Shown here: in pieces, positions 1-64,000 of the stretch | Position numbering within the stretch: position 1 is the stretch's first letter | How the letters are laid out: every line of letters begins with the position of its first letter | DNA from: an uncultured delta proteobacterium | GTDB taxonomy: Bacteria; Myxococcota_A; Polyangia; Palsa-1104 | Direction: 5' to 3' | Length of the DNA stretch: 64,000 bases | Assembly: GCA_963785725.1 (NCBI GenBank) | Contig: CAWAWS010000016.1 | Coordinates: forward strand, 160,001-224,000 | Notes under the pieces: model-generated | Told to the model about the DNA's origin: nothing | The model's database searches: none | Seen by the model: only the letters and a program-made list of their open reading frames with translations | Program-made: the position numbers and the translations under genes

Positions 1-398
1 TCGAGCTCGCGCGCGCGCCCCACCCGACGAGCACGTCGCCGCCGGCGCCGTCCGCGCCGAGCCCGGCGCCGCCCGCGCCGTCGATCACGTTGACGATCGA
101 GAGCCAGCCGCCGGGCGCCGCGGTCTATCGGTTCTCCGACGGCGTCGAGCTGGGCACGACGCCGTTCGTGCAGCGGCTCGCGCCGCTCGCGGGCGTGCTC
201 CGCCTCGTGCTCAAGCTCCCCGGCTACGCCGACGAGCAGCTGGAGCTGCCGACCGACCGCGACGGCGCCCGCAGTGTCGCGCTGACGAAGCTGCCGCCGC
301 GGCGCGCGGAGATGCGACCGGCGCGACCGCGGCCGCGCGCGCCGCGGGCGCAGCCGAGCGAGCCGGCCATCAAGCTCGACGATCCGTTCGAGAACTGA
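1..398 (+). CDS. C-terminal part of a PEGA-domain protein (probably a Ser/Thr kinase tail), truncated by window edge
   Basis: Pro/Ala-rich linker, then LTIESQPPGAAVY...ELGTTP...LKLPGY (PEGA pattern); ends LDDPFEN, stop at 396-398. Confidence 0.7.
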   Translation, partial: ELARAPHPTSTSPPAPSAPSPAPPAPSITLTIESQPPGAAVYRFSDGVELGTTPFVQRLAPLAGVLRLVLKLPGYADEQLELPTDRDGARSVALTKLPPRRAEMRPARPRPRAPRAQPSEPAIKLDDPFEN

Positions 399-528
399 GC
401 CGCACGCCGAGATCGGACGCCGGCTCGGCGTCTCTCGCGCGCGAACGAATTCCTGCGACGACCGCCGCTACGCCGGCACCAGCAAGCGACAGATACTGCG
501 CGGCGGCGGCGCGTCGAAGCCCCAACCG

Positions 529-876
529 GTGCTGCAGCGCCGCAGTCGCAAAGGGCTGCACGATCTCTTGGTCGCGGTCGTCGAGTCGAATGGCGCGCCG
601 CCGCATGCGCGTGGCTTCGCGCTGGCCGTCATCTGCTCCGCGACGCCGTGGACGCGCCTTGCGTGGCTGCTCGGGCTCATGCGCTCCGCGAATCCCGAGG
701 TCGTCGCGCTGGCGCGGCGGCGGATTCGCCCGCGCACCTCGGTCGAGCCGCTGCCGGCGGAGCGAGCCGTGATCGAAGACGCCCTGGCCCACGCGCCGCT
801 GACCGCCGAAGAGCATGCCCGCATAGCTCGACTTCTGGGCGCGCTAGAAACGACCGCGGCGCTTTCGAGCGACTGA
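529..876 (+). pseudogene. Hypothetical 115-aa ORF or gene fragment at edge of the lower-GC insert
   Basis: Protein-like helical composition but no clear start/RBS and no recognisable family. Confidence 0.3.
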
Positions 877-1395
877 CTTTCGCGGCGTCCATATAAGCAC
901 TGGCGCGCGCCGATTGACGCGACTGCCGCTAACGAACGGCCGCGCGCAATAGCCTTTCCAGCTTCTTCAGGTCGATGTCGGCGAGCCGCTCCGAGTGCCC
1001 GCCGCGCCAAAGCCCGCGCCCTTCGGCCGCCGACTCTGGTCCGTTTGGACACCATGGGACGCTTGACGAACCATTGTTCGAGCCGGCTACGTCGAGCTCT
1101 GGCGTCATCATGAACGCGTGGGGATCGCTTCAAGTCGTCGGTCGAACTCCTCGACGTCGCGATGAACGCGCCGCTATCTAAGAAGCCGCCTAGCCTTTTC
1201 AAGCGAGCCCTTTAGCGTCGTCCCGACGCTAAACCTTCCGGGCTAGGGTATCGACACTCGGCCTCTGCGACAATATGTCGCATGTCTCGGATCTCAATAT
1301 TCTGAAATACTACGACCTGTCATTGCGTGTCGACACCTGGACCGTCACCACCTCGAACCCAGGTGACAGTATCAGGTCAGTCGGAGGGAGACTTG

Positions 1396-2760
1396 ATGCG
1401 GCAGCGAACCGACTATCCCGGCGAACTGGCGAAGCTGCTAAAGCGGCATCTCCGAAGCGCTGCGCTCCCTGACGCTGATGTATTAACGCAGATTCTCGAA
1501 GTTGCATATTTTGCCAGCATGAAGACAGAGGAATCAAAGGCAATTGCATGTTCGCTTTCCTTCGCAGATCCCGAGCGACCGGATCACGATCCTCCGCGAA
1601 AAGTTCGTCATCATAGATGGAGATTCTTCCCAGTTGGCGAGCGATTGCCTTTTAGTGTGCGGAACCTGGTTAAACTCGCACCCGTCGCGCAGTCGGCAGC
1701 CCTTTCAATCGCGATCTTCGCCGACTCGAAGCAGCCGCCGTATATTTGGGGACTTGTGGACCAGGAGATTCATCATCGGCGGTCACGAGTTTTCGAGGCA
1801 GATGGAACCTTTGGTCGGCCTGGTCTGTTCCAAATTGATATTCAAGGGATCGGCCATATTGAGGCCTATTGTGACCTTGAATTTGTCGGTGCTTTGCGAA
1901 CGAACCGGCTCTCTACGCAAAGACTAGACGCATTGCGCACCGGGCCGCTATTCAACTCCCTGTTCGACCGAGCACTTGAAGGTGTGTTCTTTCCAGTAGC
2001 AAAGGAACTGGGCTACCGAAAGCAAGAACTGCTGCCCAGCGGAGATGAGGTCAACGACTTGTTAGTTGAGTCAATCGACTCATGGCTTGGATTGATCTGC
2101 CGAGTGCTGCATCGCATTCAGCGATATCGCCATGGTGGCGCGTTGTTGATAACCCCCGATGCGCGTTCAAGAGAACTTAAGATCAAGCATCGAATAAGAT
2201 ATGATCGACTAACAGACCTTCTCGTGACACGACTCGCTGCTAATAAACGCGCGCGGCGCTTCGGTGACGCTATCGGCGCAGCACTGGAGGACGGAGGTTC
2301 GCCAACCGGATCCCAGTATTACGGCGAACGAGTTGAAGACGGCGAATCGGAGGACGCCGAAACGGCAATCATGGGAGCTGTTGCCTTCGTGGCCGCGCTA
2401 TCACAAATCGACGGACTAGTGCTACTCGGCCCGGGACTTCGGCTACGAGGTTTTGGTGTGGAGATAAGGACGAAGGCGGAACCAGCAGCCATCTTCGCCG
2501 CAGGAGATACGGGCGCGAGCGTCAGAAATCTTCGACGTATAGGTTCGGAGCATTTTGGCACGCGACATCGTTCTATGTTCCGATACTGTGCAGCGAATGA
2601 CGGTGCGGTTGGATTCGTAGTCTCGCAGGATGGCGATATCCGCGCGATCACCAATGTTCGCGGCAAAGTCGTGATGTGGGAAGATCTAAATCTCTACAAT
2701 TACGAGAACGAAGTGTTTGGGAAAGAGGCAATCAGAAATGCCCGCCGACGTAAGCGCTAG
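1396..2760 (+). CDS. DisA_N/DAC (diadenylate cyclase-like) protein with N-terminal putative sensor (DACNV-type) region
   Basis: GGAGGGAG RBS at 1383-1390 before ATG 1396; motifs SQIDGLVLL (DGA-like), FGTRHRS (RHR) and VVSQDG; no TM helices; visibly lower GC than flanks. Confidence 0.8.
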   Translation: MRQRTDYPGELAKLLKRHLRSAALPDADVLTQILEVAYFASMKTEESKAIACSLSFADPERPDHDPPRKVRHHRWRFFPVGERLPFSVRNLVKLAPVAQSAALSIAIFADSKQPPYIWGLVDQEIHHRRSRVFEADGTFGRPGLFQIDIQGIGHIEAYCDLEFVGALRTNRLSTQRLDALRTGPLFNSLFDRALEGVFFPVAKELGYRKQELLPSGDEVNDLLVESIDSWLGLICRVLHRIQRYRHGGALLITPDARSRELKIKHRIRYDRLTDLLVTRLAANKRARRFGDAIGAALEDGGSPTGSQYYGERVEDGESEDAETAIMGAVAFVAALSQIDGLVLLGPGLRLRGFGVEIRTKAEPAAIFAAGDTGASVRNLRRIGSEHFGTRHRSMFRYCAANDGAVGFVVSQDGDIRAITNVRGKVVMWEDLNLYNYENEVFGKEAIRNARRRKR

Positions 2761-3118
2761 CCAATGCGGTTAGCTTCAACCCGAATGTGGCTCCGCAAGC
2801 GAGCGCAGCTCGGTCGACTAATAGTAAACTGGGTGTAACGGCTGAGATCTATGGCATCGCCCTCGACAACGCAGCCGGTAGCTGGCTACGGAGGCGGCTA
2901 CTTCGACAGGCTCAAGACATTCATCGCCGAGCTGGCGGCGGCCGGCCCGGGGCTGCTCATCTGACTCAATTAACGCCAGGCGCAGGTCGTAGCGGCGTGG
3001 ACGCGCGTTGGCCTCCGCGAGCCGCCTCCGGCGTCCGCGGAGGATTCACGATTGCGCCGGATCACGGCAGACGGCGTTGCGCGATGCATCGCAGCTGCAG
3101 GTATGCGTAGATCGCCTC

Positions 3119-5819
3119 ATGCGCAGGTTCGAGCTGAGCGACGGCACGTCGAACAAGTTCTGGGAGGTCGACGTCGAAGGTGAGGCGCTGACCACACGCT
3201 GGGGTCGCATCGGCACCGCCGGTCAAACCAAGAGCAAGCGCTTCGCCGGCGCCGACAAAGCCAAGGCCGAGCACGATGCGTTGGTGCGCGAGAAGCTGGG
3301 CAAGGGCTACAGCGAGTGTGCGGCAGCGACGGCGCCGCCGGGCACCTCGACGGCAGCGTCGGCGTCGCTCGCAATCGTCGTCGCCGCTGGTAACGCGCCG
3401 GCCGCCGCCACGCCGCTCGCGACGGCCACCGCGACCCAAAGCGCGGCACCCGAGGCTGTATCGGCGCCGCCGGCCACGCCCGCTGCGGCAGAGGCGATTG
3501 CGGCGCCGTCGCTCGTGCCCACGCCGACGCCAATGCCGGCGCCGGCTCCGCCGGTCGCGGCCGTCGACGCCGGCGCGGCGACGGCCCGCCGCGGTGGCGA
3601 CGGCCGATCAGCTGCCGCCGCTCTTGGTGACGCCGCCCTGGCTCGAGACCAAGCCGCGAACGGAGCGCAAGCCGCTGACGATCGCGACGCAGCCGCTGCC
3701 CAATGCCATGGTCTGGCAGCCGGGACAGAAGGAGTCGTGGGCCAAGGCGCATTCGTGGTCCAACTACCTCGCGAACAATCCCGAGGCCGATCACCAACAG
3801 GAGGCGTTGCGCCGGCTGGGCCTCGACGCCGCCCAGCTCGACCCCCAGCGTTCGCCCGAGCAGCTGCGCGCGCTCCTCGTCGAGTCGACCGCGCGCACGC
3901 ACTTCAGTGGCACGTTCTTGACGCGGCTGCCGTCGGACGTGGGGCTGGCGGCGTGGGAAGTGGCGCCCGTGCACGGCCTCCTGCACGGCTACGAGCGGCC
4001 GGAGCGCTTCTTGGCCCAATACGAGCTGCTGGCGCTGCCGGGCCTGGTGCGCTTGGTGACGAGGACGCCGACGGAGACGATCGAGCTCTGCATGCCGTTC
4101 GCCGCGGCGGCGCTGGCGCTGCCGATGGCGCAAGCGCTCGCGAACGTGAAGAAGGCGCGGGCCAGCGCGCTCGGCTGGCTCGTCGCGCATCCCGAGCACG
4201 CTGCCGCCGGCCTCATCCCCTACGCCGTCGCCGACGCCTCGCCGGCCAGCGACGCCGCCGGCGCCGCGCTGCGCCTCTTGGCCGCCAACGGCCACGACGC
4301 GGCCATCGCCCGCGCCGCCGCGCGTTACAACGCCGGCGTCGAGCGCGCCGTGAGCGCCGTGCTCGCCTTCGATCCGCTGCAGCTCGTGCCGGCCAAGCTG
4401 CCCAAGCTGCCGCCGTTCGCGCGTCCGAGCGCGCTGGGCGCGCCGCTCTTGCGCGGCCGGAGCGCCGCCCTGCCCTCGTCCGCCGTCGAGCATTTACTGA
4501 CGGTGCTCTCCTTCTCGCGGCTCGACGCGCCTTACGCCGGCCTGGCCGTGGTGCGGCAGCTGTGCGACCCCGACTCGCTGGCGCAGCTCGCCTGGGATCT
4601 CTTCTCGGCTTGGCTTTTGGCGGGCGCGCCGGCCAAGGAAGTGTGGGCCTTCCACGCGCTCGGCCATTTCGGCGACGACGCCGCCGCGCGCCGGCTGGCC
4701 GCGATGGTGCGCGAATGGCCGGGCGAAGCGGCGCACGCGCGCGCCGTCGTCGGTCTCGACGTGCTGGCCGCCATCGGCACCGACGTGGCGCTGATGCACC
4801 TCAACGGCATCGCGCAGAAGGTCAAGTTCAAGGGCCTGCAGGAGCGGGCGCGCGACCGCATCGGCGCCGTGGCCGCGGCGCGCGGCCTGACCACCGACGA
4901 GCTGGCCGATCGATTGGTGCCCGATCTCGGCCTCGACGAGCGCGGCGCGCTGGTGCTCGACTTCGGGCCGCGCAGCTTCACCGTCGGCTTCGACGAGCTG
5001 CTGCGGCCGTTCGTGCGCGACCCGTCGGGCAAGCTGTTGCCCGATTTGCCCAAGCCCGGCAAGCGCGACGACGCCGAGCGGGCGTCGGCGGCGCAAGCGG
5101 TCTGGAAAGCGCTCAAGAAGGACGTCAAGACGCTGGCCGGTCAGCAGCTCTTGCGCCTCGAGCTCGGCATGTGCGCGCGCCGTCGCTGGACGGCCGAGGT
5201 GTTCCGCCTCTTCTTGGTCGAGCATCCGCTGCTGCAGCACGTCGTGCGGCGCGTCTTGTGGGGCGTGTATGCCGAGGACGGCGCGCTGGCCGGCACCTTT
5301 CGCGTCAGCGAGGACGGCAGCTACGCCGACGCCGGCGACGCGGCGTTCACGCTGCCCGACAGCGCCGTCGTCGGCGTCGTGCACGCGCTCGATCTCGACG
5401 CGGCGGTCGCGGCGCGCTGGGGCCAGCTCTTCGCCGACTACGAGATCCGGCAGCCGTTCACGCAGCTCGGCCGCGAGACGTACACGATCGAAGCCGGCGA
5501 GCGCGACACGCGCAAGCTCGGGCGCATCGCCGGCCTCGAGGTGGCGACCGGCAAGCTGCTCGGGCTCGAGGAGCGCGGCTGGCGGCGCGGCTCGGCGCAG
5601 GACTCCGGCTGCATCTGGTGGATCGAGAAGCAGCTTCCCGGCGGCCACAGCGCGCACTTGACGATGGATCCCGGCTTCGCCGTGGACGCCATCGCCGAAC
5701 ATCCGGAGCAGATCTTGGGCGAGGTCACCATCGAAGAGGCCGGCGTCATGCCGTTCGGCCAGCTCGACCGGATCGTGTTCAGCGAGCTGGTGCGCGATCT
5801 CGAAGCGCTGCGTCGCTAA
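3119..5819 (+). CDS. WGR-domain / DUF4132 (MolR-like) protein, one frameshift near 3560-3600
   Basis: MRRFELSDGTSNKFWEV...RWGRIGTAGQ (WGR) in one frame; ADRLVPDLGLD...LDFGPRSF...HPLL...QPFTQLGR (DUF4132) in the 3276 frame. Confidence 0.85.
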
Positions 5820-5880
5820 AGAGGAAGATCCGCCCGCGCAGACGCGACGCCGCCGGCCGAGCGACGCCAGTGGGCGCGCC

Positions 5881-6798
5881 TTACGTGAACAGATCGGTGC
5901 GCGCCGCGACGTAAGCTTTCATGGCGTCGACGAACGCGCGCACCTTCGGCGCCGTCGTGCGCGCGCTCGGCGTGACAACCGAGAACGGGCCCGACGCCGG
6001 TCGAAAGCCGGCTGGCTCGAGGATCGTGATGCCCGGATGCGCGAGGGCCGCGGCGCGCGGGATGATGGAGAGCCCCAGACCGGCGGCGACGAGCTGCGTC
6101 GCCAGCGATTTCGTCGGCACGAGGGCGCGCGGCGCCGCCGGCGTCACCGCCACGGTCGCGCCGCCCTTCGCCGCGACGAAGTGCCAGGTTTGGCGGCGCG
6201 ATCGCCCGCACATGACGATCGCGTGCGCCGCATCGGCGAGGTCGCGCGGGTGGCGCAGCGGCGGAGCTCGCTCCAGATAGCGGGCCGCGCCGGCGAGCAC
6301 CGGCGAGATGCGCCCCAGCCGCACGACGCCGTGCGTGCTGCCGGCGCGGATGGCGCCGACGTGCAGCGCGGCGTCGAAGCCGTCGGCGACGCCGTCGAGC
6401 GGGCCGTCCGTGGCCACGACCTCCACGCGCAGCTCCGGATAGCGCGCGAGCATGTCCGCGAGCACCGTGTGCAGCATGTCGTTGGCCGGCGTCGGAACCG
6501 ACAGGCGCAGGATTCCGCGCGGCGTCTGCCGATGATCGGCGACCACGCGCTCGGCCTCCTCGAGCTCGCTGCGCACGCGACGGCCGCGCACGGCCAGCAG
6601 CTCGCCGACCTCGGTCGCGCGCAGGCGACGCGTCGTGCGCTCGAGCGCGCGCACGCCGAGGCGCCGCTCGAGCGCGGCCACCCGGCGCGACAGCGTCGAC
6701 GGCGGCACGTCGAGCTCGGCGGCGGCGCGCGCGAAGGAGCCGCCGTCGATCACGCGGGCGAGCACCACCAGATCGGGTTCGTCGAGGCGTTCTCCCAT
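5881..6798 (-). CDS. LysR-family transcriptional regulator
   Basis: GSFARAAAELDVPPSTLSRRVAALERRLGVRALERTTRRL HTH; divergent from SDR. Confidence 0.9.
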   Translation of the reverse strand: MGERLDEPDLVVLARVIDGGSFARAAAELDVPPSTLSRRVAALERRLGVRALERTTRRLRATEVGELLAVRGRRVRSELEEAERVVADHRQTPRGILRLSVPTPANDMLHTVLADMLARYPELRVEVVATDGPLDGVADGFDAALHVGAIRAGSTHGVVRLGRISPVLAGAARYLERAPPLRHPRDLADAAHAIVMCGRSRRQTWHFVAAKGGATVAVTPAAPRALVPTKSLATQLVAAGLGLSIIPRAAALAHPGITILEPAGFRPASGPFSVVTPSARTTAPKVRAFVDAMKAYVAARTDLFT

Positions 6799-6871
6799 TC
6801 GTGCAGTATCGCACGGCTCAAGTGACGATGCGTGCGTTGCGGCGCGACCGGCTGGGGTCCAAGCTGAGCGC

Positions 6872-7735
6872 ATGACCCAGAACATCCTCATCACCGGCAC
6901 CAGCACCGGCTTCGGCAACCTGAGCGCGCTGGCGCTCGCGCGCCGCGGCCACCGCGTGTTCGCGACGATGCGCGATCCCGACGGCAAGAATCGCGAGCGC
7001 GCCGCCGCCCTGCGCGCCGCCAAGAACGTCGAAGTCCTCGCGCTCGACGTCACCAGCGAAGCGTCGGTCGACGCCGCCGTGGCCGCCGCGCTGCGCTCGG
7101 CCGGCCACCTCGACGCCGTCATCAACAACGCCGTCCAGGCCACCGTCGGCCTCAACGAGACGATCACGCCCGCCCAGCTCCTGCGCCTGCTCGACACCAA
7201 CGTCGTCGGCATCCAGCGCGTGAACCGCGCGGTGCTGCCGGCCATGCGCGAGCGGCGCTCCGGCCTCATCGTTCACGTGTCGAGCTCGCTCGGGCGCATC
7301 TTGATGCCGCTGACGGGGCTGTACGCAGCGTCGAAGTTCGCCGTCGAGGCGCTGGCCGAGACCTACCGCTACGACTTGAAGGGCTGCGGCGTCGAGGTCA
7401 CGATCGTGCAGCCGGGCGCCTATCCAACGGAGCTCGGCAGCGGCGATCCGTACGGCGCCGACCAAGCGCGCGCCAAAGGCTACGGTCCGATGGCCGGCGC
7501 GCTCGACGGATTCGTCGCGTGGGCTCAGTCGATGAAGACCGATCCCAACGCGCCCAACCCGCAGCAGGTGGCCGATGCGCTGGTGGCGCTCGTCGAGAGC
7601 CCGGCCGGTCAGCGGCCGGCGCGCGTCGTCGTCGACGCGACGAACGGCCCGGCCGTGCCGCGGCTCAACGAGGCGCACGCCGAGGTGCAGCGCCAGCTCT
7701 TGCAGACGATGGGGATGGGCGCGCTCGCCGACTGA
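6872..7735 (+). CDS. Short-chain dehydrogenase/reductase
   Basis: ITGTSTGFG, INNA, YAASK catalytic motif. Confidence 0.92.
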   Translation: MTQNILITGTSTGFGNLSALALARRGHRVFATMRDPDGKNRERAAALRAAKNVEVLALDVTSEASVDAAVAAALRSAGHLDAVINNAVQATVGLNETITPAQLLRLLDTNVVGIQRVNRAVLPAMRERRSGLIVHVSSSLGRILMPLTGLYAASKFAVEALAETYRYDLKGCGVEVTIVQPGAYPTELGSGDPYGADQARAKGYGPMAGALDGFVAWAQSMKTDPNAPNPQQVADALVALVESPAGQRPARVVVDATNGPAVPRLNEAHAEVQRQLLQTMGMGALAD

Positions 7736-7909
7736 CCGACCGCGATGCGCCGGCTCGTCAGCGCTGCCGTGGTAACGTGGCCGCTCGTGCTTACGATCGG
7801 ACCGCGAGCGCTGCGGCGGACAAGAAGTGCCGCGACCGTCACGTCGACTGAGCGAGCGTTTGCCGGCCCGCAGGTCGCGGCGAACGCAGCCGAAGCGCCT
7901 GGTGTTGAC

Positions 7910-8566
7910 GTGGATCCTGGGTTACAGCGCGGCGCACGAGCGGCGCGCGCCGAGGTCGTCACGGGCGCGCTGCGCGGCTCGGCCCTCGTCGAGCGCTTGC
8001 TGGCGGTGCCGTTCGCCGAGCGCGACGCGTGGCTCGATGCGCTGCTCGGGGTCGACGTCCCGCCGCCGGACGTGCCGGATCTGCCGCAAGGCGTCGTGCC
8101 CTATCTGCCGAGCGGCGTCGCCGAGATCCTGGCGATGGTGCAAGAAGCGCCGGTCGGCGCCGACGACGTGCTCGTCGATCTCGGCTCCGGCCTCGGCCGC
8201 GCGTTGATCCTCGCCCACCTGGTCTCGGGCGCGCGCGCCCACGGCATCGAAATCCAGGCGCCGCTCGTCGCCGGAGCGCGCGCGCACTGCGCCGAGCTCG
8301 GCCTCGGCCGGATCACCTTCACGCACGCCAATGCCGCCGAAGTCGCGCTCGACGGCTCGCGCTTCTTCCTCTACGCGCCCTGCAACGGCGCCCTGCTCGT
8401 GCGGCTGCTCGCACGGCTGCGAGAGGTCGCGCAGCGCCGGCCGATCGTCGTCGGCACGGTCGGCTTCGAGCTCCACGACGTCGCCTGGCTTCAGCCGCGC
8501 GCCTCGAGCTGCTGCGCGCTCATGCTCTACGACTCGCGCGCCTCGTCGCCCGACTCCGGCGACTAG
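7910..8566 (+). CDS. Class I SAM-dependent methyltransferase (start uncertain)
   Basis: VLVDLGSGLGR SAM-binding motif, GIEI, FFLYAP. Confidence 0.75.
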   Translation: MDPGLQRGARAARAEVVTGALRGSALVERLLAVPFAERDAWLDALLGVDVPPPDVPDLPQGVVPYLPSGVAEILAMVQEAPVGADDVLVDLGSGLGRALILAHLVSGARAHGIEIQAPLVAGARAHCAELGLGRITFTHANAAEVALDGSRFFLYAPCNGALLVRLLARLREVAQRRPIVVGTVGFELHDVAWLQPRASSCCALMLYDSRASSPDSGD

Positions 8567-8576
8567 CGGCGGGCGC

Positions 8577-10970
8577 TCACTCGCCCTGGCCGGCGGCGCG
8601 GCGCGCGCGGATCGGCTCGGGCTCGGTCGCCGCCGCCACGCGCGAGAAGTCGCCGCTGGCCGAGAGCGCGAAGCGCGGCCAATTCTCCGGCGTGTCGAGG
8701 CTGTCTTCGGGCCGTGTGAACTGCGTCTTCAGAAAGTCGACCATGTCGAGCGGCCCCAGGATTCGGCGCAAGATCGGCTCCAGCTTGGCCGCCGTCTGCT
8801 GCTGCCCCGCGGTCGGCGGCGCCCGTCCATCGAGCTCCAGCCACAGCTGCATCAGCCTGAGCTTCTGCGACTGGTTCACGTAGATTTCGTAGCGGAACAG
8901 CGCCAACAAGAAGGCGCCCGATTGCATCGTCAGCTTGGGCAGGTGCTCGTTGGCCAGCGCCGGCGTCGCCACCACCGCGTCGTAGGCGGCGCGCCCTTCG
9001 GCCAAGATGTGGCGCGTCAACAGCCCCAGGTGGTAGTGGGTCTTGGCGTCGAGCGTCGGCTTGACCTTGCCGAACACCGGCCAGATGCCGCGCTCGAGGA
9101 ACAGCGGCTCGAGGCGCGCCAACAAGAGCGCGCCGTAGCGGCCGGCGATGCGCTCGAAATGGTAGAGCCGCTCGCGTCCGTACTTGGCGCGCAGCTCGGT
9201 CACGATCGCGCCGAGGCCGCTCCAATCGTGATCGCGCTTCGACGTGATGCTGGGCAGAAACTCGTTCCAGAAGCAGGCCACTTCGTCGGCGCCGAAGCCG
9301 TCGGCGTCGACTAGCACCAGCTCGTGCACGCTCTCGCCCGCTTGCGCGCGGCGCATCAGCTTGGCGAGCGACGAGCGGCTCAGCCAGACGCGATCGTCGA
9401 GGTGCCACAGCTCGGGCGGCGGCCAGGCGTGCTCGCCGAAGCCGCCTTGGCGCGTCACCGGGCCCGAATGCGGACCCATGAGCGTCTTCTTCCACCAGCG
9501 CCCGCTCGCGCGCAGCTCGGCGATCGTCGTCGGCTCGAGGATGTAGCTGCGCACGCGCGCCGCGATCGGCGGACCAGGCTTTTGCGGAATCGTCTTGGGA
9601 TCGAACGCCAGGCTCGGCATCCAGCCTTCGACCGCGCGGCGCATGAGGTGCCACGAGCCGCCCGCCTGCACGTGACCGTAGGGATCCCACACACCGACGA
9701 GGTTGCGCAGCACCGTCGCGTCGCTCAGGCCGAAGACGTCGTAGATCAACGCTTGATCGAGCCGCGCGTGGTGCGGCGCGCAGAAGCGCGGCCGCGAGCG
9801 CTCGTGCGTCGGCGAGAAGCGATGGCCGAGCGAATGCCACTCTTGTCCGTCCCACGTGACCTCCATGACCGGCGCGACCTTGATCGGCGGCGACGGCTTG
9901 GACGGAAAGACGCCGTACGAGTGCAGCCAGCGGAAGGGATGCAGGACGCGATAGAGCGTGATCGGCGCGGTGAGAAAACGCGGGCGAATGCGCGTCCAGA
10001 CCGGCCAGTTGAGCCAGGTCATCGTGCAGTAGCTGTTGAACGGGAACGACAGGGCGGCGCCGATCATGTGCAAGAGGATGATCGCGTGCAGCCACAGCGG
10101 ACCCGCGGGCGAGAAGAACTGCGCGAACGAGAACGCCTGCGCCGTCTGCGGATCGAGCCAGCTCAGCGACACGATCATCATGACGAGGCTGAAGTAGCCG
10201 AACGTTCCGCAGAGCCAGATGACCAGCATGAGGAGATCGATCGCCAGCGCCCCGACGTAGCTCAGCCGCGGCACGAAGACGGTGAACGGGATCGGGACCT
10301 CGACGATGAACATGAAATAGAGCGCCAGCTTCAGCGTCCACATGGGCAGCTTCTGCATGAACCAGGCGATGACCGACGGCAGCGGCTGATTGATGAGGAA
10401 GGCTTTGAGGTAGCCCGTGTCTTGCCGCGTGCTGCCGAGGAACTTGAACTTGCCGAAGCCGAGGAGCACGCGAAACAAGAGCAGGCGATAGACCCACGCC
10501 AAGGCCGGGTCCGGCGCGACCACCGCCGTCACGTCGGGCATGAGGTGCAAGGGCGGCAGGAACATCGCGAAGAAGCCGGCCTCGAACATCATCGAGTCCC
10601 ACGGGAACATCAGGTACAAGACGCGATCGAGGGTGAGATAGAGCAGGTAGCAGGCGACGAAGGCCACGCGGCTGTAAGGCCCGCCGACGAAGGCCGCGCC
10701 GGCGGCGAAGAGGCCGAGCCAGGCGAACGAGCCGAGCGCGGCGTCGCTGTTGTGGATCCACGACAGCGTCGGGAAATAGAAGAAGCGGCGCCAGCTCGGA
10801 AAGTCACGGCGCATCCAAGCCAGACGATCGCGCATCGGGAGGTAGCCGCGCGTGCCGGCCATGACGAGCACCTGGTTCGTCATCGAGGCGAACGAGATGA
10901 AATAGACGAGCGCCAAGCCGCGCGACAAGAGGCCCCACACGAGCTCGGGCGCGAGCGACGGCTGCGTCAC
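8577..10970 (-). CDS. Lipase maturation factor (LMF1)-family membrane protein with long C-terminal extension
   Basis: RGLALVYFISFAS, FPWDSMMFEAGF, LLFRVLLGFGKFK, QPLPS, SYGVF, APHHARLD. Confidence 0.8.
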   Translation of the reverse strand: MTQPSLAPELVWGLLSRGLALVYFISFASMTNQVLVMAGTRGYLPMRDRLAWMRRDFPSWRRFFYFPTLSWIHNSDAALGSFAWLGLFAAGAAFVGGPYSRVAFVACYLLYLTLDRVLYLMFPWDSMMFEAGFFAMFLPPLHLMPDVTAVVAPDPALAWVYRLLLFRVLLGFGKFKFLGSTRQDTGYLKAFLINQPLPSVIAWFMQKLPMWTLKLALYFMFIVEVPIPFTVFVPRLSYVGALAIDLLMLVIWLCGTFGYFSLVMMIVSLSWLDPQTAQAFSFAQFFSPAGPLWLHAIILLHMIGAALSFPFNSYCTMTWLNWPVWTRIRPRFLTAPITLYRVLHPFRWLHSYGVFPSKPSPPIKVAPVMEVTWDGQEWHSLGHRFSPTHERSRPRFCAPHHARLDQALIYDVFGLSDATVLRNLVGVWDPYGHVQAGGSWHLMRRAVEGWMPSLAFDPKTIPQKPGPPIAARVRSYILEPTTIAELRASGRWWKKTLMGPHSGPVTRQGGFGEHAWPPPELWHLDDRVWLSRSSLAKLMRRAQAGESVHELVLVDADGFGADEVACFWNEFLPSITSKRDHDWSGLGAIVTELRAKYGRERLYHFERIAGRYGALLLARLEPLFLERGIWPVFGKVKPTLDAKTHYHLGLLTRHILAEGRAAYDAVVATPALANEHLPKLTMQSGAFLLALFRYEIYVNQSQKLRLMQLWLELDGRAPPTAGQQQTAAKLEPILRRILGPLDMVDFLKTQFTRPEDSLDTPENWPRFALSASGDFSRVAAATEPEPIRARRAAGQGE

Positions 10971-11559
10971 GAGCGCCGACCGATCGCGCGCTGGCCGTCG
11001 AGCGGCCGGGCGTCGCCTGCGCACGGTCGCGCCGACGGAGGAAACCTATCGGCGCGCGCTGTTGCCGAACACGCCACCGCCCGTAAGGCCATCAGCAATC
11101 GCATCGGTCGATAGCCCTCCCATTTCGGTCGCACGCAATCGCGACGTTCGACCGCGATGCATCCTAGCAACGTCGGTCTCGTTTGGGCCAAACACGAAGG
11201 GACTTTTTGCGCGGTCGCGGGCCGAAAGAGAAAGACGGTAGAGGATGGAGACTATGGCCGTCGCGACGACGCGCGTTTACCGACGCTTTCGACGCCGCCG
11301 TGGCCACCGTCGCGGCGGTGCGTTGACGCGCGCTCCGTGAGCGCGGTCACGCCGCGCGCGACGCCGCTCGAACAGCGCGTGCGCGACTCTTTGTAACGAA
11401 CTGCGTCGAACCGCCTCTTACCCACAGCAAGGCCGGCAGCCATTCGACCGCACCAGCTCGTGTGTCCCCACTGACTGACGATCGAGGGGCGCCGTCCCTT
11501 GCACTTAAGTCACGCCGCGCGGCGGCGCGATTGCCACCTCATTGCTTAGGAGATTCTCG

Positions 11560-12477
11560 ATGCGCATGGAGAGACTGATCTTGGCGGCCGTGTTCTTCGC
11601 CGGCTGCGGCGGCAGCAGCAACAATCAGAAGGACGCGGGCGCGACGCCCACGCCGGACCTGTCGGTTCCCGACCTCGCCACCGGCACCACGGCCCACCCC
11701 GACCTCGGCGGCGGCGGCGGCAGCGACGGCGGCAGCAGCGTCGGCGAAGACGGCGGCGCGCCCGGCGCCGGCGCCATCCACCTGACCACCAGCGCGACGC
11801 TCGGCGCGTACCTCGTCGACGGCGCCGGCCGCACGCTCTACCTCTTCGGCAGCGACGTGCCCGCCGGCGCCGCGACGCCCGCCGTCAGCAACTGCTTGGC
11901 GCAGTGCCTGCCGTACTGGCCCGTCTTCCACGTCGACACCGTCACCGTCTCCGGCAACCTGTCGGCCAGCGACTTCGCCGAGATCCTGCGCAGCGACGGC
12001 GCCAAGCAGACGACCTACAAAGGCTGGCCGCTCTACTACTTCGCCAGCGACACGGCCGCGGGCGACGTCAATGGCCAGGGCGTCGCCGGCACGTGGTTCG
12101 TCGCCACGCAGCCGTTCTACACGACGATGGTCCGCGCCGACGCCACCGCCGCGCACTTCCTCACCGACGGCGGCGGCCGCTCGCTCTACGTCTTCGCCAG
12201 CGACACCGTCGGCACGTCGACGACGGCGCCCGTCAGCGCCTGCCAGACCGGCGGCTGCGCGACGAACTGGCCCGTCTTCACGCTCGGCCCGACGATCGCG
12301 CCCGGCACGCTCGCCGGCACCGACTTCACGACCTTGACCTGGACCGACGGCACGACGAAGCAGGTCGTCTACAAGGGCCACCCGCTCTATTACTTCAAGG
12401 GCGACGCCGCGGCGCCCGGTGCCGTCGCCGGTCGCGCCGTGCCCAACTGGGCGACGCTCGATCCCACCGCGCCCTAA
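11560..12477 (+). CDS. Lipoprotein with two Y-x4-D secreted-repeat domains (COG4315-like)
   Basis: AGGAG RBS; lipobox FFAGC; duplicated L(V/T)DGxGR(T/S)LY...D...C...WP...YKG(W/H)PLYYF..D. Confidence 0.85.
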   Translation: MRMERLILAAVFFAGCGGSSNNQKDAGATPTPDLSVPDLATGTTAHPDLGGGGGSDGGSSVGEDGGAPGAGAIHLTTSATLGAYLVDGAGRTLYLFGSDVPAGAATPAVSNCLAQCLPYWPVFHVDTVTVSGNLSASDFAEILRSDGAKQTTYKGWPLYYFASDTAAGDVNGQGVAGTWFVATQPFYTTMVRADATAAHFLTDGGGRSLYVFASDTVGTSTTAPVSACQTGGCATNWPVFTLGPTIAPGTLAGTDFTTLTWTDGTTKQVVYKGHPLYYFKGDAAAPGAVAGRAVPNWATLDPTAP

Positions 12478-12561
12478 GCGCCTACCACCGTTGCGCAGCG
12501 GGTCGATTATGCGCTAATCCTCCCTCGCCGTTCGCAGTCGATCGATAGGGAGTTGCCGTTC

Positions 12562-13344
12562 ATGCGCGTCGTTCAGTCGGTCCAGTCGTTACAACATCCG
12601 CTCGCCGCCGAGATCGTGCAGCTCACGGCACGCGTGGCCGACCATCCGCTGTTCGCGCGCTTGCAGACGCTGCCGCGGGTGCGCTGCTTCATGGAGCATC
12701 ACGTCTGGGCGGTGTGGGACTTCATGGCGCTCTTGAAGTCGCTGCAGGCGGAGCTGGCGCCGACGGTGTCGCCCTGGCGGCCGCGCGACGCCGCCTCGGC
12801 GCGGCTCATCAACGAGATCGTGCTCGGCGAAGAGAGCGACCTCGGCCCCGACGGTGAGCCGGCCAGCCACTTCGAGGTCTACTTGACGGCGATGCAGGCG
12901 GCGGGCGCGGAGACGACGCCGATTCGCCGCTTCCTGTCGCTGCTCGGCCGCGGCATGAACGTCGAGCGCGCGCTCGACGAGGCCGCCGCGCCGCCGGCCG
13001 CCGCCCGCTTCGTGCGCGCGACGCTGCAGCTGACGCAAGAGCCGCTGCCGGCGCGCCTCGCGGCCTTCACGCTCGGCCGCGAAGACATCATTCCGTCGAT
13101 GTTCAGCCAGCTGGTGGCCAAGCTGGAGGCGCCGGGCGGCGATCTGCGCGCGCTCGTGTGGTACCTCGATCGCCACGTCACCGTCGACGGTGACGAGCAC
13201 GGCCCGATGGCCGCGCGCCTGTTTACGCGGCTGTGCCTCGCCGACGACAAGTCGCGCGAGCTGGCGCTGGCCGCCGGTCGCGTCGCGCTCGCCGATCGGC
13301 TGGCGCTGTGGGACGCCGTGCAAGCCGCCGTCGAGCGGCTGTAA
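12562..13344 (+). CDS. DUF3050 family protein (heme-oxygenase-like fold)
   Basis: FMEHHVWAVWDFMALLKSLQ, INEIVLGEESD, SHFEVYL, GREDIIP, YLDRHVTVDGDEHGP. Confidence 0.85.
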   Translation: MRVVQSVQSLQHPLAAEIVQLTARVADHPLFARLQTLPRVRCFMEHHVWAVWDFMALLKSLQAELAPTVSPWRPRDAASARLINEIVLGEESDLGPDGEPASHFEVYLTAMQAAGAETTPIRRFLSLLGRGMNVERALDEAAAPPAAARFVRATLQLTQEPLPARLAAFTLGREDIIPSMFSQLVAKLEAPGGDLRALVWYLDRHVTVDGDEHGPMAARLFTRLCLADDKSRELALAAGRVALADRLALWDAVQAAVERL

Positions 13345-13394
13345 CCACCGCGCCGCGCGATTTCGGCTGGAGTCGCGGCCGCGCTTGCGGGAAC

Positions 13395-13814
13395 ATGCGC
13401 GCCATGGCCGTCATCGCCACCACCCTCGTCGACAGCGAAGTCGGCTACGCGCAGCGGATCGAATCGGCCGGGCATCATTTGACGGCCGACGAGGCCACGG
13501 CCGCCGGCGGCAGCGACACCGGACCCGCGCCCTACGGCTTACTGCTGGCGGCGCTGGGCGCGTGCACGTCGATTACGCTGCGCATGTATGCCGCGCACAA
13601 AGGTTGGACGCTCGGCCATATCCACGTCGAGCTGCGACACGTCAAGACGCACGACGGCGGCGAGCACATCGAGCGCGACGTCCGCTTCGGCGCGCCGTTG
13701 ACCGCCGAGCAGCGACAACACATCGCCGACATCGTCGAGAAGACGCCGGTCACCAAGACGATCAAGGCCGGCGCCGCCATTCAGACGCGCCTCGTCGACG
13801 CCGCGACGATCTGA
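13395..13814 (+). CDS. OsmC-family protein
   Basis: ADE...GGSDTGPAPYGLLLAALGACTSITLRMYA. Confidence 0.88.
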   Translation: MRAMAVIATTLVDSEVGYAQRIESAGHHLTADEATAAGGSDTGPAPYGLLLAALGACTSITLRMYAAHKGWTLGHIHVELRHVKTHDGGEHIERDVRFGAPLTAEQRQHIADIVEKTPVTKTIKAGAAIQTRLVDAATI

Positions 13815-13978
13815 CGCTCGGCGTCGATTCGCCGGTGCGCGCGACAAGCTCGCGTCGCTCATCTCGGTTCGGTCGCGAGTGGCGGCGACGGTCGCGCCGC
13901 CGCGCGCGGGCCATTTCGCCCGTCGCTGCCGCTGTCCGACATTGACCTAGCGGCGCCAAAGAAGCGCGTTAGTATGGC

Positions 13979-16702
<2,724 letters not shown>

Positions 16703-16705
16703 CCG

Positions 16706-18172
16706 CTACGACGACGGCGCCGTCTGATAGGTCAGACACTTGGCGTGCAAGAGTCCGGTGACGGCGCCCTCGATGACGAGGCGATAGGTGTCGTCGAAGC
16801 CGGTGTTGGGATCGGTGCGCGGCGGGCACAGCGGATCGTCGGCGACGTGCCAGCAAGGGGTCGCGCCCGACGAGTCGCAGCGGCCCATCGGCGTCGTGTC
16901 GTCGCCGACGGTGACGTCGCAGCTCGGCGACGCCGGCGACACCAGCGCCAGCGGCAAGCAGCCGCCGGCCGCCTGCAGCGCCATCTCGCTGCCGACGCCT
17001 TGCATGGCCAGCGAGAAATCGGGCGTCTGATCGAGCGCGTCGCCGCAGATCGACCACGACTGATGCACCGACGCGGCGTTGACGACGCTCGCGATGCGCA
17101 CCGCCGGATCGCCGAAGAACGCCGGATCGACGCTGTTCTGACACGCGTGCTGCAGCCGCTCGACGCAGGCCACGTCGAGCGCGCCGCAGGGCACGTACGA
17201 CGGATTGGGCGCGATGCCGAGCCCGGTGCCGCTGGTCACGAGCGCGAGCGTCACCGGCGTCGCCGGCGCATCGATGGCCAAGAGCGCCACCTGGCTCGGG
17301 TCGCTCTTGATGCCGCCGTTGGCCGTCGTCTGAGTAAACATGTTGATATAACGGCTGACATCGTAGGCGAGGCCGACGTTGTTCGGCGCCGCAACGCAGC
17401 TCGTGAGCGGGCCGGCTGCGTCGTTGCCGTAGGGCACGGGCATGCCGCCGCACTCGATGGCGAAGCGCGTCTGGCGAAAGGTGTCGTAGGCGCCGTAGAC
17501 GTTGACGTCGGCGGCCGACTCGTAGAATTTGGCGTCGGGCGGCGCCGAGCCGTCGTCCTCGTTGGTGACGAAGACGACGGCGAGCGCGGCGTCATCGCGG
17601 AGAAAGCCGCTGTTCTCCTGCGTGTTGTGCAGCGCCGCGTAGACCGACTCCAGCTGATGCTCGAAGCCGCAGCCCTCCGCGCCCACCGACGCCATGCAGG
17701 TAAACGTCGTCGACAGGTCTTGGCCCGCCGGCAAGTTGCTCGTCACCGCGCCCGAGGCGTCGACCTGATACGAGATGAAGGGCGTGCCGCTCGGCGGCAG
17801 ACAGCCGGCATCGGCCGCGACGCCGACCGCTTGCAGGAGGCCCTTTTGCCCGCCGGGCGAGGCGTCACAGCCGCCGCCGGCGGTGTCGCCCGCGCCGTAG
17901 TCGGACGTCACGACGCCGATGTGCAAATCGAGCGTGCCGCCTTGGTTCAAGCCCGACAGCGTCTGAATCAGCTGCGGAAAACGCGCGCGCAGCTCGACCT
18001 GCATGGCGTCCATCGACGGCGAGTTGTCGACCATGAACAAGAGGTCGCTCTTGCCTTGCGTCCCCATGCCGACAATCGCATCCGTCTGCGTGATGTTGGC
18101 CGGCAGCCCGACCAATAGTCGCGAAGTACACCCGCTCGCCACCGCCGCGAGCACAACGAGAGACCACCTCAT
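16706..18172 (-). CDS. Myxobacterial Cys-rich lipoprotein with vWA-like domain
   Basis: Lipobox VASGC; DLLFMVDNSPSM (MIDAS-like DxSxS), LHIGVVTSD, GCGFEHQLE, FLRDDA. Confidence 0.75.
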   Translation of the reverse strand: MRWSLVVLAAVASGCTSRLLVGLPANITQTDAIVGMGTQGKSDLLFMVDNSPSMDAMQVELRARFPQLIQTLSGLNQGGTLDLHIGVVTSDYGAGDTAGGGCDASPGGQKGLLQAVGVAADAGCLPPSGTPFISYQVDASGAVTSNLPAGQDLSTTFTCMASVGAEGCGFEHQLESVYAALHNTQENSGFLRDDAALAVVFVTNEDDGSAPPDAKFYESAADVNVYGAYDTFRQTRFAIECGGMPVPYGNDAAGPLTSCVAAPNNVGLAYDVSRYINMFTQTTANGGIKSDPSQVALLAIDAPATPVTLALVTSGTGLGIAPNPSYVPCGALDVACVERLQHACQNSVDPAFFGDPAVRIASVVNAASVHQSWSICGDALDQTPDFSLAMQGVGSEMALQAAGGCLPLALVSPASPSCDVTVGDDTTPMGRCDSSGATPCWHVADDPLCPPRTDPNTGFDDTYRLVIEGAVTGLLHAKCLTYQTAPSS

Positions 18173-18197
18173 GCCGACCTCCTCGGGCGTCCGATCG

Positions 18198-19063
18198 TCA
18201 GGGAGTCGCCGCACGCGAGCCGTCATCGACAGCGGCGCGCACCGACGGCAAGAATAGGCTCAGCGGATAACGGCTCTGAAAGTCCTCGAAGAGCGCGTGC
18301 ACGTCGTCGCCACGCGCCGCCGCAGCTCGCACGCGCAGGGCGTCGCGCTCCTCGGCCAGCAGTCCCGACGGGAACAGCGTGGCGTGGCGGTTGACGGCGG
18401 CCAGCGCGCCGTCGTCGTCACCGGAGGCCAGCGCCGTGCGCGCCTTCTCCAAGAGCGCGCGCTCGTCGGCCAGCGTGCGCGGGTGCGCCGCCTCCGCATT
18501 CGGCTTCGGCAGCGCGTGCAGGTGATTGCCGTGCGTCGACCGCGGCGCCGCCGCGGCGATGCGCGCGGTCACCGGACGCGCCGCCGCCTCGTGCTCGGCG
18601 GCGGCTTCGGCGGCCGCGCGCGCCGCGTCGTTCACGTCGATGGTCATGGGCGTGGCGGGCGCATCGGCCGGGCGCGCTCAATCGGCCGACGCCGCGGGCG
18701 CGACCGCGACCGCTTGCGGCGACAGGCGATGCGCGCGCTCGCTGACGACGGCCGCGTTCGCCCGCGCCGCGCGATGCGCGAAATAGCCGGCCGCGGCCAG
18801 ATCCCGCCGCCCGCCGCCAACACCAGCGCCAGCTTCGCGGTCACCAGTGACTTGCCGCCGAGCGCCGACAGTTTGCCCGTCGTCGACAGCTTGCCCGCCG
18901 CCGGCGCCGCCGTCGACGCCGCGGCGCCAATCGCGACGCCCAGCGTCTGCTCGAGCCGCTGCCGCACGCGACCGCGCGCCAGCTCGTTCGGACCGTCCGC
19001 GGCCCGCTCGGCGTGCAACAGCGCCTCGAGATCGGGCGGCAGCCGGCGCAGCTCGTCGCTCAT
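18198..19063 (-). CDS. Putative anti-sigma/membrane protein with C-terminal TPR-like helices, frameshifted near 18650-18800
   Basis: ATGA overlap with sigma stop; MSDELRRLPPDLEALL...; hydrophobic KLALVLAAGGGIW; C-terminal LADERALLEKARTAL...FPSGLLAEER. Confidence 0.65.
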
Positions 19064-19617
19064 CGCTCGCCCTCCTTGCCGGCCGCGCGCAGCCGCTTGA
19101 CCGCCGCTGCGAAGTCGACGCGCGCCAGCCGCAAGCGCGAATACGCCGTATTCAACCGGAGGCCCAGCGCCAGCGCGATCTCCGGCATGCCCTGCTCGTC
19201 GATGTCGTGCATCACCAACACGGCGCGCCGGTTCTCGTCGAGCTGCTCGAGCGCCGCCAAGACGAGGTTGCGATCTTCGCGCGCGCCCATCTTGTCGTCG
19301 ACGAGCGGCTCCTCGCACGGCGGCGCCACCGGCGGCTCGCCCGGCCATTCGCGGCGATGCTGCGCCCGCCGCCGATAGTCCGAGGCCACACGAAAGGCGA
19401 TGCCCGACAGCCACGGTCGAATCGGCCGGGACGCGTCATAGCGATCGCGGGCGCGATAAAAGGCCACGAAGACGTCGTGGCACAGGTCTTCCAAGTCGCG
19501 ATCCCACACGCCGAAGCGACGCAGCGTATGCCACACGTGCGCCAGCTCCGCCTCGTAGAGGGCGGTGAAGTCGAATTCGGGCAGGTCCGCCCGCTGGCTT
19601 CGGCCGAGCACACTCAT
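19060..19617 (-). CDS. ECF RNA polymerase sigma factor
   Basis: DLEDLCHDVF, RPWLSGIA (region 2); EIALALGLRLNTAYSRLRLAR (region 4). Confidence 0.9.
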   Translation of the reverse strand: MSVLGRSQRADLPEFDFTALYEAELAHVWHTLRRFGVWDRDLEDLCHDVFVAFYRARDRYDASRPIRPWLSGIAFRVASDYRRRAQHRREWPGEPPVAPPCEEPLVDDKMGAREDRNLVLAALEQLDENRRAVLVMHDIDEQGMPEIALALGLRLNTAYSRLRLARVDFAAAVKRLRAAGKEGER

Positions 19618-19642
19618 GATAGGGATCGGCCATCGCCATCCG

Positions 19643-20641
19643 TCACGGAAAATGCGCCAAAACCGCCAGGCCCAAAGCGCTGGAAACGGGCGGCGTCCTG
19701 TAAAGCCTGTGGCTTAGATCACCGAGCGAGCCGGCGTACAGCTCCATGCGCGTCACCGGCGCCAAGAGGTCGGCGTGGACGCGAATCGCCATCGGCGCCG
19801 GCAGCGGCACGTCGAAGGCGAGGCGGCCGCCGAACGCCGCGTAAAAGCTGCTGACCGTGCGCGGCGCGTTGTAGCCGCCGCCGTCGCCGCGCTCGGCGCC
19901 GATGGCCGCGATCGCGCAGATCGAGGCCACTTTGTGGCGCACGCAGGGCACGATCATGCCGATGATGAGCGCCGTCTCGACGCGCCCGCCGAACGCCGCG
20001 GGCGCCGCCGAAGGCACGTCGCCGCGCATCTCGACGCCGAGGCTCCAGCGCGCCTTGTTGATGCCGAGGTGGACCGTGAACGCGAAGGCCGGCGCCGGTC
20101 CGGCGTCGAGCGCGGCGGCGATGCCGACGCTGGCGTCGATGCCCACCGGCCAATGGCGGCGCGACCTGCCCACCGTCGGCACTTCGCTGTCGACGGCTTG
20201 CGCCGCGTGGTCCGGCAGCGCGCCCGTCCACGGGTCCGTCTTCTCCATTTTGCGGCCGGTCGCTTGCGCCTGCGCGCGCAGCGGCTCGACGGCCAGGCCG
20301 AGGACGAGCTCGACCGCCGGCGCCAGCTCGCCGCAGTCGTGACCGCGCAGCGCGCGCGCCCCCATCGGCGCGCCTTCGGCGTCGCTGAGCTCGATGCGCG
20401 CCTCGACGCCACCGTCGAGCCGCTCGATCGTCGCCGTCACCGTCAGCGGCCCGTCGCCGAAGGGATCGTAGCCGAGCTGCGCGGTCACCGCCTCGCGCAG
20501 CGTCGGCTCGTCGGGACAGTCGAGCGCGCCTTGGCCGCGCTGATACAGAAGCCGGACGCCTGGCGCCGCCGCCGCCGACTGCGCCGCTCCCAGCATCAGC
20601 GCGAGGACGGCGACAATCGGCGCCGCCCGACACGAACCCAT
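19643..20641 (-). CDS. Exported hypothetical protein with beta-rich C-terminal half (possible small OM barrel)
   Basis: Signal peptide; CPDE...AVTAQLGYDPF N-domain; alternating hydrophobic strands; directly upstream of ECF gene. Confidence 0.6.
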   Translation of the reverse strand: MGSCRAAPIVAVLALMLGAAQSAAAAPGVRLLYQRGQGALDCPDEPTLREAVTAQLGYDPFGDGPLTVTATIERLDGGVEARIELSDAEGAPMGARALRGHDCGELAPAVELVLGLAVEPLRAQAQATGRKMEKTDPWTGALPDHAAQAVDSEVPTVGRSRRHWPVGIDASVGIAAALDAGPAPAFAFTVHLGINKARWSLGVEMRGDVPSAAPAAFGGRVETALIIGMIVPCVRHKVASICAIAAIGAERGDGGGYNAPRTVSSFYAAFGGRLAFDVPLPAPMAIRVHADLLAPVTRMELYAGSLGDLSHRLYRTPPVSSALGLAVLAHFP

Positions 20642-20702
20642 CTTAGAACGTTTACGCGGTGGGCCGCGCCGCGACAAGTACGGCGCTCACTTTCCGTCGC
20701 CG

Positions 20703-22187
20703 CTATTGCGGATAGTAGCTGCGCACCATCGTGAAAAAGTCACGGGTTCCCGGCCGATCGGGCTCGCCGCCGATCGTCCAATAAGTGATGCCGCCCAACC
20801 CCGCCGTCTGCGCCGCTTGCACCTTCTGCTCGAGCGAAGCCAAGTCGTCGAAGTAGAGGTGACCTTGCGCCGCCGACTGCGCGTTGGGCGCGATGCCCGC
20901 CGCCAGCGTCGTCACGCCGTTCGTAAACGGGCAGACGCTCATGTGCGTCGTCGTCGAGGAATAGACGCCGGCGACGAGGTTGATGCTGTCCATCGACGAG
21001 CCGGACCAGGAGGTGACGCCGCTGTCGGGTCCGGCGAGGCCGTAGTTGGGCATGCCGAGGATGAACTTCTGCTTCACCGTGCCGCCCGAGATCGTGGCGA
21101 TGTACGCGAACACGTTCTGCAGCCAGCCGAGCGGCGCCACCGGCCCCGGATGCGAGCCGAGATAGTGGTAGTCGTAGCCCATCACGTGCAGCTGATCGGC
21201 CGACTGCGCCAGCGCCGTGTAGTCCCAGTGCGAATAGCCCGGCACCGTCTCGGCACCGACGGCGAACGAGAGCGTCTTGCCTTGCGCGTGCAGGAGCGCG
21301 CTCAGCTCGGCCGCGAACTGCGAGAACGCCGCGAGATCGGTCGGCTGCAGATGCTCGTAGTCGAGGTCGATGCCGTCGTAGTGCTTCGACGTCACCAAGG
21401 CCACGATCGCCGCTTCGTGCTGGGCGCGCAGGGTCGCGCTGTTGATGATGGTCGAGGTCCAGGTCGGCTGACTGCCGTCGTCGGCGGTGATCGTCGGGAT
21501 GATGAGCGTGCGCTGGCCGCCGATCGTCGTCGCCGCCAGCACCGCGGGCGCGCCTTCGCCAAAGTTGGTCACGATCGTCGTCGTCGAGCCGAGGTGGTAC
21601 CAAACCGGGTGCACGGCATCGAACTGCGACGCGTGCGCGATGAAGTCGGCGTAATTCGGATCTTGGTCGACGCTGACGTACCCGGTCGGCATGAGCCAGC
21701 CGCAGAAACGGTGGTGATTCGTCGCCGGCGTCGTGGTCGGCGCGCCGCCGTTGGTCGTGAACGTGGCGTCGGACGAATAGACCATGTTGCCGCTGCCGTC
21801 CTGCGAGCGGACGCGATAGTGATACGTCGTCGCGGCGGTCAAACCGGTGATCACGATCGAATGCTGCGTGCTGTTGTCGTTGCTGTAGACGCTCCAGCTG
21901 CCGTAGGCGGTCGTCGCGCCGTACTGCACCTGCGCATCGGCGGCGGCCGAGGTCGTCCAGCTCACCGTCGCGCTCACGTCGTCGGCGCCCGCGGTCGCCG
22001 TCACGCCGGTGATGGTCGTCGCTGCCCCGGACGCGCTCGACGTGATCGGCAGCGCCAAGTCGGGCGCGCTCAGCGTCATCGGCACCGCCAAATCGGGATT
22101 GCCACCGCCGCCGCCGACTGCCGCGGCGTGCTGATTCGCGCTGCAGCCGAGTAAAAGTGTAGCCCAAGCGAGAGAAGTAATTTTCAT
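20703..22187 (-). CDS. GH18 glycosyl hydrolase lipoprotein with FN3-like domain
   Basis: Lipobox LLLGC; VSWTT...QYG...GLTAATTYHYRV (FN3-like); catalytic YDGIDLDYE (DxxDxDxE); MGYDY. Confidence 0.88.
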   Translation of the reverse strand: MKITSLAWATLLLGCSANQHAAAVGGGGGNPDLAVPMTLSAPDLALPITSSASGAATTITGVTATAGADDVSATVSWTTSAAADAQVQYGATTAYGSWSVYSNDNSTQHSIVITGLTAATTYHYRVRSQDGSGNMVYSSDATFTTNGGAPTTTPATNHHRFCGWLMPTGYVSVDQDPNYADFIAHASQFDAVHPVWYHLGSTTTIVTNFGEGAPAVLAATTIGGQRTLIIPTITADDGSQPTWTSTIINSATLRAQHEAAIVALVTSKHYDGIDLDYEHLQPTDLAAFSQFAAELSALLHAQGKTLSFAVGAETVPGYSHWDYTALAQSADQLHVMGYDYHYLGSHPGPVAPLGWLQNVFAYIATISGGTVKQKFILGMPNYGLAGPDSGVTSWSGSSMDSINLVAGVYSSTTTHMSVCPFTNGVTTLAAGIAPNAQSAAQGHLYFDDLASLEQKVQAAQTAGLGGITYWTIGGEPDRPGTRDFFTMVRSYYPQ

Positions 22188-22358
22188 CGAGCGCCGACCA
22201 CAGCAATGGCCGGACCAGCGCAAAGCGATGCATTATCAATAACTTGACATTCTTATTCTGTAATATTCCAGCGACAGTTGTAGCCGCCAATATACAGGGT
22301 CTGCTGTAGGGCTTTTGCGCAGGCTGGCGCTGGCACGCCGAGTGAACCGTGTCGCCGC

Positions 22359-23240
22359 ATGGCGAATCCGGACGACCGAACGAGCGCGCCGTTGCCGCAA
22401 AATGGAAGCGCGCGTGCGTCGCTGAGCGACGAGAGTTCCACACGCGATCGCGACACCGTCGCCGATCGCGTCATCGGCTTCTTACGGCGCGACAATCCGC
22501 TGTCGCGGCGTGCGAAAGCGATCGTCAAGCAGCTGATGCGCGCGGAGTTGCCGGTGACGCCGCTGCACCGCGCCCTCGCCGCCGAGCGCTTCTGGCGGCG
22601 CATGCTGGTGCGTCACGTCGTGCGCGCGGCGTATGACCAGCCGATCCTGCGCACGATGTGCAAGTCGGTCGGCCGCGACTTCCTGCTCGATCCAGGCACG
22701 GGGATCCCCGTCATTTATGGGCTCGACGTGCACCTCGGCGACGGCGTTCACCTCTCGGGCCGGGCCACCTACGCGGGCGCCAGCCGCAACGACGGCCGCC
22801 GCCCGCGCCTCGTCGTCGGCGACCAGACCTACTTGGGCCATCGGCTCATCATCAGCTGCGACGACGAAGTGCGCATCGGCAGCCACGTCCACCTCGCCGA
22901 CGACGTCTACATTTGCGGCTACGACGGCCATCCGCGCGATCCGATCGCGCGCCGCAGCCAGCCCGGCCCGGTCGACTACAGCGGCCGGAGCCGCATCGTG
23001 CTCGAGGATGACGTCTGGATCGGTCAGGGCGTCATGATCTTGAAGGGCGTGCGCATCGGCGCCGGCGCCATCGTGGCCGCGCACGCCGTCGTCACCAAGG
23101 ACGTGACCGCGGGCGCCATCGTCGCCGGTAATCCCGCCAAAGCGGTCGGCCGAGTCGACGGCGGCGCGGTCGACGCGCTCGGATCGGTCGCCGCCGAAGC
23201 CGTCACTGCCGCCACGCCGCGCGAACGCTCGCTCGCCTGA
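22359..23240 (+). CDS. Hexapeptide-repeat (left-handed beta-helix) acyltransferase
   Basis: [37 protein letters not shown]...GNPAK. Confidence 0.88.
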
Positions 23241-23261
23241 GCGTTCGCGCCGGCGGCTACA

Positions 23262-23621
23262 TCAATGTCCGAAGACGCGATTGGCGCGCTGCACGTCGTG
23301 CAGCCGCGGATGGCGTCGCGTCGTCAGGATGCGATTGCGCAGCTGCGTCAGTGAATGCAGCACGCGGTCTTTCGTCTTGTCGATGGCCGCGAACAGGGCG
23401 TCGTCGAGCTCGCGCACGTTGATGTCGCGATGTCCCTTGAGCTCGATTTGAACGTGGCAGCCGAGCGGAAAGCCACGATCGGTCTCCGCGAACAGCTGCA
23501 CCTCGATCGCGATGATGGAGAGGCTCGTATGTTTTCGGATCGGTTCGATGAGCTGGTGCTGAACGTAGGCGCGGACGCGGTCACCCAATTCGATATGGCG
23601 GGCGGTGAGGTAGACGTGCAA
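23262..23621 (-). CDS. HPF/RaiA-family ribosome-associated protein
   Basis: GGAGG 6 nt before TTG 23621; LTARHIELGDRVRAYV...DALFAAIDKTKDRV. Confidence 0.7.
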   Translation of the reverse strand: MHVYLTARHIELGDRVRAYVQHQLIEPIRKHTSLSIIAIEVQLFAETDRGFPLGCHVQIELKGHRDINVRELDDALFAAIDKTKDRVLHSLTQLRNRILTTRRHPRLHDVQRANRVFGH

Positions 23622-23671
23622 TGGGCACCTCCTAGCCACGAAGATAGGCCGCCGGCGACGCGCGCCAGGGG

Positions 23672-24532
23672 TTACTTGCGCGGACGCAGGAGCTCGGCCA
23701 GCGACGTGGCGGCGTGACCGGTCAGGCGCGCGACGGCGTCGGTCACCGTCGCCAAGTCGCCGCCGGCGATGGCCGTGTACGTCGAGACCCAGGCGTCGAC
23801 CTGCCACGCCGGGGCGCCGTACGCCGCGCGCGAGGCGTAGGCCTCGGCGAGCGTCTCGTCGACGAAGCGAATGTCGCGGCCGAGCGCCGACGTCAGAATG
23901 GCGGCCACTTCGGCGAGCGTCAGCGACGCGGGGCCGGTGAGATCGTACGTCTTGCCGGCGTGGGCCGAGACGTCGCGCAAGACGGCGGCCGCGGCGTCGA
24001 CGATGTCGGCTTGCGCGACGGCGGCGACGCGACCTTGGCCGGCGGGGCCGCGAATGACGCCGTCGGCGCCGACCAGGGCCGCGAAGAAGTCGGCGTAGAG
24101 GTTGTCGCGCAGGAACGTGAACGCAAGGCCGCTGTCGCGAATGTACTCTTCGGTCGCGCCGTGATCGCGCGCCAACGTGAATGTCGCCGACGCCGACGCG
24201 CCGATGAATGACGTGTAGACGAGATGGCGCACACCGGCCGCCACCGCCGCGTCGACGAACGACCGATGCTGCGCGACGCGATCGGGCGACTCCGGCGCCG
24301 ACACCATGAGCACGACCGGCACGCCGGCGAGCGCCGCGCGCACCGCCGCGCCGTCGCCGTAAGACGCGACGCGCGCCTCGGCCCGCGACAACTTCGGCGC
24401 CCGCGCCAAGTCGCGGACGAGCAGCGTCTGCGCCACGCCGGCGGCCGCGAGCGCTCGCGCGACGCCGCCGCCCAATCGCCCCGTCGCGCCGCACACCCCG
24501 ACGCGCTCGACCGTGGTCGTCTCGACGCTCAT
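23672..24532 (-). CDS. NmrA-like/atypical SDR NAD(P)H oxidoreductase (YtfG/QOR2-like)
   Basis: VCGATGRLGG, AGVRHLVYTSF, DHGATE, LRDNLY, YDLTGP. Confidence 0.85.
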   Translation of the reverse strand: MSVETTTVERVGVCGATGRLGGGVARALAAAGVAQTLLVRDLARAPKLSRAEARVASYGDGAAVRAALAGVPVVLMVSAPESPDRVAQHRSFVDAAVAAGVRHLVYTSFIGASASATFTLARDHGATEEYIRDSGLAFTFLRDNLYADFFAALVGADGVIRGPAGQGRVAAVAQADIVDAAAAVLRDVSAHAGKTYDLTGPASLTLAEVAAILTSALGRDIRFVDETLAEAYASRAAYGAPAWQVDAWVSTYTAIAGGDLATVTDAVARLTGHAATSLAELLRPRK

Positions 24533-24588
24533 TCGATTGTCTCCGTCAGCTGCTGCGAAACCAGGCGGATGCGGCGGAAAAGGCGGGG

Positions 24589-24900
24589 CTACTTCTGTTT
24601 CGCGATGACCTTGTCTTTGATCTTGTCGTAGGTCGCCTGCGGCACGATCTTCTTCGACACCAGCTGCGCCTTGTTCGCGTACGGCCGCCCGGCGATGATC
24701 TTCTTCGAGTAGGCGTCGCCGATGCCCGCCAGCGCCTTCAGCTGATCTTCGGTCGCCGAGTTGAGATCGACGAGATCGGTCGCGGCCGCCGGTGCCGCGG
24801 CCGTCGGCGCCGGTGCCGCCGCCTTCTTGGCCTGCGCCCAAGCGGGCGTCGTAAACAGGAGCGACAGTAGAGCCAACAGTGCGAAACGCGTCGTCTTCAT
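24589..24900 (-). CDS. ComEA-like helix-hairpin-helix DNA-binding protein, exported
   Basis: Signal peptide; [32 protein letters not shown]. Confidence 0.85.
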
Positions 24901-24939
24901 CGAATCCTCCCCAGGGTTGGAATGCGGCTATGACGGACG

Positions 24940-25905
24940 TTACAGCTCGTCGTCGGCGAAAGCGAGCACGTCGCGAATGTTGCGCGCGCCGGTCAAGAGC
25001 ATGACGACGCGATCGACGCCCATGGCGATGCCCGACGACGGCGGCATGTCGGCCAGCGCCGACAGAAACTTCTCGTCGACGGGATATTCGGGCAGGCCGC
25101 GCCGGCGGCGCTCGTCGAGATCGGCGTGCAGCCGGCGGCGCTGCTCGACGACGTCGGTCAATTCGCCGAACGCGTTACACAGCTCGAGGCCGTGCGCGTA
25201 GACCTCGAAGCGCTCGACGACGCGCGGATCGCTCGGCTTTTCCCGCGCCAACGCGCACAGCGGCCGCGGCCAGTCGTAGACGAGCGTCGGCTGCGCCTGC
25301 CCGAGGTGCGGCTCGACCGCGTCGAGAAACATGGTGAAGAAGACGTCGTCCCAGGCGCCGTCGGCGGGCACGCGATGGCCGGCGCGCGCGATCTTCTCGC
25401 GCAAGAGCGGCAGCGGCTCGTCGCCGTCGATGCGCACGCCGGCCCAGCGCGCGGTCGCGTCGCCGACCGAGACGCGCTGCCACGGCCGCGCCAAGCCGGC
25501 GACGCCGAAGTCGTCGGCCAGCGACGAGACCAACGCCTCGATGTCGTCGGCGATGAGCTCCCAGCCGGCGCCGGCGCGATACCACTCGAGCATCGTGAAC
25601 TCGGGGTTGTGCTGCGGCCCCGCTTCGCCGCGCCGAAAGACCTTGCCGAGCGAATAGATCCGCTCGAGGCCGCCGGCCAAGAGGCGCTTCATTTGATACT
25701 CGGGGCTGGTGATCAAATAGCGATGCTCGACGGCAAACGCGTCGAGATGCAGCTCGAGCCCGGGCGACGGAACGAGAATCGGCGCTTCGATTTCGATGAA
25801 GTCGCGCGTGTCGAAGAACGCGCGCATCTTGCGGAGAATCTGCGCCCGCTCGGCCAGCTTGCGGCCGGCGAGGCGCAGCGTTTCGTCATTCGGGCGATCG
25901 ATCAT
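24940..25905 (-). CDS. epmA: EF-P lysine aminoacylase EpmA (GenX/PoxA)
   Basis: YLITSPEYQMKRLLA, HNPEFTMLEWYR, ERFE...ELCNAFGELTD, GIAMGVDR; adjacent to efp. Confidence 0.93.
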   Translation of the reverse strand: MIDRPNDETLRLAGRKLAERAQILRKMRAFFDTRDFIEIEAPILVPSPGLELHLDAFAVEHRYLITSPEYQMKRLLAGGLERIYSLGKVFRRGEAGPQHNPEFTMLEWYRAGAGWELIADDIEALVSSLADDFGVAGLARPWQRVSVGDATARWAGVRIDGDEPLPLLREKIARAGHRVPADGAWDDVFFTMFLDAVEPHLGQAQPTLVYDWPRPLCALAREKPSDPRVVERFEVYAHGLELCNAFGELTDVVEQRRRLHADLDERRRRGLPEYPVDEKFLSALADMPPSSGIAMGVDRVVMLLTGARNIRDVLAFADDEL

Positions 25906-25930
25906 GCGCGATCTCCGAACGACGACGGCG

Positions 25931-26500
25931 TTAGCCTTTGACGCGCTCGCAGTAGTCGCCCGAGCGCGTATCGATGCGGAGGAGGTCGCCTTCGTTGATG
26001 AAGAGCGGCACGTTGATCTGCGCGCCCGTCTCCAGCGTCGCCGGCTTCTGCGCGCCGCCCGAGGTGTCGCCCTTGATGCCCGGCTCCGACGACGTGACGC
26101 GCAGCTCGACGAAGTTCGGCAAGGTCACGCCGATGGCGCGGCCGTTCCAGAACATGACGTGCACGATCATGTTGTCCTTGAGCCACTTCCAATCGTCGCC
26201 GATCAGATCGCCCAAGATGCTGATCTGCTCGTAGCTCTTCTGATCCATGAAGACGAAGTCGCCCGCCTCTTTGTAGAGGAAGCTCATCTCGTTCTCTTCG
26301 ATGTCGGCGAGCTCGATCTTTTCACCCGAGCGCAAGTTGCTCTCGAGGTTGCGGCCGGTCAGCAGGTTCTTCATCTTCGTGCGCGTGAACGCGGCGCCCT
26401 TGCCGGGCTTGATGAACTGCCGATCGATGACGGTGTACGGCTGTCCGTCGATGAGAAGCTTGAGCCCGCTCTTGAGTTCCGTCGCGTCCACTGTCGCCAT
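25931..26500 (-). CDS. efp: Translation elongation factor P
   Basis: KPGKGAAF loop, GIKGDT, KPATLETG, VPLFINEG, IDTRSGDY. Confidence 0.96.
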   Translation of the reverse strand: MATVDATELKSGLKLLIDGQPYTVIDRQFIKPGKGAAFTRTKMKNLLTGRNLESNLRSGEKIELADIEENEMSFLYKEAGDFVFMDQKSYEQISILGDLIGDDWKWLKDNMIVHVMFWNGRAIGVTLPNFVELRVTSSEPGIKGDTSGGAQKPATLETGAQINVPLFINEGDLLRIDTRSGDYCERVKG

Positions 26501-26579
26501 GGTTCGGCAGGGATAGCTCGTCTCATCGTCGCTGTCAATCTCGCTTACCGTGCGCCGGAGTCGTGCTAGATTCCCGCGC

Positions 26580-26885
26580 ATGGCGTACTACTGCTGGAGC
26601 TGCGGGAACGAGCAAATCTTCGACGTCAAAGTCGGCGTCAAGGTCGGTCGCCGCGACTCGTGCCCGCACTGCGCGGCCGATCTGCATGTCTGTAAAAACT
26701 GTCGTCTTTGGGATCCGAGCATCCACAACCAGTGCCGCGAGCCCGAGGCTGCCTTCATCCGCGATCGCCAGGAGTCGAACTTCTGCGCGCACTTCGATTT
26801 CCGCGATGGCGACAGCCCGACCGCCGACAAAGGCGTCGAGAGCGCGAAGGCCAAGCTCAACGACCTCTTCAAGAACCTGAAGTGA
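26580..26885 (+). CDS. Small Cys-rich (probable Zn-binding) hypothetical protein
   Basis: CWSC, CPHC, CKNC, C...NFC; TG-n-TAGATT just upstream of ATG. Confidence 0.75.
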   Translation: MAYYCWSCGNEQIFDVKVGVKVGRRDSCPHCAADLHVCKNCRLWDPSIHNQCREPEAAFIRDRQESNFCAHFDFRDGDSPTADKGVESAKAKLNDLFKNLK

Positions 26886-26901
26886 CGCCGCAGGCGACGC
26901 G

Positions 26902-27236
26902 ATGATCGAGCTCGACGACGACTTCGACGCGGCCACGCGCGAGCTGTGCCCGGACGGCAACTGCACCGGCGTGCTCGCCGCCGACGGCGTGTGCAAAGTG
27001 TGCGGCGCCCGCGGCGTCGTGCCGGCGGGCACGCGCGCCGACGCGCCCGACGTGCCGCGCCGGAAGCGCCGCAAACGAAAGAAGCGAGCGCGAACGACGA
27101 CGCCGCCGACTTTTTGGCCACGCGCGGCGACGCGGCGTTCGACGACGAGAACCGCGAGCTGTGCCCCGACGGCAACTGCATCGGCGTGCTCGACGCGGAC
27201 GGCCGCTGCAAAGTCTGCGGACGCACGATTACCTAG
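26902..27236 (+). CDS. Small protein with duplicated CPDGNCxG...CKVCG motif, frameshifted near 27050-27090
   Basis: RELCPDGNCTGVLAADGVCKVCG in one frame and RELCPDGNCIGVLDADGRCKVCG in the next. Confidence 0.65.
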
Positions 27237-27259
27237 CTTTCTCGACGGCAAATCGGCTT

Positions 27260-27311
27260 CTTGACAAATTCAGTCAAGTATCAAATAACAAACTTGACTA
27301 ATTCAGTAGAC
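27260..27311 (+). promoter_or_regulatory. Two Rrf2-type (IscR type-1-like) operator boxes overlapping a TTGACA hexamer
   Basis: CTTGAC-AAATTCA-GTCAAG palindrome (27260-27278, followed by TAT) and near copy CTTGACTAATTCAGTAGAC (27293-27311) in an AT-rich patch. Confidence 0.75.
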
Positions 27312-27316
27312 AACCC

Positions 27317-27772
27317 GTGAAGCTGTCGACGAAGACACGATATGGCGTGCGCGCGGTGTTCGACATCGCCTACCACAACGCCGGCCGGCCGACGCAGGCG
27401 CGCGACATCGCGCGCCGGCAGGACGTGCCGTTGCGCTATCTCGAGCAGATCTTTCAGGAGCTGCGGCGCGCCAACCTCGTCGACGCCAAGCGCGGTCCGA
27501 AAGGCGGCTACTTTTTGTCGCGCACGCCGGAGTCGATCACGCTCGGCGACGTCGTCCGCGCCGTGCAAGGGCCGATCGAGCTGCTCGCGTCCGACGACGA
27601 AGCCGGCGACGGCGTGCGCACGTCGAAGCAGGTGCCGGCCGACATCTGGCGTGAGCTGGCGACGAAGATCTCCGGCGTCTTCGACTCGGTGACCATCCGC
27701 GATCTGTGTCAGCGCGGCGAAGCGCTCGGCATTCATCGCGGCGACGGTCAGCCGCACATGTACTTCATTTGA
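27317..27772 (+). CDS. Rrf2-family regulator, CymR-like
   Basis: MKLSTKTRYG, YLEQIF, RGPKGGY; lacks the IscR three-Cys ligands; C-terminus HMYFI. Confidence 0.88.
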   Translation: MKLSTKTRYGVRAVFDIAYHNAGRPTQARDIARRQDVPLRYLEQIFQELRRANLVDAKRGPKGGYFLSRTPESITLGDVVRAVQGPIELLASDDEAGDGVRTSKQVPADIWRELATKISGVFDSVTIRDLCQRGEALGIHRGDGQPHMYFI

Positions 27773-27820
27773 GCGTTCGCTCGATCCTGGCGAACGTTTA
27801 CTCGGACTAGGAGCCCCGCC

Positions 27821-28767
<947 letters not shown>

Positions 28768-28771
<4 letters not shown>

Positions 28772-29454
28772 ACGCGGCCGCTCCACGCGTGCTCGTCGTC
28801 GGCGCGGGCGGGCTCGGCTGCCCTGCCCTCTTGGCGTTGGCGCCGGCGATCGCCGCGCGCGGCGGGCTCCTCGGCGTCATCGACGACGATCGCGTGGAGC
28901 TGTCGAACCTGAATCGCCAGATCCTGCATCGCACCGAAGACGTGGGGCGTGACAAGGCGAAATCGGTAGAGGACGGGCTCTTGCGGCGCCATCCGAGGCT
29001 GCGGGTGGACGCGATCGTGGCCCGCGTCGACGCCGCGAACGCCGACACGATCGTGCGCCGGTGGGACGTCGTCGTCGACGGCAGCGACTCGTTCGCGTCC
29101 AAGTTTCTGCTCAACGACGCCTGCGTGCGCGCCAATGTGCCGCTCGTGCATGGCGGCGTCGTGCGGCTGACAGGGCAGCTCATGTCGATCGTGCGCGGCT
29201 CGGCTTGTTATCGCTGCCTGTTCGAGGCGCCGCCGCCGGCGGGCATGGCGCCGTCGTGCTCGGAGGCCGGCGTCGTCGGCGCGTTCGCCGGCATCGTCGG
29301 CGCGCTGCAGGCCAAAGAGGCGCTCGCCATCGTCGCAGGCGCGCCCGAGCTGGCCGGCACACTGCTCGTCGTCGACGGCCGCAGCGACGAGCGCCGCCGC
29401 GTCCGTATTCGTCCGCGTCCCGGCTGCGAAGCTCATTTGCGAGAGGTCGCCTGA
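28768..29454 (+). CDS. MoeB/ThiF/HesA-family adenylyltransferase (E1-like)
   Basis: [32 protein letters not shown] overlap with cysK. Confidence 0.88.
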
Positions 29455-30681
29455 TGTCGTTCGTGCAAGCGCTGCAGTGCAAAGAGTGCAAGACCCAATA
29501 TCCGAAGCAGGCGCTGCACGTCTGCGAGAACTGCTTCGGTCCGCTCGAGGTCGCTTACGACTACGCGGCCATCGGCAAAGCGCTGACGCGCGAGACGATC
29601 ATGTCGCGGGCGCCGAACCTGTGGCGCTATCGCGAGCTCCTGCCGCTCGACGCGCCGCCGACGGTGGGGTTGAACGCCGGCTACACGCCTTTGGTGCGCG
29701 CCAAGCGGCTCGGCGACGCGCTCGGCCTCAGCGACTTGTGGGTCAAGAACGACGCCGTGTCGCATCCGACGCTGTCGTTCAAAGATCGCGTCGTCTCGGT
29801 GGCGCTGTCGAAGGCCAAGGAGCTCGGCTTCGACACCGTGGCCTGCGCGTCGACGGGCAACCTCGGCAACTCGACGGCGGCGCACGCGGCGCAAGCGGGG
29901 CTGCGCTGCTACGTGCTGATCCCGCACGATCTCGAGGCCGGCAAAGTGCTGGGCACGCAAATCTACGCGCCGCATCTGGTGCGCATCGACGGCACCTACG
30001 ACGACGTCAATCGGCTGTGCTCGGAGATCGCCGATCGGCATCCGTGGGCGTTCGTGAACGTCAACATTCGCCCCTATTACGCCGAGGGCTCGAAGACCTA
30101 CGGCTACGAGATCCAGGAGCAGCTCGGCTGGCGCACGCCGGCGCACGTCGTCGTGCCGATGGCGTCGGGCTCGCTGCTCACGAAGATCGGTCGCGCCATC
30201 GACGAATTCACCAAGCTCGGGCTCGTCGACGCGCGCGGCACGACCAAGCTGCACGGCGCGCAGGCGGCCGGCTGCGGACCCATCGCCGAGGCGGTGCTGG
30301 CGAATCGCGAGGCCATCAAGCCGGTCAAGAAGCCGAACACGATCGCCAAGTCGCTTGGCCATCGGCAATCCGGCCGACGGGCCGTACGCGGCGCACGCGA
30401 TTCTGACGTCGGGCGGCAGCGCGGCCGCGGTCAGCGACGCCGAGATCATCGAGGGCATTCAGCTGTTGGCGGCGACCGAGGGCCTCTTCACCGAGACCGC
30501 CGGCGGCGTGACCGTGGCGACGGCGAAGAAGCTGGCGGCGGCGGGCAAGATCGGACGCGACGAGACGACCGTCATCTGCATCACGGGCAACGGCCTGAAG
30601 ACGCAGGAGCCGCTCGTGGACGCGCTGCCGCTGCCGCTGCCGATCGCGGCCCGGCTCGACGAGTTCGAGAAGATTCTTTAG
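29454..30681 (+). CDS. Threonine-synthase-like PLP enzyme (sulfur-carrier-associated), frameshift near 30355
   Basis: N-terminal CKEC/CENC, PTLSFKDR, CASTGNL, EGSKT; continues AIGNPADG...ITGNGLK in next frame. Confidence 0.85.
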
Positions 30682-30726
30682 TACGTACGATAGCAACGGA
30701 CACAAAAGCTCCATAGGAGACGAACC

Positions 30727-30999
30727 ATGGCCACCGTGCGAATCCCGACGCCGCTGCGCAAGCTGACCGGCGGCAACGAAGAAGTCACCGTCGCGGCGAA
30801 GAGCGTGGGCGAGCTGATCGCCGTGCTCGAGCAGCAGCATCCCGGCATCAAAGAGCGCATCTGCGACGAGACCGGCGCCGTGCGTCGCTTCGTCAACATC
30901 TTCGTCAAGGACGAGGACATTCGCTTTCTGCAGAACCTCGACACGCCGCTCGGCGAGAAGGACGAAGTCTCGATCGTCCCGGCGATCGCCGGCGGCTGA
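30727..30999 (+). CDS. MoaD/CysO-type ubiquitin-like sulfur carrier
   Basis: AGGAG RBS; VRIPTPLR...RRFVNIFV..EDIRFL...PAIAGG C-terminus. Confidence 0.92.
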   Translation: MATVRIPTPLRKLTGGNEEVTVAAKSVGELIAVLEQQHPGIKERICDETGAVRRFVNIFVKDEDIRFLQNLDTPLGEKDEVSIVPAIAGG

Positions 31000-31358
31000 T
31001 GGCGCGTTTCAGCGACGAGGAAGTGCGCCGTTATAGTCGGCAGATCGTGCTGCCGGAGGTGGGTGGCACGGGCCAAGAGCAGCTGCGCGCGGCGACGATC
31101 GCGGCCACGACCGAGACGGCGGCGCTGTACTTGGCCGCAGCGGGCGTCGGCACGATCCGCGTGCCGTCGCCGGGCTGGGCCGAGGCGGCGCGCGCGCTCA
31201 ATCCGCTCGTGACCGTCCTCGTCGACGAATCGGTGGCGACCGAGGCCGAAGACGTCGAAGTCGGTGCGCTCTCGGCGTGGCGCGCGATCAAAGAGGCGCT
31301 GTCGACGGCGTTCCCCGCGGCAGGCGCAAGCGCTGCGGGCGCGAGGACGGCAACGTGA
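30999..31358 (+). CDS. Short degenerate ThiF/MoeB-like protein
   Basis: RYSRQIVLPEVGGTGQEQL and ALYLAAAGVGTI retained; GxGxxG and SNLxRQ absent; coupled to both neighbours. Confidence 0.65.
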   Translation: MARFSDEEVRRYSRQIVLPEVGGTGQEQLRAATIAATTETAALYLAAAGVGTIRVPSPGWAEAARALNPLVTVLVDESVATEAEDVEVGALSAWRAIKEALSTAFPAAGASAAGARTAT

Positions 31359-32326
31359 GCGACTCCGCAGGCGCGCCGCCGTCGACCGCGCTCGAACGGG
31401 CGCAGCAGAAGGGCTCGATCGTCGATCTCATCGGCGGCACGCCGCTCATTCGCCTGCGCAAGCTCGAGCCGCGCGCCGGCGTCGAGCTCTGGGCCAAGTG
31501 CGAGTTCGCCAACCCGGGCGGCTCGGTCAAAGATCGCGCCGCGCTGCAGATGATCCAGGACGGCATCGCGTCCGGCGCGCTCACCTACGACAAGACGATC
31601 ATCGACTCCACGAGCGGCAACACCGGCGTCGCCTACTCGCTCGTCGGCGCCGCGCTCGGCTATCGCGTGACCTTGGTCATGCCGGCCAACGTCTCGGCGG
31701 CGCGCAAGCAGATCACGGCCGCCTACGGCACCGAGCTCATCTACTCGTCGGAGCTCGAAGGATCGGACGGCGCCATCGTGCTCGTGCGCCAGCTCGTGGC
31801 CGAGCATCCCGAGCGTTACTACTATCCCGATCAGTATTCGAACGAGTCCAATCCGCGCGCGCATTATCTCGGCACCGGGCGCGAGATCTGGGAGCAGACG
31901 AGCGGTCGCGTGACGCATTTCGTGGCCGGCTTGGGCACGACGGGCACGATCATGGGCACCGGCCGGCGGCTCAAGGAGCACGATCGGCGCGTGCAGATCG
32001 TCGCCGTCGAGCCCGACGACGCGCTGCACGGCCTCGAAGGGCTCAAGCATCTGCAGTCGTCGCTGGTGCCGGCGATTTGGCGTCCCGAGGGCATCGTCGA
32101 TCGGCGCTTGCCGATGGGCACCGACGAAGCCTGGGACACGTCCGAGCGGCTGGCGCGCGAAGAGGGGCTGTTCGTCGGCCACTCGGCCGGCGCCGCCGTC
32201 GCCGGCGCGCTGCGCGTCGCCAAGGAGCTGCCCGCCGACGAAAAGGCGGTCATCGTGACGCTGCTGCCGGATCGCGGCGATCGCTACTTCGTGCCGCTAA
32301 AATGGGAAAAGACCTATGAGTGGTAG
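31355..32326 (+). CDS. cysM: Second cysteine synthase (CysM-like, possibly CysO-dependent)
   Basis: [44 protein letters not shown]. Confidence 0.8.
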   Translation: MSDSAGAPPSTALERAQQKGSIVDLIGGTPLIRLRKLEPRAGVELWAKCEFANPGGSVKDRAALQMIQDGIASGALTYDKTIIDSTSGNTGVAYSLVGAALGYRVTLVMPANVSAARKQITAAYGTELIYSSELEGSDGAIVLVRQLVAEHPERYYYPDQYSNESNPRAHYLGTGREIWEQTSGRVTHFVAGLGTTGTIMGTGRRLKEHDRRVQIVAVEPDDALHGLEGLKHLQSSLVPAIWRPEGIVDRRLPMGTDEAWDTSERLAREEGLFVGHSAGAAVAGALRVAKELPADEKAVIVTLLPDRGDRYFVPLKWEKTYEW

Positions 32327-32758
32327 CCTGCCCCGCGCCGTCCTCGACGACATTTATGCCCACGCCCGCGCCGGTTATCCGGAAGAAGTGTGCGGCCTCA
32401 TCATCGCCGGCGACGAAGCGCGCCGCTGCGAAAACCGGCAGAACGCGCTGCACGCCGAGGATCCGCAAGTCGTTCCCGCGCGACGCGCGCACGGCCTACA
32501 ACTTGGGGCCCAAAGATCTGTTCTTCCTCGACAAGAGCCTGCGCAGCGCGCGGCCGGTGCAACATCATCTATCACTCGCACGTCGACGTCGGCGCCTACT
32601 TCTCCGACGAAGACGCGCGCGCCGCGACGTCCGAAGGCGAGCTGCTCTACCCCGTCGATTACCTGGTCGTCGACGTGCGCGCCGACGGCGTCAAGGGCAG
32701 CAAGTTGTTCCATTTCAGCGGCGGGCAGTTCGTCGAAGTCGCGAGCTTCGGCCCGTGA
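32316..32758 (+). CDS. Mec/JAMM (M67) metallopeptidase, two frameshifts
   Basis: HARAGYPEEVCG and YHSHVDVGAYFSDED (JAMM HxH...S..D) in different frames. Confidence 0.82.
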
Positions 32759-33366
32759 GCTTGGCGCTCGGCATCCTGGTCGCCGACCCGGAGATGCTGA
32801 CGCGCGCGCTCGATCTGTGCCGCGGCTGCGACGACGCCCAGCTGTTCCTGATGGACGAGGGCGTGCGCGCGGCCGGCGACGCGCGGCTGCGCGCGGCCAT
32901 CGACGACGGCCTGGACGCGGCCTTATGCGCAATGGACGCCGAGGCGCGCGTCATACCCGCCGTCGCCGGCGGGCCGCGCTTCGGCTCGCAGTTCGACCAC
33001 GCCGTCATGGTCCGCGAGGCCGCGCGCGTCGTCGCCATGACCGGCGGGCGTATCGACGACAACGAGGCCGCGCTCTTGCACGCGTCGCGCGCTACCCTCG
33101 CCCGCCGGCGCGTCGCCGTGCGGCTGACGCGCGCCGCCGAGCACGCCAAGACGGCGCAGGCGCTGCGCAGCGCGGTCGGTTATGCTGCGGTCGAGCTCGA
33201 CGTGACGCTCGTCGTCGAGCCGGCGGCGCGCGCGCTCCTGACGCGCGACGACCACGCGGCGCCGCTCCTGCGCGCGCTCGGCACCTTGCGCGCGCTCGGC
33301 CATCGCGTCGTCGAGGTCGCCTCGCCGTCGACGCGGGTCAGCTGCGACGTCGAAGTCAGCTGGTAA
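32755..33366 (+). CDS. Tandem DsrE/DsrF-like sulfur-relay protein
   Basis: LFLMDEGV...ALCAMDA...FGSQFD (DsrE-like), then KTAQALRSAVG...VTLVV (DsrF-like); GTGA overlap with mec. Confidence 0.6.
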   Translation: MSLALGILVADPEMLTRALDLCRGCDDAQLFLMDEGVRAAGDARLRAAIDDGLDAALCAMDAEARVIPAVAGGPRFGSQFDHAVMVREAARVVAMTGGRIDDNEAALLHASRATLARRRVAVRLTRAAEHAKTAQALRSAVGYAAVELDVTLVVEPAARALLTRDDHAAPLLRALGTLRALGHRVVEVASPSTRVSCDVEVSW

Positions 33367-33394
33367 GCGTCGTCGGCAGCGCTAAAATGAGCCG

Positions 33395-33679
33395 ATGAGC
33401 GCGGAGCAGCCGGAGCTATTGGACCTGGCGGGTGAAGTTTGCCCGTACACGTTCGTGCGCACCAAGCTGCGCCTCGAGGAGCTGCCGCTCGGCGCCGAGC
33501 TGCACGTGCTCGTCGACCACGCGCCGGCGGTCGACAGCGTGCCGCGCTCGCTGCGCGCCGAGGGCCACGAGGTGCGCTCGGTCGAGCCGGAGGACGGCGG
33601 CCCGCGCGCGCGCTGGCGCATCGTGACCATCAAGCGGTCGACGCGCCCGCCACTTTTGCGCCCCGCGAACGAGCTGTAA
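33395..33679 (+). CDS. TusA-family sulfurtransferase
   Basis: LDLAGEVCPYTFVRTKLRL...LVDH...VPRSL. Confidence 0.85.
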   Translation: MSAEQPELLDLAGEVCPYTFVRTKLRLEELPLGAELHVLVDHAPAVDSVPRSLRAEGHEVRSVEPEDGGPRARWRIVTIKRSTRPPLLRPANEL

Positions 33680-33715
33680 CGTGGCAATAACCCTCAACGA
33701 TGCTATGAAAGCGAC

Positions 33716-34537
33716 ATGAGCCCGAGCCTCGACGAAAAGCTGACCACGCTGCGCCGCGTCGTCCGCGGTTATGGCAGCGCGCTGGTGGCTTTTTCGGGCG
33801 GCGCCGACTCGGCGCTCGTGCTCAAGGTGGCCAGCGACGAGCTCGGCGGAAAGGCGCACGCGCTGACGGCCGTCTCGCCGACGATGGCGCGGCGCGAGCA
33901 AGCCCGCGCGCGCGCGTTCGCGGCCAGCCTCGGCGTCGGCATCGACGTCGTCGACTCGCACGAGCTCGAGCGGCCCGGCTTCGCGATGAATCCGACCGAT
34001 CGCTGCTATCACTGCAAGGCCGAGCTGCTCGACGTCGCGCAGCCGCTCGCCGATCGCCTGGGCCTGGGCGCGGTACTGCTCGGTACCAACCTCGACGACT
34101 TGGGCGACCATCGGCCGGGCTTGGCGGCGGCCAACGAGCGCGGCGCGCGCCATCCGCTCGTCGAGGCCGGGCTGACCAAGAGCGACGTGCGCGCCGTGTC
34201 GCAGACGCTGGGCCTGACGACGTGGGACAAGCCGCAGCTGGCCTGTCTGTCGTCGCGCTTTCCCTATGGCACCGAGATCACGCCCGAGAAGCTGAGCCGC
34301 ATCGATCGCTTCGAGGAGGGCCTGTACGATCTCGGGTTCCGCCAGCTGCGCGTGCGCTATCACGACACGATCGCGCGTCTGGAGCTGGAGGACGGCGCGC
34401 TGGCGCTGGCCGTCGAAAAGCGGAAACAGATTATCGCGCTCGGGAAATCGAATGGGTTTACCTATATCGCGCTCGATCTCGAAGGCTTCCGCTCGGGCGC
34501 GATGAACGAGACGCTGACGCAGCTGCGCCGGCGCTGA
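33716..34537 (+). CDS. larE: LarE-family ATP-dependent sulfur transferase
   Basis: PP-loop AFSGGADS, RCYHCK, DHRPG, WDKP..ACLSSRFPYG, GFRSGAMN. Confidence 0.88.
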   Translation: MSPSLDEKLTTLRRVVRGYGSALVAFSGGADSALVLKVASDELGGKAHALTAVSPTMARREQARARAFAASLGVGIDVVDSHELERPGFAMNPTDRCYHCKAELLDVAQPLADRLGLGAVLLGTNLDDLGDHRPGLAAANERGARHPLVEAGLTKSDVRAVSQTLGLTTWDKPQLACLSSRFPYGTEITPEKLSRIDRFEEGLYDLGFRQLRVRYHDTIARLELEDGALALAVEKRKQIIALGKSNGFTYIALDLEGFRSGAMNETLTQLRRR

Positions 34538-35149
34538 TGATGCCGTTGTTGCCGACGCTGCTCGTGCTCGCCGGCCTCGGCGTCGCGCCCGGCGGCGACG
34601 CCCCGAGCGCCGACGCCGTCGAAGAAGGAGGCGTGGCTGAGCGACAAGGCCGCGCGCACCGCGGTGCATTTGGAGCACGCGCCCACGCTAGGCGGCGCGC
34701 CGGTGTTGACGCTGCACAACGTGTGGACCAACGAGTCGCTGCCGGTCGTCCTGCAGCCGACGGCGAAGGGCGCGCCGATCGCCGAGCCGGCGGCCTCATT
34801 CGAGGAGCTGGCGCGCGATCACTACACCAACCAAGCGGCGCCGATGGACGCGCGGCTCTTCGACACCGTCGTGCGCGCAGCCAGCCAGTTTCACGCACGT
34901 TATGTCGAGATCGTGAGCGGCTTTCGCGCGCCCAAGTATCAGCTCATGCTGCGCAAGAAAGGCCACGAGGTCGCGCGCGAGTCGCAGCATCCGCTCGGCC
35001 AGGCCGTCGACTTCCGGATTCCGAATGTGGCGACGAAGGTGCTGTTGCGCTGGGTGCGCTCGCTGCATTTGGGCGGCGTCGGCTACTACCCGGAGTCGAA
35101 GTTCGTGCACGCCGACGTCGGCCGCGTCCGCTTCTGGCGCGGCCACTAA
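34537..35149 (+). CDS. YcbK/DUF882 (peptidase M15-like) exported protein, frameshift near 34610
   Basis: Signal-like MMPLLPTLLVLAG; then RDHYT, MDARLFD, IVSGFR, SQH..GQAVD, GGVGYYP..FVHADVG. Confidence 0.82.
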
Positions 35150-35766
35150 AGCGTCGGCGGGCTCCAGCCGTCGAGCACGCGCGCGACGAGCGCGAGCCGA
35201 TCTTGTCCCCAAAACAGCTGCTTTCCCACGGCAAAAGTCGGCACGCCGACGACGCCCGATGCGATCGCCTCCTCGGTCGAGTCGATGAGCGCCTGCTTGA
35301 TCTTGGGATCGGGCTCGAGCGCGCGATCGATCGTCGCAGCCGCCAATCCGGCGGCGCGGCCAATCGCGCGCACGACTTCGACGTCAGCGAGATCGCGATC
35401 GTCGACCCAATAGGCGGCGAACGCCGCGTGCACGAACGCGATGGCCGCCGCATCGCCGGCGTCTTCGGCCGCGGCCAGCGCCAGCCTGAGCGGCGCGACG
35501 GTGCGCATGGGAAAGCGCGACGGCCAGCGAAACGGCACCTGCCAATGGCTCGCCCAATGCTGAATGTCGCGCGTCAAATACGCCCGCTTCGGCGCCGGGA
35601 AGTTGTCGAGCGGCACATCCGGCGTGCCGATGCGGCGAAACAGCGCGCCGACCAAGATCGGCCGCCACCCGATCTCCGCGCCATGCTCGCGCGCCACGCG
35701 CTCGATCTGCGTCGCGCCCAAATAGGCATATGGCGACGAGAAGTCGTAATAGAACGTCAGCTTCAC
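35146..35766 (-). CDS. 2-hydroxychromene-2-carboxylate isomerase / GST-kappa (DsbA family)
   Basis: FYYDFSSPYAYL, WRPILVGALF, GVVGVPTF, FWGQDRL. Confidence 0.88.
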   Translation of the reverse strand: MKLTFYYDFSSPYAYLGATQIERVAREHGAEIGWRPILVGALFRRIGTPDVPLDNFPAPKRAYLTRDIQHWASHWQVPFRWPSRFPMRTVAPLRLALAAAEDAGDAAAIAFVHAAFAAYWVDDRDLADVEVVRAIGRAAGLAAATIDRALEPDPKIKQALIDSTEEAIASGVVGVPTFAVGKQLFWGQDRLALVARVLDGWSPPTL

Positions 35767-36350
35767 GCCGGCACCTGCCAGCCGCCGAGCGCCTTCTCGA
35801 CGAAGAGCATGCGATCTTGGCCCCAGAACAAGAGACGACGCCCCGCTTGCTCGACGATGAACGCGGGCACGCCGAAGACGCCGTCGGCCACGGCGCGATC
35901 GGTCGCCGCGTGCAGCGCCGCCTTGATCGCCGGCTCGTCGATGCGCGCGACCGCACCGTAATCGGCGAGCACGGCGCGGTCGGAGATGTCGCGGCTCTCG
36001 ACGAAGTGCGCGCGATAGAGCCGATGCATCAGCGCCACCTGCGCGGCGCCCGACACCGTGTGCAAGAGCCGCATGACGTCGACCGTGCGCAAGGGATGAC
36101 GCGGATGCATCTTGAGCGGCACGTCGTAGAGCGCGGCATAGCGCTGCAAGTCGAGCTGGCCGAGCGCGATCTTCGCCGCCGGCTGCGCGCGCGCCGGCTG
36201 GTCCGACTGCCCGATGGCGCGAAAGACGCCGCCCAACAATATGGGCTCCCATATGATTTCGGCACCGGCGCGCGCCGCCAACGCTTCCACTTGCGTCGAC
36301 GCCAAGTACGCATACGGGCAGACGATGTCGTAATAGAACGTGAAGCGCAT
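35763..36350 (-). CDS. Second HCCA-isomerase/GST-kappa paralogue
   Basis: FYYDIVCPYAYL, WEPILLGGVF, GVFGVPAF, FWGQDRM. Confidence 0.88.
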   Translation of the reverse strand: MRFTFYYDIVCPYAYLASTQVEALAARAGAEIIWEPILLGGVFRAIGQSDQPARAQPAAKIALGQLDLQRYAALYDVPLKMHPRHPLRTVDVMRLLHTVSGAAQVALMHRLYRAHFVESRDISDRAVLADYGAVARIDEPAIKAALHAATDRAVADGVFGVPAFIVEQAGRRLLFWGQDRMLFVEKALGGWQVPA

Positions 36351-36355
36351 TTGGA

Positions 36356-37576
36356 TTAGCGGCAGCTTAGCGCGGAATCGGTGGGCGCGTGGCAGCGCAA
36401 ACAGACGCGGACGTTGCGGTCGGCGAGCGACTGGCAGCGCGACGAGCCGCGCCAATCGGGCGGATGCGGGTTGACCCACATCTTGCCGACGGCGCCCGCG
36501 GCCGAGTTGTTGGTGGCGTGGCATTCGAGGCAGGTCTCCTGACGATGACAAGAGACGCACTGCTTGATGTTGCGCTCCGCCTGCCACTTGTGATGATTCG
36601 GTCCGGCCACGGGATCGGCCCAGCCGTTGGGGTGAAACTGCCGTCCCGTGCCGGGGCCGAACGCGGTCGTGCCGGTGGCGGCGTCGACGATGCCGAGCCG
36701 CTCGTGGCAGCCGAGGCAGAAGCTCTGCAGACGATGGCAAGAGTCGCAGCGCGGCTCGTTCTTGCGCGCTTCGATGGGGTGGATCGAGATGTAGTCGTTG
36801 CCGTGGAAATCGAGCGGCTTGATGACCCCGTTGTGGCAGTCGAGGCAGAACTGCTGGCGATGGCAGTTGTTGCAATACTTCTCGTCGTTGCCGGCGACGG
36901 CCGCGTGATGCGTGCGAAAATCGAGCGTGTGCGCATCGCCGCGCAAGTTGCCCGACGGCGTCAGCACCCCCGCCGGCAGCTGCGTCTCGAGCGTGTTGTC
37001 CGGCTTCATCAGGTGGCAGGTCGCGCAGCGCGACGGGCCGTGCAGGCTCCCGGCTCTCGTCGATGGCGCGTTCTTGTGCGAGTCGTGGCACTCGAGGCAC
37101 AGCGGCATCGACGGCAGCTGCGCGCGCGTCGCCAGCTCCAGCCGATCGACCTTCTCGTGACAGCGCAGGCACGGCACGCCTTTGTCGACGTGGACCGCGT
37201 GATCGAACTTCAGGCTCGGCGGCAGGATGACCGCACGCGCCACGTCGACGCCGACCTTGAAGCCGGGATGGCAGCGCGCGCAGCCCATGGCGTTCTTGTC
37301 GTCGCGCTCGGGATGCTCGCGCTCGATGGGATGGCAGGTCGAGCACGCCTCTTCGGTCGGCAGCAGATTGTCCGACGACTTGTGCGAGCCCGGCGCCTTG
37401 TCGTGGCAGAAGTCGCAGGCGATCTTCTTGGCCAAGTGGCGCGCGTGGCTGAACGTCAGCGGCAGCGACTGCGCGGGAAAGATGACCTCCGACGGCGCCG
37501 CGCTCGCGTTGTGCGCATGCACCATCAAGATGTGCAGCTGCACCACGAGGATCAACAGCTGATGACGCGAACGCAT
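36356..37576 (-). CDS. Periplasmic multiheme cytochrome c (13 CxxCH motifs)
   Basis: Signal peptide; CDFCH, CSTCH, CARCH, CLRCH, CLECH, CATCH, CNNCH, CLDCH, CDSCH, CLGCH, CVSCH, CLECH, CLRCH. Confidence 0.92.
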   Translation of the reverse strand: MRSRHQLLILVVQLHILMVHAHNASAAPSEVIFPAQSLPLTFSHARHLAKKIACDFCHDKAPGSHKSSDNLLPTEEACSTCHPIEREHPERDDKNAMGCARCHPGFKVGVDVARAVILPPSLKFDHAVHVDKGVPCLRCHEKVDRLELATRAQLPSMPLCLECHDSHKNAPSTRAGSLHGPSRCATCHLMKPDNTLETQLPAGVLTPSGNLRGDAHTLDFRTHHAAVAGNDEKYCNNCHRQQFCLDCHNGVIKPLDFHGNDYISIHPIEARKNEPRCDSCHRLQSFCLGCHERLGIVDAATGTTAFGPGTGRQFHPNGWADPVAGPNHHKWQAERNIKQCVSCHRQETCLECHATNNSAAGAVGKMWVNPHPPDWRGSSRCQSLADRNVRVCLRCHAPTDSALSCR

Positions 37577-39036
37577 CAAAATCCGCTCCACGGCTGCGAA
37601 CGGCGATTGCCGCGCGGTTTCTGGCCGAGCCAATAGGACAGATCGAGCACGGCCAAGAGGCGCAGCTGGCTCTTGTAGAGGCGATTGACGTTCTCCTCGA
37701 CCAGGCCGTGGACGATGACGCCGGGTGTCGGCGTGTAGCGCAGGCCGGCCTGCACGCCGAGGCTGTCGGCGCGATCGGCGGCGCGGATGTCGTCGCGGAA
37801 GTCGGCGTAGGAGACGCGGCCTTCGGCGAAGATGCCGTCGACGACGTGGCCGGCAAGGCGAATGCGCGCCGAGCCGTCGACGCCGGCGCGGCGGCCGCCG
37901 TAGCCGTCTTCGTAGTAGCCGTCGAGGCGCGCGTAGCCGCGGCTGCCGAGCTCGACGCGGCCGCCGGCGTTGCCGCCAATCGACTGCGAGCGGCCGTTGT
38001 CGTCGAAGAAGAAGCGGGCGAAGGCGCGCGCGTAAGCCGAGAAGCGGCCCCACGACAGGTCGTAGCCGAGGCGGAGATCGTCGAACGCCTGCGCGGCGAA
38101 GACGTTCCAGATGCTGTCGCCGTCGAACGTGGGCGCGGCCAGGACGTACTCGGCGCTGATGGAATGGCGGCCCAATTGGGCGCGCAGGCCGGCGTAGACC
38201 TCGTCGAGGCGGCCGACCAAGAGATCGTAGCGGAAGGCGAACCACGGGATGAGGCGGCCGCCGAAGAGCCGGCCGCGCGCGGTCAGGCCGACCTTCTCGT
38301 CGATGACGCCCCAGCTCGGCTCGCCGGGCGCGAGCGCGCCGCCCGTCGGTGACATGGTGCGATCGTAGGAGACGCGCACGGTCAGATCGCGCATTCCGAC
38401 GGTGCGCACGGCGACGCCGAACGTCGGCTGCGGCTCCTCTTCTTGGCGCGCGCTCAAGGAGCCGTTGGGGTTGCCGCCGAGCGCCGAGCCGTCGACGCGA
38501 TAGAGCGGCGAGTCGAAGATGTCGGCGCCGGAGACGGCCAGACCGCCCCAGGCTTCGGCGGCGACGTGAAAGCGCGTGCGCGCCTGGATGTGCAAGCCGT
38601 CGAAGGAGGTCCAGTCGTAGAGGTCGACCATGATCTGGCGGCCGAGCTGGAAGTCGAAGAAGCCGAAGAGATCGTTGCCGCCCAAGTAGGCATAAAGCAG
38701 ATCGAGCTTCTCCGGGAACAGCTCGCGCTCGGGCGTGCGGCCGGAGATGTCGTCGAGCTGCGCGAAGTCGCCCAGGTCGGCGTCGAAGCGCAGCGCCGCC
38801 GAGAGGTAGAACTGATTGTTCGGCAGCGGGCGGCCGAGGTCGTCGGTGCGGCCCATGTTGAAGATGGAGAGGCCGAGGTATTGCGTCAGGCGGCGGCGAT
38901 TGACGAGCGTCGAGTCGGCGGCGCGCAGCTGATAGGCCTGGCCGATGGTCTGCGCGTCGATCTCGAAGTCGTAGGCGTGCGCCGGCGACGGGATGAGCAG
39001 CCCCAGGGTTGCGACGGTGAATGCGACTGCGCGCAC
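37576..39036 (-). CDS. Probable outer-membrane beta-barrel protein
   Basis: Signal peptide ending AHA/YDF; many amphipathic aromatic strands; C-terminal Phe; TGATG-coupled to the cytochrome. Confidence 0.7.
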   Translation of the reverse strand: MRAVAFTVATLGLLIPSPAHAYDFEIDAQTIGQAYQLRAADSTLVNRRRLTQYLGLSIFNMGRTDDLGRPLPNNQFYLSAALRFDADLGDFAQLDDISGRTPERELFPEKLDLLYAYLGGNDLFGFFDFQLGRQIMVDLYDWTSFDGLHIQARTRFHVAAEAWGGLAVSGADIFDSPLYRVDGSALGGNPNGSLSARQEEEPQPTFGVAVRTVGMRDLTVRVSYDRTMSPTGGALAPGEPSWGVIDEKVGLTARGRLFGGRLIPWFAFRYDLLVGRLDEVYAGLRAQLGRHSISAEYVLAAPTFDGDSIWNVFAAQAFDDLRLGYDLSWGRFSAYARAFARFFFDDNGRSQSIGGNAGGRVELGSRGYARLDGYYEDGYGGRRAGVDGSARIRLAGHVVDGIFAEGRVSYADFRDDIRAADRADSLGVQAGLRYTPTPGVIVHGLVEENVNRLYKSQLRLLAVLDLSYWLGQKPRGNRRSQPWSGF

Positions 39037-39105
39037 CGGCCGGCATCGTAGCGGAGTCGGGGCGCGGGCGCGACAATGACGCAGCCGACGCGGCCGAATG
39101 CGCGG

Positions 39106-39159
39106 CGCGTCAGCGGGTCGCCGCACGCGTCAGCGGGTCGCCGCGCGCGTCAGCGGGTC
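39106..39159. repeat. 20-bp tandem repeat, ~2.7 copies
   Basis: CGCGTCAGCGGGTCGCCGC(A/G) at 39106 and 39126, partial copy at 39146 containing the kelch gene stop. Confidence 0.85.
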
Positions 39160-41090
39160 AAAATGGGCGCGGCGAAGACGGTCGTGCCGTGCAGCGCGCC
39201 CATGCCGACGCGGCCGCGCGGAATGGCGGCCGCGCCCGGACGGCACGACAGCAGCGTGCGCGCGCTCGTGAGCGTCAGGCGGCCGCTGCGCCACGCCAGC
39301 GTCAACGGCGTCGTCGCGCCGTCGGGCAGTTCACTGTCGGCGAGCGTCGCGCCGCTGCAGGCGGCGACGGGCGCCGCGAGCGTCTGACCGGCGCGCGGCG
39401 CAGTCACCGTCCACAGCGCCACCGGCTGGCCGGGCGCGATGACGACGAATGCATAAGCCGCGTCGGACACGAAGCCGAGCAGCAGCGCGGCGGCCGCGTC
39501 GCCGCGCCGGCCGGCGGTCAGCGTCAGCGTGAAATCGGCCACTTCGGCGCCGGCCAAGAGCGACCACTCGGCCGGTGAATTGTCGGCGCGCGCGGCCGCG
39601 GCCGTGACGACGAGCTGCCCCGCCACCGCCGCCGCGCGATCGGGCCGCCGCGGCAGCAGCGGATCGTCGGGCGTATCGAGCGTCAGCGGCGGCAGGTTCG
39701 CGTACGGCGACAGCTGCGAGCGAAAGTAGATGGTCGCGCGCGCCGACGGCACGCCGGCCGCATCGGCGCCGCCGAGCAGGAGCACCGTGCCGTCGGCGAG
39801 CAGCGTCGCCGTGTGGCCGCGCGCGTCGAACGTCGCCGCCAGCGGCGCGAGATCGCCGCGACCGTCGTAGACATAGAGCGGCCCCGAGCCACCGCCGGCG
39901 ACGAGCGCCGCGCCGTCTTCGAGCGTCGTCACCGTCGGCGCTTGGCGCGGGTCGGCGAGCGCGGGCAGCGGCAGCGGCGCTTCGTCGGGCGACAGCCACA
40001 AGGCCGTCGTCGTACTGGGCGCGCCGACGCCGCCGGCCACGAACGCCGCGCCCGTCGGCAACAGCGCGGCCGCGCCGGCGACGACGCCGCTGTCGAAGCT
40101 GCGCGCCTCGTCGGGATCGACGACCTCGGCCGGCAACACGGCGCCGCCCTCGCCCACGCCGCCGACGATGAGCACGCTCCCGTCGCCGCGCAGGAGCGCC
40201 GTGTGGCCCCAGCGCGCATGGTCGAGCGGCGGTCCGTCGCTGAACGCGTCGTTCGCCGGATCGTACAGGCTCGTCGTCGCCAGCGTCGCGCCCGCGACAC
40301 AGCTGCCGGCAGCGAGCTGCGTGCAGCCGCCGGCGATGAGGACGCGCCCGTCGGCCAGCGTCGTCGCCGTGTGGCCGGCGCGCGGGTCGGGCAGCAGATG
40401 CGGCTCGCCGACGAGCTCGCCGTTGGCGTCATGCCGCGTCGCGCCTTGGGACGCGATGCCGTCCGGCTGACCATCGGTGCCCGCCGACACGCCGCCCGAC
40501 AACAGCGCGCCACCATCGGCGAGCGCAGCCACGGCGTGGAGCAAGGCCGCGCGCGGCTCGAGCGTGGCATTGACCAGCCGAAACTGCGCGTTGCCGTCGC
40601 TGGCGTCACCATTCGGCAGGTAGAGCTCGAGGTTGGTCGCCGGGCCGTCGCCGTCCCAGCCGCCGGTGACGAGGACGGCGCCCGACCCGAGCCGCGTCGC
40701 GTGATGGCCGCTGCGCGCGACCGCCGGCGCCGCCGTCGCACACAGCCCGTCGGGTGGACCGAAGGCGACGCCGATTTTGCCGCCCACGACGTCATCGAGC
40801 GACAAGGGCGCCGTCCGCCCGAACGCCGCCAGGCCGGCCGCGCCGAAGCCGTCGACGGCGACGACGCGCGTCGCCCGTGGCAAATCGAGCGCGGCGTCGG
40901 CGAGCGCGGAGGCCGACGCCGTCAGCGGCGCCGCCGGCGGGAAGTCGCCGAGCGCCGTCACGCGCAAGCTGTTGACGGCGCCGGCGGCCACGCAGCGCGG
41001 CAGCGTGGGCACGATGGCCAGCGTCCGATGCGGCGACGAGCAGCCGGCGAGCCCGGCCAGCGCAAGCGCTGCAGCGACGGAAAAGCGCAC
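39150..41090 (-). CDS. Kelch-repeat (beta-propeller) lipoprotein
   Basis: Lipobox LAGC; repeats R.GHTAT.LADG.VL..GG. Confidence 0.85.
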   Translation of the reverse strand: MRFSVAAALALAGLAGCSSPHRTLAIVPTLPRCVAAGAVNSLRVTALGDFPPAAPLTASASALADAALDLPRATRVVAVDGFGAAGLAAFGRTAPLSLDDVVGGKIGVAFGPPDGLCATAAPAVARSGHHATRLGSGAVLVTGGWDGDGPATNLELYLPNGDASDGNAQFRLVNATLEPRAALLHAVAALADGGALLSGGVSAGTDGQPDGIASQGATRHDANGELVGEPHLLPDPRAGHTATTLADGRVLIAGGCTQLAAGSCVAGATLATTSLYDPANDAFSDGPPLDHARWGHTALLRGDGSVLIVGGVGEGGAVLPAEVVDPDEARSFDSGVVAGAAALLPTGAAFVAGGVGAPSTTTALWLSPDEAPLPLPALADPRQAPTVTTLEDGAALVAGGGSGPLYVYDGRGDLAPLAATFDARGHTATLLADGTVLLLGGADAAGVPSARATIYFRSQLSPYANLPPLTLDTPDDPLLPRRPDRAAAVAGQLVVTAAAARADNSPAEWSLLAGAEVADFTLTLTAGRRGDAAAALLLGFVSDAAYAFVVIAPGQPVALWTVTAPRAGQTLAAPVAACSGATLADSELPDGATTPLTLAWRSGRLTLTSARTLLSCRPGAAAIPRGRVGMGALHGTTVFAAPILTR

Positions 41091-41135
41091 GCGCGTACAG
41101 TATCACGAGGCGCCGGCGTGCTACACTGGGCGACG

Positions 41136-42842
41136 GTGCAGGGCCTCACTTTCGGCAAATACTCGCTCCAGGAGCGGCTCGGCGAAGGCGGAATGGCCGT
41201 CGTCTGGCGCGCCAAGCTATTCGGCCCCGGCGGCTTCGAGAAGACGCTCGTCGTCAAGCAGATCCGCGACGAGCTGGCCCAGCGCCGCGAGTTCATCGAC
41301 CTGTTCGTCGCCGAAGCCAAGCTGACCGTCTCCTTGACGCACGCCAACATCGTCCCCGTGTTCGAGCTGGGGATGGTCGAGGGCACCTATTTCCTGGCGC
41401 TCGAGCTGGTCGATGGCCCGCCCTTGTCGGAGGTGATCGACCAAGGGCCGATGCCGCCGCCGTTGTCGGCCTACGTGGTCGAGCAGGTCTTGCGCGGGCT
41501 CGACTACGCCCATCGGCGCGGCGTCGTGCATCGCGATTTGTCCTCGGCGAACGTGCTCTTGTCACGCGAGGGCGAGGTCAAGATTGTCGACTTCGGCATC
41601 GCCGCGCCCGTCGACGCGCGCGGCCCGGCCGGCGGCTCGCGCGGCTACATGGCGCCCGAGCAAGAGGCCGGCGGCGCCGCCGACGCGCGCAGCGACTTGT
41701 ACGCCGTCGGCGTGCTGTTGTGGGAGCTGACGAGCGGGCGCCGCTTCGACGGGACGTCGCTGTTCGTGCCCGCGCTGCAGACGATTGTCGACAAGGCGAC
41801 GGCCGCCGACCCGGCCGAGCGCTACGCGGATGCGGCGGCCATGCTGGCGGCGGTCTCGCGTTTTTTGCGCTCGGCGACGGGCGCGACGACGCAAGCCGAG
41901 CTGGGCACGCTCGTGCGGCGCCGCGCGCCCGACCGACCGCTGCCGCGCGACGGCGACGAGCGCGCCGACGATCGCGCGCCGGTCGTCGACGGTCCGCGCA
42001 CGCGGCCGATCGCGCGCGCCGGCAACGCCAAAGCCGTCACGTTCGCGACGCGCATCGGCGCGGCGACCGCCGACGTGCCGCGCTCACGCTGGCGCGCACG
42101 CCTGGCCCTCGGCCTCGGCGCGGCGTTAGCGCTGGCGGCCGTCGCGTTTGCGGTCCTGCGCGTGCGTTCGGGCGAGCCGGCCTTGCCGCGCCTGACGCGC
42201 TCTGCGCACCTCACGCTTTCCGCCGATCCCGCCGACGCCACCTTCACCGTCGACGGCAAAGCGGCGGCGGCGGGAACGCTCGAGCTGACAGCCGGGCATC
42301 ACGTCGTCGTCGCCAACGCCGCCGGTCGCGACGCGCAAACCCGCGCCGTCGACGTCGCCGCCGGCGCGACCGCGGCGGTGACGCTGACGTTGCCGCCGGC
42401 GCGCGTGCAGCTCATCGTGCGCTCCGATCCGCCCGGCGCCGACGTGACGCTCGGCGATCGGCCGCTCGGCCCGACCCCGCTCGACGTCACGCTGGCCATC
42501 GATCCCCACGCGCGGCTCAAGCTGCGCAAGCGCGACTATGTGCCCGTCGATCGCGCGATCGGGCCGGTCACCAACGGCGTCGCCGCCATCGACGCGCATC
42601 TGACGCCGCTGCCGCGCGGCGAGCTGACCTTGGGCGCGCTGCCGTGGGCGCACGTGACCATCGACGGCGACAAGCGCCCCGACACGCCGCTGGCCAAGGT
42701 GCCGCTGGCCGCCGGCGCGCATCAGGTGCGCTTGACCTGTCCACCGACGGGCCGCGAGCTCAAGTTCACGGTGCAAATCGAGGCCGGCAAAGAGACGCGC
42801 AAGGTCGCCGACCTGCGCGGCGCGCCGCGGCTCGTCGAGTAA
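41136..42842 (+). CDS. Ser/Thr protein kinase with TM and PEGA domains
   Basis: LGEGGMA, HRDLSSAN, DFG, YMAPE; TM; SDPPGADV..LGPTP. Confidence 0.92.
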   Translation: MQGLTFGKYSLQERLGEGGMAVVWRAKLFGPGGFEKTLVVKQIRDELAQRREFIDLFVAEAKLTVSLTHANIVPVFELGMVEGTYFLALELVDGPPLSEVIDQGPMPPPLSAYVVEQVLRGLDYAHRRGVVHRDLSSANVLLSREGEVKIVDFGIAAPVDARGPAGGSRGYMAPEQEAGGAADARSDLYAVGVLLWELTSGRRFDGTSLFVPALQTIVDKATAADPAERYADAAAMLAAVSRFLRSATGATTQAELGTLVRRRAPDRPLPRDGDERADDRAPVVDGPRTRPIARAGNAKAVTFATRIGAATADVPRSRWRARLALGLGAALALAAVAFAVLRVRSGEPALPRLTRSAHLTLSADPADATFTVDGKAAAAGTLELTAGHHVVVANAAGRDAQTRAVDVAAGATAAVTLTLPPARVQLIVRSDPPGADVTLGDRPLGPTPLDVTLAIDPHARLKLRKRDYVPVDRAIGPVTNGVAAIDAHLTPLPRGELTLGALPWAHVTIDGDKRPDTPLAKVPLAAGAHQVRLTCPPTGRELKFTVQIEAGKETRKVADLRGAPRLVE

Positions 42843-42845
42843 CCG

Positions 42846-44228
42846 ATGAAGCCGACGTCGCCCGTGCAGCGCAAGTCCGAGGTCTCGACCATCGTCGACC
42901 TCTTGCGCGCGCCACCGACGGGGCTGAGCGTCTGCGCCATCAGCGGTCCGGGCGGCGTCGGCAAGACGTTTCTGCTCGACTTGGCGCTGGAGTCGCTCGA
43001 TCTCGACGCCGCCGGCTATCTGCACCTCGCCGTCGACGGCGCCAACGTGCAGGCGCGCGGCGACTTCTTCGCGACGCTGGAGGCGCTGTTTCCGCGCAGC
43101 CTGCCGCCGCCCGCCGACAGCGGCAAGGACTACTTCCCGCGTCTGCGCGCGCTCGCCGCGAGCTATCGCGCGCTCGTGCAAGAGGCGACGGCCGAGCTGC
43201 AGAAGTCGGGCGCGCCCGAGCCGGTCAAGCGCGCGGCGGTCGCGCTGTTGAAGGTGGCCGGCATCGTCAACTCGCTGTCGCGGACGCCGAATAAGCAGCT
43301 CGCCGCCATCGACGCCAAAGTCGAAGACAAGGATCTGCACTCGACGCTCGATACGGCCTGGGATCTCGTGCGCGGGCTCGGCTCCTTGCAATCGAGCGCG
43401 CTGCGCATCGGCCCCTTGCGCGATCTGCTCGGCATCACGCGTCGCAACCGCATGCGCAGCGATCTGTATCGGCTGACGGCGCAAGAGCTGCGCACCGATC
43501 TGTCGGCGGCCATCGGCGGCTACGAGGCCAAAGATGTCGCGAAGTTCGTGCACGGCAAGATCCCCGGCCGCCGCCGCCTGCTCCTCGTGCTCGACGACTA
43601 CGAAGTCTTGAGCCCACTGCTCGCCGAATTCCTCGTCGGTGCGCTGGTCCCCGAGCTGGCGGCGGTGCGCTTCGACACCGTGCTCGTCATCTTGTGCCGC
43701 GACGATCTCGACACGACGCATCCGGGCTGGGCGCAGCACGCCAAACGCTACCTGCGCGAGCAGATTCGCCTGGCGCCCTTCGACGCCGCGATGGCCGCCG
43801 AGTTCCTTGCCGCCGCCGGGGTGCCCGAAGCGCGCCGCCAAGCCATCTTCGACGCCACGCAAGGCTACCCGTTCCTGCTCAACCTGCTCGTCGAGGAGTC
43901 GGCTTCGGGCGGCGCCGATTCGGCCCTCTTTTTACGCAAATTCTTCGAGCGAACGACGCGTTGGATGACCGAGCGCGAGCAAGAGTGGTTCCTCAAGATC
44001 TGCTATCTCGAGCGCGTCAACGAGGACACGCTGGCGCTGCTCTTCCCCGCCGACGAGATCGCGCGCATTCAGGATTGGTTCGAGAGCGAGCCGTCGGTGC
44101 GCGATCCGATGGCGGCCGACTTCCGCGTGCGCCCGCTCATTCGCGACAAGGTGTTGCGTTACGAGTCGATTCGCGCGCCGCGTCGCCACCAAGAATTGCG
44201 CGAGCGCGCCGCGGGCTCGGGATCGTAG
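42846..44228 (+). CDS. P-loop ATPase (AAA_16/STAND-like) without obvious effector or repeat domain
   Basis: Walker A GPGGVGKT, Walker B LLLVLDDYE, GYP motif (ATQGYPFLL). Confidence 0.75.
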   Translation: MKPTSPVQRKSEVSTIVDLLRAPPTGLSVCAISGPGGVGKTFLLDLALESLDLDAAGYLHLAVDGANVQARGDFFATLEALFPRSLPPPADSGKDYFPRLRALAASYRALVQEATAELQKSGAPEPVKRAAVALLKVAGIVNSLSRTPNKQLAAIDAKVEDKDLHSTLDTAWDLVRGLGSLQSSALRIGPLRDLLGITRRNRMRSDLYRLTAQELRTDLSAAIGGYEAKDVAKFVHGKIPGRRRLLLVLDDYEVLSPLLAEFLVGALVPELAAVRFDTVLVILCRDDLDTTHPGWAQHAKRYLREQIRLAPFDAAMAAEFLAAAGVPEARRQAIFDATQGYPFLLNLLVEESASGGADSALFLRKFFERTTRWMTEREQEWFLKICYLERVNEDTLALLFPADEIARIQDWFESEPSVRDPMAADFRVRPLIRDKVLRYESIRAPRRHQELRERAAGSGS

Positions 44229-45434
44229 TCAGCGACTGAGCGCGAACTGGTTGAAGCCGATCGTCGCCGAGTAGGTGGGCGCGCGCGGCCAGGCCACGAC
44301 ACCCACGACGACCCCGACCGCCAGCGCGCTCACCACCGTCGTCCACAGCCACGGCCGCTGCCACAGCGGCATACGCAAGGCCGGCCGCGCTTCGTCGTCG
44401 ATGCGCTGCTGACGCGGCATCGTCAGCTTCGGCGTCGGCGAAAGCTGCAGCGGCCGCGGGCTCACGATCGCCGGCGCCTCGAGCACCCCCAGCCGCGGCT
44501 CGCCACAGGGCGCGTCGTCGAGCCGCTTGACGAGCGCGGCCGCGCGCACCTCGGTCACGACCGCGCTCGCGCAGCGCGTCTGCAGCCGCTGCGCCGCGTA
44601 GGTCAGCGTGCCACCGTCGAGGCTGACGGCCGCCACGAAGACGGCGTCGACGCCGAGCGCCGCGCGCGCCGCCGCCACGCCGTCGACGCTCGGGCGCGCC
44701 GTCAAGCCGGCGATGGCCGCGGCCGCGCCGTCGCCGGCGGGCGCCTCCAGCGTCACGGTCGCGCCCGCCGCCGGCACGTCGACGAGCCGCGCGACGCCAT
44801 CGGCACGCACGAGATGCTCACCGACGGCAACGCCGACCGCCACGCCATTTTCGTGCGCATGCCCATCGATCGTAAACGCCGTCGTCGCCGTCACCGTCAG
44901 CGGCGCCGTCTTCGGCGTACGCGGCTTGACCGCGAGCAAAAAGGCGCGCGCCGCGTCCGGCCGCACCATCGCCTCGGTCAACTCCGTCGCCGGCTCGAGC
45001 GCCACCGCCCGTCGCCAGGCGCGCTCGGCCTCGCCGCGCCGGCCGAGCTCGAGCAGCGCCACGCCGCGCCACAGCGCCGCCGTCGCCGCTTCGGCCGCGA
45101 CGCCCGGTCGGGCCAGCTCGGGCGCGTACGCCGCTTCGGCCGCGCTCAATTCGCTCTCGGCGCGCGCCAGCTCCACGCGCGTCAACGCCTGCCGCCCCTC
45201 CGCGACGTGCGCTTGAGCACGCGCGAAGAAGGCGAGCTCGCCGCGATCGACCCAGCCGCCCGCCTGCGCCGCCGTCGCCGCGGCCACGGTGCGCTCGAGA
45301 TCCTCGGCGACGACTTCGGCACCGCTCGCCCTGACGGCGGCCACGAGCGCGCGCTCGGCCTCCGCTCGCCGCGCCGCCGCCCCGCCCGAGTCGGGCGCGT
45401 AGACCATGACCGCCACGGTCAACAGAAAGTGCAC
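44229..45434 (-). CDS. Exported TPR-like hypothetical protein with C-terminal hydrophobic anchor
   Basis: Helical ALWRGVALLELGRRGEAERAWRRAVALEP; PLWQRPWLWT..TM. Confidence 0.6.
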   Translation of the reverse strand: MHFLLTVAVMVYAPDSGGAAARRAEAERALVAAVRASGAEVVAEDLERTVAAATAAQAGGWVDRGELAFFARAQAHVAEGRQALTRVELARAESELSAAEAAYAPELARPGVAAEAATAALWRGVALLELGRRGEAERAWRRAVALEPATELTEAMVRPDAARAFLLAVKPRTPKTAPLTVTATTAFTIDGHAHENGVAVGVAVGEHLVRADGVARLVDVPAAGATVTLEAPAGDGAAAAIAGLTARPSVDGVAAARAALGVDAVFVAAVSLDGGTLTYAAQRLQTRCASAVVTEVRAAALVKRLDDAPCGEPRLGVLEAPAIVSPRPLQLSPTPKLTMPRQQRIDDEARPALRMPLWQRPWLWTTVVSALAVGVVVGVVAWPRAPTYSATIGFNQFALSR

Positions 45435-45467
45435 GCCCGACGATATCACGCGCTATGATCGACGACC

Positions 45468-46730
45468 ATGGAGCGCCCTCGCCTGCGTCCGTTGGAAGCC
45501 TTCCCCATCGACAAGCCGGGACAGAAGCTGCTCGGCCTGCGCGACCCGTCGGGGCTGACCGACTCGGTGGCGACGCTGCCGCCGGCCGCCGTCGCCGTCG
45601 TGCAGCTGTGCGACGGCGACACGACGCGCGACGAGATCTGCGCCGAGTTCTTCCGCCGCTACGGCTCGCCGCTCGCGCGCGCGCGACGCTCGATCGGCTG
45701 CTCGAGCAGCTCGACGACGCCTATCTGCTCGACTCGCGAGCGCTTTCGCAACCACTCGGCGTCGCTCTTCGGCGAGTTCGCGCGCTCGCCGGTTCGCGCC
45801 CGCGCATGCTGGCCGGCAAGAGCTATCCCGGCGACGCCGGCCAAGCTCGCCGGCGAGCTCGACGCGCTACTTCGCGCCGCCGCGCGGTCCCGGGCAAGCC
45901 GAGCGACGCTGCGACCGCTGCCGCGCGCCATCATCGCGCCGCACATCGACTTCGCGCGCGGCGGGCCGGCCTACGCGTGGGCCTATCGCCGCTCGCGCAA
46001 GCGTCGCGGGCGGCCCGAGCTGGTCGTCGTCTTCGGCACCGATCACAACGGCGCCGAGCAGCCGTTCACGCTCACGCGCAAGCACTACGAAACGCCGCTC
46101 GGCGCAGTGCGACACCGACGTCGCGCTCGTCGACCAGCTGGTCGCGCGCTACGACGAGCAGCCGGGCCGGCGCCGTCGCAGGCGCTCTTCAAGCGACGAG
46201 TATCATCATCGCGGCGAGCACTCGATCGAGTTCCAGATGGTGTGGCTGCGCCATATCTGGGAGCGCGCGCTGACGTCGATCAAGGTGCTGCCGATCCTGT
46301 GCGGCTCGCTGCAGGACTTCATCGACTCGGCGCGCGATCCCGCGCTGCCGATCGCTGTCGCGTCTTCTTCGCGACGCTCGACGACGAGCGTGGCCGGGCG
46401 GCAAGCGCGCCTGTGGATCGCCGGCGCCGATCTGGCGCACGTCGGCCCGCGCTTCGGCGACAAGGAGCCGCTCGACGACGACGACGCGACGTCGCTCGAG
46501 AAGTCGCGATCAGGCAGACACTGCGTCGCCTGCGCCGCGGCGACGCCGCCGCCTGGTTCGAAGAGCTGCGCAAAGAGCGCGATCGCCGTCGCGTCTGCGG
46601 TTTACCGCCGATCTTCGCCATGCTCGAGTGCGCCCAGCCGGGCACGGGCGAGCTCGCCGTTTACGCGCAGTGCCCCGCCGACGAGTCCGGCGGATCGCTC
46701 GTGTCGATTGCTTCACTCGTCTATCGCTAG
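45468..46730 (+). CDS. MEMO1 / AmmeMemoRadiSam system protein B, multiple frameshifts
   Basis: RPRLRPLEAFP, AGKSYP, APHIDFARGG, FGTDH, ETPLG, EHSIEFQ, GADLAHVGPRFGD, VCGLPP spread over frames. Confidence 0.85.
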   Translation: MERPRLRPLEAFPIDKPGQKLLGLRDPSGLTDSVATLPPAAVAVVQLCDGDTTRDEICAEFFRRYGSPLARARRSIGCSSSSTTPICSTRERFRNHSASLFGEFARSPVRARACWPARAIPATPAKLAGELDALLRAAARSRASRATLRPLPRAIIAPHIDFARGGPAYAWAYRRSRKRRGRPELVVVFGTDHNGAEQPFTLTRKHYETPLGAVRHRRRARRPAGRALRRAAGPAPSQALFKRRVSSSRRALDRVPDGVAAPYLGARADVDQGAADPVRLAAGLHRLGARSRAADRCRVFFATLDDERGRAASAPVDRRRRSGARRPALRRQGAARRRRRDVAREVAIRQTLRRLRRGDAAAWFEELRKERDRRRVCGLPPIFAMLECAQPGTGELAVYAQCPADESGGSLVSIASLVYR

Positions 46731-46758
46731 TGGGGGCTGATCGGTTAAGGTAACGCGC

Positions 46759-47001
46759 ATGTTCACCTGGGACGAGAAGCCGTCCACGTTCAAGCGCGCC
46801 TCCGAACGCCGTCGCGAGATGTATCGCCGTGAAGTCGCCGAGCGGGCGTCGCTGCTCATGCGGCTCGGTCACAAAGCGGCCGACGTCAAGACGCGCCTAG
46901 CGAAGACGGTGGCCTGGGACTTCGATCTGCAGGCGAACCCGGAGCACGCCGGCGAAGTCGATTCGATCGTCGACGACGTCTACAAGCGCAACCAGAAGTA
47001 A
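46759..47001 (+). CDS. Hypothetical 80-aa protein
   Basis: Clean GC3-biased ORF; TAAGGT 7 nt upstream of ATG. Confidence 0.65.
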   Translation: MFTWDEKPSTFKRASERRREMYRREVAERASLLMRLGHKAADVKTRLAKTVAWDFDLQANPEHAGEVDSIVDDVYKRNQK

Positions 47002-47028
47002 AAGTCCAAGTCAGTCTACGGAGGCACG

Positions 47029-47832
47029 ATGAACACAACGAAGGCGATGGCGTTGTTGGTCACGGCTGCGCTGGTTGGCGGCTGTGGCATCGACAAAGAA
47101 GTGTACGACGCCAAGGTGGCGGAGCTGCAGAAGACGCAGAACGAGCTCGATCAGCAGCGCAAAGACGCCGCCGAGGCCAAGCGCAAGTGCGACGAGCGTC
47201 AAGCCGAGCTCGACAACGAGAACCTGGCCATGAAGACGCGGCTCAAGGCGCTCGGCCAGGACATGTCGAAGATGTCGGGCGACATGGACGCGCAGAAGAA
47301 GCAGATGGCCGAGATGCAAAAGCGTCAGGAAGCGGCCGAGAAGCGCGCGCAGCAGTTCCGCGACATGATGGCCAAGTTCCGCTCGATGATCGACGCCGGC
47401 AAGCTGCAGGTCGAAGTGCGCAACGGCCTCATGCTCGTCAAGCTGCCGGACAACATCCTCTTCGACCCGGGCAAGACCGAGATCAAGCAGGCCGGCAAAG
47501 ACGCGATCGCGCAAGTGACGCAGATCTTGTCGGGAATCGAGGGCCGCAAGTTCCAGGTCGCCGGCCACACCGACAACATCCCGATCAAGAGCGCCAAGTT
47601 CAAGAGCAACTGGGAGCTGTCGACGGCGCGCGCGGTCGAGGTCACCAAGCTCATGATCGGCGACGGCATGGATCCGAAGCGCCTGTCGGCCGCCGGCTTC
47701 GCCGACGAGCTGCCGATCGGTGACAACGCGACCGACGAAGGCCGCCGCTCGAACCGCCGCATCGAGATCGTCGTGCAGCCGAACATCGAAGATCTGCCGG
47801 CGATGGACGATCTGAACAAGCCCGCCGCCTAA
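47029..47832 (+). CDS. OmpA/MotB-family lipoprotein with coiled coil
   Basis: GGAGG RBS; lipobox VGGC; GHTDNIPI...SNWELSTARA...NRRIEI. Confidence 0.9.
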   Translation: MNTTKAMALLVTAALVGGCGIDKEVYDAKVAELQKTQNELDQQRKDAAEAKRKCDERQAELDNENLAMKTRLKALGQDMSKMSGDMDAQKKQMAEMQKRQEAAEKRAQQFRDMMAKFRSMIDAGKLQVEVRNGLMLVKLPDNILFDPGKTEIKQAGKDAIAQVTQILSGIEGRKFQVAGHTDNIPIKSAKFKSNWELSTARAVEVTKLMIGDGMDPKRLSAAGFADELPIGDNATDEGRRSNRRIEIVVQPNIEDLPAMDDLNKPAA

Positions 47833-47878
47833 GCTCGCCTCGCGTCACCTTCCGACGCACGTTTTCCCGCACAACGCA

Positions 47879-48184
47879 ATGCAGCACCCCACCTTGACAT
47901 TCACAGGCGGGCCGGTTAAATCGGCTCCGAACTGTTTCGAGGCCCACTGCTTGAGTACCAATGCCTTTGCCGAGCTGGCGAACGTACCTTCCCTGCAAGA
48001 TCGGTGGGTTGCAATCGATCCCCGCGGTTCTGGTCGCGATAAAGACACGCCGCTTCGCGTCGCTTTGACGTCCGGCGCCGTGGTCGTCGACGCCGACGAC
48101 GAGCTCGATGTGCTCTGCGCCCGCTTGAAGGAAGCGCGCCGCACGTCGCTCACCATCGTGTACTGCGGCACGCGCCGCGACTGA
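47879..48184 (+). CDS. Hypothetical 101-aa protein
   Basis: ATG-started ORF filling the intergenic gap, protein-like composition. Confidence 0.5.
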   Translation: MQHPTLTFTGGPVKSAPNCFEAHCLSTNAFAELANVPSLQDRWVAIDPRGSGRDKDTPLRVALTSGAVVVDADDELDVLCARLKEARRTSLTIVYCGTRRD

Positions 48185-48192
48185 TTTCCCGC

Positions 48193-48765
48193 CTACGGCT
48201 GCGGCGCCGGCGCCGCGTCGAAGATCTCCGTCCGCGTCGTCTTCTCCGTCCGCTTCAACGTAAACGGCAAGTCGTTTTCGACCTTGTGTCCCTTGAACGG
48301 CGGGAACTTCAAGTCGTTGACGACGCCGCGCGCGCACTCCTGCACCGCCGGCGGCGCGCTGCCGCTGACCGTGATCCCGCCCGTATAACCCGGCGACTCG
48401 ACGATGTAGTGCACGACGATGCCGTATTCGCCCGCCGGCAGCTGGTCGAAGCAGGCGCGCACGAGCGGCAAGGCGCCGTCGACGACGCGGTTGAAGTCGG
48501 CCGCGCGCGGCCCCTGCGCGTCGCCGTTGAGCGTGCCGCCGTCGGGCATGCGCGGGCCCGACGCCACCGGCGGCAACGACGGCGCGGGCGCGGCCAGCGC
48601 CGCATCCACCGACGGCACCGCGACGGGTACGACGTCGCCGGGCGCGGCGACCGGCGCTTCCGGCTCGGCTTCGGGCGGCGCGTGATGACGGCGACAGCCT
48701 CCCGCCGCCGTGAGCGCGACGGCACCCAAGAACGACGCCGATAGCGACGATAGACGAACCCTCAT
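48193..48765 (-). CDS. Lipoprotein with AgmX/PglI/TonB-C-like C-terminal domain
   Basis: Lipobox AGGC; Pro-rich linker; VRACF...VQECARGVVNDLKFPPFKG..V...PF. Confidence 0.6.
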   Translation of the reverse strand: MRVRLSSLSASFLGAVALTAAGGCRRHHAPPEAEPEAPVAAPGDVVPVAVPSVDAALAAPAPSLPPVASGPRMPDGGTLNGDAQGPRAADFNRVVDGALPLVRACFDQLPAGEYGIVVHYIVESPGYTGGITVSGSAPPAVQECARGVVNDLKFPPFKGHKVENDLPFTLKRTEKTTRTEIFDAAPAPQP

Positions 48766-48832
48766 GGTTCCACCGTAAACGGCCCCGCCGCGACACGCAA
48801 ATGCGCCCATGCTGTGCTAGCCTTGATGCGCT

Positions 48833-50470
48833 TTGCTCATCTGCCCCACCTGCAAGTCGCACTTCCAGGGCGAGGAGCACTTCTGTCCCCGCGATGGGTC
48901 GCCGTTGGCTGCGTCGCTGCGGCGGTCGGAAGCCGGCGAGCCGACCGATCCCTTGCTCGGTCGCGTGCTCGGCGGTCGCTATCGCCTGCTCGAGCGGCTC
49001 GGCCAAGGCGGCATGGGCACCGTCTACCGCGCGACGCACACGCTCATGGAGAAGCCGGTCGCCGTCAAGATCCTGCGGCCGGAGATGGCGACGGACGCCG
49101 AAGCCATCGCTCGCTTTCACCGTGAAGCGCGCTCGGCGTCGCGGCTCGACCACGATCACTGCATCCGCGTCACCGACTTCGGCCAGTCCGACGACGCCCA
49201 CCTCTTCCTCGTCATGGAGCTGCTCGACGGCGTCAGCCTGTCGCACGTGACGCGCCGCGGTCCGGTGCCGCCGGGACGCGCGGCCGCGGTCGGTGTCGCC
49301 GTCGCCGAGGCGCTCGCCCACGCGCACGAGCAGGGCATCATTCACCGCGACCTCAAGCCCGACAACGTCTTTCTGGCCCGGCGCGCCAAAGGGCGCGAGA
49401 TCGTCAAAGTCCTCGACTTCGGTCTGGCCAAGCTGGCGTCGGACTCGGCGCTGGGCCCTTCGATCACCCGCGACGGCACGGTCTTCGGCACGCCCGAATA
49501 CATGGCGCCCGAGCAGGCCGAGGGCGAGAAGCTCGACGGCCGCACCGATCTCTACGCGCTCGGCGTCATCCTGTATCAGCTCGTCACCGGCGAAGTGCCG
49601 TTCAAGTCGCCGAATTTTGTCGCACTTTTGACCAAGCAGGTGACCGAGACGCCGCAGCCGCCACGCGAGCGCCGGCCCGATCTCGACATCGATCCCGGGC
49701 TCGAGCGGGTGATCATGCGCTGCCTGTCGAAGCGGCGCCAAGATCGCTTCGCGACGGCCGGTGAAGTCGCCGACGCGCTCGAGCCGTTCGCCGCCGCCGA
49801 TACGTCGCAGTCGTCGCTGCTCCTGCCGACGCGCGAGCTCGGGCACTCGGGCTCGATGTCGCAGCTCGTCTTGGCCACGACGCGCGACATGACCGCGCCC
49901 ACGCCGTCGCCGCAGCCGCCGCCCGACGAAAATACGCCGGCGAGCGGCGAGATCGCGCCGGCGCCGCGCACGTTCGCGCGCAGCCTGGCGCTCGGCCTGG
50001 GCGGGCTGGCGCTGCTCGTCGGCACGGCGTCGCTCGGCTTCGTCTTCGTCGGGCGTGCGCGCCGCCATCCGCCGGCGCCGCAAAATCAGCAGCCGACGTC
50101 CGTGGAGTCGCCGCTCGTGCGCGCCAAGCAGCTCCTCGGCGAAGGTGACGTCGACGGCGCCGACCAAGTGCTGCGCGCGGCGCGGCAGGCGGGCGACTCG
50201 GCCGAGCTGCAAGAGGCGATGTCGGAAGTGGCCGAGCAGCTCGGCAATCGACTGGGCGCGCTGGCGCATCTGCACCGCGCGGTCGCGCTGTCGCCGACCG
50301 ATGCCGAGCCGCGCGCGCGCCTGGCCGCGCTCTTGTTACGACTGGGACAGCCGGGCGAAGCCTGCCGTCAGGCGCGCCGCGCGCTGTCCATCGACGCCGG
50401 CCCGCGCGCGACCGCGGCGCGCTCCGTCGTCGCTCACGCCAAGTGCACTCTGCCGAAGGAGACTCCATGA
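48833..50470 (+). CDS. Ser/Thr protein kinase with N-terminal Zn ribbon, TM and TPR tail
   Basis: CPTC...FCPRDG; LGQGGMGTVY, HRDLKPDN, DFG, GTPEYMAPE. Confidence 0.93.
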   Translation: MLICPTCKSHFQGEEHFCPRDGSPLAASLRRSEAGEPTDPLLGRVLGGRYRLLERLGQGGMGTVYRATHTLMEKPVAVKILRPEMATDAEAIARFHREARSASRLDHDHCIRVTDFGQSDDAHLFLVMELLDGVSLSHVTRRGPVPPGRAAAVGVAVAEALAHAHEQGIIHRDLKPDNVFLARRAKGREIVKVLDFGLAKLASDSALGPSITRDGTVFGTPEYMAPEQAEGEKLDGRTDLYALGVILYQLVTGEVPFKSPNFVALLTKQVTETPQPPRERRPDLDIDPGLERVIMRCLSKRRQDRFATAGEVADALEPFAAADTSQSSLLLPTRELGHSGSMSQLVLATTRDMTAPTPSPQPPPDENTPASGEIAPAPRTFARSLALGLGGLALLVGTASLGFVFVGRARRHPPAPQNQQPTSVESPLVRAKQLLGEGDVDGADQVLRAARQAGDSAELQEAMSEVAEQLGNRLGALAHLHRAVALSPTDAEPRARLAALLLRLGQPGEACRQARRALSIDAGPRATAARSVVAHAKCTLPKETP

Positions 50471-50937
50471 AAACACTGCAGATCGGCGTCATCGCCGTCG
50501 CGGTAACGGTCGCAACCGCAGCCTTCGCCTCGAATTACGCGCTGGAAGAGATCCCGCAGGCGATCCCGACCGACGCGGCGACGAAGCTGAAGGGCGCCGG
50601 CATCACGACGACGTTCCAGCTGCTGGAAAAGGCGAGCGATCCCAAGACACGCCACGAGCTCGCGCACACGACGAAGCTGCCGGAAAAGACGCTCGAAGGC
50701 TGGGTGCAGATGGCGGACCTCCTGCGCATCAAGGGCGTTGGGCCGGACGTCGCACATCTGCTGGCGGCGTGCAGCGTGCGCACGGTCGCGCAGCTGAAAA
50801 CCCAAGACGCGGCCAGGCTCAACGACGAGATCATGAAAGTAAATTCGAGGCTGCACTTGAGCGAGAATCCGCCCTCCGTCGAGCACTTGCAGGCATGGAT
50901 CGCGCAGGCGCAGACGTTACCGATTGTCTTGAAATGA
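50467..50937 (+). CDS. Exported DUF4332-like helix-hairpin-helix protein
   Basis: WVQMADLLRIKGVGPDVAHLL...V.QL; ATGA overlap with the kinase. Confidence 0.78.
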   Translation: MKTLQIGVIAVAVTVATAAFASNYALEEIPQAIPTDAATKLKGAGITTTFQLLEKASDPKTRHELAHTTKLPEKTLEGWVQMADLLRIKGVGPDVAHLLAACSVRTVAQLKTQDAARLNDEIMKVNSRLHLSENPPSVEHLQAWIAQAQTLPIVLK

Positions 50938-51039
50938 CGTCGGCTTGGTAACGCGCCGGACACATGAAGACACATGCCGCTCGTCGCCGATTTGACGTGC
51001 AATGACGAAACTCAGTCGTGATATGCTTCCGCGGGTCCT

Positions 51040-53043
51040 ATGGAAATGACGTTCGACGGCCCCGCCCGCGGCGGTTCGCAGCCCGCGGCCGGGAGGTCGA
51101 GCCAACGCCTCGCCCCCGGCGTACGGCTCAATGATCGTTACGAGATCGAGGAGCTCCTCGGCCCCAGCCCCTACGGCGAGAATTATCGCGCCCGGGATTT
51201 GGCCTCGGGACAGCTGGTCGCCATCAAGGCGCTGGCCCCGGGCTTGGTGGCCGATGCGCCGACGATGGAGCGGCTGACGGCCGAGATCGCCGTCGCCGCC
51301 CAGCTCGATCACAAGAACATCGCCACGACCTACGGCCTCTTCGGCGCGCAGGTCGGCAACGATCCGGTCGCGTACATCGCCGGCGAGTTCGTCGACGGGC
51401 AAAGTTTGCGCGAGATGCTCGACAAGAAGCGCGCGACCGGCCGCGCCTTCTCGCTCAAGGGCGCCTACAACGTCATCGCTCACCTGTGCAACGCGCTCGT
51501 CTACGCGCACGGCGCGACGGTGCACGGCGCGCTCACGCCCGACGCCGTCATGGTCAATTCGGCCGGCCGCGTCAAAGTGTGCGACTTCGGCCTCGGCCGC
51601 GCGCTCAAGCCGACGTTCGACCCCGGCTCGCTGGCCGCGCTGGCGCCCGAGTCGAGCCGCGGCCCCGACGCGCTCGACGCGCGCGCCGACGTCTACTCGG
51701 TCGGCGTCATCCTGTTCGAGCTGCTGACCGGCCTCGTGCCGGCGCCGGCGACGACGAAGGCGCCGAGCTTGGCCGCGCCGGGCGTGGCGCCGTCGGTCGA
51801 TCCGGTGGTCGAGCAGTGCTTGCAGGTCGCGCCCGATGCCCGCTTCGCCGACGCGCAGACGCTCAAAGACGCGCTGCAGACGGCGTTGGCGGCCGATCTC
51901 GCGGGCCCGAACGCGCAGGCCGCCGCGGCGATTCCGGCGGCCAACAAGCCGCAGCCGAACGCGAGCGCCATGTCGTCGGCCCCGAAGCAGCCGTCGGCGC
52001 CCATGAAGCCGATGCCGATGGTGAACACGCCGACGCCGCCGCCCAGGCCGGTGGTGACGCCGACGCCGCCGCCGATCTCCTCGGCGCCCAAGCCGCCGAT
52101 GCCGCAGCGGCCGCCGCAGACACCGCCGCCGCAGCAGCAGCTGGCGCCGGGACAGTCGGGATCGATGTCGCGGCCGCAGCTGCCGTCGGTGCCGAAGTCT
52201 TTCAACGTCGACGCCGCGCTCTCCGCCGTCGACGACACGAGCGAGCGCTGGCTGATTCAGAAGGACAAGCTCGACTTCGGGCCCTTCAACATGCGCGAAG
52301 TGCGCTCGCAGATCGAGACCGGCAAGATCCAAGGCGAGCACGTCATCATCGACACCGAGAACGGCGAGCGGCGCAAGGTCAAGGACCACCCGCAGCTGCG
52401 CGCCGCCGTGACCGAGGCCGAAGCCCGCCTCTCGCTCGAGCAGCGCGAAAAAGAGGAAGCCTCCGAGCGCAAGAAGCACCGCGGCATGATCACGGTCTTG
52501 CTCGCCGGCATCTTCCTCGCCGTGATCTTCGGCGGCGGCGGAATCTTCTGGTATTACCAGCATCACCAGAAGGTCGTCGTGCAAAAGGAGCTGGTGCGCG
52601 ACGACTCCTACGACTTCATGAAGGGCGTCGAGATCTCGATGAAGGTCGATCCGCCCGCGCCCAAAAAGCCCGGCGGCGGCCACTCCGGTCCGCGCAAGTC
52701 GAAGAACGGCAAGGACGAGTTCAGCGACGTCACCAACTTGGGCGACGCGTCGGAGGGCGGCGGCGAGGAGACGCTCGGGCAGGACGTCGTGCAGCGCGTG
52801 ATGACGCAGAACTTCCGCGTCCTCGTCGGCTGCATCTCCGAAGAGCGGCGGCGCAACTCGTCGCTGCACGCCGTCGACATGGACTTCATCATCAAAGGCT
52901 CGGGCCAGGTCTCGGCGGTCAAGGTCAACGGCTCGACGTCGTCGACGCTCGCCGGCTGCATGTACGGCAAGATGCAGTCGGTCGCCTTCCCCAAGTTCAA
53001 CGGCAACAAGACGCACGCAAGCTTCTCGCTGGCCCTCAAGTAG
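51040..53043 (+). CDS. Pseudokinase - Pro-rich linker - GYF_2-like - TM - AgmX/PglI-like C-terminal domain
   Basis: Kinase fold (VAIK, DFG, APE, ADVYSVG) but glycine loop GPSPYG and catalytic loop HGALTPDA. Confidence 0.8.
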   Translation: MEMTFDGPARGGSQPAAGRSSQRLAPGVRLNDRYEIEELLGPSPYGENYRARDLASGQLVAIKALAPGLVADAPTMERLTAEIAVAAQLDHKNIATTYGLFGAQVGNDPVAYIAGEFVDGQSLREMLDKKRATGRAFSLKGAYNVIAHLCNALVYAHGATVHGALTPDAVMVNSAGRVKVCDFGLGRALKPTFDPGSLAALAPESSRGPDALDARADVYSVGVILFELLTGLVPAPATTKAPSLAAPGVAPSVDPVVEQCLQVAPDARFADAQTLKDALQTALAADLAGPNAQAAAAIPAANKPQPNASAMSSAPKQPSAPMKPMPMVNTPTPPPRPVVTPTPPPISSAPKPPMPQRPPQTPPPQQQLAPGQSGSMSRPQLPSVPKSFNVDAALSAVDDTSERWLIQKDKLDFGPFNMREVRSQIETGKIQGEHVIIDTENGERRKVKDHPQLRAAVTEAEARLSLEQREKEEASERKKHRGMITVLLAGIFLAVIFGGGGIFWYYQHHQKVVVQKELVRDDSYDFMKGVEISMKVDPPAPKKPGGGHSGPRKSKNGKDEFSDVTNLGDASEGGGEETLGQDVVQRVMTQNFRVLVGCISEERRRNSSLHAVDMDFIIKGSGQVSAVKVNGSTSSTLAGCMYGKMQSVAFPKFNGNKTHASFSLALK

Positions 53044-53045
53044 CA

Positions 53046-54836
53046 ATGCAAATTCGCGATCGACCCAAGGCCGGAGCGTGGTTGGGCTTCGCCTTGAGTG
53101 TCCTGTTCGCGTCGGTGCTGGTCCCGCTGACCACGTTCGAGCTGTGGCAGGACCGCGCCGTCGACGCCGCCGGCCGCGCCGTCTTCACGGTGCGCTTGCC
53201 GGAGATGGGCGTCTGGCGCGACACGCTCGTCGGCAGCCGCTTCGAGCATCGGCGCGTGCTCGTGCCGCGCGGCGAATTGGTGGACGCGGCCGAGCGGCGG
53301 CTCATCAACGCCTACGAAATCGGGCGCCGGCCGCCGTCGCTGGGCCTGCTGCTCGGTCTGGCGATCGCCTACTTCATGCTGGGCATGCTGCTCACGTCGT
53401 ATCTGCGCAACTTCGGTTATCGCGGACGACGATTACGCACGCAGATCGTCATGCTCGCCTGTCTCGTCGCCGCGGCGGCGATCTACAAGGCGTACCTGCT
53501 GCTGACGCCCTACCCCGCCTATTGGCTGCCGATTGGCGCGTTCTCGATCGCGGTCGCCGTTCATCATGACCGGCAGGTCGCCTTCGCGGGCACCGTGGCT
53601 TTGTCGTTCCTGGTCGGCTCGCTCATCCCGTTCGATCTCGGTCTGGCGCTGGTGCTACTGCTGCAAGGCTTTGGCGCCATCATGTTCTTGAGCCACCCGC
53701 GGCGTTGGTGGGGCTTGGTGACGGCCGGGCTCGGCGGCGGCATGCTGGCTGCGCTCGGCTACCTCGCGCTCTACTGCCTCGTGCGCGGCCGCCTGCCTGA
53801 CGAGGACACGGCGTCGCTGATGACGTCGGGCTTGGCCGGCGCGTTCGGCGGCGGCGTCGCGGCGGGCCTGCTCGCCATCGTCGTCGCGCCGCTGCTCGAG
53901 CGCGCGCTCGGCGAGGTCTCGCGCACGACGCTGCTCGAGCTGACCGATCTGAATCACCCGCTGCTCAAGCGCATCGCCACGGCCTCGCCGGGAACGTGGG
54001 CGCACTCGCTGGCGATGGCGAACATGGCCGAGCTCGCCGCCACGGCGATCGGCGCCAATGCGCTGCTGACCCGCGTCGGCGCCTACTTTCACGATCTCGG
54101 CAAGTCGTCGGCGCCGCAGTATTACATCGAGAACTTGCACGCCGGCGAGCCCTCGCCGCACGACGCGCTCGATCCCGACGTCTCGGCCGACGCCATCTTC
54201 GCCCACTGTACCGAGGGTGTGCGGCTCGGACGCGGCGCGGGAATTCCCGAGCCGGTGCTCGACTTCATGCACATGCATCACGGCAACGGGCTGCTCGAGT
54301 ACTTCTGGCACAAGAATCAGGAGCTGGGGAACCCGAAGCGCCTGTCGGAGAAGGCGTTCCGCTATCCGGGCCTGCCGCCGCAGACGAAAGAGACGGCGAT
54401 TTTGGCGATCTGCGACGCGGTCGAAGCGGCCTCGCGCACGCTCAAGCAGCCGGCGGAGCGCGATCTGACGAACCTCGTGCAGCGCATCGTGTTCGGAAAG
54501 CTGCGCTTGGGTCAGCTCGATCAGTCGGGGCTGACGTCGGCCGACCTGAAGGCGCTGTGCAACTCGCTCGTCGACACGCTGAAGAACTCGTTCCACGTGC
54601 GCATCGAGTATCCGTGGCAGAAGGAAGAGCGCGCGGCGCAGGCCGCCGAAGCGGCCGCGCAAGCCGCCGCCGCGCCTGCCGAGGCCGGCGGACAAGCGGA
54701 TGCGACGGCGCACCCGAGCGTCGAAGCGCCCGGGCCGACCATCACGCAGCGGCTGTTCGTCGAAGAGCGGCTGGACTCGGCCGATTCACCGCGGCCGAAT
54801 CCCGAAGCCAAAGCTGCGAAGACTAAAGTTTCGTAA
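53046..54836 (+). CDS. 7TM-HD (HDIG) phosphohydrolase, PgpH-like
   Basis: Multiple TM helices; LLELTDLNHPLL, PGTWAHS, YFHDLGK, HHG, FRYPG..PQTKE, DAVEAASR. Confidence 0.88.
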   Translation: MQIRDRPKAGAWLGFALSVLFASVLVPLTTFELWQDRAVDAAGRAVFTVRLPEMGVWRDTLVGSRFEHRRVLVPRGELVDAAERRLINAYEIGRRPPSLGLLLGLAIAYFMLGMLLTSYLRNFGYRGRRLRTQIVMLACLVAAAAIYKAYLLLTPYPAYWLPIGAFSIAVAVHHDRQVAFAGTVALSFLVGSLIPFDLGLALVLLLQGFGAIMFLSHPRRWWGLVTAGLGGGMLAALGYLALYCLVRGRLPDEDTASLMTSGLAGAFGGGVAAGLLAIVVAPLLERALGEVSRTTLLELTDLNHPLLKRIATASPGTWAHSLAMANMAELAATAIGANALLTRVGAYFHDLGKSSAPQYYIENLHAGEPSPHDALDPDVSADAIFAHCTEGVRLGRGAGIPEPVLDFMHMHHGNGLLEYFWHKNQELGNPKRLSEKAFRYPGLPPQTKETAILAICDAVEAASRTLKQPAERDLTNLVQRIVFGKLRLGQLDQSGLTSADLKALCNSLVDTLKNSFHVRIEYPWQKEERAAQAAEAAAQAAAAPAEAGGQADATAHPSVEAPGPTITQRLFVEERLDSADSPRPNPEAKAAKTKVS

Positions 54837-55107
54837 AGCCGGCGCCGCCGAGCTTGTGGCGCGACTCGGCGCCGCCGAACTTGAAGCCGACGACCTGATC
54901 GGCGCTGAAGTAATAGCGCTCGCCCTTGTGGGTCAAGAACACGACTTCGCTGCCGATCTCGATGCGCGAGATGCGCGCGATCTGCAGCGTCTCTTGGCCG
55001 AGCGAGATGTAGGCGTTGGCCTCGACCTCCTCGGGAAACACGTAGCCGTTGCCGTCCTTCTTCACCATCGGGGCGGTCGTCAGGACTTTTTCGATCGATA
55101 GCGCCAT
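54823..55107 (-). CDS. Hypothetical 94-aa protein
   Basis: Clean ORF ending GAGF; TATTGT 6 nt upstream of ATG. Confidence 0.7.
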   Translation of the reverse strand: MALSIEKVLTTAPMVKKDGNGYVFPEEVEANAYISLGQETLQIARISRIEIGSEVVFLTHKGERYYFSADQVVGFKFGGAESRHKLGGAGFTKL

Positions 55108-55465
55108 GGGGCGACAATAAGGCGGAACCCAGCGCGCGTCCAGCAGCCGCGCACGCCCGCGATTGGCGCGTATTTACGGATACGAATCGCGCCAACCGAC
55201 GTCCGGCGCTACTTTGCATGTGTCGTTCGCAGAAGTTCGCTCGACACGCGAGCTAGCCGAGCTGAATCGCGCTCAGCCGCATGGGACGGCAACTTGCGCG
55301 ATCGGGGCCGATCGAGCGCGTGGCCCAGCGCGTTGCAACGGACGGATATCCCCAGGGTGTGAATTCCCGTGGGAAACTTTTTCATCATCGCAGTGACCCG
55401 ATCGAGGCGCGCGAAATCGTTGGCGACGGCGGTCAGTTCACAGTTGTGGACAGCCTGTGCGGCGC

Positions 55466-55494
55466 TTGCGTCGGCGGAGGCGCGGTCCTACTCT
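55466..55494 (+). promoter_or_regulatory. Sigma70-type promoter for the putative ncRNA
   Basis: TTGCGT (55466-55471), 17-nt spacer, TACTCT (55489-55494); predicted start near 55501. Confidence 0.6.
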
Positions 55495-55500
55495 CATCGA

Positions 55501-56102
55501 GTCGGGCGGTACGACGACGAGCCAAGAACCTCGCAGGGGGATCTCGACCTCGGAAGAGGACGAGACTGTCGGCGGCGAAGCAGACTCTGGAGCGCAGGAC
55601 GCGGGCGACTTTGGCCGCCGGCCTCGAAAGCGCACGAGAGGTGACGCCCAAAAGCGTCCATCGCCACCGGTCGGCAATCCCTCAGGGAGGACACGGCGAC
55701 GGCAGCGGGCCGGCAATCTAAACCGTCGCAGGCAGCGCAGCGTTGACGCAACATCCCACGCACCACGCTGAAAATGCGTGGGGGCGCGGTGGTGGGAAAC
55801 CTCAGGAGAGGCGCCCGTGGAGGCGGGCAAGGCGGCTCGGCAAGGACCCTGAAGGAGGCTGCAACCGCAAGAGAGGATCGCCGACTGGTCAAACGGTCGG
55901 ACGAGGGACGACGAGGGAACACCGCGAAGCGTGGGACGATGTCCGAGCGCATGGCGGGAGCGGCGAAAACCTGAGCCGCTACTTCACGTCCCGATAAGAC
56001 TCTGCAGCGGGCGGTAACTTCACGAGGGGCGCGGCGGCTCACGAGCGATCGGGAGCGCCGGCCGAGTACGCTGAAGTCTCTGGAGAGGCGGCTCGTCGTC
56101 GT
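55501..56102 (+). ncRNA. Candidate large (~600 nt) structured non-coding RNA of unknown family
   Basis: Perfect 13-bp closing helix 55511-55523/56090-56102, ten or more internal helices with purine-rich loops, upstream promoter, no credible ORF. Confidence 0.65.
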
Positions 56103-56136
56103 GGCGCGCCGGCGTATGCCGGCGTAGACTGCGGGC

Positions 56137-58548
56137 GTGAAGCGCTTGGGCCTCGTCGCTGCGCTGTCGCTGTCCGCACTCTTGTCGCGACGCGCGTCGA
56201 CGGCCGAGCTCTTCTCGAGCCTGGACGCGCTGGCCGGGCAGCTCAAGAACGGCGACTCGGTGCAGCGGCGCGAAGCGGTCGACAAGCTCGACGCCTATGG
56301 TGCCGACGATGCGCGACCGCTCCTCTTGCGCGCGCTCGGCGACAGCGACACCGACGTGCGGGTGCACGCGGCCACGGCCATTGGGCGGCACCATGTCGCC
56401 GAGGCCACGGCCGGGTTGACGGCGGCGCTGGGCGACTCCGATTCGCGCTTGCGGACGAGCGCGGCGGAGGCGCTGGGCCTCGTGCTCGAAGGGCCGGCCG
56501 CGGGCGATCCGCCGGCGACGACCTTGCGCGCGGTCGATGCGCTCGAGCGCGCGCTCGGCGACGGTGAGCACGAGGTGCGCGAGGCCGCGGTGGGCGCGCT
56601 CGGGCGCTTGCCGGCGACGATGGGACGCCGCGCCGCGGTGGCGTTGACCGGTCGGCTCGACGACGAAGCCGCCGGCGTGCGCCAGCGCGCGGCCGAAGTC
56701 TTGGGCCGCATGGGCGAGACGCGCGCGACGGTGCCGCTGTTGGCGCGGCTCGGCGATCCGACGCGTGAGGTGCGCGCGGCGGCGCTCGAGGCGCTGGCGC
56801 TGCTCGGCGATCCGCACGCGGTGCCGGCGATGGTGCGCATGCTGCGCGATCCGGCCGACGACGTGCGCGCGACGGCGGTGACGGCGCTCGGTCGGCTGCG
56901 CGCAGCGACGGCGATTGGGCCGCTCGACGAGACGATGCTGCACGGCCAGCCCGACGCCCTGCGCGTGCGTGCGGCCTATGCGCTCGGTCAAATCGCCAGC
57001 GCTGGCGCCCGCAGCGACAACGCCAGCGCCAACGGTGTCACGGCGGTCGACGCGCTCTTGAGCGCGCTCGGACGCGATGAGCTGAGCGCGGCGGCGAGCG
57101 AAGCCTTGGTGCGCGCCGGCGGCGCGGCGGTTCCGGCGCTGCTGGCGCGGCTGCCCGAGGCGTCGAACGAGCGCGCGACACTGTATCTCGACCTGCTGCG
57201 CCAAATCGGCGACACGCGCGCGACGCCGGCCCTGCTCGACGAATTGGGCCGTGGCCGCATCGGCGAGGAGCCGATCGTCGACGCCTTGGGCGCCATGTTG
57301 CACGCCGGTGACAAGCGGCCGCTCGTCGAGCTGGTGGCGCGGCTGGGTTCGTCGTCACCGTCGCTCAGGCGGCATGCGGCGCTGGCGTTGCAAGGTGTCG
57401 TCGACACGCGGGCGACGGCGGCGTTGACGGCGGCGGCCAGCGACACGGAAGCGCCGGTGCGCCTCATGGCCATCGGCGAGCTCGGTCGGCTCGGCGCGCG
57501 CGACGCCTTGGCGACGCTGGCGCGCGTGCTCGCCAGCGGCGACGACGAGACCGCCGCGGCCGCCGCGCACGCGCTCGGCCAGCTCGACGATCGGCGCGCG
57601 ACCGCCCCGCTCGTCGCCGCGCTCGGCCGACCGGAGCGACGGGTGCGGCGAGAGGCGGCCGACGCGCTGGCGCACCTCGGTGACGCGTCGGTCGCGCCCG
57701 CGATCATGCGCGCCGTGCGCTCGAGCGCGCCCGATTGTCGCGCCGGCGCCATCGTCGCGCTCGGCGGCGTGCTGCGCCATCACAGCGACAGCTCGGCGCG
57801 CGAGCTGCTGCTCGGTTACGCCGAGGGCAGCGACGCCGCGGCGGCGTTGGCCGCCATCGACGCGCTCGGCGCGATGGGCGACGCGACCGCCGCGCCGCGC
57901 CTCGTGCACCTCGTCGACGGTCGCGCCGACACGGGCTTGCGGCAGCGCGCGCTGGCGGCCCTCGGCAACCTCGACAGCGACGACGCCACGCGCACGCTCG
58001 CCGCGATCCTTGCCGCCGACGTCGATCCCCGCCTGCGCGCCGAGGCCGCTTGGGCGCTCGGCAAACGCGCGCGCGCCGCCGCGACGACAACGCCGCTCTT
58101 GACCGCGGCGCTGCAGTCGCCGACGCCGGCCGTGCGCGCGAACGCGGCCGCCGCGCTCTATCGGCTGCAGCGCGCGCCCGGCCTGCTTACGCGCCTCATC
58201 GACGATCGGGATCCGGCCGTGCGTGGCAACGCGGCGCTGGCGCTCGCGCACACGCCGGCTGCGCATGCCGCGCTGGCGCGTCTGGCCGCTGAGGACGACG
58301 ATCGACTGACCCGCGCGGCCGCCAAATCGGCCCTGCAAGCGCATTCACCGGTGACAGGTAACGACTGGATCGCGCTCGATGTCGTCGACTTCGACGGCTC
58401 GCCCTTGAGCGACGCGCGTTACCGCTTGGCGCTGCCCGATGGTCTCGTCAAAGTGGGCGTGACCGATGAACGCGGCGTCGTGACCGAGGAAGCGCTGCCG
58501 ACCGGCGGCTGCGCGCTCGTGCTCGACGAAGCCGCGGCCGCGCGCTAG
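56137..58548 (+). CDS. Exported HEAT-repeat protein with C-terminal beta-sandwich
   Basis: Signal peptide; many L..AL.D....VR..AA.ALG repeats; C-terminal DFDGSPLSDARYRL.LPDG...GVTDERG. Confidence 0.88.
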   Translation: MKRLGLVAALSLSALLSRRASTAELFSSLDALAGQLKNGDSVQRREAVDKLDAYGADDARPLLLRALGDSDTDVRVHAATAIGRHHVAEATAGLTAALGDSDSRLRTSAAEALGLVLEGPAAGDPPATTLRAVDALERALGDGEHEVREAAVGALGRLPATMGRRAAVALTGRLDDEAAGVRQRAAEVLGRMGETRATVPLLARLGDPTREVRAAALEALALLGDPHAVPAMVRMLRDPADDVRATAVTALGRLRAATAIGPLDETMLHGQPDALRVRAAYALGQIASAGARSDNASANGVTAVDALLSALGRDELSAAASEALVRAGGAAVPALLARLPEASNERATLYLDLLRQIGDTRATPALLDELGRGRIGEEPIVDALGAMLHAGDKRPLVELVARLGSSSPSLRRHAALALQGVVDTRATAALTAAASDTEAPVRLMAIGELGRLGARDALATLARVLASGDDETAAAAAHALGQLDDRRATAPLVAALGRPERRVRREAADALAHLGDASVAPAIMRAVRSSAPDCRAGAIVALGGVLRHHSDSSARELLLGYAEGSDAAAALAAIDALGAMGDATAAPRLVHLVDGRADTGLRQRALAALGNLDSDDATRTLAAILAADVDPRLRAEAAWALGKRARAAATTTPLLTAALQSPTPAVRANAAAALYRLQRAPGLLTRLIDDRDPAVRGNAALALAHTPAAHAALARLAAEDDDRLTRAAAKSALQAHSPVTGNDWIALDVVDFDGSPLSDARYRLALPDGLVKVGVTDERGVVTEEALPTGGCALVLDEAAAAR

Positions 58549-58557
58549 ATTCGCCGG

Positions 58558-59325
58558 ATGAGCTGGGCCGCCGTCGTCATCCCGATGATCCCCGGCGTCA
58601 TCTGGCTCTGGATCTTCTACCGCACCGATCAGTACGAGCCGGAGCCGAAGCGCCTCGTGTTGGCGACGTTCGCGCTCGGCGTGCTCGCGATCCTGCCCGC
58701 GTACGGCGCCGAGCAGCTCATCGGCATGGCCTACCCGTTCCTCGATCAGATCGAGCACGCGGCACAAAGTGGCAGCGGCTCGGCGTGGCCCATGCTCGTC
58801 GGCTGCTTCTTCATCATCGGCCCGTGCGAAGAGCTGGCGAAGTTCCTCGCCGTGCGCCTCTTCATCTACCGCCACAAGGAGTTCAACGAGCCGCTCGACG
58901 GCATCATCTACGCCGCCGCCGCCGCGCTCGGCTTCGCCAGCCTCGAGAATGTCCTCTACGTCTTCGATTGGCACACGGCGCACTTGAACTGGAGCGCGCT
59001 CGGCATTCGCTCGCTGCTCGCCCTACCCGGCCACGTCATCTTCGCCACGACCTGGGGTTACGCGCTCGGCCGCCAGAAGTTCGACGCGAAATATCGCGTG
59101 TGGCCGATGGTGATCGTGTCGATGATGCTGCACGGACTCTACGACTTCTTGGCGATGTACGGGCCCACGCGCCGCTTCGTGCTGCTCTACATGTGCGTCA
59201 TGGTGCCGGTGATCGTGCGGCAGATTAGGCTACTGCGCGCTGATTCGCCGTTTGCACCCGGCTTGGCGGAGCTGCCTCGGCCGCGTGCCGCAGCCGACGC
59301 CGCGCGCGGTGAAGACGCGACATGA
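58558..59325 (+). CDS. PrsW-family intramembrane protease
   Basis: D.YEPEP, EELAK (EExxK), DGIIY, GFASLENVLY, H...HGLYD. Confidence 0.88.
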   Translation: MSWAAVVIPMIPGVIWLWIFYRTDQYEPEPKRLVLATFALGVLAILPAYGAEQLIGMAYPFLDQIEHAAQSGSGSAWPMLVGCFFIIGPCEELAKFLAVRLFIYRHKEFNEPLDGIIYAAAAALGFASLENVLYVFDWHTAHLNWSALGIRSLLALPGHVIFATTWGYALGRQKFDAKYRVWPMVIVSMMLHGLYDFLAMYGPTRRFVLLYMCVMVPVIVRQIRLLRADSPFAPGLAELPRPRAAADAARGEDAT

Positions 59326-59749
59326 CCGTGCCGATCGGGCAATCGAGCGCGCGCGCGATCTCGCGGTAGCTCAGCTCGTCGACGTCGGCCAGCTCGATCA
59401 TGCGGCGCTCGGCCGGCGCCAGCGCCGACAGCGCGCGCACGAGCGTGCCTTCGTCGATCTCGTCGTGCGGCTCGGCCACCGTCGGCTCGGCCGAGCGGGT
59501 CAGGACGCGCGTGCGCAGCCGCTCGTCACGCGCGCGCCGGCGCTGCTCGCTGACGGCCAGGTTGCACAAGATGCGCATCAGCCAGGCGCGGCCGTTGGTG
59601 CCGCTGCGATAGCGATGGCGCGCCGTCAACGCGCGGGCGAACGTCTCCTGCACCAAATCATCGGCGTCGGCGTAGGACATGCGCCGCGCCAGACGCAACA
59701 GCGCCGGACCATGCGGCATCAGCTCGGCTTCGAACTCTTGCAGCTCCAT
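59225..59749 (-). CDS. ECF RNA polymerase sigma factor
   Basis: DADDLVQETF, GTNGRAWL, LSYREIA..LDCPIGTVMSRLHRAR. Confidence 0.88.
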   Translation of the reverse strand: MELQEFEAELMPHGPALLRLARRMSYADADDLVQETFARALTARHRYRSGTNGRAWLMRILCNLAVSEQRRRARDERLRTRVLTRSAEPTVAEPHDEIDEGTLVRALSALAPAERRMIELADVDELSYREIARALDCPIGTVMSRLHRARRRLRHAAEAAPPSRVQTANQRAVA

Positions 59750-59820
59750 GCGACCTGCCTTGAGCAACTGGCGTGCCGCGTGTCATTTCAGCGAGTTAAC
59801 CAGCGGTCGCTGCCAATCTG

Positions 59821-61332
59821 TCAGTGGCTGCCGAGCAGATGTGGCAATGCGTCGACGAGGTCGCCGGCCATGAGGCCGGTCTGGCTGCGCGCGGCGGCGG
59901 CGAAGTCGCCGGCCGCGCCGTGCAAGTAGACGGCGGCGCAGGTGGCGGCGAAGGCGTCGGTGCGCGTCTCCGCGCCTTTGCCGCTCGTGCGCGCCAAGGC
60001 GGCGGCGACGACGCCGGTCAAGACGTCGCCGGTGCCGCCCGTTCCGATGCCCGGATTGCCGGTCGGGTTGATGGCGAGGCGGCCGTCGGGCGACGCGATG
60101 ACGGTGCGCTCGCCCTTCAAGACGCAGATGGCGCCGTAGTGCTCGGCGATGGCGCGCGCCGAGCCGATGCGATCGGCCTGCACGGCTTCGGTGTCGCGTC
60201 CGAGGAGCCGCGAGGCTTCGCCGGGATGCGGCGTCAGCACCGTCGGCGCCGCGCGCTTCGGCAAGAGCGACGGCTGCGCGGCCAAGAGCGTCAGCGCGTC
60301 GGCGTCGACGACGAGCTGCAGCTCCGACGCGCCCAGCTCACGCAAGCGCGCCTTGGCGAGGTCGTCGCGACCGATGCCGGGGCCGATGGCGAGCGCGCGT
60401 TTGCCCTCGATCAGCGCCGCGAGCTCGCCCTTGTCTGCCGCTCAAGCGCTCGATCATGAGCTCGGGAATGCGGCCCTCGACGATGTCGGCGGCGTCGCTC
60501 GACATGGCGACGGTGCACAGGCCGGCGCCGCTGCGTAAGACGGCGCTGCCGCACAGGAGCGCCGCGCCCGTCTTGCCGCGTGAGCCGGCGACGACGAGGA
60601 CGTGGCCGTGCGTGCCTTTGTGGCCGCCGGCTTCGCGGACGCGCAGCGGATCGAAGATGCGCGGCGTCGAGCAGCTCGGCTTTGACGCCGCGGGCGCGCG
60701 CCAGCCGCTCGGGAATGCCGATGTCGTGCACGTGCAGCTTGCCGACGAGCGGCAGCGCGCCGGCGCCGACGAGGCCGAGCTTGGCGAACGCGAACGTGAT
60801 CGTGTGATCGGCGCGCACCGACGGGCCGATGATGCCGCGATCGGCGTCGACGCCCGACGGCACGTCGACGGCGAACACCGGGCCGCGATGGGCGCGCATG
60901 CGGGCGATGGCGTCGCGCGCGCCGCCGGCCTCGACCGGTCGCGACAGGCCGGTGCCGAAGAGCGCGTCGACGACGATGTCGTTGCGATGGAGCAGCGCGG
61001 CCGGCGCGTCGGCGATCTTCACGCCCGAGCGCTCGGCGGCGTCGAAGCAGGTGCGCGCATCGCCCGCGATCTTGCCGCGCTCACCGACGAGCGCGATGGT
61101 CACTTCGGCGCCGCGCGCGTGCAGATGGCGAGCGACGACGAAGCCATCGCCGCCGTTGTTGCCGGTGCCGCAGAAGGCGACGACGCGCGCCTTGGCTAAT
61201 GTCGCTGTGCGCGCAGATGACGTCGACGACGCCGCGGCCGGCCGATTCCATCAAGACCACGCCGGGAACGCCTAGAACGTCGATGGTTTCGCGATCGAGC
61301 GCGCGCATTTCGGCAGCGGTGACGAGCAACAT
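59821..61332 (-). CDS. nnr: Bifunctional NAD(P)HX epimerase/dehydratase, several frameshifts
   Basis: MRALD...LMESAG, GNNGGDG, DALFGTG, DVPSG, GHKG, VVDADAL, LTPHPGE, GTGDVL. Confidence 0.88.
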
Positions 61333-61336
61333 GCGG

Positions 61337-61708
61337 TCAGCTTTCCGCGACGACGAAGGCCATGGCCGAGTCGTCCGCGTGGGTGATCGACAGGTGCAGC
61401 TTACGAATTCCCGCGCGCGTCGCCGCCGCCGCGGCGTTGCCGCTCAGGCGAAACGACGGCGCCCCACCCGCTTCGTTGACGACCTCGAGCTCGTGCCAGC
61501 GCAAGCCTTCGGGCACGCCCAGCGCCTTCAAGAGCGCCTCTTTGGCGGCGAAACGGGCGGCGAAGTGCTGCCCCGAGTTGGCGCGCGCGCGGCAATAGGC
61601 CCGCTCGGCGTCGGTAAACAGCCGCGCCTCCAGCCGCTCGGGATGCGCGTCGAACGCCCGCTGCATGCGACTGATGGGCGTCAGATCGACTCCCACGCCG
61701 ACGATCAC
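61337..61708 (-). CDS. acpS: Holo-ACP synthase
   Basis: [27 protein letters not shown]. Confidence 0.93.
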
Positions 61709-62461
61709 GCGCGCACGGCTCCGCGGCCGCGATCGATGGCGGCGCGCATTTCGCGGACGGCGCGCTCCATGCCGACGAGCACGGCGCGCGCGACGATGGC
61801 GTGACCGATGTTGAGCTCCTCGATCTCGGCGATGGCCGCGACGGCGCCGACGTTCAGATAATCGAGCCCATGGCCGGCGGCGACGTGCAGGCCGAGCTCG
61901 GCGCCGCGCGTGGCCGCGCGATGAATGCGCGCCAGCTCGGCGTCGCCGGGCGCGTGGTCGATCGGACGCACGCGCTCGCAGTAATCACCGGTGTGCAGCT
62001 CGACGCGCGGCGCCCCGAGCTGCTTCGACGCCTGCACCGCCTCCTCCGACGGATCGATGAAGAGGCTGACTTGGATGCCGTCCGCCATGAGCCGCTCGAT
62101 GGCGCGGCCGACGGCGCTGTCGCCTTGGCCGCGGGCGCCGAGGACATCGAGCCCGCCTTCGGTCGTCCGCTCTTGGCGCTTTTCGGGCACCAGCGACACG
62201 ATGTCGGGCTTCACCTCGCGGGCGATCGCCACCATCTCGTCGGTCGCCGCCATCTCCAGGTTCAATGCGCCGCGCACCGTCTGCCGCAAGAGCCGGACGT
62301 CGCGATCTTGAATATGGCGACGATCTTCGCGCAGATGCACGGTGATGCCGTCGGCGCCGGCGAGCTCGACGAGCGGCGCGGCCCACAGCGGATCGGGATA
62401 GCGTCGTGCCGCGCGCCTGCCTGAGCGTCGCCACGTGGTCGATGTTGACGTGCAGCTTCAT
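61705..62461 (-). CDS. pdxJ: Pyridoxine 5'-phosphate synthase, frameshift near 62400
   Basis: [46 protein letters not shown]. Confidence 0.92.
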
Positions 62462-63012
62462 CAGTAGGTCCATACTCCGCAAGTGGTCGCCGGCGCGCAC
62501 TGACCGGCGACGAAGCCGTCGTAGCAGCAGTCGGTGGCGACGCATTCGTGGTTCGTGCCGCTGGCGCAGCTGTCGCTGCAGGTGCAGAAGCCGGGCGGCG
62601 GCGGCGTGGGCGCGGTCGAGCCGGCGCAGCTGCCGTTGACACAGCTGACGCCGTCGGGACAGGTGACGCCGCAGCCGCCGCAGTTGCGAATGTCGCTGCC
62701 GAGGCTGATGCAGCCGTTGCTGCCGCAGCAGGTCTGGCCGGTGCCGCAGATGTCGCCGAAGGGCGGGCAGCCGCACTTGCCGCCGATGCAGATGTCCCCG
62801 TCGGGACAGACGGTGCCGCAGGCGCCGCAATTGCGCGGGTCGCGGCCGATGTCGATGCAGGCCGTGCCGCAGCACGTAAGGCCACAGGCTTGGCCGTTGA
62901 GCATGCAGGTGCCGCCGTCGCCGGAGGATTTGTCGCCGCTGCGGCTGCTGAGACCGCAGCCGGCGACCGTTAGCGACAGGAGAACGCCGAGAACGACAGA
63001 GATGCGCGCCAC
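62461..63012 (-). CDS. Cys-rich repeat lipoprotein (myxobacterial; Stig1-like repeats)
   Basis: Lipobox VAGC; two repeats C.....D..NCG.CG..CPDG..C..G.C. Confidence 0.75.
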
Positions 63013-63043
63013 GCGGCGACGGTAACGCCACGCGCGGCTGGGA

Positions 63044-64000
63044 TCAAGCCGCGCCGCAGGCCTGCTCGAGCGCGTGCGCGATCTCGTCGGCGTAGCCGCG
63101 AATGACGCACCTCGTCCGGCCCTTCGACCATGACGCGCGCCTTGTGCTCGGTGCCCGAGTAGCGCACGAGCACGCGCCCATCGGTGCCGAGCGTCTGCTC
63201 GACGCGGGCGATGAGCGCGTTGACCGTCGCCAATTCGCCGAGCGGCCGCTTCTCCTTGACCTTGAAGTTCACCAGCACCTGCGGATAGCGCGTCATCACG
63301 CGGCGCAGCTCCGACAGCGGCTTGCCGCTCTCCAACATCACCGCCAGCACCTGCAGCGCGCCGAGGACGCCGTCGCCCGTCGTCATGTGATCGAGGAAGA
63401 CCAAGTGGCCCGACTGCTCGCCGCCGAAGTTGTAGCCGTTGGCGCGCATCTCCTCGACGACGTAGCGATCGCCGACCTGCACGCGCGCCAGTTTGCCGCC
63501 CATCTTCGTCGATCGAGCGCTCGAGACCGAGGTTCGACATCACCGTCGCCACCAGCGTCTTGTGCTTGAGCTCGTCGCGCTCGATCATGCGGCGCGCGCA
63601 CATGGCCATGATGGTGTCGCCGTCGACCTCGTCGCCGTGCTCGTCGCAGATGATGACGCGGTCGGCGTCACCGTCGAGGGCGATGCCGAGCTGCGCGCCG
63701 CGACTTGACGACCGCTTGCTGCAGCTTCTGCGGATGGAGCGCGCCGCAGTCGTCGTTGATGTTGGTGCCGTCGGGGCGAATGCCGAGCGCGATGACGTCG
63801 GCGCCGAGCTCGCTGAAGACGGCGGGCGCGACTTTGTAGGCGGCGCCGTTGGCGCAATCGACGACGATGCTTCAGGCCCTCGAGCGTCAAATGGCGCGGA
63901 AACACGCTCTTCAAGAACACGACGTAGCGGCCGCGCGAGTCTTCGATCTTCGTCGCCTTGCCGATGTCGGCGCCGTGCGGGCGGTTGCGATCGAGCTCGT
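63044..64000 (-). CDS. glmM: Phosphoglucosamine mutase, 3' part, frameshifted, truncated by window edge
   Basis: [50 protein letters not shown]. Confidence 0.9.

Follow-up and report, generated by a model that had tools for sequence, protein, structure and literature searches.

The question raised by this locus is what occupies positions 55108-56136 of the window (the whole stretch of 64,000 nucleotides analyzed here), the interval between a 94-aa gene on the minus strand and a HEAT-repeat gene. The initial annotation had placed there a large structured ncRNA, possibly of a new myxobacterial class, and covariation, discrete RNA-seq contigs and the lack of Rfam matches support that proposal. 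We find a stand-alone RNA gene of 613 nt coding for no protein, located at 55501-56113 on the plus strand and closed by a 22-bp helix (P1). What had to be corrected in the earlier account is the start of the RNA, now placed at about 55501, its defining repeated module, which had been missed, and its standing within the family, since the window copy is a shortened form, other members being mostly 0.85-1.2 kb. The elements of the locus are as follows.

54823-55107, minus strand: divergent 94-aa gene, found in the same divergent arrangement in G043, G049 and G110
55262-55276, no strand: imperfect palindrome, a probable regulator site, conserved in the genus, with one exact-type copy and one weak look-alike in the genome
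55445-55450, plus strand: hexamer that we take to be DnaA-box-like; one or more occur in 22 of 35 members, and congeners have 3-4 within 350 nt
55466-55494, plus strand: predicted sigma70-type promoter (TTG-, 17 nt, TAnnnT) with start at 55501; pattern in 19 of 35 members
55501-56113, plus strand: ncRNA, predicted primary transcript, with conserved limits in 10 genomic homologues, RNA contigs covering 55512/3 to 56111 and a 153-pair structure
56125-56130, plus strand: -10-like box of the HEAT gene, ending 6 nt before the HEAT start at 56137 (GTG)

When 61 genomes were searched at the DNA level, all four congeners proved to have the RNA in full length, at 74-76% identity. Nine more loci came from a metagenome pattern scan (two of which score the same as G004), and conservation among near homologues spans 55501 to 56113. 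In the source genome, G000, a 263-aa ORF crosses the element on the minus strand, the same frame being broken in homologues; moreover, 311 of the 327 pairwise indels among near homologues break the frame, not being multiples of 3, and no frame is open throughout. A conserved open frame, looked for in the homologues as the test of a protein-coding gene, was not found, in agreement with the earlier statement that the region holds no credible ORF. A MITE with terminal inverted repeats was ruled out, because the element is single-copy in G000 and syntenic and its P1 varies by U-G swaps. A genus-specific insertion, suggested by BLAST (matches in the genus only) and by the first profile (5 of 42 order genomes), was overturned by wider profiles.

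Folding against shuffles, a check that the initial annotation had called for, gave a z-score of -5.07 for the plus strand of the element (20 shuffles); with 100 shuffles, the MFE of -308.6 compares with a shuffle mean of -269.8 and a best shuffle of -293.0. Since the reverse strand folds nearly as well (z-score -4.84), the z-score cannot fix the strand, which was assigned from the promoter, the U-G/U-A swaps and the GNRA loops. The comparative structure of 153 pairs (-308.0) is 0.6 kcal/mol dearer than the MFE fold, that is, about equally stable, and the MFE fold displays one of the six 3x3 loops of the window copy. Across 11 short-form sequences, a set from which L147 was excluded because its insertions mis-align, these 153 pairs are 98.8% paired, with 22 compensatory pairs vs 8.1 in shuffles (none of 500 reaching the observed value) and at most 5 in slid controls. 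The purine-rich character remarked upon earlier is genuine, only 73 of 14,484 genome windows being equally skewed, and as few as 35 of these windows have as many GGA triplets as the element, which has 20. Within the comparative structure P1 encloses four domains.

55501-55523, plus strand: 5' strand of P1, pairing with 56090-56113 (22 pairs, all of them 100% paired; U-A/U-G swaps and one compensatory pair)
56090-56113, plus strand: 3' strand of P1, partner of 55501-55523
55529-55690, plus strand: Domain 1, with modules a and b and two capping hairpins
55533-35 / 55684-86, plus strand: loops of module a, Domain 1
55589-91 / 55634-36, plus strand: loops of module b, Domain 1
55542-65 and 55641-59, plus strand: capping hairpins of Domain 1, from homologue comparison
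55713-55729, plus strand: Domain 2 hairpin with a conserved 7-nt CUAA-type loop at 55718-24; paired fraction 0.8 in alignments
55763-55781, plus strand: Domain 3 hairpin with a T-loop-like UGAAA+2 loop at 55769-75; 95.5% paired
55800-56088, plus strand: Domain 4, the family-wide conserved 3' arm, with modules c-f, an AACC-loop hairpin and a GNRA hairpin
55804-06 / 56082-84, plus strand: loops of module c, Domain 4
55851-53 / 56022-24, plus strand: loops of module d, Domain 4
55869-71 / 56004-06, plus strand: loops of module e, Domain 4
55926-28 / 55951-53, plus strand: loops of module f, Domain 4
55959-80, plus strand: AACC-loop hairpin, Domain 4
56042-51, plus strand: GNRA hairpin, Domain 4

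The hallmark of the RNA is a module of helix, 3x3 loop (G-N-A opposite A-N-G) and helix, present in six copies in the window RNA. Each module has two pseudo-symmetric strands that run from an A-rich linker through four pyrimidines and three loop bases to four purines; in the loop G lies opposite G and A opposite A, and the A·A position switches jointly to G·G in several members. In the literature searched we found no description of an internal loop that recurs in this way and covaries from A·A to G·G. Arms are strings of modules capped by GNRA and T-loop-like hairpins, and whole arms come and go between members (511-1183 nt) with the module retained: L153 (511 nt) is without two modules, long relatives (~1.1 kb) have up to about ten, and long forms bear extra arms, often with a pair of T-loop-like hairpins side by side (some 17 of 40 members, counted by eye; the window copy has one). 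RNA contigs carry G at 55715, which completes the stem of the Domain 2 hairpin, and the Domain 3 loop would adopt a T-loop-like fold, judging from its sequence and from the definition of T-loops in the available text of PMC4810234.

Comparison of 26 sequences from several orders and classes extends this evidence to distant relatives. The 34 chosen pairs of the 3' arm are 91.0% paired vs 73.9% when shuffled, including one hairpin that the aligner mis-registered (70% paired); 26 of the 34 are compensatory, with both partners changed. For covariation the set scores 0.509 vs 0.200 in shuffled sequences, with slid controls not exceeding 0.144. An alignment-blind pattern search recovers exactly six nested modules in the window copy (mean 1.58 and maximum 5 in 200 shuffles), and in the same search, partly circular because the pattern was derived from sequences of this family, 31 of 40 members beat all their own shuffles and nine do not. 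A non-nested covarying helix (pseudoknot or kissing loop), sought in a small sequence-only alignment of 23 long forms, was not found; the first scan was noisy, and after filtering only nested helices remained.

Measured by the fraction of cells paired over 11 homologues, five of the eleven helices listed in the initial annotation hold. These are the closing helix, which is longer than had been claimed (55501-55523 with 56090-56113; 1.00), and those at 55542-65 (0.93), 55643-58 (1.00), 55881-900 (0.99) and 55959-80 (0.97). The other six are wrong: 55570/55614 (0.70), 55678-88 (0.68), 55696/55723 (0.64), 55755/55775 (0.80) and 55933/55987 (0.64) fail, and 55997/56069 is 0.93 paired but has uncompensated breaks, its strands belonging to two other helices that covary across orders. 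The original observation stands for the promoter hexamers, the closing helix and the better-than-shuffle folding, and falls for about half of the internal helices, while the conservation and covariation that it had proposed to look for in relatives are found in near and distant homologues alike.

Metatranscriptome contigs show the RNA as a discrete unit. Of the 22 runs listed, 20, all of them metatranscriptomes from soil, roots or litter that may come from few campaigns, contain 30-48% of the sampled words; some are of just 24-62 Mb. When contigs of four soil or plant metatranscriptomes were aligned to 54500-57000, those of all four were confined to the element, within 55512-56111: one covers exactly 55512-56111 (599 nt, 7 differing letters), another 55512-56087, and those of two further runs start at 55513; the sequence abutting 55512 is presumably adapter. 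No contig lies over 54500-55511 and the HEAT gene is covered by short loose-ended pieces only (four runs), which is weak evidence concerning the neighbour genes because the runs were picked for containing the RNA. At the other end contigs reach 56111-56114, and in two assembled contigs, which we read as cDNA chimeras, a fragment of rRNA or RNase P is fused to the RNA at its 5' boundary in the other contigs (55512-55513), the RNA then running to its 3' end. A discrete unit of the ~600-nt size anticipated by the initial annotation is present in contigs that show neither strand nor level and begin 11 nt inside the predicted start at 55501. This offset may be due to library truncation or processing; a 5' loss of 11 nt would fit ordinary second-strand cDNA truncation.

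The hexamers of the TTGCGT-17-TACTCT promoter described earlier are present, -35- and -10-like, at 55466 and 55489 with a 17-nt spacer. A consensus promoter scan returned no sites, the hexamers lying below threshold, so that the promoter call rests on the conserved pattern and not on consensus strength. Upstream of 35 members we recognize what we take to be sigma70-type (19) or sigma54-type (14) patterns, never both, and a presumed boxA-like motif in six; DnaA-box-like hexamers number 53 vs 2.5 expected, in a set whose kin are not independent. An oriC was ruled out, as dnaA and canonical boxes sit on contig C19. Sigma54-type members (e.g. L271, L272, L279-L283) have in common a CACAG-rich block about 130-250 nt upstream, likely an enhancer-binding site. 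The HEAT gene has its own -10 box at 56125, as previously noted, and appears from its sequence to be leaderless; the box is kept where HEAT follows the RNA, lost in G001, L149 and L153, and also found in G010, where no RNA precedes HEAT. The RNA does stand alone, HEAT not being downstream of it in G001, L153 and most distant members, and a riboswitch or 5' UTR of HEAT was rejected because downstream genes vary, a U-run lies within 75 nt 3' of the element in 24 of 38 members (the window copy being without one) and RNA contigs end at 56111.

A 1.1-kb member diverges from the same small gene in G043, G049 and G110, which belong to three other families, with HEAT downstream in two; the G049 member opens with the same 14 letters as the window RNA. 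The small gene and HEAT abut, with no RNA between them, in three further genera of the home family. When 38 3' arms are placed in a tree, one branch (support 92/85, not starred) separates the members at this locus from those of sigma54 type. Given the shared locus in other families and this tree, the window copy would most simply be a shortened orthologue of the long RNA at the same locus. The 94-aa protein matches nothing in PDB, Pfam or NCBIfam and only hypothetical Myxococcota clusters in Atlas, and we suspect that its C-terminal half resembles an Sm/Hfq-type barrel. Present in 51 of 151 class genomes, it is not co-distributed with the RNA: the protein occurs with no RNA match in f3 (11/11) and f12 (16/17), and f8 has the RNA in 5/6 and the protein in 0/6. 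Flanking genes are diverse, the 78 ORFs scanned including one integrase-family ORF (in G001) and none of the RT, transposase and HNH families sought; nor was a tRNA gene found near 46 member loci. In G001 (L002:2271-3551) that ORF comes right after the RNA and HEAT is displaced, and the RNA 3' end may be an integration site. G004 (L004:2642-3139) has an extra ORF upstream of the promoter. A tRNA-Tyr gene lies at 22926-23012 of the window (minus strand).

Profile searches (E up to 0.001) find the family in 28 of 151 class genomes and 25 of 151 phylum genomes, earlier rounds having given 9/151 for the class, then 13/42 for the order and 14/151 for the phylum. The profiles were sequence-only, built on the 3' arm and rebuilt twice; the counts take in G000 and model-building sequences, about 45 matches were inspected, and misses are not absences, since the large searches scored only 11 candidates per genome. 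On inspection or rescoring, seven weak profile matches (L144, L250, L251, L264-L266, L285) were set aside as chance, and 4 of 19 loci from a genome-wide pattern scan proved real, all in near relatives. Presence is nearly all-or-none by family (f47 8/10, f8 5/6, f37 3/3; f18 and f22 likewise have the RNA), the profile search finding none in f3 (0/23), f4 (0/18), f12 (0/17), f13 (0/17) and f36 (0/13); in such families the RNA is either dispensable or too diverged. There were no matches in 151 genomes of another phylum (that of G303) or in five unrelated genomes, sets without an internal positive control, and none by BLAST in phage and plasmid records; among six viral pattern scans, four gave nothing and two gave chance loci only (100 and 70).

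The 40 delimited members measure 203-1183 nt, 29 of them exceeding 800 nt; typical size is 0.5-1.2 kb, with up to six members per genome. A second paralogue of ~950 nt accompanies the RNA in each of G001-G004, six copies are found in G180 and one was seen in G000. G010 has tandem paralogues 1.7 kb apart with a GNAT gene between them (L322, C93 38264-40291), and the long identical 5' part common to both copies in G078 (L333/L334) suggests recent duplication or conversion. L278 (G017:C435) is an internally deleted member of 203 nt that retains a sigma54-type promoter, both ends and a terminator-like hairpin, and is either a natural mini-form or an assembly collapse. L260/L323 (G282:C4, about 197270-198500) has an insertion of ~1.2 kb in the hairpin after module c, possibly giving an RNA of >2 kb or an interrupted gene.

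Rfam 15, which the initial annotation had recommended searching, returned nothing meaningful for the element at E up to 10 and no relevant match for 27 sources spanning the diversity of the family, and core motifs of RNase P and introns were not found in the window copy, where such hallmarks and those of tmRNA had indeed been reported missing. The element does not match RF00010 and conserved-region motifs of RNase P (CR I, IV and V) occur in none of 40 members; the true RNase P RNA is at G000:C7 (295.9 bits). ARAGORN found no tmRNA in the window; G002-G004 carry this RNA plus a separate tmRNA, and none was over cut-off in G000 or found in G001, probably because of incomplete assembly. The 6S (RF00013) and SRP (RF00169) RNAs are located elsewhere in G000 and the element matches neither. 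There was no match to the Rfam covariance models of ROOL, GOLLD and OLE, nor to those of group I and group II introns and HEARO. Group I R/S and group II 5' motifs occur in 0/40 members, and a loose group II D5 pattern in 7/40, the window copy not among them; early group I P/Q/R/S-like resemblances were explained by module pairings. CsrC matches in L248 were far below cut-off. The literature searched, in its available text, yielded no description of such an RNA, and the available main text of PMC5737381 has no match for myxobacterial terms. On the literature covered, we consider the family very probably undescribed; it is apparently a new class of large bacterial RNA.

The locus thus encodes a conserved, discrete, non-coding and modular RNA in which one closing helix carries several arms. 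As to its action, we give an even chance to the joint reading that this is a stable structural RNA, chromosomal and transcribed on its own, that it belongs to a Myxococcota family not previously described, and that it works as a structural or multivalent-binding scaffold. Its modules would be repeated docking sites, into which linker adenines, GNRA loops and T-loops would pack to form a compact or self-oligomerising particle, and/or every module would take up a single copy of some partner in the cell. The RNA would then be a multivalent scaffold or sink that acts by shape and valency and not by target base-pairing or catalysis, and its dose would be governed by promoters that differ between copies, of sigma70 type with DnaA-box-like sites here and of sigma54 type in paralogues. 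This scaffold reading draws on near and distant covariation, the recovered modules, arms gained or lost with the module kept, discrete contigs, varied neighbours, paralogues and the precedent of ROOL and GOLLD, which the available text of PMC12286853 describes as RNA-only assemblies held by A-minor and loop contacts. Against it count the lack of covariation for pseudoknots and kissing loops in the long forms, both of which ROOL and GOLLD cages use, the single 3x3 loop in the MFE fold, the families without the RNA, L153 with its two missing modules, the 203-nt remnant in G017 and the nine members not beating their shuffles.

A dedicated protein-sequestering RNA following the logic of CsrB or 6S, with each module binding one regulator that the RNA titrates, would also account for the way identical sites recur, for variable copy number, for paralogues with promoters of different types and for abundant GGA triplets. 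We regard it as unlikely, because the CsrA family (PF02599) was not found in G000 (88% complete), the triplets lie mostly in helices and internal loops instead of hairpin loops, 6S RNA is encoded elsewhere and the adjacent 94-aa protein is not co-distributed. Improbable, too, is an RNA that binds tRNA or ribosomes, with paired T-loops as an elbow-binding platform and transcription in the manner of an rRNA operon. It would fit the adjacent hairpins, one with a UGAAA-type and one with a UGNGAAA-type loop, of ~17/40 members, the presumed boxA-like motif (6/35) and the presumed DnaA-box-like hexamers (22/35), and RNase P, T-boxes and 23S rRNA all bind tRNA through interdigitated T-loops (PMC4810234, available text); but the window copy keeps one such loop, no tRNA gene was found near 46 loci and RNase P conserved-region motifs are absent from the 40 members. 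We are equally doubtful of a ribozyme, domesticated intron or mobile RNA remnant with a processing site at 55512. Contigs of four runs, the adapter junction and the two chimeric contigs do all start at 55512-55513, 11 nt inside the predicted start, and the RNA is multi-copy in some genomes; yet it has no group I or II Rfam match or hallmark, is intergenic with its own promoter pattern and often a terminator, keeps its locus across four families, has an uncut opposite 3' strand (contigs reaching 56111-56114), and its 11-nt loss would fit ordinary cDNA truncation. That it is a diverged member of a described class (OLE, ROOL, GOLLD, raiA, MISL or another published motif) of the same size has just as small a chance, considering the Rfam 15 result for the 27 sources, the phage searches, the lack of nearby tRNA genes and the literature searched.

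Large ornate bacterial RNAs are, to our knowledge, few, most known ones being ribozymes or parts of core machines, so that any new class may bring new biochemistry. The boldest form of the scaffold reading, to which we give slightly less than an even chance, is that of a new giant RNA class (up to 1.2 kb, and in G282 perhaps more than 2 kb) forming a natural repeat polymer of one 3x3-loop module, which would self-assemble or multivalently organise some component of the cell in uncultured myxobacteria, and possibly in cultured ones too, while different sigma factors would switch its paralogues; if true, it would be the RNA counterpart of repeat proteins. The family covers several classes of a major soil phylum and appears in small soil metatranscriptomes, its 613-nt window copy and the 511-nt form at L153 provide natural minimal versions of a size that suits probing and cryo-EM, and its all-or-none pattern by family opens a partner search by phylogenetic profiling.

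Among known systems, class A RNase P has a similarly long closing P1, GNRA loops, T-loop-like elements and variable peripheral helices, but the true RNase P is on contig C7 and its conserved-region motifs are absent from the family. CsrB/RsmZ sponge RNAs, which have repeated binding sites and are purine- and GGA-rich, resemble the window RNA in both respects, whereas its sites are internal loops in long helices, it is far larger and more paired, and G000 has no CsrA match. OLE is likewise about 600 nt, chromosomal and an abundant multistem RNA, and scaffolds proteins (PMC12990946 and PMC12286853, available text); it differs in that the present family belongs to another phylum, has no Rfam match and no fixed neighbour gene, varies two-fold in length and has paralogues. 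ROOL and GOLLD reside in phages or prophages, often near tRNA islands, whereas this family is chromosomal, has no Rfam match, was not found in phage and plasmid searches, lacks tRNA genes near the 46 loci and is built of a repeated 3x3 module, with no pseudoknot signal in 23 long forms. Nevertheless, as far as the available text of PMC12286853 goes, ROOL and GOLLD share with it a large size (600 to over 800 nt), an ornate and stand-alone character of unknown function and A-rich linkers with GNRA loops suited to A-minor packing, and GOLLD shares, in addition, the combination of a conserved 3' region with a variable 5' region.
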